Source: Candidatus Heimdallarchaeota archaeon B3_Heim (GTDB lineage: Archaea; Asgardarchaeota; Heimdallarchaeia; Hodarchaeales; Hodarchaeaceae). Taken from it: 32,000 nucleotides of DNA. Location of the stretch: the NCBI GenBank assembly GCA_003144275.1, contig NJBF01000005.1, positions 92,319-124,318 on the forward strand, given 5' to 3'. The translations under genes were made by a program, and so were the position numbers. The notes beneath the pieces were generated by a model, which worked only from the letters and a program-made list of their open reading frames with translations, was not told where the DNA came from and searched no databases. How positions within the stretch are numbered: the first letter of the stretch is position 1; each line of letters begins with the position of its first letter. Positions 1 through 32,000 of this stretch are shown piece by piece.

Positions 1-2
1 TT

Positions 3-518
3 GGAGGAGGAATTCCTATACCCTATGGAGAAAAGAATGTACCACCAATCGAAAAATTCAAAGATGTAATTCAAGAGGAATTTAATGGTCAATTATCCTC
101 TATTATACTAATCCTTGAGTCAGGAAGATATTTAACAGCCCCTGCGGGTGTTTTAGCACTTCAAATCTCAATAATTAAAGAGAGAGAATCTAATCTTAAC
201 ATTGCTTGCGTTAATGGGAGTTTTTATAACACTATACCTGATGCTATTATCGCAGATTGGCATTTCCCAATTAAAAAGGTGAAAAAAAATATCAATACAC
301 CAATTATTCCTTACCGAATAGTGGGTTCATCTAATGATACTTTAGATTATTATAAAGGAGCAATAGAAGGAAATAACTTGGTTTTATTATCTAAATTAGA
401 AGAAAAAGATTATATCGTGTTTTTACAGGCTGGAGCATATTCAATTTCTTTTAATTCAACGTATTGTATGGAAGAAAGACCTTTAGTTTATTTTAATTTT
501 AATACAAGTAAAAAATGA
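3..518 (+). CDS. Fold-type III (group IV) PLP-dependent amino acid decarboxylase, Orn/Arg/Lys/DAP family; C-terminal part, 5' end outside window
   Basis: The frame of ORF 279..518 is open from position 3: GGGIPIPY (PLP phosphate loop), LESGRYL (EPGR-like motif), IVGSSNDTLD (GPxCD-equivalent) and FLQAGAYS (GAY motif). Confidence 0.85.
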   Translation, partial: GGGIPIPYGEKNVPPIEKFKDVIQEEFNGQLSSIILILESGRYLTAPAGVLALQISIIKERESNLNIACVNGSFYNTIPDAIIADWHFPIKKVKKNINTPIIPYRIVGSSNDTLDYYKGAIEGNNLVLLSKLEEKDYIVFLQAGAYSISFNSTYCMEERPLVYFNFNTSKK

Positions 519-697
519 AGGGGCCTGTGTTACTTACAGCAATATATCGAATAATATGCAATAATAATATATGAGATTTGTGAGAAAAGTGACTCAAAGA
601 ATTTGAGAAGGACATTTATCTGTACCAGTGAGCCCCTTAGTCAATATAAAGACAAGAATTTAGAATTTATTAATATAATAAATGAGATTTACCGATT

Positions 698-1615
698 ATG
701 AAACTACACAAAATGAAACAGGTAGACATTAATCCAAATATGAGTGTCTCTGAACTTTTAGATTCTATGAAAAATGGAGGATTTACATGTCGAAAGGTGG
801 GACTCGCTACTGATCTGTTTTTGGAAATGATTGAGGATAAATCTTGTACCATATTTTTAGGTCTCGCTGGCGCTCTCATACCTGGTGGAATGCGAAATAT
901 CCTCTACAAAATGATAGACAACAAGATGGTTGATTGTATTATCACTACTGGTGCAAATCTAAGCCATGATCTATTGGAAACTTCAGGAGGATCACATTTC
1001 CATGGAAATAGTCAACTTGATGATATAAAACTTAAGGAACTCGATGTTAGTAGGATTTTTGATACTTTTATTTCGTATGAATCCTTTGTAAAATTTGAGA
1101 ATTTAGTTCAGAAGATTTTAGATAATATTCCTAAGGAACCGATGAGTACACGCCGATTTATCTATGAAATTGGACGATATGTCACTGATCCAAATTCAAT
1201 TGTCAGATTAGCACATGACAAAGAAATCCCGATTTTTGCCCCATCATTTGCTGACAGTATGTTAGGTGTCCAATCTTGGCTTTTTTCGCAAATTAAACCG
1301 TTAAATATTGATGTATTGAAAGATCACACTGAATTTTCAGAGATAATTTATGACTCGAAAAAAATGGGAGCAATGATTCTTGGGGGTGGCGTTCCAAAAC
1401 ACTTCATCATGAATGGGTCTCAATTACATGATGGACTAAGTTATGCAATACAAATTACGATGGATCGACCCGAACATGGTGGTGTGAGTGGCGCTTCCAT
1501 AAAAGAAGCCGTATCATGGGGAAAAGTGACATCTGATGCTAAATGGATTGATATTATGGGTGATGTCACCCTAGTTCTTCCACTTTTAGTCGCGGGAATC
1601 CTTTCAAGGCTTTGA
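698..1615 (+). CDS. dys: Deoxyhypusine synthase
   Basis: ITTGANLSHD, GGGVPKH and GGVSGASIKEAVSWGKV with the catalytic Lys of the EAVSWGK motif; 305 aa. Confidence 0.96.
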   Translation: MKLHKMKQVDINPNMSVSELLDSMKNGGFTCRKVGLATDLFLEMIEDKSCTIFLGLAGALIPGGMRNILYKMIDNKMVDCIITTGANLSHDLLETSGGSHFHGNSQLDDIKLKELDVSRIFDTFISYESFVKFENLVQKILDNIPKEPMSTRRFIYEIGRYVTDPNSIVRLAHDKEIPIFAPSFADSMLGVQSWLFSQIKPLNIDVLKDHTEFSEIIYDSKKMGAMILGGGVPKHFIMNGSQLHDGLSYAIQITMDRPEHGGVSGASIKEAVSWGKVTSDAKWIDIMGDVTLVLPLLVAGILSRL

Positions 1616-1636
1616 ATACGAGGAAATGAATAGTTA

Positions 1637-3016
1637 ATGCTCAAGGAATATCATATTGGTATTGATGATACTGATTCTCATGAAGGTATGTGTACAACAT
1701 ATTTAGCAACCCTAATCGTTGATTCATTGGAGAATCATGGAGTAGAATTCCTTGACTTCCCGAAATTAGTCAGATTAAATCCTAATATTCCGTATAAAAC
1801 CAGGGGAAACGGTGCAGTTTCAATCAGTTTCATTTCAACGACACATAAAATAGAAGAAATTTGGAAAGAATGTATTAACCTTGTTAAAATCCATTCAGAT
1901 ATCAAAGCTGAGAATACTGATCCTGGGATAGTTCTGCAAATCGGAAAACCAGACCCAAGAACTAAAAAAGTTTATTATGAGGCACTTTATACAGTCATCT
2001 CATTAAAGAGCATGCAACATATCTTGAATAATAATTTTCAGGGACTTTACTATTCCATAAAAGAAGGAAGAGGATTAATCGGAGCATGTGCGGCCATTGG
2101 TGCGAACCTATATTCTGATTATACATATGAATTCATTGCTTACAGGGATCCAAGTATTAAAACATCTAAACGGATGATTGATGAAAAATCGGTTATTGAG
2201 GCTGATCAATCTAATCCCTTATCATTTGGGAATTATGATTATGTACACAATCAATTAATGATTACTCCACATGGACCAGATCCAGTCTATGTCGGAATTA
2301 GGGGAGAAACTGCAAAATCAGTTATTCAAATGTGGAACGAGATAAAAATACTAGAAAATATTACTACGGTTATGTTGTTTAGATCAAATCAACATACTCA
2401 GCCTCATTTTCCCAAGGAATTTACTGGAAAGGATATTAAACCATATTATTCTGTAAAAGTTAGAGGAGTTGTGGATTCGACCCCTCATTTGATTACTGGT
2501 GGGCATGTTATAGTTTCTATAGTTTCAAATGGAAAAACCGTAAATTGCGCGGCCTACGAGCCGACTAAGAAATTTCGAAAACATGTAAGAGAATTGATTG
2601 CAGGAGATGAACTAATGGTCTATGGAGGGGTGAGACCAGCTTCTGATGAATATCCAATAACAATCAATTTGGAACAATTCGAGATTATTAAACTACAACA
2701 ACAGATCGCACGAATTCCTTTGAAATGTCCTCATTGTGAAGGCGCGCTAAAATCTCTTGGACAGAACCAAGGATTTCGTTGTAAAAGATGTAAATATCAA
2801 ATAGACAAAAAAGAAATTGGATTTCAATTTAAAAAGCGTGGATTGCATTCAGGAGTGCGATATGTCATACCAACTTGCGCACAACGCCACTTAACTAAAC
2901 CAACTTCGCGTGATGATAACCTGCAATTTCACTTGCCTTCAGAAGAAAGTTTTCAAGAGGAATTTCATGATTTTTTGAAGAATCGAGAGAACTTATTAAA
3001 GCACCCTTTAATTTGA
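1637..3016 (+). CDS. tiaS: tRNA(Ile2) 2-agmatinylcytidine synthetase
   Basis: IGIDDTDS..GMCTTY, LVRLNPNIPYKTRGNGAV, TPHGPDPVYVGIRG, OB fold, CPHC..CKRC zinc ribbon, RHLTKP. Confidence 0.97.
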   Translation: MLKEYHIGIDDTDSHEGMCTTYLATLIVDSLENHGVEFLDFPKLVRLNPNIPYKTRGNGAVSISFISTTHKIEEIWKECINLVKIHSDIKAENTDPGIVLQIGKPDPRTKKVYYEALYTVISLKSMQHILNNNFQGLYYSIKEGRGLIGACAAIGANLYSDYTYEFIAYRDPSIKTSKRMIDEKSVIEADQSNPLSFGNYDYVHNQLMITPHGPDPVYVGIRGETAKSVIQMWNEIKILENITTVMLFRSNQHTQPHFPKEFTGKDIKPYYSVKVRGVVDSTPHLITGGHVIVSIVSNGKTVNCAAYEPTKKFRKHVRELIAGDELMVYGGVRPASDEYPITINLEQFEIIKLQQQIARIPLKCPHCEGALKSLGQNQGFRCKRCKYQIDKKEIGFQFKKRGLHSGVRYVIPTCAQRHLTKPTSRDDNLQFHLPSEESFQEEFHDFLKNRENLLKHPLI

Positions 3017-3017
3017 G

Positions 3018-4421
3018 GTGAATCTTGTGAAAACCAATTCATTAATCAAAGCTGAATTTGATAGGGCATGGAAAGAATGGATACATGGTCATGATACAGA
3101 GGCTGCTGAAATTTGGTATTCAATTCTTCGGAAGTATCCAGAATCAGAAAATGATCAGATTTCGATTGATGCAGTAAATTATCTTGCGATGTACGAAAGA
3201 ATTTGGGAAGGAAGGATAGAAACAGAAATAGATATCATTAAAAACAGAAAAAACTCAGAAATAATAAATTACTCAAAGGGTGCAGCTGATTCTTTAATAG
3301 AGATCGCCCTCAGATCTAAATCTCAGGAGGATGCGCTTAATGAGTTTCAGGCCGCTCGGGAAATATATGAGCGACTCAATGATAAGGAAGGATTAATTAA
3401 ATTAAATTATCAATATGGAATGTATCTGGTCAATCGCGGTATTGGAAAATTCGGCCAAATCTTTAATAAATTCCAAGTTGCACTACAAAATGCAATTGAA
3501 ACAAATCGAAAATATTACAAAGCTCAAATTCATCATGGAATCGGAGAGGCATTCCTTCGTTTAGAAAATATAGAAGAGGCAAGTCACCATTTCGACATTG
3601 CATCTCAAATATATCACTATTTAAATAATGAAAGAAAAATCCTTGAAGTTCTTGTATCTAGAGCTGATGTTGAGTCACAGAATCAACAAACTACCTCATC
3701 TGAAAAATTAGTAACTCTATATGATGAGTTTACTAGTCGAAAAGAGAAAATAAAGGATAAAGTTCCAAAATCCGCTTTATTCAGTCATTTATCTCGATTT
3801 TGTGATTTATTTCTCGATTTTGAAGACTATAAACACATAAATACTCTAGTAGCAGAATTAGATGCAATATTAAGGCAAACAAATATTAATTCCAGCTTGT
3901 ACTTTCAAGGAAAAATGTCCTTAGCTTTAATAAAAGGAAATATCCAGCTTAAAATGCTGAATTTTACAAATGCTGAGGATTTATACAATTATATTCTTCG
4001 TCGAAGAGGAGAAGCAAAAATCACAGATCTTTATGGGGCATTAATCAGTTTAGCAATAATTTCTCTCTATAAATATCGTATTTTTTTCGATACGGTTCAT
4101 CTATCTGAGGCACAGAGCTTAATTCAAGACGCTATGAAAATCTCTGAAACAACTGATCACGTACGGGGATTTTTACGCGCGAGCGTCGTAAATGTGATGT
4201 TGAAAATATCTGTGGGAGACCTTGACGAAATCGATGAGATGGAACGAATCATCAAATCAGCTCAAGAAAAAGGCCTAGTAACCGAGGCGCGTAGAGCTCA
4301 GAAGGAAATTACCAGGCTAAAACGTATGATCCGAACTCAAGACAAAAGTGATGATAGATCAGTAGAAAAAATTTTGAAATATGCACTAGAAGCAAAAAGA
4401 CTGGTATGGAAAAATCAATAA
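3018..4421 (+). CDS. Tetratricopeptide-repeat (helical solenoid) protein of unknown function
   Basis: Repeated TPR-like helix pairs such as ALNEFQAAREIYERL..KLNYQYG and KAQIHHGIGEAFLRLENIEEASHHFDIASQIY; GTG start 1 nt after the tiaS stop. Confidence 0.7.
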   Translation: MNLVKTNSLIKAEFDRAWKEWIHGHDTEAAEIWYSILRKYPESENDQISIDAVNYLAMYERIWEGRIETEIDIIKNRKNSEIINYSKGAADSLIEIALRSKSQEDALNEFQAAREIYERLNDKEGLIKLNYQYGMYLVNRGIGKFGQIFNKFQVALQNAIETNRKYYKAQIHHGIGEAFLRLENIEEASHHFDIASQIYHYLNNERKILEVLVSRADVESQNQQTTSSEKLVTLYDEFTSRKEKIKDKVPKSALFSHLSRFCDLFLDFEDYKHINTLVAELDAILRQTNINSSLYFQGKMSLALIKGNIQLKMLNFTNAEDLYNYILRRRGEAKITDLYGALISLAIISLYKYRIFFDTVHLSEAQSLIQDAMKISETTDHVRGFLRASVVNVMLKISVGDLDEIDEMERIIKSAQEKGLVTEARRAQKEITRLKRMIRTQDKSDDRSVEKILKYALEAKRLVWKNQ

Positions 4422-4637
4422 ACCTACGTTCGTGGATGTGTAAGTATTCAATTTTCAGATCGACATCCAAAAAAGAAACTGTTTAATTATCTTCATTAGT
4501 TTACCACTACGGATCTTTGTGTCTTGTTGTAACTCCGATACGAGAACATAAAACAGAAAAATAAAATCGTTCTTACGAAGAAGGACTTTGGTTTATCCTC
4601 CCTAGTCCTGAAAAAGACGATATCGAAGGAATTCACG

Positions 4638-5216
4638 ATGTTTTTTCTTAATAATGTTGGCATATTCTTAGCTGAAACTTTAAATACATTCTTAACAACG
4701 TTGGCATCTTTTCCCCCAGAAAAGCCGCCCTTCTCATCAATTTTCATTCTAATAGTATCGTTCTTTGTGTCTCTCGGGTCTACTTTAGTGTCAAGATATA
4801 TGATAGACATAGAAAGATTAGGTACCTTAACGAGAGAAACAAAAAAACACAATAAAATGCGAATGGAAATGATGAAAACAGCTGACACAAAGTTAAAACT
4901 GAAGTATGAAAGAAATGCGAGCAAGATGAAGAAAATGCAATCAGAATTAACAACGATGAGAATGAAACCTTTACTCATTACATTTCTTCCCCTAATGTTA
5001 TTTTTTGTTCTTCTCTCTAATATTTACAGAGGGGGAGCGATCCCTGCAGTTATTCCGTTCGAACTACCGGAAAGCATACTTCTTAGAATAGGCACATACG
5101 AAGTTGTGGATGGATGGGGAAAAGTTTTTCGTCCTGATTATGTCTGGTGGTATTTTGGAGGCAGTATAACATTTGGATCAATCTTTCAAAAACTTGCAGG
5201 CCTACAGCCTGATTAA
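4638..5216 (+). CDS. DUF106 / EMC3-TMCO1 (Oxa1 superfamily) membrane protein
   Basis: TM1, then a basic coiled coil ending in MKPLLITFLP, then further TMs and a WVWWYF-like motif (YVWWYF..S); located directly before eL34 as is typical in archaea. Confidence 0.88.
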   Translation: MFFLNNVGIFLAETLNTFLTTLASFPPEKPPFSSIFILIVSFFVSLGSTLVSRYMIDIERLGTLTRETKKHNKMRMEMMKTADTKLKLKYERNASKMKKMQSELTTMRMKPLLITFLPLMLFFVLLSNIYRGGAIPAVIPFELPESILLRIGTYEVVDGWGKVFRPDYVWWYFGGSITFGSIFQKLAGLQPD

Positions 5217-5224
5217 TTATTAAA

Positions 5225-5231
5225 AAGGTGA
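5225..5231 (+). promoter_or_regulatory. Shine-Dalgarno site of eL34
   Basis: AAGGTGA 6 nt before ATG 5238; similar sites at 8589-8594 (AAGGAG) and 8757-8763 (AAGGTGA). Confidence 0.65.
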
Positions 5232-5237
5232 AATATA

Positions 5238-5456
5238 ATGACCAAGAATATCATAAAAAAGAAAACTCCAGGCGGACAAGTCGTTACCCACAAAACAAAG
5301 AAGTCTGCATCGTCTTCTCACTGTCGAATCTGCGGCATTTCGCTGCGTACAAACAAAAAAACCAAAACAAAAAGTGGGAAACGAGTTGCTAGACCGCTTA
5401 GTGCAGAGCTTTGCCCAGCCTGCTTGAAATCCTCAATACAAATGATTGAATTATAA
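5238..5456 (+). CDS. rpl34e: Ribosomal protein eL34 (short form)
   Basis: KTPGGQVVTH, CRICG..L, RP..AELCPAC zinc motifs; N-terminal basic extension absent. Confidence 0.9.
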   Translation: MTKNIIKKKTPGGQVVTHKTKKSASSSHCRICGISLRTNKKTKTKSGKRVARPLSAELCPACLKSSIQMIEL

Positions 5457-5502
5457 AAATTTTAGGAATAACCAGCGAATCAAAGATAGAAGTGATAATA
5501 AC

Positions 5503-5904
5503 ATGAGCCCAGGAAAAAGGAAGAAGAGGATTTCATGCAAAAAATGTGGAACAGAAATTGACCCAGTGAAAACCCCTCCATTAAAAACATGGCAATTAGT
5601 AAGCCCAATGCCTGATAAAGAAGGAAGGGTTACCCTTACGATTATGGGATCATTTAGATGCCCGGAATGTAATGCTTCGGTTCGTGCAGCTCTTAAAAAG
5701 GTAAAGGGAGATGAAATGGGTTCAGGTACTTCAAAAAAGGAATCCCTCATTCAAGCAGTAAAATTAATTGAAAAACCAACCCCCATTGATGAAATAGAGA
5801 TTCAGGGAATTTCCTCTCAAGCAGTAAGAAAAGCTATTGAGACTCTCATCTCCCAGAAAAGTTTGAATGGGGAAGTAAAAGACGGAAAATTTTATCCTGA
5901 ATAA
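5503..5904 (+). CDS. Cren7-like Cys4 domain fused to a C-terminal winged-helix-like domain
   Basis: Likely start ATG 5503 (ORF track starts at 5446). PLKTWQL and GSFRCPECNASVRAAL align with Sulfolobus Cren7 PEKVWAL and GLFKDPETGKYFRHKL. C-terminal VRKAIETLISQKSLNGEVKDGKFYP resembles a wH/PCI end. Confidence 0.6.
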   Translation: MSPGKRKKRISCKKCGTEIDPVKTPPLKTWQLVSPMPDKEGRVTLTIMGSFRCPECNASVRAALKKVKGDEMGSGTSKKESLIQAVKLIEKPTPIDEIEIQGISSQAVRKAIETLISQKSLNGEVKDGKFYPE

Positions 5905-5924
5905 TCTTTTCTCAAAATATCATT

Positions 5925-7109
5925 TTAAATCACTTCTCTTAGGAACATAGTTCCATAAGAGCCTTTGGGCAAACTAAAATGAATCTGGACATCGTCATTT
6001 TTCGCAAGATTAGATGTGATTTTAACATCGGAAGGCTTCACGATAGCTGCTCTTTCAGTTCCTTTAGAACTCAATTTTTTTATTTCGTGATTAAATGATT
6101 TCAAATTTAAGTTATCAAATGCGAGAAAATCCTGTAATAAGGATTTAATCTCCAGCGGTAACGTTGACATATTAGTAGAATAACCTATTATTGGTAATCT
6201 CAATTGTGATAAGAGTTCATATCTCTTTGTATGAAGTTTACTTAATAATTTGTTGAAAATAAATGATTGATAAGCAGAAATAGCCAGACGTAGAAAATAG
6301 ATTGGGAAAGATCTTATTATTTTCTCTGGAGAACTACGTTTCATTAAACCTGAAAGCATCCTTCTTTCAAATGAATATGTGTAAGGAAACAGAGCGTATA
6401 TCTCGGCTAGTGATTCTTTCTTAACATACATCTTTCGGAGGCTTGAAATCTTTTCATTCTCGAACTTGGATTCTGTACCTAGATATGAATCTATCGCAAG
6501 GGAGTATTTTTCTTGGAGTAAATAGCGACCAAACTTGTGAAGTATAGGTCTTTTCGAACCAAATCGCTGAAGACCATAAAAATTCAAGAATCCATTTGAT
6601 TCTGATTCTGAACAAACAGTTTTCCATTCTGAGTGATTCACATTTCTCTGAGTGTTGCGAATCCGTACTTGAAAACGATTTCCGACAAGATCACCAATAG
6701 AAATTCCAAATTTTTGTCTAATGGGATTTAGAATTTTTAAATTAGGGAGATTTATGTCCCCTAAGCATTCCTTTTGGCCAGACCAGACGGATATCCTCTG
6801 AATAGTTTCTGCATGCGCATCTTTTAATCCCGCATAACCAAAGTCCTTTTCATTGTGATGACAGAGTTTACTAATTCTCTTCAATGCTGAATTTGTATCT
6901 AATCCTCGTTTCCACAAGACAAAATGAACATACATCCCCCCGACATCCTTTCCGATTTCATCTCCTGTGTAAAGAATCTCTCCATTTGGAAGAATTTCGT
7001 GTACAAGAAAATCTTCTGGAAGAAGCTTGATTATTCCCCCAACGCCAGCAAATGTTAAATTATGACCTTTAATTCCGACTTGTTCCTCAAGTGAAGCGGA
7101 TTCAGTCAT
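5925..7109 (-). CDS. truD: tRNA pseudouridine(13) synthase TruD/Pus7
   Basis: IIKLLPEDFLVHEI, YAGLKD (catalytic Asp), GNRFQVRIR, FLNFYGLQRFG, ISAYQSFIFN, FSLPKGSYGTMFLRE. Confidence 0.96.
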   Translation of the reverse strand: MTESASLEEQVGIKGHNLTFAGVGGIIKLLPEDFLVHEILPNGEILYTGDEIGKDVGGMYVHFVLWKRGLDTNSALKRISKLCHHNEKDFGYAGLKDAHAETIQRISVWSGQKECLGDINLPNLKILNPIRQKFGISIGDLVGNRFQVRIRNTQRNVNHSEWKTVCSESESNGFLNFYGLQRFGSKRPILHKFGRYLLQEKYSLAIDSYLGTESKFENEKISSLRKMYVKKESLAEIYALFPYTYSFERRMLSGLMKRSSPEKIIRSFPIYFLRLAISAYQSFIFNKLLSKLHTKRYELLSQLRLPIIGYSTNMSTLPLEIKSLLQDFLAFDNLNLKSFNHEIKKLSSKGTERAAIVKPSDVKITSNLAKNDDVQIHFSLPKGSYGTMFLREVI

Positions 7110-7115
7110 TATTTC

Positions 7116-7595
7116 TCAAAAAAACTGATCATAGGAACCTGAATTAATATCTTCTATGACTTTCTTGGGCTCTGAATCATCTACAGTTAAACCAATCGAA
7201 ACACATGTTCCTACAACTTCTTTAACAGCAGCACGTAAATCAACGGCTAACATTGCATTCTGTTTCATTTTAGCAACTTTAACACATTGGTCAAATTTTA
7301 AATTACCAACCTTTTCAGAATTTGGTGTTCCACTCCCTTTCTCCACTCCAGCCTCACTTAATAGTAAAGAAGATGTTGGGGGGACTCCGACAGTAATGGT
7401 AAAATTTCGCTTATCGTCTACTTCAATAACGATTGGAACTTTCATACCCTTAAATTCTTGAGTTTTTTTGTTAATTTCATCGATAACTGCCTTGATATTT
7501 ATACCAAGAGGGCCGAGAGCTGGACCAAGTGGTGGACCAGGGGTGGCTTGCCCTGCATCAACTAATGCTTCAACTGTTTTTACCATTTTGCTCAC
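7116..7595 (-). CDS. rpl11: Ribosomal protein uL11
   Basis: GQATPGPPLGPALGPLG, KVPI, PPTSSLL, GTCVSIG. Confidence 0.98.
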   Translation of the reverse strand: MSKMVKTVEALVDAGQATPGPPLGPALGPLGINIKAVIDEINKKTQEFKGMKVPIVIEVDDKRNFTITVGVPPTSSLLLSEAGVEKGSGTPNSEKVGNLKFDQCVKVAKMKQNAMLAVDLRAAVKEVVGTCVSIGLTVDDSEPKKVIEDINSGSYDQFF

Positions 7596-7930
7596 AAGTT
7601 TGATTTTAATCGAAAAAAAGCCTATATCTTCGAAATCGATTGATATGCTTGATATATAAGGGAGATTTGGTTGACAAATTAAGATTTGTTATTTTGATAC
7701 TCTACCTTCTGATATAATTGACTCGGCTCATATTCAATTAAACTAAGAGATTCACTAAAAGATAGCATAAGCATCTAAAGAACACACAATTTTTTCTAAA
7801 TATTACTTGGTTTCTCGTTTACAAAAGAGGGATAAAGACCTCAAAACACACAAAAAATAAGTCGAAAAATCCTAGAAGCAGTCTAAAAAATCAAATAAAA
7901 CCCAGAAAAATAATCTGAAGGAATTTAATT

Positions 7931-8590
7931 ATGTCTTATGCACCAAATCAACTGGAAGAAGCAATATCCAAAGCCAAGACTCTAAGTGAGCAAAGAAAAC
8001 AACGGAAATTTACTGAGACCGTTGAAATTTCAGTAGGCTTGCGTGATATTGACTTAAAAAATCCTACGAACCGAATAAATATGGAAACCTTGGTTCCTAA
8101 CGATTTGGGAGGTAACATTAGTGTTGCCGTCTTTGCTGAGGGAGACCTCGCAACAAAATCTAAAGAATCAGGATTACATACCTTAGGTCGAAAGGAAATA
8201 GAACAGTTATCAAAGGAACCTAAACAAGCGAAGAAATTCGCTAATCAGTATGCGTTTTTTCTTGCTGAACCACCACTAATGGGTGTTGTAGCGAGATTTT
8301 TAGGAAAAATTCTTGGACCAAGAGGTAAAATGCCAAAACCTATACCCCCAAAAGTAGATATCGATAAGTTTGTGGAACGATATGGTAGAACAGTAAAACT
8401 ACGTTTAAAATCTACCCCAGTTATCAATGCAAAAATAGGGAAAGCAGATTTAGATAATAAAGTGTTAACTGAAAACGCCAATGCGATTATCCAAACGCTT
8501 ACAAGTAAATTGCCCAAAGGAACGACACAGATCAAAACAGTAACCATAAAAACAACAATGGGTCCTTCCACAAAAGTGGATAAGGCGTAA
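7931..8590 (+). CDS. rpl1: Ribosomal protein uL1
   Basis: RKFTETVEI, LGKILGPRGKMPKP, IKTTMGP. Confidence 0.97.
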   Translation: MSYAPNQLEEAISKAKTLSEQRKQRKFTETVEISVGLRDIDLKNPTNRINMETLVPNDLGGNISVAVFAEGDLATKSKESGLHTLGRKEIEQLSKEPKQAKKFANQYAFFLAEPPLMGVVARFLGKILGPRGKMPKPIPPKVDIDKFVERYGRTVKLRLKSTPVINAKIGKADLDNKVLTENANAIIQTLTSKLPKGTTQIKTVTIKTTMGPSTKVDKA

Positions 8591-8602
8591 GGAGTAAGAA
8601 AA

Positions 8603-8758
8603 ATGGCACGAAATAAACCGTTCCCTAAAAAAATCCGATTGGGAAAAAAAGGCAGAGAAAACCAGAGTGTTCCAACTTGGGTAATCATGAAAACTTCTCG
8701 ACGTTTTACAAATCACCCTAAGAAGAGACGGTGGCGTACTACAAAAATCAAACCATAA
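8603..8758 (+). CDS. rpl39e: Ribosomal protein eL39 (not in the ORF track)
   Basis: Manual translation: [51 protein letters not shown] (51 aa), with SD AAGGAG upstream. Confidence 0.96.
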
Positions 8759-8769
8759 GGTGAAACAAA

Positions 8770-9051
8770 ATGAGTGATACATCAGCAGATTCCATAATAG
8801 AGGAAAGGATTTACACCGTACCTTTTAGTAAGGTGGTATATGGGCGAAAAATCCCACGTAAGAAGAGAACCCCAAGGGCAATGCGTCACCTTAAGGCATT
8901 TATTCAGCGTCATCTTAGAAGTGAAAATGTTATCATTACCGCTGAAGTCAATGAATTGATGTGGACAAGAGGAATCCAACACCCACCCCGAAAAATACGT
9001 GTACGTGTAGTAAAAACAGAAGATGATATAGTTACAGTCTTCCTTGCATGA
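8770..9051 (+). CDS. rpl31e: Ribosomal protein eL31
   Basis: ERIYTVP, RKKRTPRAM, VNELMWTRGIQHPPRKIRVRV. Confidence 0.97.
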   Translation: MSDTSADSIIEERIYTVPFSKVVYGRKIPRKKRTPRAMRHLKAFIQRHLRSENVIITAEVNELMWTRGIQHPPRKIRVRVVKTEDDIVTVFLA

Positions 9052-9113
9052 TAACTTGAGTTTCTCTGGTATAGAGACTCGAAAACATATCGAAAATTGT
9101 AGGTGGTTAGGTA

Positions 9114-9767
9114 TTGGAAATTGAATTTGCGGACTTAAACGGCAATATCCATATAGGTGTTTCTATTCTTTGTACAGAGAACTATGCATTAGTTCCTATT
9201 GAAACACCAGACACACTAGTCAGGCTTATAGGATCTACAATGAAGGTAAAAGTTGTTAGACTGGCTGAAAGGATTATAGGCTCTTTAGTTGTAGGGAACT
9301 CTAATGGTTTCATAATTTCTAATGTAATTACTAAAGAAGTTGTAGACCAAATCGAATCTACAGACCTTCCTGTTTATCAGGCTCCAGAATTTTTCGCGTT
9401 TGGCAATGTAGTTTTAGCAAATGATTACAGCGGATTAATTTCACCAATTGTTCCCCCCTCAATTCGTGAAAACATCCAACGAATCTTAAAAGTTCCTCTT
9501 ACGTTGAAAACAATAGCAAATTCGGATTTAGTCGGAAGTTTGGGGTATATTACAAACTATGGAGGTTTAATCACTCCACTCGCTAATGAAGAGGAAGTAA
9601 AAGAGATTAAAAATCTTCTAAATCTCCATGAGATTGGGGTAGGAAGTGTCAATAAAGGATCAGAATTTATCGCCTCTGGAATTATTGGAAACTCCAAAGG
9701 TATGCTAATTGGACGAGAAACAACGGGTATCGAAATCATGGAAATAACAAGATGTTTCTCATCATAA
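9114..9767 (+). CDS. eif6: Translation initiation factor 6 (aIF6)
   Basis: IGSLVVGNSNG, GNVVLANDYSGLISP, TIANSDLVGS, GSVNKGSEFIASGIIGNSKG, TTGIE; TTG start. Confidence 0.95.
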   Translation: MEIEFADLNGNIHIGVSILCTENYALVPIETPDTLVRLIGSTMKVKVVRLAERIIGSLVVGNSNGFIISNVITKEVVDQIESTDLPVYQAPEFFAFGNVVLANDYSGLISPIVPPSIRENIQRILKVPLTLKTIANSDLVGSLGYITNYGGLITPLANEEEVKEIKNLLNLHEIGVGSVNKGSEFIASGIIGNSKGMLIGRETTGIEIMEITRCFSS

Positions 9768-9844
9768 AATCGAAAATAATAAAGTTAACATGATTAAAAA
9801 GTAGAATTATAAAGCAAATCAAAAAATAATAGAGGTTTACAAAA

Positions 9845-10111
9845 ATGTCAAATGAAAAATCTGTGAAAATATTCCGAATTTCTGGATATTTTAAACAGAG
9901 ACGGGAAACTACACCATTTTCCAAAGAATACTTAGCTTTAACACAAAGAAACGCAACAGATAAGCTGTTTTCTCAATTTGGTAGTAAAAACCGTCTCAAA
10001 AGAAACCAAATCAAAATCCAGTCCATTGTAGAAATCACAAAAGATGAAATTAAAGATCCATTAATCGAAAAAATCGTCAATAGTGATTTCACCATCCCTG
10101 TTGAGGAATGA
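9845..10111 (+). CDS. rpl18a: Ribosomal protein eL20 (L18Ae/LX)
   Basis: KIFRISG, FSKE, FGSKNRLKRNQIKI; canonical position after eIF6. Confidence 0.92.
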   Translation: MSNEKSVKIFRISGYFKQRRETTPFSKEYLALTQRNATDKLFSQFGSKNRLKRNQIKIQSIVEITKDEIKDPLIEKIVNSDFTIPVEE

Positions 10112-10560
10112 GAATGGCAACCCCCAATTTGCCTCCAGGAATCTTACAACGAGTTCAAGTACTTCAAGCTGAGATAGAACAGCTCCAACTAAGTATCAAT
10201 GCCATAGAACAACAAATATCCCTCATTAACAGAGCAATGAACTCAGTAGACGGTTCGATTCTTACTCAAGAAGAACTAGAAGGAAAAAAAAGTGGAGATG
10301 ATATTCTAATACCAATTGGAGGGTCAAATTATATTCGTTGTTCAGTCAAAGACCCAGAAAAGGTCTATATCTCACTGGGATCTGGAATCAGCAGACAAAC
10401 AACCATAAAGGAAGCAATAAGCAGAAATAAAGAACAATTAAATAGTCTGAATTCTAATATGAAACAATTAAGAGAGCAGTTCAATCAATTTTCTCAGATG
10501 TTAAACATCAAGAGAACAGAATTGGTGAAAATTGCACAGGACTATCAAATCCTTAGTTGA
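10108..10560 (+). CDS. pfdA: Prefoldin alpha subunit
   Basis: Coiled coil, then ILIPIGGSNYI and KVYISLGSG beta hairpins, then coiled coil; start may be ATG 10114. Confidence 0.95.
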   Translation: MRMATPNLPPGILQRVQVLQAEIEQLQLSINAIEQQISLINRAMNSVDGSILTQEELEGKKSGDDILIPIGGSNYIRCSVKDPEKVYISLGSGISRQTTIKEAISRNKEQLNSLNSNMKQLREQFNQFSQMLNIKRTELVKIAQDYQILS

Positions 10561-10617
10561 GAAAAAGAATGTTGTTGAATGTTTTAATTCACGTGCTGCA
10601 TGTAGGATGATGTAGAG

Positions 10618-11541
10618 ATGTCTTCGCTTAAGAAAGGGGTGGGATCACTCAAAAAGAAACTTTCTTCCTATGAAATCTCGGAAAAAAATGTGCAGCGAGC
10701 AATTAGAGATTTTAAACGCTTATTAATTACTAATGATGTGTCAATTGACGTTGCTGATGCAATAGCAACAGATTTAGCTAAGAAAATGATGGGGAAAAGG
10801 GCACGCAGATTTAGTGACCTTTCAAAATTACTTCTTGAGTTTGCAGAACCAACTCTAATTAAGATCATTTCTCCTACAAGATCAATCGATTTAATAAATG
10901 AGATTGTTGAGAAACGAAAAGAGACGGAACATTCTCTGACGAAAGATCCAATTGTAATTTTACTATTGGGGATAAATGGAACTGGCAAAACAACTACAAT
11001 AGCGAAATTAGCATACTTATTAAAAAAGAAAAAAATGCGTGTTATTCTTGCTGCGAGTGATACATTTCGATCTGGTGCCCAAGAACAGTTAAAAATACAT
11101 GCTGATAAGGTAGGTGTTAAGATAATATCTGGAGATTACGGGAGTGATTCAGCTGCGGTCGCATATGACGCTATAGCACATGCAAAATCAAAATATGCAG
11201 ATGTGGTCATAATCGATACTTCTGGACGAATGGCCATTAATAAAGATTTAATGGAAGAAATGAAGAAGATAAAACGTGTCAGTGATCCAGATTATATCAT
11301 TTTAGTTGTTGATGCCCTTGCTGGTAATGATGCAACAAAACAAGCCGCAGATTTCCACAAAGCTATTACTTTAGATGGAGTTATATTATCTAAAATGGAC
11401 GCAGATGCAAGGGGAGGGGCGTTAATCTCAGTAACGCATGCTACTTCTGGTGTACCAATCTTATATATTGGGACGGGACAGAAATATACAAATCTAGAGA
11501 GATTTGACCCAGAAGCCTTCGTACGGAAAATCTTGAATTAA
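10618..11541 (+). CDS. ftsY: SRP receptor FtsY (NG domain only)
   Basis: GINGTGKTTTIAKLA, DTFRSGAQEQL, DTSGR, KMDADARGG, IGTGQ. Confidence 0.96.
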   Translation: MSSLKKGVGSLKKKLSSYEISEKNVQRAIRDFKRLLITNDVSIDVADAIATDLAKKMMGKRARRFSDLSKLLLEFAEPTLIKIISPTRSIDLINEIVEKRKETEHSLTKDPIVILLLGINGTGKTTTIAKLAYLLKKKKMRVILAASDTFRSGAQEQLKIHADKVGVKIISGDYGSDSAAVAYDAIAHAKSKYADVVIIDTSGRMAINKDLMEEMKKIKRVSDPDYIILVVDALAGNDATKQAADFHKAITLDGVILSKMDADARGGALISVTHATSGVPILYIGTGQKYTNLERFDPEAFVRKILN

Positions 11542-11573
11542 TTTTCAAGAGGTTCGTAAAAGTACTAAGACAG

Positions 11574-12506
11574 TTAGTAATCTTTGAATTCGATTTTTGA
11601 ATCCTTGTCAGAGATTTTTTCTTTCAAAGTATCTGCTTGAGCTTTTGTTTTTACAAGCAGAGCATTGAGATTGTCTTTGGTTAGATAATTTGACTCAATA
11701 GATAAGCCAAAAGCTTGACGTACCGCATTCCCTAATAAGATCGGAATAGATTCTTCTGAATAATAATTCACACGTGAATCAACCGCTAACGCCATTGCAT
11801 TCATGTAGGCTTGTTGTAGATCGGAAATGATTTGATCCTCGTCAACTTCAAGGATACTCCCATCGATTACTTCATCGCCCTCGATTACTTGACTTATTCG
11901 CAAGTTTACGCTGAATGGTTGAATACCAAGCCTTGTAAGTACTGCTGCATGAGTTTCAGATACGGTATCTCCTACAGAGAGGACTTTGGCTGTCTTTGTG
12001 ATTCGTATTTTACCTTTTTCAATTCTTGTTTGTAATCCAATCGATCCTAGTTCACTGATAATTGGTCCTGGATCAAGATTAGTTACTCCTTCGGGGATTA
12101 ATACTTCTACAGGAGATATTTGACCCGCTTTCGCAGGAGCAGGAACAGAATTTTTACTTAAAAAGCGCTGTAGTTTGAAAGGACTCTCATTAGAAAAAAT
12201 TAATGCACATGAACCATTGATATGAGAGAGAAATTGATCTACAGTCTTTTTACTTGTTTTTGCTTGAAGTTTTTCCAAAGCAATTGTTTTCAAGGTATTT
12301 TTTGCCACTTTAAGTGTTGCATTAACCTCTCCTGATCTTAAAGAGGTTCTTATTCCCTGAATAGCTTTAGAACTTATTCCACTCAAATCAGCAATACCTA
12401 TGACCGAATTCTCTTCTGCTAATTTTCTAATAGTCTCAATTTGGGATTCTTTTCTAGTCAACCCGCTTTTTGTTTTTGTTATTGAGATAGCCATAATATT
12501 CAACAC
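11574..12506 (-). CDS. rplP0: Ribosomal stalk protein uL10 (P0), without acidic C-terminal tail
   Basis: KVAKNTL, PAPAKAGQISP, GVTNLDPGP, LTRLGIQP and three stalk helices; probable start at the internal MAIS. Confidence 0.95.
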   Translation of the reverse strand: MLNIMAISITKTKSGLTRKESQIETIRKLAEENSVIGIADLSGISSKAIQGIRTSLRSGEVNATLKVAKNTLKTIALEKLQAKTSKKTVDQFLSHINGSCALIFSNESPFKLQRFLSKNSVPAPAKAGQISPVEVLIPEGVTNLDPGPIISELGSIGLQTRIEKGKIRITKTAKVLSVGDTVSETHAAVLTRLGIQPFSVNLRISQVIEGDEVIDGSILEVDEDQIISDLQQAYMNAMALAVDSRVNYYSEESIPILLGNAVRQAFGLSIESNYLTKDNLNALLVKTKAQADTLKEKISDKDSKIEFKDY

Positions 12507-12622
12507 ACTTTCGCTAATTTAGCAGTTAGAACTCGAAGTACCGAGACTCCTGCAGAATGTCTTCTTCGTCTAGGCTTCCTTTATTCACGATTAATAAGCT
12601 AGGCTCTAGTAGTTAGGCACAG

Positions 12623-13105
12623 TTATAGCTCAAGTTCAGTCTCGTCCTCTTCTTCACTCGGTTGGATCAATTTTACAGAATCAGCATGAAGTACTATTGG
12701 AATTGTAACACTACTGGTTAATAAATCAACAGTAATCTCCTCACGAGCTTGATAAATAAAAGAAATTCGCGCTTGACTCCCTTTGAAGGGGCCTTCTGTG
12801 ATTTCGACTATATCTCCTGGCTTTAATCCTTCTATTACTGGAGTAGGAACCAACTGATTTTCTAATTCAGAAATTGGAACACGACCCAACTGTTTACTGA
12901 CATAATGGACATTATCAACCGCTTTTAAAATGTCTTGAATATTCCCCTCAATGAACAGGTACCCTTGAATCTCAGTAACAAGAACTGTATTTATATCGAA
13001 ACGATGAACATCAGCATATTGTACTAATGATTCTGCGGCATTGAACTCCTGGCCTTTTTTCACCTTATAACAATATATACCATATTTTTCTAGCATTCTA
13101 ACCAC
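12623..13105 (-). CDS. spt5: Transcription elongation factor Spt5/NusG
   Basis: NGN domain (QGYLFIEG) and KOW motif LKPGDIVEITEGPFKG. Confidence 0.95.
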   Translation of the reverse strand: MVRMLEKYGIYCYKVKKGQEFNAAESLVQYADVHRFDINTVLVTEIQGYLFIEGNIQDILKAVDNVHYVSKQLGRVPISELENQLVPTPVIEGLKPGDIVEITEGPFKGSQARISFIYQAREEITVDLLTSSVTIPIVLHADSVKLIQPSEEEDETELEL

Positions 13106-13143
13106 ATAATTTCATATTAAAATGAGTTCAAAACCAGATTTAT

Positions 13144-13350
13144 CTATAACTCACGGCCAAGCAATACAAATATAATAAAACGAATGACAAATGCGATAAA
13201 CCCTAATATCGCCATTCCAGCGATTGTTATTTTAATAACTAGTGATACTTCTGACCGATCAGGCTTTTTAGCAAGCCTCATTATTCGCAGCGCTCTTTTG
13301 TAAAAACTTGCCGAACCCATTCTACTATTATCGATTCCCATAATTACCAC
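13144..13350 (-). CDS. secE: Protein translocase SecE / Sec61 gamma
   Basis: RIMRLAKKPDRSE followed by one TM (GMAILGFIAFVI); start probably ATG 13341. Confidence 0.93.
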   Translation of the reverse strand: MVIMGIDNSRMGSASFYKRALRIMRLAKKPDRSEVSLVIKITIAGMAILGFIAFVIRFIIFVLLGREL

Positions 13351-13355
13351 CTTAA

Positions 13356-16300
13356 TTAATACGTACTATCTGCTAAAACAATTTGAGGCTTTATTGTCAG
13401 AGCCATTAATTCCTGCAACAGCAATTTAAAAGCATAAGATATTGCAATCTTATAAATCCCAGTATCTACATTTCCACAAATACTGCAATAAGTTTGATCC
13501 TTTTTACGATCCCAAGTAGCGATGACACCACAGGTCTCACATATAAAGATCTCTGTTTTATCAGACTCCTCAAGTAATCGTTCTTTTAATAATAATGCCG
13601 CTCCGTGCCCAATCAAACAATCACGTTCCATTTCTCCAAATCTAAGCCCTCCTTCTCGCGCGCGTCCCTCTGTAGGCTGACGAGTGAGGATTTGAATGGG
13701 ACCACGTGCCCGTGCATGAATCTTATCAGAAACTAGATGATGTAACTTCTGATAATAAGTTGGTCCGATGAAAATTCGTGAGGGAAGTTTCTGTCCTGTC
13801 ATACCATCATACATAACAGATTCTGCGTATGGATGAAATCCTAATTTTCGTAATCTATCTCCAATATCTTCTGGATCTGGGGATTCAAATAGGGTGGCAT
13901 CAATTTGATTTCCTTCGTAACAAGCAACAATCGCACTCATACATTCAATAATTTGCCCAACAGTCATACGACTTGGAATGGCATGTGGATTAATAATTAA
14001 ATCTGGTACAATACCTTCTTCTGTAAAGGGCATATCACTCTGTGGAACAACATTTCCAATTATTCCTTTTTGACCGTGACGCGATGCAAATTTGTCACCT
14101 AATTCAGGTACTCGTTGATCACGAACTTTAATTTTGACAAGCGTACTTCCTTCAGAAGTTTCCGTTAATATTACAGAATCCACAATACCTTTCTCTCCAT
14201 GACGAATAGCAAGACTTGTCTCTCTTCGCTGGGGAGTGGCCGACTCAAATGAATCAAGTTCTATATATTCTTCTAAGAATCGTGGTCTGGAAGTTCGCCC
14301 AACTAAAATATCTCCTCCTCCAACTTCTATTTCAGGTTCAATGATTCCATCTACCTCACTTAAATGACGATAGACTTCTTTTGCACGATATCCTCTGACA
14401 CCCTTCTGTGGGATTTCAAACCTGTCTTCTTGTCCCCCTAAATATTTCTTCTCCTCACCCACATAAGAACGGAAGAAATGACTACGTGCTAGTCCTCTTT
14501 GGACACTGGCACGATTTAGAATAATTGCATCTTCAATATTATAACCTTGAAAACTAAGAATAGCCACTATAAAATTCTGTCCAGCAGGTCGATCGTTGAA
14601 CCCAATAACTTCCATAGGTTTACTACCAACTAAAGGAATTTGGGGAGCTTGTAAGATATGAGCACGACGATCTGTTCGGAAATAGAAGTTTGAAGCATAT
14701 AATCCTAGAGCTTGCTTTGTCATTCCCGCTTCATATGTATTACGGGGAGATTGATTATGTTCTGCATAAGGAATGATTGAAGCACATATACCTAAAATTG
14801 CTGATGGAGAAATTTCTACATGAGTATGATTAGATTCGATATCATCTAACGTCATGGCAATATAAGAATTTTCTTCTTCCTCTGCATCAAGGAATTCAAG
14901 TACACCTTCTCTTAACAAATCTGAAAACTTAATATCTCCCTTCCTTAACTTCTCAATGTGGCCCATTTTCAGTCTTGGAACTGAGGGTTGATCAGATTTT
15001 TCAGAAGGATCAAGGATAATAAGTGGTCTACGTACACGTCCTTCATCTGTATTGATTGAAATAACATGATTTTCCTCGAAATAAGCAAGATTGATTTCAT
15101 GATATAGTTTATTAGTTCTTCTAGCATTCCTAATTATTGTAAAAGTTTCAAGTGGATCTCTAGTAGTACCAATAAGATTTCCGTTTAATAAAATCTGAAC
15201 ACCTTGATGATCAATGGCTTCAGCAACTGGAATAGATTTACAATTTTGATAGATAAATTCTTTAACTGGTTCGTCAGGTGTACCGATTGAAATATACGCT
15301 TGCATCGCGAGATTTTTCACTAGTCCACAATTGGGACCTTCTGGTGTTTCATTAGGACATATCTTACCCCAATGAGTGGCATGTAAATCTCGAGCCTCAA
15401 AGTGAGCCTGACTTCGGATAAGAGGGCTAATAACTCGCCTAAGATGACTGTAGGTAGACATGTAATTAGTACGATCTAATAATTGTGACACTCCAGCTTT
15501 CCCACCTACCCAATTACCTGTCGCGAGAGCATGCCGAATTCGTTCAGTAATAACATCGGCTCTCATGGCTACACGTAAATTGGGCAATTTACCTCTTCTC
15601 GCGCCTTTTTCCAGTTGATACTTAATATCACGATATAGGGAATGGAAGGCAACGCGGAAGAGACTTGTTAACATTTCACCAGCAAGTTTTAATCGTTTAT
15701 TCGCATAATGATCTTTATCATCAGCTTCAATCCTTTTTAAATTTAGTTTAATTACTTTTAGCGCCATTTGAGCAAGATAAAGTGCTTTTTGTTTTCGGTA
15801 ACTAGCATTCTTGCCTACGTGCGGTAGGAGATAATTATCTAACACCTGTTTAGCTCGTAGAATTCGATATTGGCGAGTTTGTCCCACGGCAACTCGTTTA
15901 CCAATAAAATCTAACGCTTCTTCCTGATCTACAATTTCTGCAGCTTCTCGTAATGTAGGTAATAACTCCTGAATTAGCTCAGGATCATTACTGACTAAAT
16001 TAGCGATATCTCTATCTATTGTAACCCCCAATGCCTTGATTAAGACAGCTAAAGGAAGAGGTCTTGGAACACTGAAGAAATTTACAAGTAATCGTCCATC
16101 CTTCCTTCTCTGAACAGATACCAAGGATCGAAAACCTGCTACGGTGCTGAATACTTTAGCTACCGCGGTTGTAGAAGATCCTTTCCTTCCTTCATCAACT
16201 AATACACGATTTGAAACTAAATATTCTTGAGTTACAATTACTCTTTCTGATCCATTAATTATGAAATAACCACCAGGATCTTCAGGATCTTCTCCTAATC

Positions 16301-16727
16301 GTGTAAGTTCGTCAGTGGATAGGTTGTGTAATAAACAAGAATTTGATTTTAACATAATTGGTAATCTACCAATGTATGCAACAATAACTTCCTCCTCCTT
16401 CTCAATTCCTGCATCGACATATACAGGTCGCATTTTCAGATTCAAAGGAGCTGAATAAATTAAATTTCTCACTCGTGCTTCCATGGGAAATATGGTTCGT
16501 TCAGAACCGTCAGCTTCCCTCACAGAAGGCTCTCCAACTTCAATTCCCTCCAGTTTTACATAAAACCCTTCAATATCCGGTTCAATCTTGGGTCTTTCCT
16601 GAACTATTTCATTCAGTTTCTTTTCGACGAATTCATTGAAGGAGAAAAGATGTTGCCTTACTAATCCAAATTCATTATACATGGATTTAAGGACTTCCCA
16701 CTTATCATCATTAGTCAATTGTTCCAC
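13356..16727 (-). CDS. rpoB: RNA polymerase subunit B (Rpo2), unsplit
   Basis: GGYFIINGSERV, CPNETPEGPNCGLVKN, GDKFASRHGQKG, NPHAIPSRMT, GGLRFGEMERD, C-terminal zinc ribbon; 1123 aa. Confidence 0.99.
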   Translation of the reverse strand: MEQLTNDDKWEVLKSMYNEFGLVRQHLFSFNEFVEKKLNEIVQERPKIEPDIEGFYVKLEGIEVGEPSVREADGSERTIFPMEARVRNLIYSAPLNLKMRPVYVDAGIEKEEEVIVAYIGRLPIMLKSNSCLLHNLSTDELTRLGEDPEDPGGYFIINGSERVIVTQEYLVSNRVLVDEGRKGSSTTAVAKVFSTVAGFRSLVSVQRRKDGRLLVNFFSVPRPLPLAVLIKALGVTIDRDIANLVSNDPELIQELLPTLREAAEIVDQEEALDFIGKRVAVGQTRQYRILRAKQVLDNYLLPHVGKNASYRKQKALYLAQMALKVIKLNLKRIEADDKDHYANKRLKLAGEMLTSLFRVAFHSLYRDIKYQLEKGARRGKLPNLRVAMRADVITERIRHALATGNWVGGKAGVSQLLDRTNYMSTYSHLRRVISPLIRSQAHFEARDLHATHWGKICPNETPEGPNCGLVKNLAMQAYISIGTPDEPVKEFIYQNCKSIPVAEAIDHQGVQILLNGNLIGTTRDPLETFTIIRNARRTNKLYHEINLAYFEENHVISINTDEGRVRRPLIILDPSEKSDQPSVPRLKMGHIEKLRKGDIKFSDLLREGVLEFLDAEEEENSYIAMTLDDIESNHTHVEISPSAILGICASIIPYAEHNQSPRNTYEAGMTKQALGLYASNFYFRTDRRAHILQAPQIPLVGSKPMEVIGFNDRPAGQNFIVAILSFQGYNIEDAIILNRASVQRGLARSHFFRSYVGEEKKYLGGQEDRFEIPQKGVRGYRAKEVYRHLSEVDGIIEPEIEVGGGDILVGRTSRPRFLEEYIELDSFESATPQRRETSLAIRHGEKGIVDSVILTETSEGSTLVKIKVRDQRVPELGDKFASRHGQKGIIGNVVPQSDMPFTEEGIVPDLIINPHAIPSRMTVGQIIECMSAIVACYEGNQIDATLFESPDPEDIGDRLRKLGFHPYAESVMYDGMTGQKLPSRIFIGPTYYQKLHHLVSDKIHARARGPIQILTRQPTEGRAREGGLRFGEMERDCLIGHGAALLLKERLLEESDKTEIFICETCGVIATWDRKKDQTYCSICGNVDTGIYKIAISYAFKLLLQELMALTIKPQIVLADSTY

Positions 16728-16959
16728 GAGATAGACCTCTTCTAGTCTTCGTTTGAGTTTATTCTAGGGAAAAACTGGATAAGCATAGAGAATTGTATAA
16801 ATCAACGTCATATTCAATAAAACACATAGCTCAAACCTCAATGGTCATATCTTCTTGGGAAAGCTACTTGATGCTGATTTTTAATGATAACTTTTCATAT
16901 CATTTGCAGGGCTTATCAACGAAGGCAGATACACCAACTTAGCTGTGAATTTATATCTG

Positions 16960-17074
16960 ATGACTAAAGTTATCAGCCAACTCTTTTAAAAGAATTCTGG
17001 ACAAGAGGAGTCACACATCCTCTATCGGGCAGACCAGATACATTGGAAGGTACACTACCAGTTGGGACTACTTG
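16960..17074 (-). ncRNA. Putative TnpB omegaRNA scaffold (3' portion), outer element
   Basis: Overlaps the tnpB 3' end and runs to the TCAT terminus; homologous to the inner copy. Confidence 0.45.
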
Positions 17075-17194
17075 GGAATCAATAGTTACACTTTGAAGAA
17101 TATAACGAAAGGCATTGTGATCGGTGTTTAGACAAAAACCGCAACCCTGACAGCAGAAGGAACCACGCAATTTTCGATTCTGTTTTTTCACATG
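16973..17194 (-). pseudogene. tnpB: tnpB fragment 2 (second zinc knuckle, RuvC-III, C-terminal tail)
   Basis: HVKKQNRKLRGSFCCQGCGFCLNTDHNAFRYIL...GLPDRGCVTPLV*; joins fragment 1 in frame (TGT GGT|CAT GTG). Confidence 0.85.
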
Positions 17195-17549
17195 ATCATT
17201 TTTGTCCGACAAAGCAATATTTCTCGTATTCGCTGACCTCTCTCTCACACAACCTTAAAAGGACTCCCTCCCTTACTTCTTCAACCCCGAGGTGATGACT
17301 AAAATATTTCCTTCGCGCCCAGGGTCTATTCCCTTGTAACTACGTTAGACGAGTTACCCGTCAAAGGCAAGAGAGTTATGGCCCAACCTGGTTGAAATTC
17401 ACTAGTGTTTGAGATGTCGCAGTAAGATCTGATTCAAGTAGTCCCAATGGAGGCATACATTCTCTTGTTGCTAACCTGCCGGATAGCGGATGTGTGACTC
17501 ATCCTGTCCAGAACTATTTTCCAAATAGTTGTCTGACAAATCTAGTCAG
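17194..17549 (+). mobile_element. Non-autonomous IS200/IS605 derivative (PATE/MITE-like, 356 bp) inserted antisense into the tnpB remnant
   Basis: Removing it restores the tnpB frame with no target duplication (1-bp boundary ambiguity). Subterminal palindromes TTTGTCCGACAAA (left) and TTGTCTGACAA (right); ends in TCAG; last 115 nt homologous to the outer right end. Confidence 0.72.
17435..17549 (+). ncRNA. Putative TnpB omegaRNA scaffold (3' portion), inner element
   Basis: 115-nt homology to 16960-17074 (minus strand) with hairpins preserved; by established TnpB biology the omegaRNA derives from the element's right end. Confidence 0.5.
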
Positions 17550-17550
17550 G

Positions 17551-17637
17551 ACCACACTTACTACATTGTTAGGAGGTATATGCTTCGTTAACACGCACTA
17601 CAGTAATCCCAACGAGTTTAGCTTTATACTCAAGCAT
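17551..17637 (-). pseudogene. tnpB: tnpB fragment 1 (RuvC-II-distal helix, xNExYTS motif, first zinc knuckle)
   Basis: Manual translation MLEYKAKLVGITVVRVNEAYTS*QCSKCG, a typical TnpB LEYKA/VNEAYTSQxCSxCG segment with one in-frame stop. Confidence 0.88.
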
Positions 17638-17748
17638 TTTGCCTCAACAATCACAATATTCTAATTTCTGCTGAAAAATCAACTTAGTGAAATAATAATG
17701 ATCTATCTTTATCTGTAAATTTGTGGAAATGAAGGAAAGTATCTTTAA

Positions 17749-18645
17749 ATGAGTATAATTGTTGAATATCTTTTACAAGCTTTATTTTGGGGCGTTATTT
17801 TCAATTTTCCCTTATTATTCATAATTATCAAAATAAAATTACTCACCATGCCAGGAGGTATTCTAACAGGGGCAACTATTGCTATTATGACTTATATTAT
17901 TTCACCATTTCTTTGGTGCGCTTTATTAGCGTTTTTTCTAACATCCTCACTAATTTCAAAACAGAGCACACCTCAGAAACAGATGATTATAGCTGAATTT
18001 TCAAAAGATTCCACACGTGATGCCATTCAAGTGCTATCAAATAGCCTTCCAGCTTTATTTTTCGGAATCATATTTTTATCGATTGATTTCTTTCCATTCA
18101 TTGAAAATTCTGGTAATTTTTCCTTTTTATCTGTTTCTCCATTGATATATGCAGCATTTGCGTCACTGGCAACGCATAATTCCGATACATGGATGACTGA
18201 AATAGGAATCAGCACATCAAGTATACCCAGGCTTATAACTAATCTTAAGAAAGAAGTACCAAAAGGTACAAGTGGAGGAGTGACACTTAAAGGCACAAGT
18301 GCCGGAATAGTAGGTTCTATGATTATATCATTTATATACTTATTACAATTATTACTTCATTCTGATATATCACTTATTCATATGATAGTTCAGTTCATTT
18401 TCTTAACTTTCGCAGGTACATTAGGTGGTCTTATTGACTCTTTTGAAGGGGCCACGATCCAAGGATTATATTATTGTGAACACTGTCAGAAAGTAACTGA
18501 AAGGCAAATTCATAGATGTGGAAATAAAACAAATTTTTTCAAGGGATATCGTTTAGTGACAAATGACCTTGTGAATATCAGTTCTGCACTATTCAGCGGA
18601 ATTATCGCTCTAATTGGATTCTCAATAATTGAGGGAATTTTCTAG
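17749..18645 (+). CDS. DUF92 / TMEM19 family membrane protein
   Basis: RDAIQVLSN, SDTWMTEIG, PRLIT...GTSGGVT..G, DSFEGATIQ, CEHC..HRCG, NDLVN. Confidence 0.92.
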   Translation: MSIIVEYLLQALFWGVIFNFPLLFIIIKIKLLTMPGGILTGATIAIMTYIISPFLWCALLAFFLTSSLISKQSTPQKQMIIAEFSKDSTRDAIQVLSNSLPALFFGIIFLSIDFFPFIENSGNFSFLSVSPLIYAAFASLATHNSDTWMTEIGISTSSIPRLITNLKKEVPKGTSGGVTLKGTSAGIVGSMIISFIYLLQLLLHSDISLIHMIVQFIFLTFAGTLGGLIDSFEGATIQGLYYCEHCQKVTERQIHRCGNKTNFFKGYRLVTNDLVNISSALFSGIIALIGFSIIEGIF

Positions 18646-18698
18646 AAAATCTAGACTTGTTCAATATCCTACAATCACGCTTCTCATCTAAAGTCCAG

Positions 18699-19811
18699 TT
18701 AGCTATAGATCTGAAAAGGACGCCTCTCGAGTATGTATTTCGCAGCCTCAATACTTGTTTGGACCAAAGGACTCACGGAATCAGGAGGGGAGTACCCGGC
18801 CAATCGAGTCTTGAACAGGCTGTCAATTAGTATCCCTAATGCAATGTGAAAATCAAATGTTGTACCTTCTGGATAATAATCGGGAAAATACACTCCATTA
18901 TAAGAACATGTATAATCATAGCCTTTACAAAACAATTCGATATCTGATACTGTTTTATCAAAATTTTGGGTAAGAGAAAAGTCGTTATAGGCGAATTTTG
19001 AAAAAAACGTTCCTACGTCCTCTGCACGATCAACAAAACTGTCTCTTTCTATAAAAGCAGGATCAATAAGGTATATGATTGTTTTATCTATTCGGATATC
19101 GCCTGTATTTGCATGAGATGTATCTGATTCATAGAACATTAAATTACCAGGGTGAAAATCACCAAAACAATGGGCTCCTGCTAAGCTTAGACCCATTTGC
19201 TTTAAAGGATGTTTAAATAGATAATTTAGCTCATCTCGATCATTTGGAGATATATTTAATCCATTTAAGGTTTCTGTTATCAGATGTAGGTAACGATCGA
19301 CGACAATTTTTTGCTCGAAAAGACCATGAATATAGGGGAGCGCACTCCCTGCAAGAAAAAGCTTTTGAGGTAGGTCTAATTCATTCTCAAAGAACTCAGT
19401 GGGGTTTGATAGTCCTTCATAGATTAATAAGGAATGTTCTTTAGAAAAATACAATAATTGCGCAGTTTTAAGTCTATTATTAGTTTTTAAAAGATCTTCT
19501 AGCCAAGCTGCTCCATTAGCTTCCTCGATCGCTGCATCTGAGTTTTCGTGAAATTTAAAAGCCAGATCGACTTTAAATTCTCTATTATGAAGCGCATCAC
19601 AGACAGATACTGTCATTAATTGTAATTCTTTCCTCTTACCTAATCTTCTACCTAATTCTAAGTTTGACAGACGATCAACAGGAAAGAATGCGCCTGTTTT
19701 ATCCCTCAGAAGATTCTCAAGTTGTCTTAAAAAATATTTGGATAATACACGAAGCAACTCAAGCTTAAGCTGTTCTTCAGCGAGTATGTCAGTAGCCATT
19801 CGTTGAAACAC
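18699..19811 (-). CDS. Kinase-like fold phosphotransferase (APH/choline kinase/maltokinase-like)
   Basis: AFK Lys, EE helix, CFGDFHPGN catalytic loop, LIDPAF Mg-binding Asp, EDVG helix. Confidence 0.7.
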   Translation of the reverse strand: MFQRMATDILAEEQLKLELLRVLSKYFLRQLENLLRDKTGAFFPVDRLSNLELGRRLGKRKELQLMTVSVCDALHNREFKVDLAFKFHENSDAAIEEANGAAWLEDLLKTNNRLKTAQLLYFSKEHSLLIYEGLSNPTEFFENELDLPQKLFLAGSALPYIHGLFEQKIVVDRYLHLITETLNGLNISPNDRDELNYLFKHPLKQMGLSLAGAHCFGDFHPGNLMFYESDTSHANTGDIRIDKTIIYLIDPAFIERDSFVDRAEDVGTFFSKFAYNDFSLTQNFDKTVSDIELFCKGYDYTCSYNGVYFPDYYPEGTTFDFHIALGILIDSLFKTRLAGYSPPDSVSPLVQTSIEAAKYILERRPFQIYS

Positions 19812-20217
19812 CCGAGAAAAAAATATTGACTAGCAAATCTATTTAGAAATACTAGGAATTCAACTCTGAAATAACATAAAGAGGGAATATCAGTTACGAA
19901 ACTTTGTTCATTTTCTATTGAGTGCCTAAGAATTAAAAAATTAAACTTTAAAAGGAGTTCCCTTATTTGATTAAATGTGGTGAATTATTGTGGTAAATAG
20001 CTGGGATCGTTTTGTTACTCCTTCTACATCAATCCGCTAAAAGGAAACCACAGTTTATTCTCATACAACATAATTTATTAGACTTATTTGGTAATAAGCC
20101 TGTATTGTCTAAGTACGATTTTTATTATTTCGATTTTTCTGGCATTCATTACTTTGTTAGACAAAATAATTCAAAAGAACAGGCCCCAAGCCAAATATAT
20201 GATCTGAGGAGAAAACC

Positions 20218-22797
20218 ATGGCACTAAAACCAAAAATCACGATGAAACGGTGGAAAGCAAGTAATGAAAGAGAGATTATCCAATATTGGTCTGAATCTGA
20301 AACATTTAAATTTATTGAGGACTCCAAAAAGCCTGTTTACATTATTGATACTCCTCCTCCTTATGTGTCGGGTCGTGCACATCTAGGATTCGCTATTCAT
20401 TATGCTCAAATTGACATGATCGCACGTTATTATCGAATGCAAGGAAAGAATGTTATATTTCCAGCCTGTGCTGATAGGAATGGGTTACCTGTAGAAGTTA
20501 AAGTAGAACAAAAGCTCAATAAATCAATGCATGAAATGGATAGAGAAGAATTTCTACAGATTTGCAAACGAGAACTAGACATAGCAGAAGAAAACACCAT
20601 TCAAGTTATGAAATGGATGGGACTCTCCTGTAATTCATTTTATGGTTCACCAGAGATATATTATCAGACAGACTCCCCTCAGTATCGACTTAATACGCAA
20701 CGCACATTCCTTAGAGCTTGGCATACTGGACTGATCACACATGCAACAAGACCGAATAACTGGTGCATTGATTGTGGGACAACTATAGCTGATGCGGAAA
20801 TTGAATACACAGAAAATGAATCATTCTTACATGAAATAATTTTCAATGTTGAAAATTCTGATGAAACTATAACAATTTCCACAACAAGACCAGAGTTAAT
20901 ACCTACATGTGAGTTAATAATCTATCATCCAACTGATTCAAGATACACAGATTTAGAGGGGAAATACGCCCTTACTCCCTTATTCAAGAAAAAAATTCCC
21001 ATTCGGAAACATAGGGAAGCAGATCCTGAATTTGGAACAGGAATCATGATGATTTGTGCCTTTGGGGATAAATCTGATGTAAAAATACTTCGGGAAGAAA
21101 GGATCACCAATCCAAAGACAGTTATAGATGCAGATGGACGAATAAACGAGGTAGGAGAAAAATATAGCGGGATGTTAGTGAAAGAGGCACAAGCTGCAAT
21201 CATCGAAGATTTAAAGAAGAATGGATCCCTCATACAATCCACTAAGACACTAAGAAGGGTACCAGTCTGTTGGAGATCCAAAACGCCTATCGAAATTATT
21301 GCTATGGAAGAGTATTATATTAAACAACTTGAAGTCATTCCTGAGATAAAAAAAATTGTAGAAAAAATGGATTTCTTCCCCAAATCAAACAAAATCATAT
21401 TAGATAATTGGATTAGCACAATCAATACTGATTGGGCTATTAGTCGAAGACGATTTTATGGGACTTCAATTCCGATTTGGTACTGCTCAAAGTGTCAAAC
21501 CCCGAATGTACCGAAAGAGGAAGAACTAGATCGATATTATGATGCATGGAAAGAACAATCACCAATGATCAAATGCATAAAGTGTGGAAAATCTCTGAAG
21601 GATGCTCAGGGAGAAGTAAGAACGTTTGATACTTGGTTTGATTCTTCTATTTCTGAATTAGCAGCATGTAACTTTGGAGAAATATTTTTTCAGGATAAGG
21701 AACAACAATTTTTTGAAAAAAACTTCCCCTGTTCTGTTCGTCCCCAAGGGAAAGAAATTGTAAGAACATGGTTGTTTTATACCATACTTAGATCATTTCA
21801 TCTGTTCAAGAAACCTCCATTTAGACAAGTATGGATTTCAGGCTTAGTACGAGATCCGTATGGTGGAAAAATGTCAAAAAGTGAGGGAAATAGTGTTGAT
21901 CCTTTATTATTCCTCCAACCTCAAGTTATACCTAAAAATACTCCAAAAACTCTCCGCCCAGACAAAGATAGTTGGAAAGTAATTGCAAAATTAGAATCTT
22001 CTCCAAAATTTTCTGGAAAACAAACACCCAATCTGTATTATGGAGCGGATAGTGTAAGACTCACCTCATGTCTCCAAGGAAGTCATGGCTCAGATATTCG
22101 ATTTTCTTTATCGAAACTAGATGGAAATGCTAAATTTATAACAAAATTATGGAATATTTCAAGGTTCATTTCAATTTTCCCAAATGAAGATCGTCCTAAA
22201 AAACTAGAAGCTGTGGATCAATGGCTTCTAGCCAGTTTAGACGCTCTCACTAGTAGATGCTTGAACGGGTATGCCAAGCTTGATTTCTCAGTTCCAGCAG
22301 AAAATCTCTATAATTGGGTCTGGAATCTATTCGCAGCACACTATATTGAACTTGTCAAATCTCGTGCCTATGGAGAAGAAAACATGTCAAAAATTTCAAT
22401 ACAAAGTGCACGTTATAGTTTACACACCTCTCTTCAGGCAATCTTGAAACTGCTAGCTCCTATTGTACCTTTTGTGACAGAAAAGATTTTTCAATCATTA
22501 TATGATCCTGAAATTAGTATTCATCTTGAAAATTTGCCTCAACCAGACAATCCTAGTACAGAAGAGCAATCAATAACTGAAGATCTTCTTACACTCGATT
22601 CTGCTATTTGGAAAGCAAAAAAAGACAAAGCTCTATCCTTAAAAGAGCCTGTTAGTCTTGTTTTCATACCAAAATCTTTAGAAAATTTCACTAATGATCT
22701 AAAAATCATGCACAATATCGTAACGATCAAAATGGGTGAACCAGATAATTCTATTGAAGGCTTAATTACCAAAAAAAACTGTTCGCTTAAGCTCTAA
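20218..22797 (+). CDS. valS: Valine--tRNA ligase (archaeal type)
   Basis: IDTPPPYVSGRAHLGF (HIGH), GTGIMMIC editing domain, DWAISRRRFYG, FDTWFDSS, RPQGKEIVRTW, KMSKS; no C-terminal coiled coil. Confidence 0.96.
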   Translation: MALKPKITMKRWKASNEREIIQYWSESETFKFIEDSKKPVYIIDTPPPYVSGRAHLGFAIHYAQIDMIARYYRMQGKNVIFPACADRNGLPVEVKVEQKLNKSMHEMDREEFLQICKRELDIAEENTIQVMKWMGLSCNSFYGSPEIYYQTDSPQYRLNTQRTFLRAWHTGLITHATRPNNWCIDCGTTIADAEIEYTENESFLHEIIFNVENSDETITISTTRPELIPTCELIIYHPTDSRYTDLEGKYALTPLFKKKIPIRKHREADPEFGTGIMMICAFGDKSDVKILREERITNPKTVIDADGRINEVGEKYSGMLVKEAQAAIIEDLKKNGSLIQSTKTLRRVPVCWRSKTPIEIIAMEEYYIKQLEVIPEIKKIVEKMDFFPKSNKIILDNWISTINTDWAISRRRFYGTSIPIWYCSKCQTPNVPKEEELDRYYDAWKEQSPMIKCIKCGKSLKDAQGEVRTFDTWFDSSISELAACNFGEIFFQDKEQQFFEKNFPCSVRPQGKEIVRTWLFYTILRSFHLFKKPPFRQVWISGLVRDPYGGKMSKSEGNSVDPLLFLQPQVIPKNTPKTLRPDKDSWKVIAKLESSPKFSGKQTPNLYYGADSVRLTSCLQGSHGSDIRFSLSKLDGNAKFITKLWNISRFISIFPNEDRPKKLEAVDQWLLASLDALTSRCLNGYAKLDFSVPAENLYNWVWNLFAAHYIELVKSRAYGEENMSKISIQSARYSLHTSLQAILKLLAPIVPFVTEKIFQSLYDPEISIHLENLPQPDNPSTEEQSITEDLLTLDSAIWKAKKDKALSLKEPVSLVFIPKSLENFTNDLKIMHNIVTIKMGEPDNSIEGLITKKNCSLKL

Positions 22798-22816
22798 GCA
22801 GGTAGGAAAGACCAAT

Positions 22817-23170
22817 ATGGGAAAAAAAAAGGAACCTGATCTATCCAAAATGAGTCAACTATTGCTATCAGGTGCAACTATGCTAGGGGAATCTTGTCCT
22901 GATTGTGCAGTTCCTCTCTTTAAAAAGAATGAAAACATTTTCTGTCCTAATTGCGAACGAAAAGCTGTTTATATTAAAAACAAGGATGAAATCAAAAAAA
23001 TAGAGCAAACAATATCTCTGGGTGACGCAACTAATCAACTTAGAGATGTATTAATAGGAAAAATTACCCTCCTAACCAACCAACTAGCTTCAGAGGATAC
23101 TCCCAACGAAATAACCAATACTTTAGAGATTATAGAAAAAATACTCAATATAATCCAGAAAATCTCATAA
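22817..23170 (+). CDS. UPF0148 / SSSCA1 (Auto_anti-p27) zinc-ribbon protein
   Basis: LLLSGATMLGESCPDCAVPLF...IFCPNC. Confidence 0.88.
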   Translation: MGKKKEPDLSKMSQLLLSGATMLGESCPDCAVPLFKKNENIFCPNCERKAVYIKNKDEIKKIEQTISLGDATNQLRDVLIGKITLLTNQLASEDTPNEITNTLEIIEKILNIIQKIS

Positions 23171-23226
23171 GTTACAATTAAGCCGAAATCAAGAGAAAAT
23201 CAGTTAAATTTAAACAGTTGTACACC

Positions 23227-23577
23227 TTATCGTGATTGTAGCACCTGGAAGAAGTGGATGATCTCTTCTTGGATCTCATTTCTTAATCTTATTACATCAT
23301 TAACTTCAATTGGTTCAGAGTGTTTGATTGTAACGTTCAATTGTACAACATTACCTATTGCCTGGACATTCTCAGCCTTTACCGTGAATTCTGTATCTAA
23401 ACCCTTTATAATCAAGGAAATCGAAGGTGACGGTATCTGAATTCTAACATTTCGAATTACTCCAACCATCCGTGCATCACTATCAATAACGGCTTTCCCA
23501 ATGAGTTGACCGGGAAAAACTAATTCGTATAGTTCCAAATCTATATCTAATGGTTGTTTTGTCATTATCCATACCAT
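23227..23577 (-). CDS. PRC-barrel domain protein
   Basis: LIGKAVIDSDARMVGVIRNV...VKAENVQAIGNVVQL pattern. Confidence 0.8.
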   Translation of the reverse strand: MVWIMTKQPLDIDLELYELVFPGQLIGKAVIDSDARMVGVIRNVRIQIPSPSISLIIKGLDTEFTVKAENVQAIGNVVQLNVTIKHSEPIEVNDVIRLRNEIQEEIIHFFQVLQSR

Positions 23578-23775
23578 TTACAATGTGTATATTGTTTTCA
23601 AACATTTCTGAGTAGGTCTTCCAGTCCAAGAATCATGTTAAAAAATTGTGTCATTAAATTATTAAAATATTGCAAAAGGGGGCCGAATGTAAAATAATCA
23701 ACCCATCCTCAACTAAAAAAGGGTATTTCTGTTCCTTACGGTAAAACTGAATTTCTACATCCATGGTGAAAACAA

Positions 23776-25950
23776 ATGTCCCCCATCATCCTAGACCGAC
23801 TAATGAATGATCTTCGAGAGCGATATAGTGCAGCAACAACGACGATAAGTAGAGAAATGGTGTTCTGCTATACAGCATTGATATTTATCTTTGTTTTAGC
23901 TTTTATAGTTCGAATTTTAGCAATGCTAAGACCCTATGAAATTATACTAGCAGCAAACGATCCTTTTTCTCAACTTAGAGCAGCGCAATATATCGAAACA
24001 AATGGACTAGCAGCATTTTTTAGTTGGGTTGACCCTCAAACATGGTATCCAGAAGGTCGTTATTGGGGACAATCACAATATATCGGAACACCCCTTTCAG
24101 CAGTAATCTTACATCAGCTAGTTCTGTTGCTTGGAATTCCGGCTTCATTAGAATTTGTAGCATATTTGCAGCCTCCATTATTTGGAGCACTTACCTGTGT
24201 GGCAATATACTTCCTGGGAAAAGAAATTGCAAACAAGAAAGTTGGCTTATTAGCAGCTTTATTTCTCTCAGTCTCTGCAGGCCATCTACAACGTACTATT
24301 GCAGGCTTTTTTGATAATGAAGCTTTTGGTATTTTACTCTTAGTCTTAATCTTATACTTTTATGCCCGAGCTTTAAGAACAGGATCTGCATCCATGACTG
24401 TGTTTGCAGGTATTAGTTTAGGAATCTTATCCGGCTCTTGGGGAGCCTCCACATATATATTCAGTCTATTAGCCCTTCATGCATTTGTTTTAATATTAAT
24501 GAGAAAAGATTCAGATCGACTATTGCTAGCGTACGGTGGCTCAATTACGATTGGCTCTTTTATCATGACCCTTATACCCAGAAACGGACCTGGATCGATT
24601 TTATCGACTGATGGATTGGTTCCACTTGGAGTTGTCGCTTTACTAATCTTAGTAACACTCTATAGAAATATAACAGCAATATATGATCTTACTGATGTTA
24701 AAGTACGAATAAGACCGTATTTTCCAATTATTGGATTGGGAATTGTTATAGGTATAGCGGTACTTCTCCTTTCAGGAGTTGTGACCAATATATCATCAAA
24801 ATTTATTACAGTCCTCTTCCCCTTCTTTAGAGATGAAACACCAATTCTTAAATCAGTTAGTGAACATCAATTGGTTTCTTGGGCAGGTTTCTTCCGAAAC
24901 AATGGTATCCTATTATTCTTGCTACCATTGGCTATGTATTACTTGTATGAGAAACCAACGGAGAGAAATTTGTTACTGCTAATCTTTGGATTTACTGCAA
25001 TATATTTCGCTGGCTCTATGGTACGATTGGCACTGATTTTGGCACCCGCAGCCGCATTACTAGCCGCAAAGGCCATTGATCAAACTCTATTACCTTTTGT
25101 GTTAACATTCCAAGAGCGTTTTGCGTTAAGTCGAAGGAAAACACGACTCGTCCAACCCATGTCTAATGAACACACAGCGATCGCGTTTTCATTCATTGGT
25201 CTCTTCTTATTATTTTCAGTCCTTAACGCGACACAAGCAGCAATTGATTCGACTCAAGCTCCTTCCATACTTACAATTGTTCCTGGTAGTGGAGGTCAAT
25301 CGTTAATCATCGGTAATGATTGGCAAGAAGCCATTGGATGGTTAGATTACCATACAACAGTAAATGATGTCACCGCTTCATGGTGGGACTATGGTTATTG
25401 GATAAGTGGAAATTCAAATGCCACAATCTTGGTGGACAATGCTACAATCAACAGCACCAAAATAGGAAATGTTGGGTGCATGTTGGTTCTCAACCCGCGG
25501 CAATCATTGAAGATAGCTAAATTATACGATGTGACATATATTGCCCTTCTTGTATCCGATGGGTATGGAACTTACGGATTGGATTCTGATCTTGGAAAAG
25601 TTCCATGGTTCGTCCGTATCGGAGAACAAAGTGGAAATATCTTCCAGATCGATCAAGATGATTATTTAGAATTTGATTCAAGAGGCCAATATATCACTGG
25701 ATATGTCGATAAGTTCTATGATTCTGTCTTTTGGGCTCTCTTCACAGCTGGAGTTTCAGAGGAAGCTTATAGTAGTCGAATTACTCAATATAGTCCAATT
25801 ATAGACAACGCTCCTGCAGCTCGAGGTTTTTCACCTGAATATGCAGAGTATGCAAACTATTACGAACTTGCATACAAAACAGCTCATGATTGGATCTATA
25901 TCTATAAGATTTTGTGGGATGTCATACCCCCAGGTGCTATAGCACCCTAG
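23776..25950 (+). CDS. aglB: Oligosaccharyltransferase AglB/STT3
   Basis: NDP, WYPEGR, GFFDNE, SVSEHQ, WWDYGYWI, VDNAT, DLGKVPWFVRI; multiple TMs. Confidence 0.97.
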   Translation: MSPIILDRLMNDLRERYSAATTTISREMVFCYTALIFIFVLAFIVRILAMLRPYEIILAANDPFSQLRAAQYIETNGLAAFFSWVDPQTWYPEGRYWGQSQYIGTPLSAVILHQLVLLLGIPASLEFVAYLQPPLFGALTCVAIYFLGKEIANKKVGLLAALFLSVSAGHLQRTIAGFFDNEAFGILLLVLILYFYARALRTGSASMTVFAGISLGILSGSWGASTYIFSLLALHAFVLILMRKDSDRLLLAYGGSITIGSFIMTLIPRNGPGSILSTDGLVPLGVVALLILVTLYRNITAIYDLTDVKVRIRPYFPIIGLGIVIGIAVLLLSGVVTNISSKFITVLFPFFRDETPILKSVSEHQLVSWAGFFRNNGILLFLLPLAMYYLYEKPTERNLLLLIFGFTAIYFAGSMVRLALILAPAAALLAAKAIDQTLLPFVLTFQERFALSRRKTRLVQPMSNEHTAIAFSFIGLFLLFSVLNATQAAIDSTQAPSILTIVPGSGGQSLIIGNDWQEAIGWLDYHTTVNDVTASWWDYGYWISGNSNATILVDNATINSTKIGNVGCMLVLNPRQSLKIAKLYDVTYIALLVSDGYGTYGLDSDLGKVPWFVRIGEQSGNIFQIDQDDYLEFDSRGQYITGYVDKFYDSVFWALFTAGVSEEAYSSRITQYSPIIDNAPAARGFSPEYAEYANYYELAYKTAHDWIYIYKILWDVIPPGAIAP

Positions 25951-25999
25951 AATGCGTATATACTCATGGAGAACCACGTGTTCTCCCATAGCTCTTTTT
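25933..25999 (+). terminator. Possible terminator: two tandem hairpins plus T tract at the aglB end
   Basis: Perfect palindrome GGTGCTATAGCACC (25933-25946) and GGAGAAC-CACGT-GTTCTCC stem followed by CTTTTT. Confidence 0.3.
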
Positions 26000-26149
26000 C
26001 CTCCTCATATTCTCGAACTCCTCAGTAGCAAAATGAATTATAAAGTAGGATTTCGAGGAACTAACTTCATGATTGCTAGGTTAATTATAGACTACCTAGT
26101 CCCAAGCAATTTTGTTTAACAATACTGGATAATAAGGAGCACTAATATC

Positions 26150-27703
26150 TTGGAAAGGGATGAAATAATAAGGATTTTTCTTCAATTCAATTATAATATT
26201 GGTGCGGAAACTTTAGAATATATTAAAAACCAGAATATTTCAGAGAAGGAATTAAAAGCCTTATTGAAAAGTCAAACTCTGATAGAACCAGTGATTTCAG
26301 TAAACATCTTAAAAGAGGGAATTAGAGGAAAATCAGCAAAGAAATTAGGAACCCCTTCTGCTTCTGAGGTTGAAAACAGGGTTCACATCAGAGAAAAATC
26401 CCCACTGCAGGAAACAGTGCGAAAGCCTGTAGAAAAACTACAATATTCTATAGATTTAGACATTCCCTATAAGCTATCACAGGAACCTAAAATCACAGTT
26501 TTTCGGAACCTATTTCTTGACCGATATCAATCACTATCAAGAATATTACTTGAAAATTTAGAACCAGAAACCACAGTCTTGAAGTACAACTTACAGCTTG
26601 AGGAAATTCCTCACCAGAGGGCTGGTATCCTTATTGGGATGATTCATGATACGCAAGTTTTACATACAAACCGCTTTGTAATACAACTAGAAGATCATCT
26701 AAGTGGCCATCTAACAAAATGCGTCATTGTAAAAGAAAGTCCATCATTTCCCGAATATAGGAGGATCCTAAGGGACTCAGTAATAGGAGTATCCGGAGTA
26801 TTACCAAAAAATTTTCATGAGGGACACCTGACTGCATTTTGGGGAAAAGATATCATTCGACCCTCCTTTAGAGCACATCACTTCGCAATTTCAGAACCCT
26901 CAACCAAAGTATTATGTCTTTCGGATATACACATTGGTTCTAAAAGATTTTCAAACCGTTTATTCTCCCGTCTTGTCGCATATTTAAATGAAAAAGTTAA
27001 TATACCAGATTTCCCATTTTCTGCTGAGAAGATTTCCTCTATTATCATTGCTGGAGATTTAGTGGAGGGAACAGGGGTTGTAACAAAGGAAGACAGTAAA
27101 CTTAGTATCGACTCCTTTGAAGTACAATATGAACAACTCACCAAGTTACTGAATGAAATTCCAGAGCGCATTACAATATTCACAATTCCTGGAGAACATG
27201 ATGCGTCTCAATTGGCTATCCCCCAACCGGCAATTGACAAGAAGATTGGAAAATCTCTATATTCGCTTCCAAATGTAAAAAACCACGGAAATCCTCTTCG
27301 TCTAACAATCAACGGGATGAAATTCTTGATTTTCCATGCACAAAGTTGTGAAAATAGCTTTCATCGACTATTGAAAATTGAACAGACTTCCCTGATAAAT
27401 GGCTTCAAAGAATTACTGGAATATCGTCATTTATCACCAGAATATGGATCATTTGCTGCATACGCACCTTATTCAAAAGATTATCTTGTGATTAATGAAA
27501 TGCCAGATGTATTAGTGACGGGGCATTTTCATCAAGCTGGAAAGGAGATATACAAAGGTGTACGTATAGCTACATGCGGAACATTCAAGAATCCTCACAA
27601 AACAACAGAAAAAACATATGCATTAACTTCTGTTGGTGTGTTTCCAGTTATAGATACGGGAACGGGGGAAATAACAATGATAGATCTGAAACAAATTCCT
27701 TAA
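26150..27703 (+). CDS. polD1: DNA polymerase D small subunit DP1, divergent
   Basis: N-terminal helical domain, OB fold (IGMIHD..LED), phosphoesterase motifs SDIHIGS, GDLVEG, PGEHD, FH, RHLSPEYG, GHFH; TTG start. Confidence 0.85.
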   Translation: MERDEIIRIFLQFNYNIGAETLEYIKNQNISEKELKALLKSQTLIEPVISVNILKEGIRGKSAKKLGTPSASEVENRVHIREKSPLQETVRKPVEKLQYSIDLDIPYKLSQEPKITVFRNLFLDRYQSLSRILLENLEPETTVLKYNLQLEEIPHQRAGILIGMIHDTQVLHTNRFVIQLEDHLSGHLTKCVIVKESPSFPEYRRILRDSVIGVSGVLPKNFHEGHLTAFWGKDIIRPSFRAHHFAISEPSTKVLCLSDIHIGSKRFSNRLFSRLVAYLNEKVNIPDFPFSAEKISSIIIAGDLVEGTGVVTKEDSKLSIDSFEVQYEQLTKLLNEIPERITIFTIPGEHDASQLAIPQPAIDKKIGKSLYSLPNVKNHGNPLRLTINGMKFLIFHAQSCENSFHRLLKIEQTSLINGFKELLEYRHLSPEYGSFAAYAPYSKDYLVINEMPDVLVTGHFHQAGKEIYKGVRIATCGTFKNPHKTTEKTYALTSVGVFPVIDTGTGEITMIDLKQIP

Positions 27704-28941
27704 TAACGATTGAAGTCAAATTGTTTATCTTTCTGTAACGTAGATTCAACTAAGGAACGGGGAATACTAAAATGAATCTCCTTAGTTCTTCCATGTCTAC
27801 CTCTAGACACCACACGTGCAGATATAATACCGAGAGCGTCAAGCTCGTTGATTAAATCTCCAACACGTCGCTGTGTAAGTGAGTCCATACCCGCATCACG
27901 GCACAATTGGACATATCTCTCGTATACATCACCCGTCGAGACAGCATCGGGATCACTTGTAACATTTTCAAGTTGATAGATGGAGGAAATGACAAATTTT
28001 GACTGAACAGGAAGAGTGCTGATAACTTCAGTGATTGTATTTCGTTCAATCGCTCCTTGGGCCTTCTTAACATGGGATTGAGTAATAACTTCCGAGTGTT
28101 CGCGTTCGGCAATTTCTGCTGCAACCCGAAGTAAATCCATAGCTCTTCGTGCATCACCATGCTCCTGAGCGGCAATGGCAGCGATCATATTGATAACACC
28201 TTTATCTAAGGTGTTAGGACGAAAAGCTAATTCTGCTCTTTCAACAAGAATATCAGTTATTTCTGGAGCCTCGTATGGTTTAAAAACAAGTTCTTCTTCT
28301 GAAAGAGAGGAGAGAACACGAGGATCTAAATAATCCTTAAATTTCAGATCGTTAGAAATCCCAATAATGCTAACTTTGGCACTAGAAAGATCTGAATTAA
28401 TACGAGTTAAACTATAAAGTGTTTCATTCCCAGATTTTTTGATTAGACTATCAATTTCGTCCAATACAACAATGAAAAGTGATTCCCGCTGATCTAGACC
28501 TTGTTTAAATCGAGTAAAAACTTCATCAGTTGCAAGACCAGTGAAGGGGACTTCAATGCCTAAGGTACTACAAAGATCGGCAAAGACACGATAGTTGGTG
28601 TCGACATTATTACAATTTAGATAAGCCACTTCAACTCGTAAACCATGATCGGGTGCTTTTTCCTTTAACATGCTTAAAACATACTTAGAAACAGCAGTCT
28701 TACCAGTACCAGTTTTACCGAAGCACAAGATATTACTAGGTTTAGCTCCTCGTAAAACAGAGGCTAAAATATAGCCCAATTGCTTAATTTGTTCCGTTCG
28801 GTGGGGAAGATTCTTAGGTACAAAGGAACTATCTAAAACATCGCGTCTCTGAAATAGTTTAGGTGATTTAAGATACCCCTCAAAGATTTCATCTAATGTT
28901 AAATCCGAATCATCGTTTTGTTTCAATCGTAATGCACCCAC
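27700..28941 (-). CDS. cdc6: Orc1/Cdc6 replication initiator
   Basis: LPHR, GKTGTGKT (Walker A), VLDEID (Walker B), GISN, HGDARRAMDLLR, wH GRHGRT; exact start uncertain. Confidence 0.97.
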   Translation of the reverse strand: MGALRLKQNDDSDLTLDEIFEGYLKSPKLFQRRDVLDSSFVPKNLPHRTEQIKQLGYILASVLRGAKPSNILCFGKTGTGKTAVSKYVLSMLKEKAPDHGLRVEVAYLNCNNVDTNYRVFADLCSTLGIEVPFTGLATDEVFTRFKQGLDQRESLFIVVLDEIDSLIKKSGNETLYSLTRINSDLSSAKVSIIGISNDLKFKDYLDPRVLSSLSEEELVFKPYEAPEITDILVERAELAFRPNTLDKGVINMIAAIAAQEHGDARRAMDLLRVAAEIAEREHSEVITQSHVKKAQGAIERNTITEVISTLPVQSKFVISSIYQLENVTSDPDAVSTGDVYERYVQLCRDAGMDSLTQRRVGDLINELDALGIISARVVSRGRHGRTKEIHFSIPRSLVESTLQKDKQFDFNRY

Positions 28942-29089
28942 CGAAATCTTAGCAAATCTACACTTCCAATAGCATTACCAGTATTTCCTATCGAAGAATT
29001 TAAATTGAACGCTAGCTCGACGAAAATGAAGGAAGCGTGTATTATGAAAAAACAAGTAAAAAAAATCTCTTCAAATCTCATACAAGTCT

Positions 29090-29413
29090 TTATTCATCTG
29101 GAAGAGAGAGAATGGAAGCAGTTCTCGACACGGTGACTTGAGATTCCCTCTTACGTCTGATATCCTCCAACTTTTCGAGGAGGGAAGTAATATCAAAATG
29201 CTGTTTGAATCGGGAATCAATCGAGCTTAACTTTTGCCAGGCAAGTTCAGGACTACGACCTAAATACTTCCAAGAATATTTACCTGCTTGTTTCCCTTCT
29301 AAACGAGCAGAGTGATAAGTGACGAGCCACAAGTAGGGACCGTGATAGACCCCATCATTACATCGACAGCCAGCTTTCCCGCACTTCTGCCATTTAGCAA
29401 GGACAGAGACCAT
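29090..29413 (-). CDS. DUF6788-like small Cys/His protein
   Basis: KCGKAGCRC...HGPYLW...GK..WKYLG motif. Confidence 0.7.
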   Translation of the reverse strand: MVSVLAKWQKCGKAGCRCNDGVYHGPYLWLVTYHSARLEGKQAGKYSWKYLGRSPELAWQKLSSIDSRFKQHFDITSLLEKLEDIRRKRESQVTVSRTASILSLPDE

Positions 29414-29475
29414 ATTTGGGTAAGGATCTTCACAGAAATTTATAGATTTCTTACCATATCATTATTCTAAAGAAA

Positions 29476-29862
29476 TCACTTAGATTCATTATCGATAGTT
29501 TTAAGGGATCTAATCGACTCATGAACGACTTTGAAGGTTTCTAGCTCCTTATCCAATCGATTAAGGGCACGTTTATATGCAGATTCATCAATTTCTTCGG
29601 TAGCTTTGACTTCGGTAAGTGCATTTCGGGCAAACGCGTTCTGATTCTCTAATAAATGAACCATTTTATGTTGTTGCTCCCGCTGAGCACGCAACACAAG
29701 AATCCGTTCCCTAATCTCTATCAACCTTTCTTTCAGGGGAATACTTAGATTACGATATTGAGTAACATTAACTCTTTTCTGGTCAAATTCTGTTACTAGG
29801 TAATCTAGTTTCGCTCCTAAAAGAATTCCTTGATTGCGTAAAGATTGAGGTGCATCCCTTCT
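29476..29862 (-). pseudogene. Headless coiled-coil reading frame (probable 3' remnant of an unknown gene)
   Basis: The frame of ORF 29476..29724 stays open 46 codons further upstream to 29862 with no ATG/GTG/TTG, overlapping the antiporter fragment. Confidence 0.45.
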
Positions 29863-30104
29863 TTAAATAATATTGTAATAAGAGCAATTTCAGCAATTAA
29901 TCGCGTAATTTCATGAAGATTTTCGAAATCTAGGATCGGACCACCTGTGAGTTCATTGATAGCAACAACTAAAATACCTGTGATGACAAGGGGAATTGTT
30001 CTGGGAAAACTATTTCGTTCTGCAAACTGGGTGGCTAGCACACCAGCAATAATTACAACAGAAAATGTAATGATGAAGTCCGTTTCACTCATTGATCTTA
30101 CCAC
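29817..30104 (-). pseudogene. N-terminal fragment of a CPA1/NhaP-type cation:proton antiporter
   Basis: About three TMs ending in IALITILFKEGMHLNL (cf. ILFxxGLxLD), then a stop at 95 aa; full-length members have roughly 12-13 TMs. Confidence 0.7.
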
Positions 30105-30115
30105 AAGCTAATTCT

Positions 30116-30142
30116 ATTTCTCTAATCCAATTTCTCTAATCC
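30116..30142. repeat. Tandem 13-bp direct repeat ATTTCTCTAATCC
   Basis: Copies at 30116-30128 and 30130-30142, just upstream of the antiporter fragment. Confidence 0.6.
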
Positions 30143-30356
30143 TAAGTAAGTCATTATTACTATTTGTCATTTAAATTAGATCCCATTATTCAAAATCTGA
30201 AGCCGGATTATAATGACACAAATCAGATTTGAATAAAAATAATATTTATAGACTTAGTGGATTTGAATTATTTGGTAAAAAGGTGGGTATTAGATTCAAC
30301 GCAAACGTAAGCAAATTAGGAGAAATACTATTTTATGGAAGAGATTCATAGATACT

Positions 30357-31844
30357 ATGCTCTCTCAACTTCCGATATATATTGGTAAGTATCCTGTTCA
30401 TGAAAAGAACCTATTAGAAGATTTCATCAATGTTATCGAAGCATATCAAGTAGATACGCAGGCTTCAAGAGATCAATTTTCATTAAGAGTAGAACAATTC
30501 AGTAAAAAACATCGGCCGACTGACATTTATTTACATTTACCGTTTTTGTGGTTTGCAGTCCAATATCTTGAAAATGCAAACCGTTTACTTGATACTGCGA
30601 CATTTTTCGCTGAAGACTTCTATGGTTACCTTGCAAAGCATTTTAGAGGATTCTCTAGATCTAGAGGCTTATTTCATTTAATAAAGGAAACTACACCTCT
30701 TAGTGACATAGCTTGGGAAGAATTACAATATACTTTAGCAAAATCCCATACCCCTTTATACTCAGAGCAATTTCATATCATTAACTTAATAATTTCAAAT
30801 TTATCATCAGTAAAAAATGATTATTTAAATAAAGAATATATTTCTGCTTTTATCAGGGATAATAGTCCTAGTAAATACCGACGCCCTTACCTGACCCGCT
30901 TTTTCACTCAAATTGATGCACGTTGGATAATTTGGTTTAATTTTTCCACTTTTGGCTTAAGACGTGTGATTTGTATGTTTCAACTTTTAGAGGATTCTCC
31001 TTTACATGATATTATTGATTTTAATAACCCCAAAATTAGAATTCTACGTAATAGCAGATTATACAATATTCGAAAGACTTTTAATCAATTCATTGGAATA
31101 TTAACAATTCCAGAGGGTTTTTATAATCAATTAATCAATTATTTTAGAACTCTGGAACAACAAGGGAAAATAAAACTACTGAAATTTGAAATTATCAGAG
31201 AAGCTTATAGATCTACATCCTTTTCTCATTATAAAGAAAATAGAGGTTGGTCGGAAGTCACACCAACAAAAGAAAACCTACTAATGCAGAGATTAACAAC
31301 AAAAACTCCACGGAAGCGAGCCAAAATTTCTCCAAAATCGAATATTACAAAAAAATTCAATAACACTTGGGACGTTAGACAATCGGATAATTCTTTTGAA
31401 ATAATTTCACTATTTTGTAAGCTAAGTGACTATTTTTCGTTTAAAAATCTACCAGTGAATTTACAAATAGAAAAGGGAAATTTTTTTCTATCAAAACGGG
31501 AAGAAGAAATTCTATCGTTTCTTATGAAGAACGACAATATGTGTATCAGTTTTTTTGCTAATCAATTGCGACTAGATTTCTCGTTAGATGAGTATTGGAT
31601 CGTTGCTCCTATAATGCCAATTTGGCAATTATGGCATCTTTTAGAATGGTTTCCATATGTGAGTATTGAGATGACTGCAGATAATATCCATCTACGAACA
31701 GTATCAACACCTAAATTTATAGATATTATCAAGCAAAAATTACGTTGGGAAATTTTTCCTCTGATTGAAGAACATCACCCATCCAAATTAGATATAAAAT
31801 GGTTTGATAATAACAACAATCAATGGAAACCGCCAATATTATGA
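30357..31844 (+). CDS. Hypothetical protein, possibly with degenerate wHTH and Lrp/AsnC-like modules
   Basis: 495-aa ORF; FNFSTFGLRRVICMF and FFANQLRLDFSLDEYWI resemble the linker-plus-beta-strand of Lrp/AsnC proteins; weak. Confidence 0.5.
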   Translation: MLSQLPIYIGKYPVHEKNLLEDFINVIEAYQVDTQASRDQFSLRVEQFSKKHRPTDIYLHLPFLWFAVQYLENANRLLDTATFFAEDFYGYLAKHFRGFSRSRGLFHLIKETTPLSDIAWEELQYTLAKSHTPLYSEQFHIINLIISNLSSVKNDYLNKEYISAFIRDNSPSKYRRPYLTRFFTQIDARWIIWFNFSTFGLRRVICMFQLLEDSPLHDIIDFNNPKIRILRNSRLYNIRKTFNQFIGILTIPEGFYNQLINYFRTLEQQGKIKLLKFEIIREAYRSTSFSHYKENRGWSEVTPTKENLLMQRLTTKTPRKRAKISPKSNITKKFNNTWDVRQSDNSFEIISLFCKLSDYFSFKNLPVNLQIEKGNFFLSKREEEILSFLMKNDNMCISFFANQLRLDFSLDEYWIVAPIMPIWQLWHLLEWFPYVSIEMTADNIHLRTVSTPKFIDIIKQKLRWEIFPLIEEHHPSKLDIKWFDNNNNQWKPPIL

Positions 31845-32000
31845 TAACAGAATTTTAAAAATTGAAAGAAAAAAAAAGAAACTAGCTAAAAATTGATACT
31901 CAATTTTTTCGACTGGGAGGGGTTTTTTTTTAGCAATAGAAGAGCAAGCAACAAGAGTTTTAAACCTATTAACTTGCTTTCATGGATAGCTAGCAAAATA

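Follow-up and report, generated by a model that had tools for sequence, protein, structure and literature searches.

Cren7 is regarded as a hallmark chromatin protein of the Crenarchaeota, and the Heimdall group holds the closest archaeal relatives of eukaryotes. A small gene in the window (the whole 32,000-nt stretch of Candidatus Heimdallarchaeota archaeon B3_Heim analysed here) raises the question of whether a Cren7-type domain also occurs in this group and, if it does, what it is used for. A sequence-only reading had described the product of this gene as a Cren7-like chromatin domain with a Cys4 site, fused to a winged helix. It had also supposed an Asgard source, and the homologues and related loci place the genome in the Heimdall/Hod group of Asgard archaea, as it had thought. 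Kaur et al. 2018 (PMC5906684) confined the Cren7/Sul7 superfamily to Crenarchaeota and Bathyarchaeota.

The gene and its product

The gene is complete. An ATG-initiated open reading frame on the + strand (5503..5904, stop codon 5902-5904) translates into a two-domain protein of 133 aa, with a computed mass of 14.6 kDa and a computed pI of 9.5. Database searches returned 73 homologues of roughly equal length, and homologues of 131-136 aa open with the same basic N-terminus. Between 7 and 12 nt 5' of the ATG, we read a Shine-Dalgarno-like word, AGTGAT (5491..5496, + strand), presumably complementary to the 3' end of archaeal 16S rRNA. Because this word and the starts of the homologues agree on the ATG at 5503, we took it as the start codon and ruled out an alternative TTG at 5446. 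An A+T-rich word, TTATAAAAATTTT (5451..5463, + strand), overlaps the stop codon of the L34e gene about 48 nt 5' of the ATG and is a possible archaeal TATA-like element, judged from its letters.

The protein begins with a Lys/Arg-rich tail (residues 1-10; 5503..5532, + strand) that is predicted to be disordered (mean pLDDT 57) and that the alignment shows throughout the family. A Gly/Ser/acidic linker (residues 69-77; 5707..5733, + strand), with pLDDT <50 at residues 72-75, lies between the two domains and varies in length and sequence across the aligned family. A homodimer prediction made with two copies and alignment A1 gave a score of 0.00, which speaks neither for nor against a dimer.

The N-terminal domain

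Profile-profile comparison and predicted fold both assign residues 9-68 (5527..5706, + strand) to a zinc-ribbon/β-barrel domain of the Cren7 superfamily. When the N-domain alignment of the family (A2) was compared by hhalign with 21 cysteine-free canonical Cren7 sequences (A3), the match reached 93.5% (E 2.2e-7, score 37.6, 40 columns), whereas no shuffle out of 60 made with the columns of A3 exceeded 5.5% or a score of 17, and the reversed alignment gave 0.4%. Against short Cys4 Cren7 forms that pass PF11520, A2 reached 99.1% (E 8.4e-19). These short genes score 43-58 bits with PF11520 (cut-off 25), and the A2 profile and PF11520 match the same ones, for example on G440:C3. By BLASTP, the 133-aa protein shares 46% identity with a 47-aa Cys4 Cren7 over 54 aligned positions (E 1e-11). 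Two distant relatives (P0114 and P0095) gave sub-threshold PF11520 matches (E 0.002-0.006), and four very long proteins in which only residues 24-66 were matched, in repeats, (P0103, P0105, P0106 and P0115) were left out as probably spurious. With profile-profile matches lying so far above the shuffled controls, the Cren7-like character claimed for the N-terminal half is borne out, and we are highly confident that the N-domain is homologous to the Cren7 superfamily.

The proposed Pfam check, in contrast, came out negative, with PF11520 matching neither the protein (E <= 1) nor the genome (E <= 10). The gathering cut-off of this model (25 bits) was passed in 0 of 400 Asgard genomes, although the control genome, Sulfolobus acidocaldarius, did pass it, so that Pfam-based surveys are blind to the Asgard Cren7-type domain. 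Pfam and NCBIfam scans of the protein gave sub-threshold matches to generic zinc ribbons and wHTH domains and none to Cren7, and a PDB sequence-profile search found no Cren7 even at E <= 10. Some orthologues already bear the name "chromatin protein Cren7" at NCBI, and UniRef labels relatives likewise; Pfam and NCBIfam scans of those orthologues did not reproduce the NCBI name.

All of the motifs quoted in the sequence-only reading are present, namely CKKC (C12, C15), PLKTWQL (residues 26-32), GSFRCPECNASVRAAL (residues 49-64) and CPEC (C53, C56), and the Cren7 numbering that it had used (P22, K24, W26, L28, G39, F41, P44, E45, R51, L54) is right for a 60-aa Cren7. The first zinc knuckle, C12-x2-C15 followed by G16 (5536..5547, + strand), lies at the predicted β1/β2 turn, and the second, C53-P-E-C56 (5659..5670, + strand), at the β4/β5 turn. 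C12 and C15 are invariant in alignment A1 (the broad family) and in A2, and C53 and C56 are invariant in A1. In a MAFFT alignment of 76 domain sequences, which we used to pair positions, C12/C15 stand opposite T12/N14 of Cren7; C53/C56 stand opposite its D-P-E-T turn. Together, these four cysteines would hold one zinc ion.

The same alignment pairs P22/K24/W26/L28 of Cren7 with P26/K28/W30/L32, on a strand at 5578..5598 (+ strand) that column mapping and conservation identify, and G39/F41/P44/R51/L54 with G49/F51/P54/R61/L64. Both motifs are thus spaced as in Cren7, as had been claimed, and the loop between them is longer. According to a passage of PMC8927968 that cites Zhang et al. 2017, K24 takes part in DNA contact and L28 is the intercalating residue. 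The equivalents of K24, W26, L28 and R51, which the earlier reading had held to be retained, are indeed kept across 27 family sequences (K28 in 25, W30 in all 27, L/M/I32 in 24 and R/K61 in 20). The R33 equivalent is partly kept (R in 16 of the 27, N in 10), and in the same 27 sequences other DNA contacts of Cren7 are lost, with K31 replaced by P35, K42 falling at a variable position and K53 replaced by A, V or S. The tail and N-domain (residues 1-70) have a joint pI of 9.97.

The β3-β4 hairpin (S34-G49; 5602..5649, + strand), which the alignment resolves as SPxPDxxGRxTxTxMG, is 5-7 residues longer than that of Cren7 and is a marker of the Cren7Znr-like branch. D38, G41 and T44 are invariant in the family alignment, and S34, P35, P37, T46 and M48 nearly so; the invariant Asp38 occupies the site of the basic loop by which Cren7 contacts DNA (K31, R33). 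Crenarchaeal tail-bearing proteins have this extended hairpin in common, and neither canonical nor short Cys4 Cren7 has it. The N-terminal half belongs to the Cren7 superfamily as a divergent member, with all four ligands of the Cys4 site intact and a longer β3-β4 hairpin.

For the structure search we modelled the N-domain separately, because the winged helix had filled the VIA-align list of the whole-protein model (152 chains at Z >= 5, with the 50 top entries listed covering only residues 73-133 and nearly all being winged helices). The domain folded alone gave a model with pLDDT 79. A Foldseek search of the whole PDB put Cren7 chains at ranks 1-6 and again at rank 12 among the first 16 (TM 0.53-0.65, about 3 Å over 57 columns, 21-28% identity), with modest E-values of 0.08-0.6. 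The best of 48,161 chains by VIA-align was likewise Cren7 (4r55_A, Z 4.5), by a small margin, as the plain zinc ribbons ZPR1 and NrdR followed at Z 3.8, within 1 of Cren7. These scores are modest because the domain is small. The per-domain structural check that had been proposed thus tops out on Cren7, narrowly above plain zinc ribbons, and the model predicts a five-stranded SH3-like/type-2 zinc-ribbon barrel as in PDB 3KXT and 2JTM. Zinc-binding Cren7 relatives and their zinc-ribbon origin were described by Kaur et al. 2018 (PMC5906684); since Cren7 barrels stem from zinc ribbons, the choice between a generic zinc ribbon and a Cren7 barrel, on which the sequence-only reading had staked its claim, is no real dichotomy.

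The C-terminal winged helix

DSSP and VIA-align on the model identify residues 78-133 (5734..5901, + strand; pI 6.5) as a winged-helix domain. DSSP places helices at 78-87 and 105-117 and a C-terminal β hairpin at 123-132 (strands 123-126 and 129-132). The best VIA-align match is DDRGK1 (8c0d_E, Z 8.2, 1.4 Å over 54 residues), followed by the winged helices of CSN PCI, BirA, ScpB and SelB (Z 6.8-7.4). The label "wH/PCI-like" given to this domain earlier therefore holds for the winged helix, the best structural matches of which include PCI-type domains and DDRGK1, and fails for membership of the PCI family. The protein is without a helical repeat (a zinc ribbon precedes the winged helix), and no PCI model is among its Pfam matches. 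The two halves carry different charge, and among 18 family members the net charge runs from +5 to +14 for the N-module and from -6 to +4 for the winged helix.

Distribution and nearest relatives

The winged-helix form is present as a single copy in 73 of the 82 other genomes of the class to which the window belongs, and full-length single-copy matches occur in 93 of 400 Asgard genomes. Genomes bearing the labels Njord-, Sif- and Borrarchaeum have it too; the other Asgard families that were searched yielded no match. The 133-aa protein is 72% identical to its counterpart in a congener, and L11 and L34e of these loci are 77% and 57% identical. Near-universal in the class, single-copy and conserved about like a ribosomal protein, the gene has housekeeping character. 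The sequencing runs listed were of marine-sediment and cold-seep DNA, with partial shares, and none was of RNA.

The closest relatives are crenarchaeal proteins of 91-115 aa that share the extended hairpin but end in an acidic tail. Phmmer comparison with crenarchaeal representatives gave E-values from 2e-14 (the Fervidicoccus protein) to 2e-10, and tblastn found 45-58% identity to genes of Sulfolobaceae, Desulfurococcales, Acidilobaceae and Pyrodictiaceae. In a domain tree built on 64 columns only, the Asgard and the crenarchaeal tail-bearing groups each form one side of a branch (SH-aLRT 94 and 97), and the two groups together with Bathyarchaeota forms are supported at 99; this topology suggests that the Asgard winged-helix form and the crenarchaeal tail-bearing branch are sister groups. 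The kinship to Cren7 proposed earlier thus stands as homology, but the nearest relatives are a paralogous Cys4 branch of the Crenarchaeota and not canonical Cren7. All 15 searched genomes with canonical Cren7 of the Sulfolobales/Desulfurococcales type also carry the extended-hairpin branch, at a separate locus, which implies that this branch does a different job.

Proposed function and alternatives

We modestly favor the view that the gene encodes a two-module housekeeping protein of the Heimdall group, in which a nucleic-acid-binding Cren7-type module is joined to a docking winged helix. Module 1 (residues 9-68) would be a Cren7 fold stabilized by one zinc between the two CxxC knuckles, with a three-stranded sheet that presents K28, W30, L32 and R61, the counterparts of Cren7 DNA-contacting residues. 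This very basic module and the Lys/Arg tail would form the nucleic-acid-binding part. That the protein binds nucleic acid is very probable, and we lean slightly toward DNA rather than RNA as the ligand; the target would most probably be dsDNA, bound on its minor-groove side as Cren7 does. The SPxPDxxGRxTxTxMG hairpin would stand in for the K31/R33 loop of Cren7, and details of binding therefore probably differ.

The winged helix of module 2 (residues 78-133), near-neutral and borne by a flexible linker, would most probably dock a protein partner, taking the place of the acidic C-terminal peptide of the crenarchaeal relatives. We put forward this adaptor role more tentatively, at somewhat short of even confidence. 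DNA and RNA are further ligands of winged helices, and the fold by itself does not reveal which kind is bound. The protein as a whole would tether a partner to nucleic acid, leaving genome packaging to histones and Alba.

The gene neighborhoods point to translation and secretion genes rather than chromatin genes. In the window, the gene follows EMC3/DUF106 and L34e, and TruD-L11-L1 faces it. In another Asgard family (locus L070) it lies between L11 and Spt5-SecE, near FtsY, prefoldin and LX, in a further lineage it adjoins L10-Spt5-SecE after FtsY and D-Tyr-tRNA deacylase, and in family f7 the EMG1/Nep1 rRNA methyltransferase gene is adjacent. A co-directional signal peptidase gene comes next in 28 of 46 loci of the crenarchaeal relatives. 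These neighbors argue for an RNA- or ribosome-associated factor of translation or co-translational targeting, in which the basic zinc-ribbon sheet would sit on rRNA or other RNA and the winged helix would touch a protein of the ribosome or one associated with the translocon. Binding to rRNA is a property of the zinc ribbons of eL42 and eL43, and weak profile matches point in that direction (Pfam L44e, E 0.003-0.04; PDB eL43, E 0.16-0.3), as do the JGI name of one Bathyarchaeota relative, "RNA-binding Zn-ribbon protein involved in translation", and DDRGK1, the best structural match of the winged helix, which is a ribosome-docking adaptor.

However, the ribosomal-protein neighborhood is not kept across the class. 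Families f3-f6 have instead a conserved downstream gene, 'c1', and elsewhere PAC2, HypD or thermosome genes lie nearby; many unrelated housekeeping genes also sit in archaeal ribosomal-protein clusters. (The 'c1' protein has no Pfam match below E 0.02 and no PDB sequence match, and its Atlas result was uninformative, with low recognition.) Moreover, the eL42/eL43 matches are far weaker than the link to Cren7, the canonical members of which are the only characterized relatives and bind dsDNA, and many unrelated winged helices score within 1 Z unit of DDRGK1. We therefore regard a role on RNA or the ribosome as unlikely, while giving it the most weight among the alternatives.

An improbable alternative is a sequence-specific regulator or basal-factor-like protein of TFIIB/TFE type, with a winged helix that would read a DNA site and a zinc ribbon that would touch either RNA polymerase or DNA. 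Zinc ribbons combined with winged helices are common in archaeal transcription proteins, two orthologues are named TFIIB/Brf1 by JGI, and there are weak matches both to the Pfam TFIIB zinc ribbon (E 8e-6 to 0.01) and, for the C-domain profile, to the winged helices of MarR, Lrs14, Lrp and GntR (E 0.04-0.2). However, none of these matches reaches a curated cut-off, the zinc ribbon matches Cren7 specifically at profile level, and the near-neutral winged helix would be unusual for a DNA-reading helix. The single-copy, near-universal presence of the gene in the class, with no conserved regulated neighbor, also speaks against regulation of this kind.

The same genome has ten histone-fold and two Alba matches, which makes it unlikely that the protein, supposed earlier to be a chromatin adaptor, is the main component of the chromatin. 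Packaging of the genome in bulk, in the manner of crenarchaeal Cren7, is thus a very improbable role, even though the Cren7 homology and fold, the small size and basic pI and the "chromatin protein Cren7" labels of relatives would fit it, given also that the extended-hairpin branch occurs beside canonical Cren7 at separate loci and that the winged helix, which makes up half of the protein, is not basic.

A broader reading of the tethering protein, speculative and in our estimate quite unlikely, is that the extended-hairpin Cys4 branch descends from a TACK-Asgard ancestor and tethers DNA or the ribosome to a cellular machine, through an acidic peptide inserted in trans into a domain of the partner in Crenarchaeota and a PCI/DDRGK1-like winged helix fused in cis in the Heimdall group. 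If true, the branch would represent a novel type of adaptor, serving in chromosome segregation, in cell division or in co-translational targeting, with 'c1' as a candidate partner.

Implications

The gene, its conservation and distribution, the Cys4 pattern, the homology and the predicted folds extend the Cren7 superfamily into Heimdall-group Asgard archaea, where a Cren7-type domain coexists with histone-based chromatin. Zinc-binding Cren7 relatives and a crenarchaeal Cys4 branch were already known; the occurrence in Asgard archaea goes beyond the range given by Kaur et al., and the winged helix is not listed with the partners to which Cren7 is known to be fused (CdvA-like coiled coil, FtsZ and nucleases). 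The zinc-bound Cren7 branch is thus older and wider than had been thought. In addition, a universal, uncharacterized paralogue, of 106-109 aa in Sulfolobus or Saccharolobus, comes to light in the Sulfolobales, which are genetically tractable and could serve to test what the branch as a whole does.

Comparison with known systems

The C-domain superposes on PCI-like winged helices of DDRGK1/UFL1, CSN, eIF3 and the proteasome lid (PDB 8C0D, 4D18 and 1WI9), with Z 8.2 for DDRGK1 and 7.1-7.4 for the others. Identity to these domains is only 12-20%, no family cut-off is reached, and the winged helices of BirA, ScpB, SelB and NiaR lie within 1 Z unit of them. On the model, this likeness probably reflects a shared common fold rather than kinship.

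The short Cys4 Cren7 proteins of Thermoproteota (47-54 aa, L049-L052), zinc-retaining orthologues of a kind already pointed out by Kaur et al. (PMC5906684), share with the family of the 133-aa protein two CPxCG knuckles, the KTWxL strand and an F-x-C-P-x-C-G-x-x-F-R-A end, but their loop is short as in Cren7 (APKGRK), and they lack both a tail and a second domain.

Canonical Cren7, which we take to be Pfam PF11520, Sso6901 and PDB 2JTM, 3KXT, 3LWH and 6A2I, is an abundant DNA-kinking protein of histone-poor Crenarchaeota that binds the dsDNA minor groove, kinks the DNA and constrains negative supercoils. The N-domain has the same predicted fold and keeps the equivalents of P22, K24, W26, L28, G39, F41, P44 and R51. 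Whereas canonical Cren7 is a single domain of 58-70 aa with no zinc ligands and a short K31/R33 loop, the 133-aa protein has a Cys4 site, a longer hairpin and a second domain, is PF11520-negative and comes from a genome with histones.

The closest known system is the Cren7Znr family (Kaur, Iyer, Subramanian & Aravind 2018, Sci Rep 8:6196, PMC5906684), to which the crenarchaeal 91-115-aa proteins, such as Fervidicoccus fontis WP_014557275.1 and Ignisphaera aggregans ADM27988.1, presumably belong, judging from the verbal description of that family. Like Cren7Znr, the 133-aa protein has four intact zinc ligands at the β1/β2 and β4/β5 turns, and it shares with the crenarchaeal proteins the SPxPDxxGRxTxTxMG hairpin, the KTW strand, the basic N-terminal tail, 45-58% identity over the domain and a neighboring place in the domain tree. 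Its lineage is Heimdall-group Asgard rather than Thermoproteota, and its gene neighborhoods differ. The C-terminal extension of Cren7Znr with its invariant acidic residue is confined to the crenarchaeal group and missing in the Asgard proteins. In place of the Lys/Glu-rich linker and terminal acidic motif (I-I-E-L-D-L-x-D-L-D-E-E type) of the crenarchaeal proteins, the Asgard proteins carry a 56-aa winged helix.

The gene and its surroundings in the window

The Cren7-like/winged-helix gene (5503-5904, + strand) is an ORF of 133 codons opening with ATG. The ORF listing also gives an alternative TTG start at 5446, overlapping the 3' end of L34e. A search of 5.8 billion proteins recovered 73 homologues of 131-136 aa, all with the Lys/Arg-rich N-terminus of the ATG-started product. 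Because these N-termini agree and an AGTGAT word lies 7-12 nt 5' of the ATG at 5503, we took this codon as the start and dropped the TTG. The 133-aa protein has a mass of 14.6 kDa and a pI of 9.5 (9.97 for residues 1-70, 6.5 for residues 78-133).

Housekeeping genes dominate the window. Deoxyhypusine synthase, TiaS, EMC3/DUF106 and L34e precede the gene, and TruD, L11, L1, eIF6, LX, prefoldin, FtsY, L10 and RpoB are its convergent 3' neighbours; a class I tRNA synthetase, AglB/STT3, the PolD small subunit and Orc1/Cdc6 are more distant. The latter two genes (+ and - strand, respectively) are convergent at 26150-28941, and such pairs are often close to archaeal replication origins. Between TiaS and EMC3, a GTG-started ORF encodes 467 aa (3018-4421, +); a Pfam scan found no family for it at E <= 1e-5. 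As TiaS is directly followed by EMC3 in two same-genus genomes (loci L072 and L001), the extra gene is an insertion confined to B3_Heim or its near kin. At L001, EMC3/DUF106 (3412-4689) is 425 aa, with its two conserved parts split by a ~650-nt insert, and a 52-aa TruD remnant (5415-5575) is all that is left beside the Cren7-like gene.

The N-terminal domain is very probably a Cren7 relative

Standard tests did not assign the protein to Cren7. The PF11520 search proposed by the sequence-only reading came back empty, with zero matches at E <= 10 in the whole B3_Heim genome, and this model scored above its cut-off in 0 of 400 Asgard genomes. Pfam and NCBIfam scans of the window's protein gave generic zinc-ribbon and wHTH matches below threshold and none other, and a PDB sequence search with the family profile returned no Cren7. 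Databases already name some orthologues Cren7; for those that NCBI calls "chromatin protein Cren7", current models likewise give no match.

More sensitive comparisons strongly support homology. An hhalign comparison of our N-domain alignment (31 sequences) with 21 canonical Cren7 sequences gave 93.5% (E 2.2e-7, score 37.6), spanning the K-x-W strand to the F-R end. As the canonical set is without knuckle cysteines, the cysteines cannot drive this match. Controls reached at most 5.5% (score 17) in 60 column shuffles of the Cren7 alignment and 0.4% with that alignment reversed. Four Cys4 genes of 47-54 aa score 43-58 bits against PF11520 and so are Cren7 by Pfam's own rule; the N-domain family matches them at 99.1% (hhalign, E 8.4e-19), and one of them shares 46% identity with the window's protein over 54 aligned positions. 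In several genomes the N-domain profile and PF11520 picked up identical short genes, and two remote relatives have PF11520 matches below threshold. The N-domain is thus very probably a Cren7 relative, which standard tests miss and more sensitive ones detect.

All the Cren7-like motifs originally quoted are present in the window's protein, and the Cren7 residues and numbering of the sequence-only reading exactly match a 60-aa Cren7 read from genomic ORFs. Our reference sequences were ORFs under PF11520 matches in Ignisphaera and 121 Thermoproteota genomes. A joint alignment of 76 domains pairs Cren7 and window residues as P22/P26, K24/K28, W26/W30, L28/L32, G39/G49, F41/F51, P44/P54, R51/R61 and L54/L64, and maps both CxxC pairs to the beta1/beta2 and beta4/beta5 turns of Cren7. 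In Cren7, K24 and K31 contact DNA and L28 intercalates (PMC8927968). The family keeps K28, W30, L/M32 and R61 and has lost three further DNA contacts; in place of the K31/R33 loop is a hairpin with invariant D38, G41 and T44 and nearly invariant P35. Net charge is +5 to +14 for the N-module and -6 to +4 for the winged helix.

Predicted structure of the two domains

The whole-protein model (pLDDT 76) has a beta domain, a disordered linker (pLDDT < 50 at residues 72-75) and a helical domain that ends in a hairpin. When the N-domain was modelled by itself (pLDDT 79), Foldseek against the PDB placed Cren7 chains at ranks 1-6 and 12 among the first 16 (TM 0.53-0.56 by query and 0.58-0.65 by target, probability 0.90-1.0, rmsd ~3 A over 57 columns, identity 21-28%), with E-values of only 0.08-0.6 because the domain is tiny. 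An independent structural alignment against 48,161 chains (VIA-align) also ranked Cren7 first (4r55_A, Z 4.5, 2.9 A over 47 residues), followed by the ZPR1 and NrdR zinc ribbons at Z 3.8, which the aligner's own rule counts as a tie. The sequence-only reading had named a generic zinc ribbon instead of the Cren7 barrel as a refuting outcome. As Cren7 itself is a zinc ribbon that has lost its metal (Kaur et al. 2018, PMC5906684), a description that this ranking fits, that contrast is a false choice; as far as the two can be told apart, the best match of the domain is Cren7.

The C-domain is, as proposed, a predicted winged helix with PCI-type folds among its best structural matches: DDRGK1 is first (8c0d_E, Z 8.2, 1.4 A over 54 residues), with the CSN PCI, BirA, ScpB, SelB and many others next, at Z 6-7.4. 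In Pfam and PDB sequence searches it was claimed by no family.

Distribution in Asgard archaea

The full-length profile has strong matches over its whole length (E < 1e-20) in 93 of 400 Asgard genomes, almost always in single copy. Strong matches occur in 73 of the 82 other genomes of the window's class, and 19 more are spread over eight other families. The remaining families, including f12 (19 genomes), f20 (135) and f31 (most of 89), have weak matches only, limited to the winged helix. Holders are labelled Heimdallarchaeota, Hodarchaeota, Njordarchaeota, Sifarchaeum and Borrarchaeum; we would not trust the few Thor-, Hermod- and Nitrososphaerota labels, whose sequences are 39-75% identical to the window's protein. 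One weak match (genome G006, contig C190:1620-1940, E 5e-8, profile residues 10-110) takes in the zinc ribbon and reaches into the second domain; it may represent a diverged relative in family f11, which is otherwise without the gene.

Gene neighbourhoods and function

EMC3-L34e lies upstream of the gene only within the window's taxonomic order. The gene lies between L11 and Spt5-SecE in one Asgard family and adjoins L10-Spt5-SecE in another lineage; elsewhere EMG1, HypD, PAC2 or thermosome genes are nearby. In four Heimdall-class families, a 255-317-aa gene, c1, is directly 3' in the same direction at seven loci (L058:4402-5169, L061:4413-5252, L053:4864-5712, L054:4853-5713 and L055:4815-5669, +; L057:3208-3981 and L056:3018-3971, -). 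Its product, a candidate partner, has a conserved C-terminal motif (G-F-x-G-x-D ... G-L-x-G-L-x-x-R), no Pfam match below E 0.02 and an empty PDB sequence search; B3_Heim itself has a homologue away from the Cren7-like gene (contig C33). The tail-bearing relatives in Crenarchaeota have a local gene order of their own (L018:3594-7874 and 46 loci, L115-L163): at 28 of the 46, the next gene encodes a signal peptidase (S26/S24), with a 4-nt overlap in Ignisphaera. Enolase is divergent upstream within 1 kb at 16 of these 46, and a type IA topoisomerase gene (Toprim/Topoisom_bac) is convergent after the signal peptidase gene at ~12.

We lean slightly towards a putative nucleic-acid-binding module with a docking domain tethered to it. 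The main rival, an RNA or ribosome role, appears rather unlikely and is kept alive because the neighbourhoods have a translation/secretion flavour. Sequence conservation is high: identity to a congener is 72% for this protein, 77% for L11 and 57% for L34e. A role as bulk chromatin protein was set aside, given ten histone-fold and two Alba matches in the B3_Heim genome. For the nucleic-acid-binding module, the ligand is more probably DNA than RNA.

Place in the Cren7 superfamily

Zinc-bound Cren7 relatives and zinc-ribbon ancestry have been described (PMC5906684). In the searchable literature we found neither the Cren7 superfamily in Asgard archaea, nor a winged-helix fusion of a Cren7-like domain, nor the presence of such a gene, in single copy, in nearly all of the Heimdall/Hod class.

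Among 1.84 billion representatives, searched exhaustively, there were 41 clusters in total, with three groups beyond the two-domain Asgard form: crenarchaeal tail proteins, stand-alone Bathyarchaeota proteins (71-78 aa) and fusions of the Cren7-like domain to a coiled coil. SH-aLRT support is 94 for the branch with Asgard winged-helix proteins on one side, 97 for that with crenarchaeal tail proteins on one side, and 99 for the split of the Asgard, crenarchaeal tail and Bathyarchaeota forms from coiled-coil, short Cys4 and canonical Cren7; with only 64 columns, this tree is indicative only.

The crenarchaeal proteins (91-115 aa) occur in Fervidicoccus, Ignisphaera, Ignicoccus, Desulfurococcales, Acidilobaceae, Pyrodictiaceae, Acidianus, Metallosphaera, Saccharolobus and Stygiolobus. 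They share the extended hairpin of the window's protein but have their own Lys/Glu linker and acidic C-terminal motif. All 15 searched genomes with Sulfolobales/Desulfurococcales-type Cren7 also have the extended-hairpin gene at a separate locus, and in Ignisphaera PF11520 picks up three canonical Cren7 genes and misses it. These proteins are paralogues of Cren7, and by verbal definition rather than by accession the group fits Cren7Znr of PMC5906684. Three relatives of 144-145 aa (P0112, P0113 and P0114, the last matching PF11520 at E 0.002) have an N-terminal Cys4 Cren7-like domain followed by a long coiled coil, a make-up similar to the CdvA-like coiled-coil/Cren7 fusions of Kaur et al. (PMC5906684) but with the domain order reversed.

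Follow-up and report, generated by a model that had tools for sequence, protein, structure and literature searches.

ISDra2 carries a Y1 TnpA, has asymmetric hairpin ends and inserts at TTGAT with no target duplication, and the IS630 elements target CTAG and duplicate its TA. In haloarchaea, IS1341-type (tnpB-only) elements and PATEs have been described (Dyall-Smith et al. 2011, PMC3119063), the elements lacking terminal inverted repeats and bearing near-terminal palindromes of the same sequence. Solo TnpBs moved in trans, as well as TnpBs that reside within DDE (IS630-family) transposons with symmetrical ends, were reported by Altae-Tran et al. 2023 (PMC10691335).

The Asgard family that we describe here has in common with the haloarchaeal IS1341-type elements and PATEs a tnpB-only parent, gene-less derivatives that arose by internal deletion and retain the 3' end of tnpB, mini versions reduced to the termini (here fusions of the left and right ends, 33 bp long), the insertion of element into element, and mobility without a usable TnpA. 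Unlike the PATEs, it possesses true 22-bp inverted repeats, a dyad-symmetric target core and AT at both sides. With the elements of PMC10691335 it shares a TnpB enclosed by symmetrical ends and situated <250 bp from the right end, and its 4-nt target, palindromic and with a central dinucleotide in common, is reminiscent of IS630; unlike IS630 elements, the core is AT (in CATG) rather than TA, and no IS630-type DDE, Cas1 or other transposase was found with the ends. The likeness to ISDra2 TnpB and its omegaRNA (PDB 8EXA, 8H1J) lies in the protein family and in a predicted structured RNA region that stretches over the tnpB 3' end to the right end, and the guide would, as in ISDra2, be provided by the flank past the right end. 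As TnpB elements go, this family is a moderately unusual one.

The window (the whole stretch of 32,000 nucleotides that was analysed; C88:92319-124318) comes from an assembly of 3.95 Mb (94% complete), hereafter the source genome. It was compared with a sister genome (G013) and with other genomes of the genus (G020, G018, G003 and G012), the genomes compared being 84-94% complete. The locus lies between rpoB and a divergent membrane-protein ORF (Table 1), and what it records is a nested insertion of an ordinary kind, into a pseudogene. In our account, which we hold with a probability of roughly 85%, a truncated tnpB IS received a MITE of its own family through symmetric integration at a Y-AT-R site by a non-HUH enzyme.

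Table 1. Coordinates of the features at the locus (positions within the window), followed by the filled/empty pairs informative for the junctions.
Feature	Position	Strand	Details
rpoB	13356..16727	-	context; start 16727 lies 234 bp downstream of the remnant right end (16962)
Remnant IS right end	16959..16982	-	junction AGT-CATC; last C matches the uninterrupted site in G020
tnpB remnant piece 2	16973..17194	-	second CxxC knuckle, RuvC-III Asp (LNTDHNA), C-terminus
Left junction CATG	17191..17194	+	C from target, AT shared, G is the element's first base
MITE proper, 354 bp	17194..17547	+	G-ATCA...TAGT-C; orientation opposite to remnant
MITE left terminal inverted repeat	17194..17215	+	22 bp
MITE central block, nearly invariant	17332..17382	+	tnpB coding scrap just past RuvC-I motif (IS positions 762-816)
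MITE right-end module	17433..17547	+	homologous to tnpB 3' end and right end (predicted omegaRNA scaffold region)
MITE right terminal inverted repeat	17526..17547	+	covarying hairpin just before
Right junction CAGG	17547..17550	+	family consensus CATG; one post-insertion substitution
tnpB remnant piece 1	17551..17637	-	29 codons; RuvC-II Glu (NEAYTS), first CxxC knuckle, in-frame TAA 17569-17571
Remnant 5' truncation junction	17635..17641	-	IS position ~1100 of 1424; microhomology AAAATGC common to IS and ancestral flank
Membrane-protein ORF	17749..18645	+	divergent flanking gene
Informative pair: window remnant			target CATC; filled right junction CATC
Informative pair: MITE at C44:7889			target TATG; left TATG, right CATG
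Informative pair: full IS on C69			target TATA; right CATA; 30-bp flank deletion on left
Informative pair: full IS in G013:C69			target CATA; left CATG, right CATA
Informative pair: MITE in G013:C31			outer bases T, G agree; empty site AA where AT expected

The remnant (window 16962-17637, minus strand) comprises the final ~321 bp of a 1.42-kb IS whose sole product is TnpB. An earlier note, made from the letters of this DNA, had recognised it as a hidden tnpB in two minus-strand pieces, and its description held up in the comparison with homologues: the translations are as claimed and the joined peptide matches TnpB paralogues, both zinc knuckles and the RuvC-III Asp are restored in the TnpB alignment, the in-frame TAA is where it was said to be, the ORF track does mis-start the second piece (ORF 16973-17248), and the right end, placed about 230 bp from rpoB, lies ~234 bp from it (16962 to 16727). 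When compared with six loci of the same genome, the joined pieces (X at the TAA) gave identities of 62-69% over residues 1-101 (best E 5e-40), in an alignment to TnpB homologues that runs gap-free over the junction (the homologues examined have zero extra residues between CG and the next residue at that point); piece 2 searched alone gave a weak match (E 0.018). Intact ORFs of 417-437 aa were present at five of these six loci, and a full-length paralogue matched the Pfam families PF07282 (Cas12f1-like_TNB, 3e-24) and PF01385 (OrfB_IS605, 3e-17), as well as TnpB and Cas12f structures in the PDB (ISDra2 TnpB, 5e-9). Close relatives of this TnpB are confined to MAGs labelled Candidatus Hodarchaeota or Heimdallarchaeota, which marks the source genome as that of an Asgard archaeon. 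The catalytic triad of the remnant is incomplete (E and the last D are present; the RuvC-I Asp and everything before it are gone), and with its truncation, TAA and insert the remnant is a pseudogene.

In G020, G018 and G003 the locus is free of the remnant and has ~50 bp of intergenic DNA in its place, and comparison with these relatives allows one to trace how the remnant came about. Past the right junction (AGT-CATC) the sequence is identical to G020; on the other side, the first ~1.1 kb of the IS is missing together with ~50 bp of left flank, and the AAAATGC found at the deletion break is present in the flank as well as in a subset of IS copies. We infer that a tnpB-only IS (1.42 kb, 22-bp inverted-repeat ends) would have inserted at CATC in the intergenic region upstream of rpoB, and that one later deletion, at the AAAATGC microhomology, would have taken IS positions 1 to ~1100 and ~50 bp of the left flank. 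The 354-bp MITE would then have landed in the remaining stub, at CATG and in the opposite orientation, in an insertion that would be recent or still polymorphic. Loss of flank adjacent to the left end was observed in two cases, at the full IS C69:9356 (30 bp) and at the window remnant near 17638 (~50 bp), and suggests that adjacent deletions at the left ends of family members are recurrent.

The 356 inserted bases consist of the 354-bp MITE and the dinucleotide 17548-17549 (AG here, AT in the family consensus). The insert has the attributes of a MITE, as it is short, ORF-free, delimited by inverted repeats, multicopy and subject to insertion polymorphism (filled/empty pairs). The source genome harbours 18 full-length and ~30 partial copies (67-88% identity), and a search of 21 further genomes from the genus detected the family in 7, against 0 of the 19 genomes searched from the class's other genera. 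The ends are sharp (summarised as CATGA..TTTGTCNGACAA), and in the aligned copies the tips, in tnpB sense, read CATG-ATCATTTTTGTCCGACAA on the left and TTGTCTGACAAATTTAGT-CATG on the right. The same tips delimit the full IS (1411-1424 bp, 22-bp imperfect inverted repeats), in which TnpB is the only gene and, from the alignment, looks catalytically intact; the assembly search proposed in the earlier note recovered five such full copies with intact TnpB ORFs. From the IS the MITE retains the left end, some of the left interior, a coding scrap of 37-50 nt (IS 762-816) and the final ~115 nt (IS 1303-1420), and the scrap and several other blocks are near-invariant across otherwise divergent copies. 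When reverse-complemented, the right end of the remnant itself matches the right-end module of the window MITE at 76% identity. Judged by these shared parts, we take the 354-bp insert to be a protein-less, internally deleted derivative of the same IS family as the remnant.

Smaller and more symmetrical variants of the family were also encountered. Three 33-bp solo units in the source genome (C8:64499-64531, C35:1462-1494 and C50:11147-11179) consist of the outer halves of the left and right ends fused at a shared TTGTCNGACAA core, and look like repeat-mediated core deletions (cf. the haloarchaeal 52-bp PATEs) or minimal mobile units. In the sister genome, one full IS (L169, G013:C69:5445-6856) has perfectly symmetric tips, with CATG-ACTAAA at both ends (i.e. 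its left tip is of the right-end type).

The earlier note had predicted that the 356 bp could be removed precisely, and natural alleles joined exactly in this manner do exist. At this locus G013 (96-97% identity) has the remnant and its TAA, and lacks the 356 bp base for base, the empty site reading GTGG-T-CATG-TGAAAA. Metagenome runs were compared as contigs, and the empty allele was present in contigs of three runs from three studies, in which exactly 356 bases are skipped (17193->17550; one of these contigs is 2,991 nt long); in a fourth run, a contig bridges the filled right junction. The environmental contigs that match the locus originate from marine-sediment and cold-seep metagenomes. 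The existence of the empty alleles as DNA refutes the idea that the 356 bp belong to the gene, as an intron or as native sequence, an idea that the structured nature of the stretch and its position inside a reading frame might suggest. The stretch is moreover missing from all intact homologues (none of which, as the earlier note had asked, carries it as coding DNA), its ~18 full copies sit in flanks that are unrelated to each other and mostly non-genic, its inverted-repeat ends are common to the insert and the IS, and it matches no Rfam family (a scan of 16000-18500 at E<=1 returned only a chance-level DUF805b match); we consider the probability of this idea to be practically nil.

Insertion differences between the source genome and G013 run in both directions. 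Two MITEs, and two more elements, are filled in G013 and empty in the source genome; in the opposite direction, a MITE and a full IS occupy sites in the source genome that are empty in G013, and two loci (L171 and L172) are filled in both; the family has been recently active in both genomes. Such two-way differences are what ongoing insertion predicts, and they weigh against the possibility that the MITE predates the split of the two genomes and that G013 lost it by precise excision. That possibility draws on the distance of the window MITE from its nearest copies (88% identity in the source genome, 94% anywhere), considering that the locus itself differs by only 3-4% between the genomes; against this, the source copies of the window MITE may be unassembled. 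No third genome with the remnant was found to polarise gain versus loss (G020, G018 and G003 are without it), and we deem excision in G013 a conceivable but less likely origin of the difference.

The family occupies Y-AT-R sites, CATG in most cases, and AT flanks its copies at both sides. In the window, the empty site holds a single CATG and the filled site holds CATG at one junction and CAGG at the other. With one CATG when empty and one per end when filled, the absence of a duplication is not shown, and a 2-bp (AT) duplication or crossover accounts for the junctions at least as well; hence, of the precise and duplication-free insertion claimed in the earlier note, the precision stands and the lack of duplication is left unsupported. 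We gathered filled/empty pairs between the source genome and its relatives to see which bases get copied. The canonical pairs (L118 and L096) show CATG in the empty site and at both junctions, except for TCTG at the left of L096, and are uninformative as to the copied bases. In all five non-canonical pairs (Table 1; targets in tnpB sense, except for the G013:C31 empty site, which as printed reads C-TT-A where CATA is expected) the outermost base of each junction derives from the target, and the inner one (G on the left, C on the right) derives from the element.

Two candidate layouts were rejected on these pairs: a 4-bp CATG target duplication is ruled out by the five of them, and the classical IS200/IS605 arrangement (whole target on the left, the element's own motif on the right) fails in three. 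The junctions fit an element G-ATCA...TAGT-C that shares or duplicates the central AT. We stress that the same sequence would result whether 2 bp were duplicated, a crossover took place over 2 bp or an HUH-type enzyme cut after CAT, so that the three are inseparable at this level. The left end of L096, L168 and C85 are exceptions to the junction rule, for which a later substitution is required. The C85 locus had also been considered as a filled/empty pair with G013, and was dropped on account of 1.2 kb of unrelated DNA at the site.

Among the family ends of the source genome (n=78), the outermost base is C in 36, T in 3 and G in 1 on the left, and C in 34 and T in 4 on the right. With C or T prevailing at both ends, the core target is a dyad, Y-AT-R; taken with the inverted repeats, which extend to the tips, it speaks for a symmetric double-strand reaction. 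The AT at both ends likewise points to such a reaction (a 2-bp staggered cut or a 2-bp crossover) and not to HUH chemistry. The base just outside CATG is asymmetric (read from outer to inner, A or C on the left, with T in 1/40, and T in 19/38 on the right), which couples the orientation of the element to the target. TAM selection by TnpB, differing contacts made by the two slightly different tips, or a strand-specific step could account for this.

It is this flank asymmetry that keeps an HUH variant alive, in which the insert would be an IS200/IS605-type PATE moved as a single strand by a Y1 enzyme, with YAT as target, an element ending in CAT and no duplication. A cut after CAT is compatible with five of five informative junctions, the exact removal and the natural empty alleles agree with it, the parent IS carries tnpB (usually associated with IS200/IS605), and haloarchaeal tnpB-only elements and PATEs are mobile where TnpA is scarce (PMC3119063). 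What speaks against it is, to begin with, the gene content: no match to the Y1 transposase (PF01797) was obtained in the source genome (94% complete), G013 or G020, and within the genus Y1 genes are represented by a copy in G018, which is broken and lies beside an unrelated tnpB without family ends, and by a partial match in G012. The ends are no more accommodating, as the 22-bp inverted repeats run to the tips, the palindrome stem that the two ends share is just 5 bp, and there is no same-strand pair of subterminal hairpins as found in IS200/IS605 (the covarying hairpin occurs at the right end only). Furthermore, ~89% of copies have a G after the insertion point, mirroring the C that precedes it, a symmetry not expected from HUH targeting, and the classical CATG arrangement does not hold in the three pairs mentioned above. 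The earlier note had taken the exact removability of the insert as the signature of HUH (TnpA Y1) transposition; the 22-bp inverted repeats, the dyad-symmetric Y-AT-R target and the lack of a Y1 gene in the source and sister genomes leave this attribution unsupported, and we consider movement by a Y1 enzyme unlikely.

Returning to symmetric integration by a non-HUH enzyme, the genomes were searched for candidates. No Cas1 gene and no IS630-type DDE (DDE_3, PF13358) were found in the source genome (the family core being AT in CATG), and its four resident DDE IS families have ends unrelated to those of the MITE and IS. An IS607-like 2-bp crossover, at a dinucleotide common to ends and target, would yield the observed junctions exactly. 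Unlike IS607, which pairs a serine-recombinase TnpA with TnpB, the source genome has a sole resolvase gene that is Hin-like (N-terminal catalytic domain), adjoins a reverse transcriptase and is not linked to family elements or their ends, and no MerR-like TnpA was present beside tnpB. The locus of this resolvase (L014, C2:5629-7439) encodes a 416-aa reverse transcriptase (YADD motif) convergent with the 183-aa Hin-like serine recombinase; it may represent a retron-like or other RT-based module, and is unrelated to the insert.

In six genomes the family ends delimit only units of ~0.35 kb and ~1.4 kb, the larger of which encode TnpB alone, and no parent element encoding a transposase for these ends was found there. 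Unpaired family ends in the source genome had no non-TnpB ORF family associated with them. The exact left-end pattern recovered one short metagenome contig (without a transposase), and neither end pattern matched in viral contigs. As for circles or tandem right-end/left-end junctions, the assembly yielded one partial look-alike only, at a divergent copy on C82 (C82:62590-62620), where a MITE right end abuts a 10-nt resemblance of the left tip (ATCAAATTTG); it may have been left by a tandem or nested insertion, or have arisen by chance. The source genome also holds a second TnpB family (six copies, ~426 aa, with an N-terminal HTH_OrfB_IS605 domain; e.g., L138 at C38:57987-59267), the ~1.65-kb units of which have ends that differ from those of the MITE/IS family. 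With Y1, IS607-type, IS630-type and Cas1 genes all missing from the source genome and G013, it is conceivable, though rather improbable in our view, that the elements are moved by an undescribed enzyme or through a TnpB-dependent route, with the (A/C)CATG flank acting as the TnpB TAM.

For the right-end region, 23 copies from four genomes were aligned and folded. The tnpB sense gives the more stable consensus fold (-39.0 kcal/mol, against -23.3 on the opposite strand) and has more local pairs (47 against 25), and one-sided pair changes give G-U rather than A-C in a ratio of 30:13. Compensatory changes, seen in few pairs overall, include some within the hairpin of the right end, and no Rfam family matches. 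The putative structured region, in tnpB sense, overlaps the tnpB 3' end and extends to the right end, a position that, like the sense-strand bias, fits the retention by the MITE of a putative omegaRNA scaffold of TnpB. In the window, such a scaffold would read out of 17547 into 17551 and onward, antisense to remnant piece 1.

The locus upstream of rpoB is itself of small consequence (a dead gene and a MITE), and the conserved ~230 bp before rpoB are intact. The present analysis contributes, for this locus, empty alleles from a sister genome and from metagenomes and a reconstruction of the remnant's history, along with the flank asymmetry and a junction rule resolved to single bases. How tnpB-only (IS1341-type) elements that lack a transposase of their own are mobilised has been an open question since the haloarchaeal surveys. 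Here, the locus and the sister genome offer clean filled and empty alleles, which together with the junction rule narrow the possible chemistry, and for this Asgard family the rule argues against the default assumption of an IS200/IS605 mechanism.

Follow-up and report, generated by a model that had tools for sequence, protein, structure and literature searches.

The locus studied here raises the question why a non-coding element sits within a tnpB sequence, and whether the guide RNA that it would carry there, antisense to tnpB, makes it a parasite of its own helper family or the product of an ordinary insertion. The former had been proposed in an earlier, sequence-only reading of the window, i.e., of the whole stretch of 32,000 nt that was analysed. 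We consider the latter the best explanation and assign it a probability of about 0.78. That is, the insert is most likely a gene-less, internally deleted derivative of 1.4-kb tnpB-only elements of the IS200/IS605 type that was nested by an ordinary insertion and carries a homing-type guide.

The locus and its two nested elements

The region lies between the gene of archaeal RNA polymerase subunit B (rpoB; 13356-16727, minus strand; seven Rpb2 Pfam domains) and the gene of a DUF92 membrane protein (17749-18645, plus strand). This intergenic region contains two nested elements, namely a tnpB remnant on the minus strand and the insert on the plus strand. The rpoB promoter region directly adjoins the remnant. 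In the following, G000 denotes the genome that holds the window and G013 its sister genome. The nested arrangement comprises the following features:

16959..17194, minus strand: host tnpB remnant, 3' part, i.e., second half of the zinc ribbon, C-terminus and degenerate right end (TTGGCTGATAA ... TAGTCATC)
17191..17194, plus strand: CATG target and predicted TAM, directly 5' of the left end of the insert
17195..17550, plus strand: 356-bp non-autonomous mini-element (PATE type), multi-copy, exactly missing in G013 and in contigs of the metagenome runs X1-X3
17551..17570, plus strand: predicted flank-derived guide ACCACACTTACTACATTGTT, antisense to the QCSKCG codons of the tnpB remnant
17551..17636, minus strand: host tnpB remnant, 5' part (LEYKAKLVGITVVRVNEAYTS, stop, QCSKCG), with an in-frame TAA at 17569-17571 and a truncation point near 17636

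First, we studied the host. No complete ORF with a RuvC domain was found for it; about the last 105 codons are left, including the in-frame TAA. The 3' part translates as HVKKQNRKLRGSFCCQGCGF...NAFRYI...LPDRGCVTPLVQN from 17194 down to 16976 and is followed by the degenerate right end, whose boundary (16959-16962) was set by genomes without the remnant. The zinc-ribbon/TNB domain PF07282 scores 45.5 bits on the interrupted remnant and 64.9 bits on its uninterrupted ortholog in G013. The insertion point is a CATG within the zinc-ribbon codons GGT CAT GTG of this tnpB fragment.

The insert is a non-coding repeat that starts with ATCATTTTTGTCCGACAA and ends with CAAATNTAGTCATG. When its copies are aligned with their flanks, the edges are sharp and the flanks unrelated; one G is ambiguous, and the comparison with metagenome contigs gives a 2-nt ambiguity. 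The length of 356 bp given by the sequence-only reading is confirmed by empty sites, while the edges had to be moved by 1 nt to 17195-17550, such that the guide is read from 17551. The absence of a credible ORF also holds: the sole open frame has no start and is what remains of the TnpB C-terminus, and an element of 356 bp is too short for a transposase gene. Likewise, the right end was correctly recognised as homologous to the end of the host element. Positions 17443-17548 (plus strand) are 73-77% complementary to 16961-17065, which forms the minus-strand right end of the host remnant, so that the two are in inverted orientation; a separate BLAST match gives 76% over 122 nt.

Insertion history

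Next, we compared the locus among related genomes. Three congeners (G031, G018, G003) show neither element. Their alignments stop at 16956-16962 and resume at 17634-17645, with 47-66 nt of other sequence between. G013, which is 96-97% identical at the locus, holds the remnant only; it reads TTTTTTCACATG directly followed by ACCACACTTACTACATTGTTAGGAGG, and its empty site is CACATG followed by ACCACACTTACTACATTGTT, i.e., scarless with a single CATG. G000 represents the filled site (remnant and insert). In addition, contigs of runs X1, X2 and X3 (three studies, marine sediment and cold seep DNA) pass directly from 17193 to 17550 and thus skip exactly 356 nt; the filled junction was observed in one contig of a fourth run, X4. 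G013 was possibly assembled from one of the metagenome samples, so that the empty-site sources are not necessarily independent.

Given that the empty sites read CACATG followed by ACCACAC..., the insertion was exact and is recent. The three locus states across the genus imply an order of events: insertion of tnpB, loss of its 5' part and of the frame, and finally insertion of the PATE, which the sequence comparison places after the split of G000 and G013. Since the empty allele in G013 shares both the truncation and the in-frame TAA, the host tnpB was dead before the insertion.

Compared with the more distant congeners (L052, L053, L054), the remnant (16959-17636) took the place of an ancestral rpoB-DUF92 spacer of about 47-66 nt. 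The truncation therefore also took away flanking DNA.

Derivation from tnpB-only elements

To describe the origin of the insert, the following parts are distinguished:

17201..17213, plus strand: left subterminal palindrome TTTGTCCGACAAA, presumed TnpA hairpin, also present at the left ends of tnpB-only elements
17253..17262, plus strand: TATA-like box CCTTAAAAGG; the alignment pairs it with GCTTATAAGAG, which full-length elements carry about 35 nt ahead of the start codon of tnpB
17289..17297, plus strand: GAGGTGATG, in the left-region alignment the remains of the ribosome-binding site and start codon of tnpB; relics of the first codons come next
17320..17389, plus strand: internal structured block, a RuvC-I coding relic (NLVTTSDGLLVKG), core hairpin at 17336-17357
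17426..17550, plus strand: right end together with an omegaRNA-like module; the homologous sequence in group-A tnpB ORFs is their last ~117 nt
17529..17539, plus strand: right subterminal palindrome TTGTCTGACAA

G000 holds about 11 intact tnpB genes (417-432 aa; PF01385 and PF07282), for which the closest database relatives are annotated TnpB proteins of Candidatus Hodarchaeales (Asgard archaea). One group carries the hairpin of the mini-element at both ends (C69, C44, C57, C8, C61 and two copies cut by contig ends). Its members start with CATG followed by ATCAAATTTGTCYGACAAC and end with ...TTGTCTGACAAATNTAGTCATG, and their ORF reaches or passes the right end. Both the hairpins and the terminal ..TAGTCATG are identical on mini-elements and tnpB-only elements. 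For the second group, which consists of six intact tnpB genes of 426-427 aa (G000 C82:50686-51963, C48, C38, C61:21581-22858, C63, C96), BLAST of the loci plus 400 nt flank gave no match to the mini-element.

Three pieces of the mini-element are colinear with the 1.4-kb tnpB-only elements. The left one aligns with the leader of tnpB, including the TATA-like box, which is a possible promoter judging from this alignment, and the start-codon relic. Positions 126-195 of the mini-element match the RuvC-I stretch, which full-length elements carry about 570 nt upstream of their right end, and its last ~117 nt match the tnpB 3' end. This colinearity shows that the mini-element arose by internal deletion, the feature by which PATEs are defined (PMC3119063). 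The further marks of a PATE are also found, i.e., palindromes near both ends, no ORF, tnpB-related ends, no target duplication and strain-specific insertions. The assignment by the sequence-only reading to a non-coding mini-element of the IS200/IS605 (tnpB) type with subterminal palindromes and an omegaRNA-like module is thus borne out by homology. A left-end fragment on C78 was considered as a longer parent element and rejected, as it is a degenerate fragment beside a paralogous gene start.

Copies, target motif and mobilising enzyme

A BLAST search with the unit in its own genome (3.95-Mb assembly, 94% complete) yields 47 matches, about 17 of which are full length with 65-88% identity; G013 contributes 12 copies. 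This repetition is far beyond chance. Shorter derivatives also occur, down to ~145 bp and ~31 bp. At least one other copy is common to G000 and G013 with identical flanks, while the copy at 17195-17550 is not.

The family ends read, from left to right, CATG followed by ATCAWWTTTGTCYGACAA ... TAGTCATG. CATG forms the left flank of 25/32 left ends in G000 and of 10/12 in G013. The motif is therefore CATG and not, as the sequence-only reading had it, CACAT or ACAT. The copy studied here ends in TCAGG rather than the TCATG of the rest of the family, i.e., with a T>G change in the terminal motif, and may no longer be excisable.

Right ends terminate in the family's own target, CATG, so that each right end recreates an insertion site. 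On C82 (62614-62640; L034), a right end is directly followed by ATCAAATTTG, the start of another left end. Units of about 31 bp ('solo hairpins'; CATG followed by ATCAAATTTGTCTGACAATTTTAGTCATG) occur as well; G000:C8:64500-64531 and C35:1463-1494 are listed beside the C82 site.

With regard to the mobilising enzyme, we searched for Y1 TnpA (PF01797). A Y1 TnpA was found neither in G000 nor in G013. Among 21 congeners, matches were limited to a copy with a stop in G018 and a fragment in G012, neither of which adjoins the family hairpin. TnpA-type loci in G018, G012, G020 and G021 come without the TTGTCYGACAA hairpin and thus provide no link to the family. A serine recombinase was rejected; the one candidate is a small resolvase on contig C2 that adjoins no tnpB. 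Given that no Y1 TnpA was found in G000 and G013, mobilisation can be assigned to none of the enzymes found; by analogy, the same paradox appears in Haloquadratum (PMC3119063). Still, lineage-specific insertions are observed for the about 11 intact tnpB genes and for dozens of derivatives that lack genes.

The CATG found on both sides of most copies, together with a genome without Y1 TnpA, could also be read as the trace of a MITE-like element. Such an element would be moved by a non-Y1 transposase that duplicates 4 bp (CATG), and the guide logic would be void. This reading conflicts with the ends, which do not form an inverted repeat; instead, the palindromes recur in direct orientation on the same strand. 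Furthermore, copies with a left flank other than CATG (C88b TAGG, C8 CATA, C57 TCTG, and L039 of G013 TCTG) nevertheless terminate in CATG, which shows that this CATG is the element's own and no target duplication. Finally, the ends are common to tnpB-only elements typical of IS200/IS605. We regard a MITE-like origin as very improbable.

Conserved structure

We then studied whether the conserved parts of the family fold. The alignment of right ends comprises 29 distinct modules from gene-less copies, tnpB-bearing copies and the host remnant. Two helices are found, with compensatory changes in nine pairs. Within these, 96% of the cells are paired, compared to 29-55% when the partners are slid, and 62 cells are double-changed vs. 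20 in shuffles. The invariant core CCGGATAGCGGATGTGTGACTCATCCTGTCCAGAAC does not differ between gene-less and coding copies. By homology, the module is placed where an omegaRNA is expected, i.e., it abuts the right end, overlaps the tnpB 3' end and is followed by variable flanks. The structure fits an omegaRNA scaffold, and the covariation would also be compatible with a role as single-stranded DNA.

A second structured region is found within the RuvC-I block. Synonymous codon identity among the intact tnpB genes is about 0.5-0.6 in the background. Two regions rise above it, namely codons 205-222 (0.83-0.95) and the 3' end (0.86-1.0), and the internal pieces kept by the mini-elements are precisely these two. 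The RuvC-I block (about 60 nt) folds into an outer helix around two hairpins, where 5/7 outer pairs show compensatory changes among gene-less and coding copies and 93% of the cells are paired, compared to 36-48% when slid. All gene-less derivatives keep this block; further instances are L023:915-984, L019:948-1017, L026:2101-2170 (minus strand) and L027:2098-2167 (minus strand). It could represent a distal RNA domain, a regulatory site or a DNA signal. Its position is far outside the usual omegaRNA scaffold.

Single-sequence RNA folding of 17320-17570 is no better than shuffles (z = -1.28), and an Rfam search of the region yields no family match; the only hit is DUF805b at E = 0.49 in the host remnant, which is at chance level. 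A consensus fold of the whole element pairs the left with the right palindrome and 17225-17238 with the GGATAGCGGATG core; it shows one-sided changes only and was not relied on.

IS200/IS605 transposition acts on folded single-stranded ends. The conserved stems might hence be signals of single-stranded DNA for transposition (TnpA binding, strand choice) without any guide RNA, which would make the family plain PATEs and the copy studied here an inert fossil. The covariation is blind to RNA vs. DNA, and both the z-score of the RNA fold and the right end mutated to TCAGG agree with such a role. Against this stands the extent of the conserved module, which reaches at least 117 nt inward from the right end and sits where omegaRNA scaffolds lie in characterised TnpB elements. 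Its invariant core is moreover the same in tnpB-bearing and gene-less copies, and the tnpB leader with the TATA-like box is retained. Overall, we judge a purely DNA-based role to be unlikely, if worth keeping in mind.

The predicted guide and its targets

Finally, we evaluated whether the guide of the nested copy points to helper genes. For TnpB systems, the guide is read from the sequence past the right end, and the transposon target doubles as the TAM (Meers 2023, PMC10055086). Applied to this family, the rule predicts the TAM CATG and the guide ACCACACTTACTACATTGTT. The sequence-only reading had rightly noted that this flank is the antisense of tnpB, namely of the QCSKCG codons of the fragment, and had expected an uninterrupted allele with the motif and a perfect target. 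Such an allele exists: CATG with an exact match to the guide is found only at the orthologous empty site in G013 and in the metagenome contigs. Since this exact match is the orthologous empty site, it represents the normal donor-joint target. Furthermore, any sequence past the right end serves as the guide, and the antisense tnpB guide predicted at 17551 is thus a by-product of the landing site. Every family member is built such that its guide matches the uninterrupted insertion site (donor-joint homing), and such a match is no evidence of hyperparasitism.

The hyperparasite reading goes further. It holds that the nested guide directs a TnpB in trans to cut uninterrupted helper tnpB genes, such that the element homes into its helper family or suppresses it. 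Given that the guide is antisense to the conserved QCSKCG codons, near-matches in other tnpB genes do occur, and intact TnpB proteins would be on hand in trans. None of the intact tnpB genes in G000, however, carries CATG with a full guide match. The best target in the element's own genome (C69) combines CATA with a mismatch at guide position 9. C44 shows CATA with two mismatches, and C57, C61 and C8 have three mismatches and no CATG; overall, the intact targets in G000 other than C69 show 2-4 mismatches next to CATA, CACA, TGTG or other non-CATG motifs.

The closest case is an intact tnpB of 428 aa in the sister genome (G013:C133), where CATG is followed by 19/20 guide bases. Its single mismatch is at guide position 1, directly beside the TAM. 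TnpB is reported to need a matched TAM-proximal seed of about 12 nt (Karvelis 2021).

In addition, the host was already a dead fragment before the insertion, and only 1 of about 29 full-length copies is nested in a tnpB (1 of about 17 in G000, 0/12 in G013). This is no enrichment, and we thus rejected insertion preference as evidence for targeting. With no intact tnpB of G000 that offers CATG and a matching seed, we consider an anti-helper function very improbable. The same holds for a related reading, in which a PATE that landed in tnpB gained a guide against a conserved zinc-finger stretch and could cut incoming or paralogous tnpB genes with a CATG at this place; we would be surprised if this applied.

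Proposed course of events

Taken together, the preferred reading of an ordinary nested insertion with a homing-type guide suggests the following course. The deletion derivative retained the left end with its hairpin, the tnpB leader with the possible promoter, the RuvC-I block, the omegaRNA-like 3' module and the right-end hairpin. It inserted directly 3' of a CATG, the usual way of the family, into a truncated, stop-bearing tnpB fragment. Its RNA, if made, would be bound in trans by one of the about 11 intact TnpB proteins. After excision, the complex would cut the rejoined empty site (CATG plus ACCACAC...), and the copy would be restored by recombination. This corresponds to ordinary homing that would spare the active helper genes. 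Transcription, binding by TnpB in trans, cleavage, and mobilisation by a Y1 TnpA from outside the assembly are what we infer for this course.

The locus thus provides a natural record of how the TnpB family behaves in Asgard archaea. Its three states (empty, remnant, remnant plus PATE) yield base-exact boundaries, the CATG target and a predicted guide-target pair from genomes alone. It also restates an old puzzle, i.e., recent insertions with TnpA missing. The second folded tnpB block that is kept by the deletion derivatives may represent a hitherto undescribed component of the guide RNA or be involved in its control. The locus does not demonstrate a parasite of a new kind. If the anti-helper reading were true, the element would either drive itself into its own helper family or hold this family in check, and would be a transposon that naturally captures a 'spacer' against another mobile element.

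Comparison with known systems

The insert is most likely an omegaRNA-bearing PATE, a kind of element already described (Dyall-Smith 2011; Meers 2023) and found here in an Asgard archaeon. PATEs are core-deletion derivatives of IS605-type elements, and 12 nestings of a PATE into an IS605 element are reported for Haloquadratum (Dyall-Smith 2011, PMC3119063); such nesting is common among haloarchaea. They often encode omegaRNAs that TnpB uses in trans (Meers 2023, PMC10055086). A literature search on orphan or nested omegaRNA elements gave nothing relevant. New are the three-state insertion series, the lack of a Y1 TnpA, and the second structured block from the RuvC-I coding region.

As in the PATEs of Haloquadratum walsbyi (HqIRS families, e.g., HqIRS71; PMC3119063), the elements are gene-less, lack terminal inverted repeats and duplicate no target. 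Near-terminal palindromes are common with IS605/IS1341-type elements, a terminal oligonucleotide is conserved, the origin is a core deletion, and strain-specific insertions are seen though IS200-type transposases are missing or broken. Unlike the Haloquadratum elements, the family resides in an Asgard host (Hodarchaeales), uses a CATG target and retains three colinear pieces of its parents (leader, RuvC-I, 3' module). The Haloquadratum work of 2011 predates the guide-RNA concept.

The elements of Meers 2023 (PMC10055086) likewise hold no protein genes, provide an omegaRNA for a TnpB in trans and take the guide from the right-end flank. In them, TAM and transposon target are the same motif, and the guide directs cleavage of the scarless donor joint; for the Asgard family, this is a prediction from sequence. 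In contrast, they are bacterial, have an identified TnpA and are experimentally active, while the Asgard family is known from sequence only and no TnpA was found for it.

Compared to the IS1341 group (tnpB-only; TnpB/omegaRNA units of the ISDra2 type), the parents agree in being tnpB-only, in an omegaRNA region that overlaps the 3' end of the ORF, and in the domains PF01385 and PF07282. They differ in three respects: the Asgard ORF reaches or passes the right end; the TAM and the terminal motif of the right end are the same tetranucleotide, such that every right end remakes the target; and the Asgard tnpB holds a second synonymously constrained region inside its ORF.
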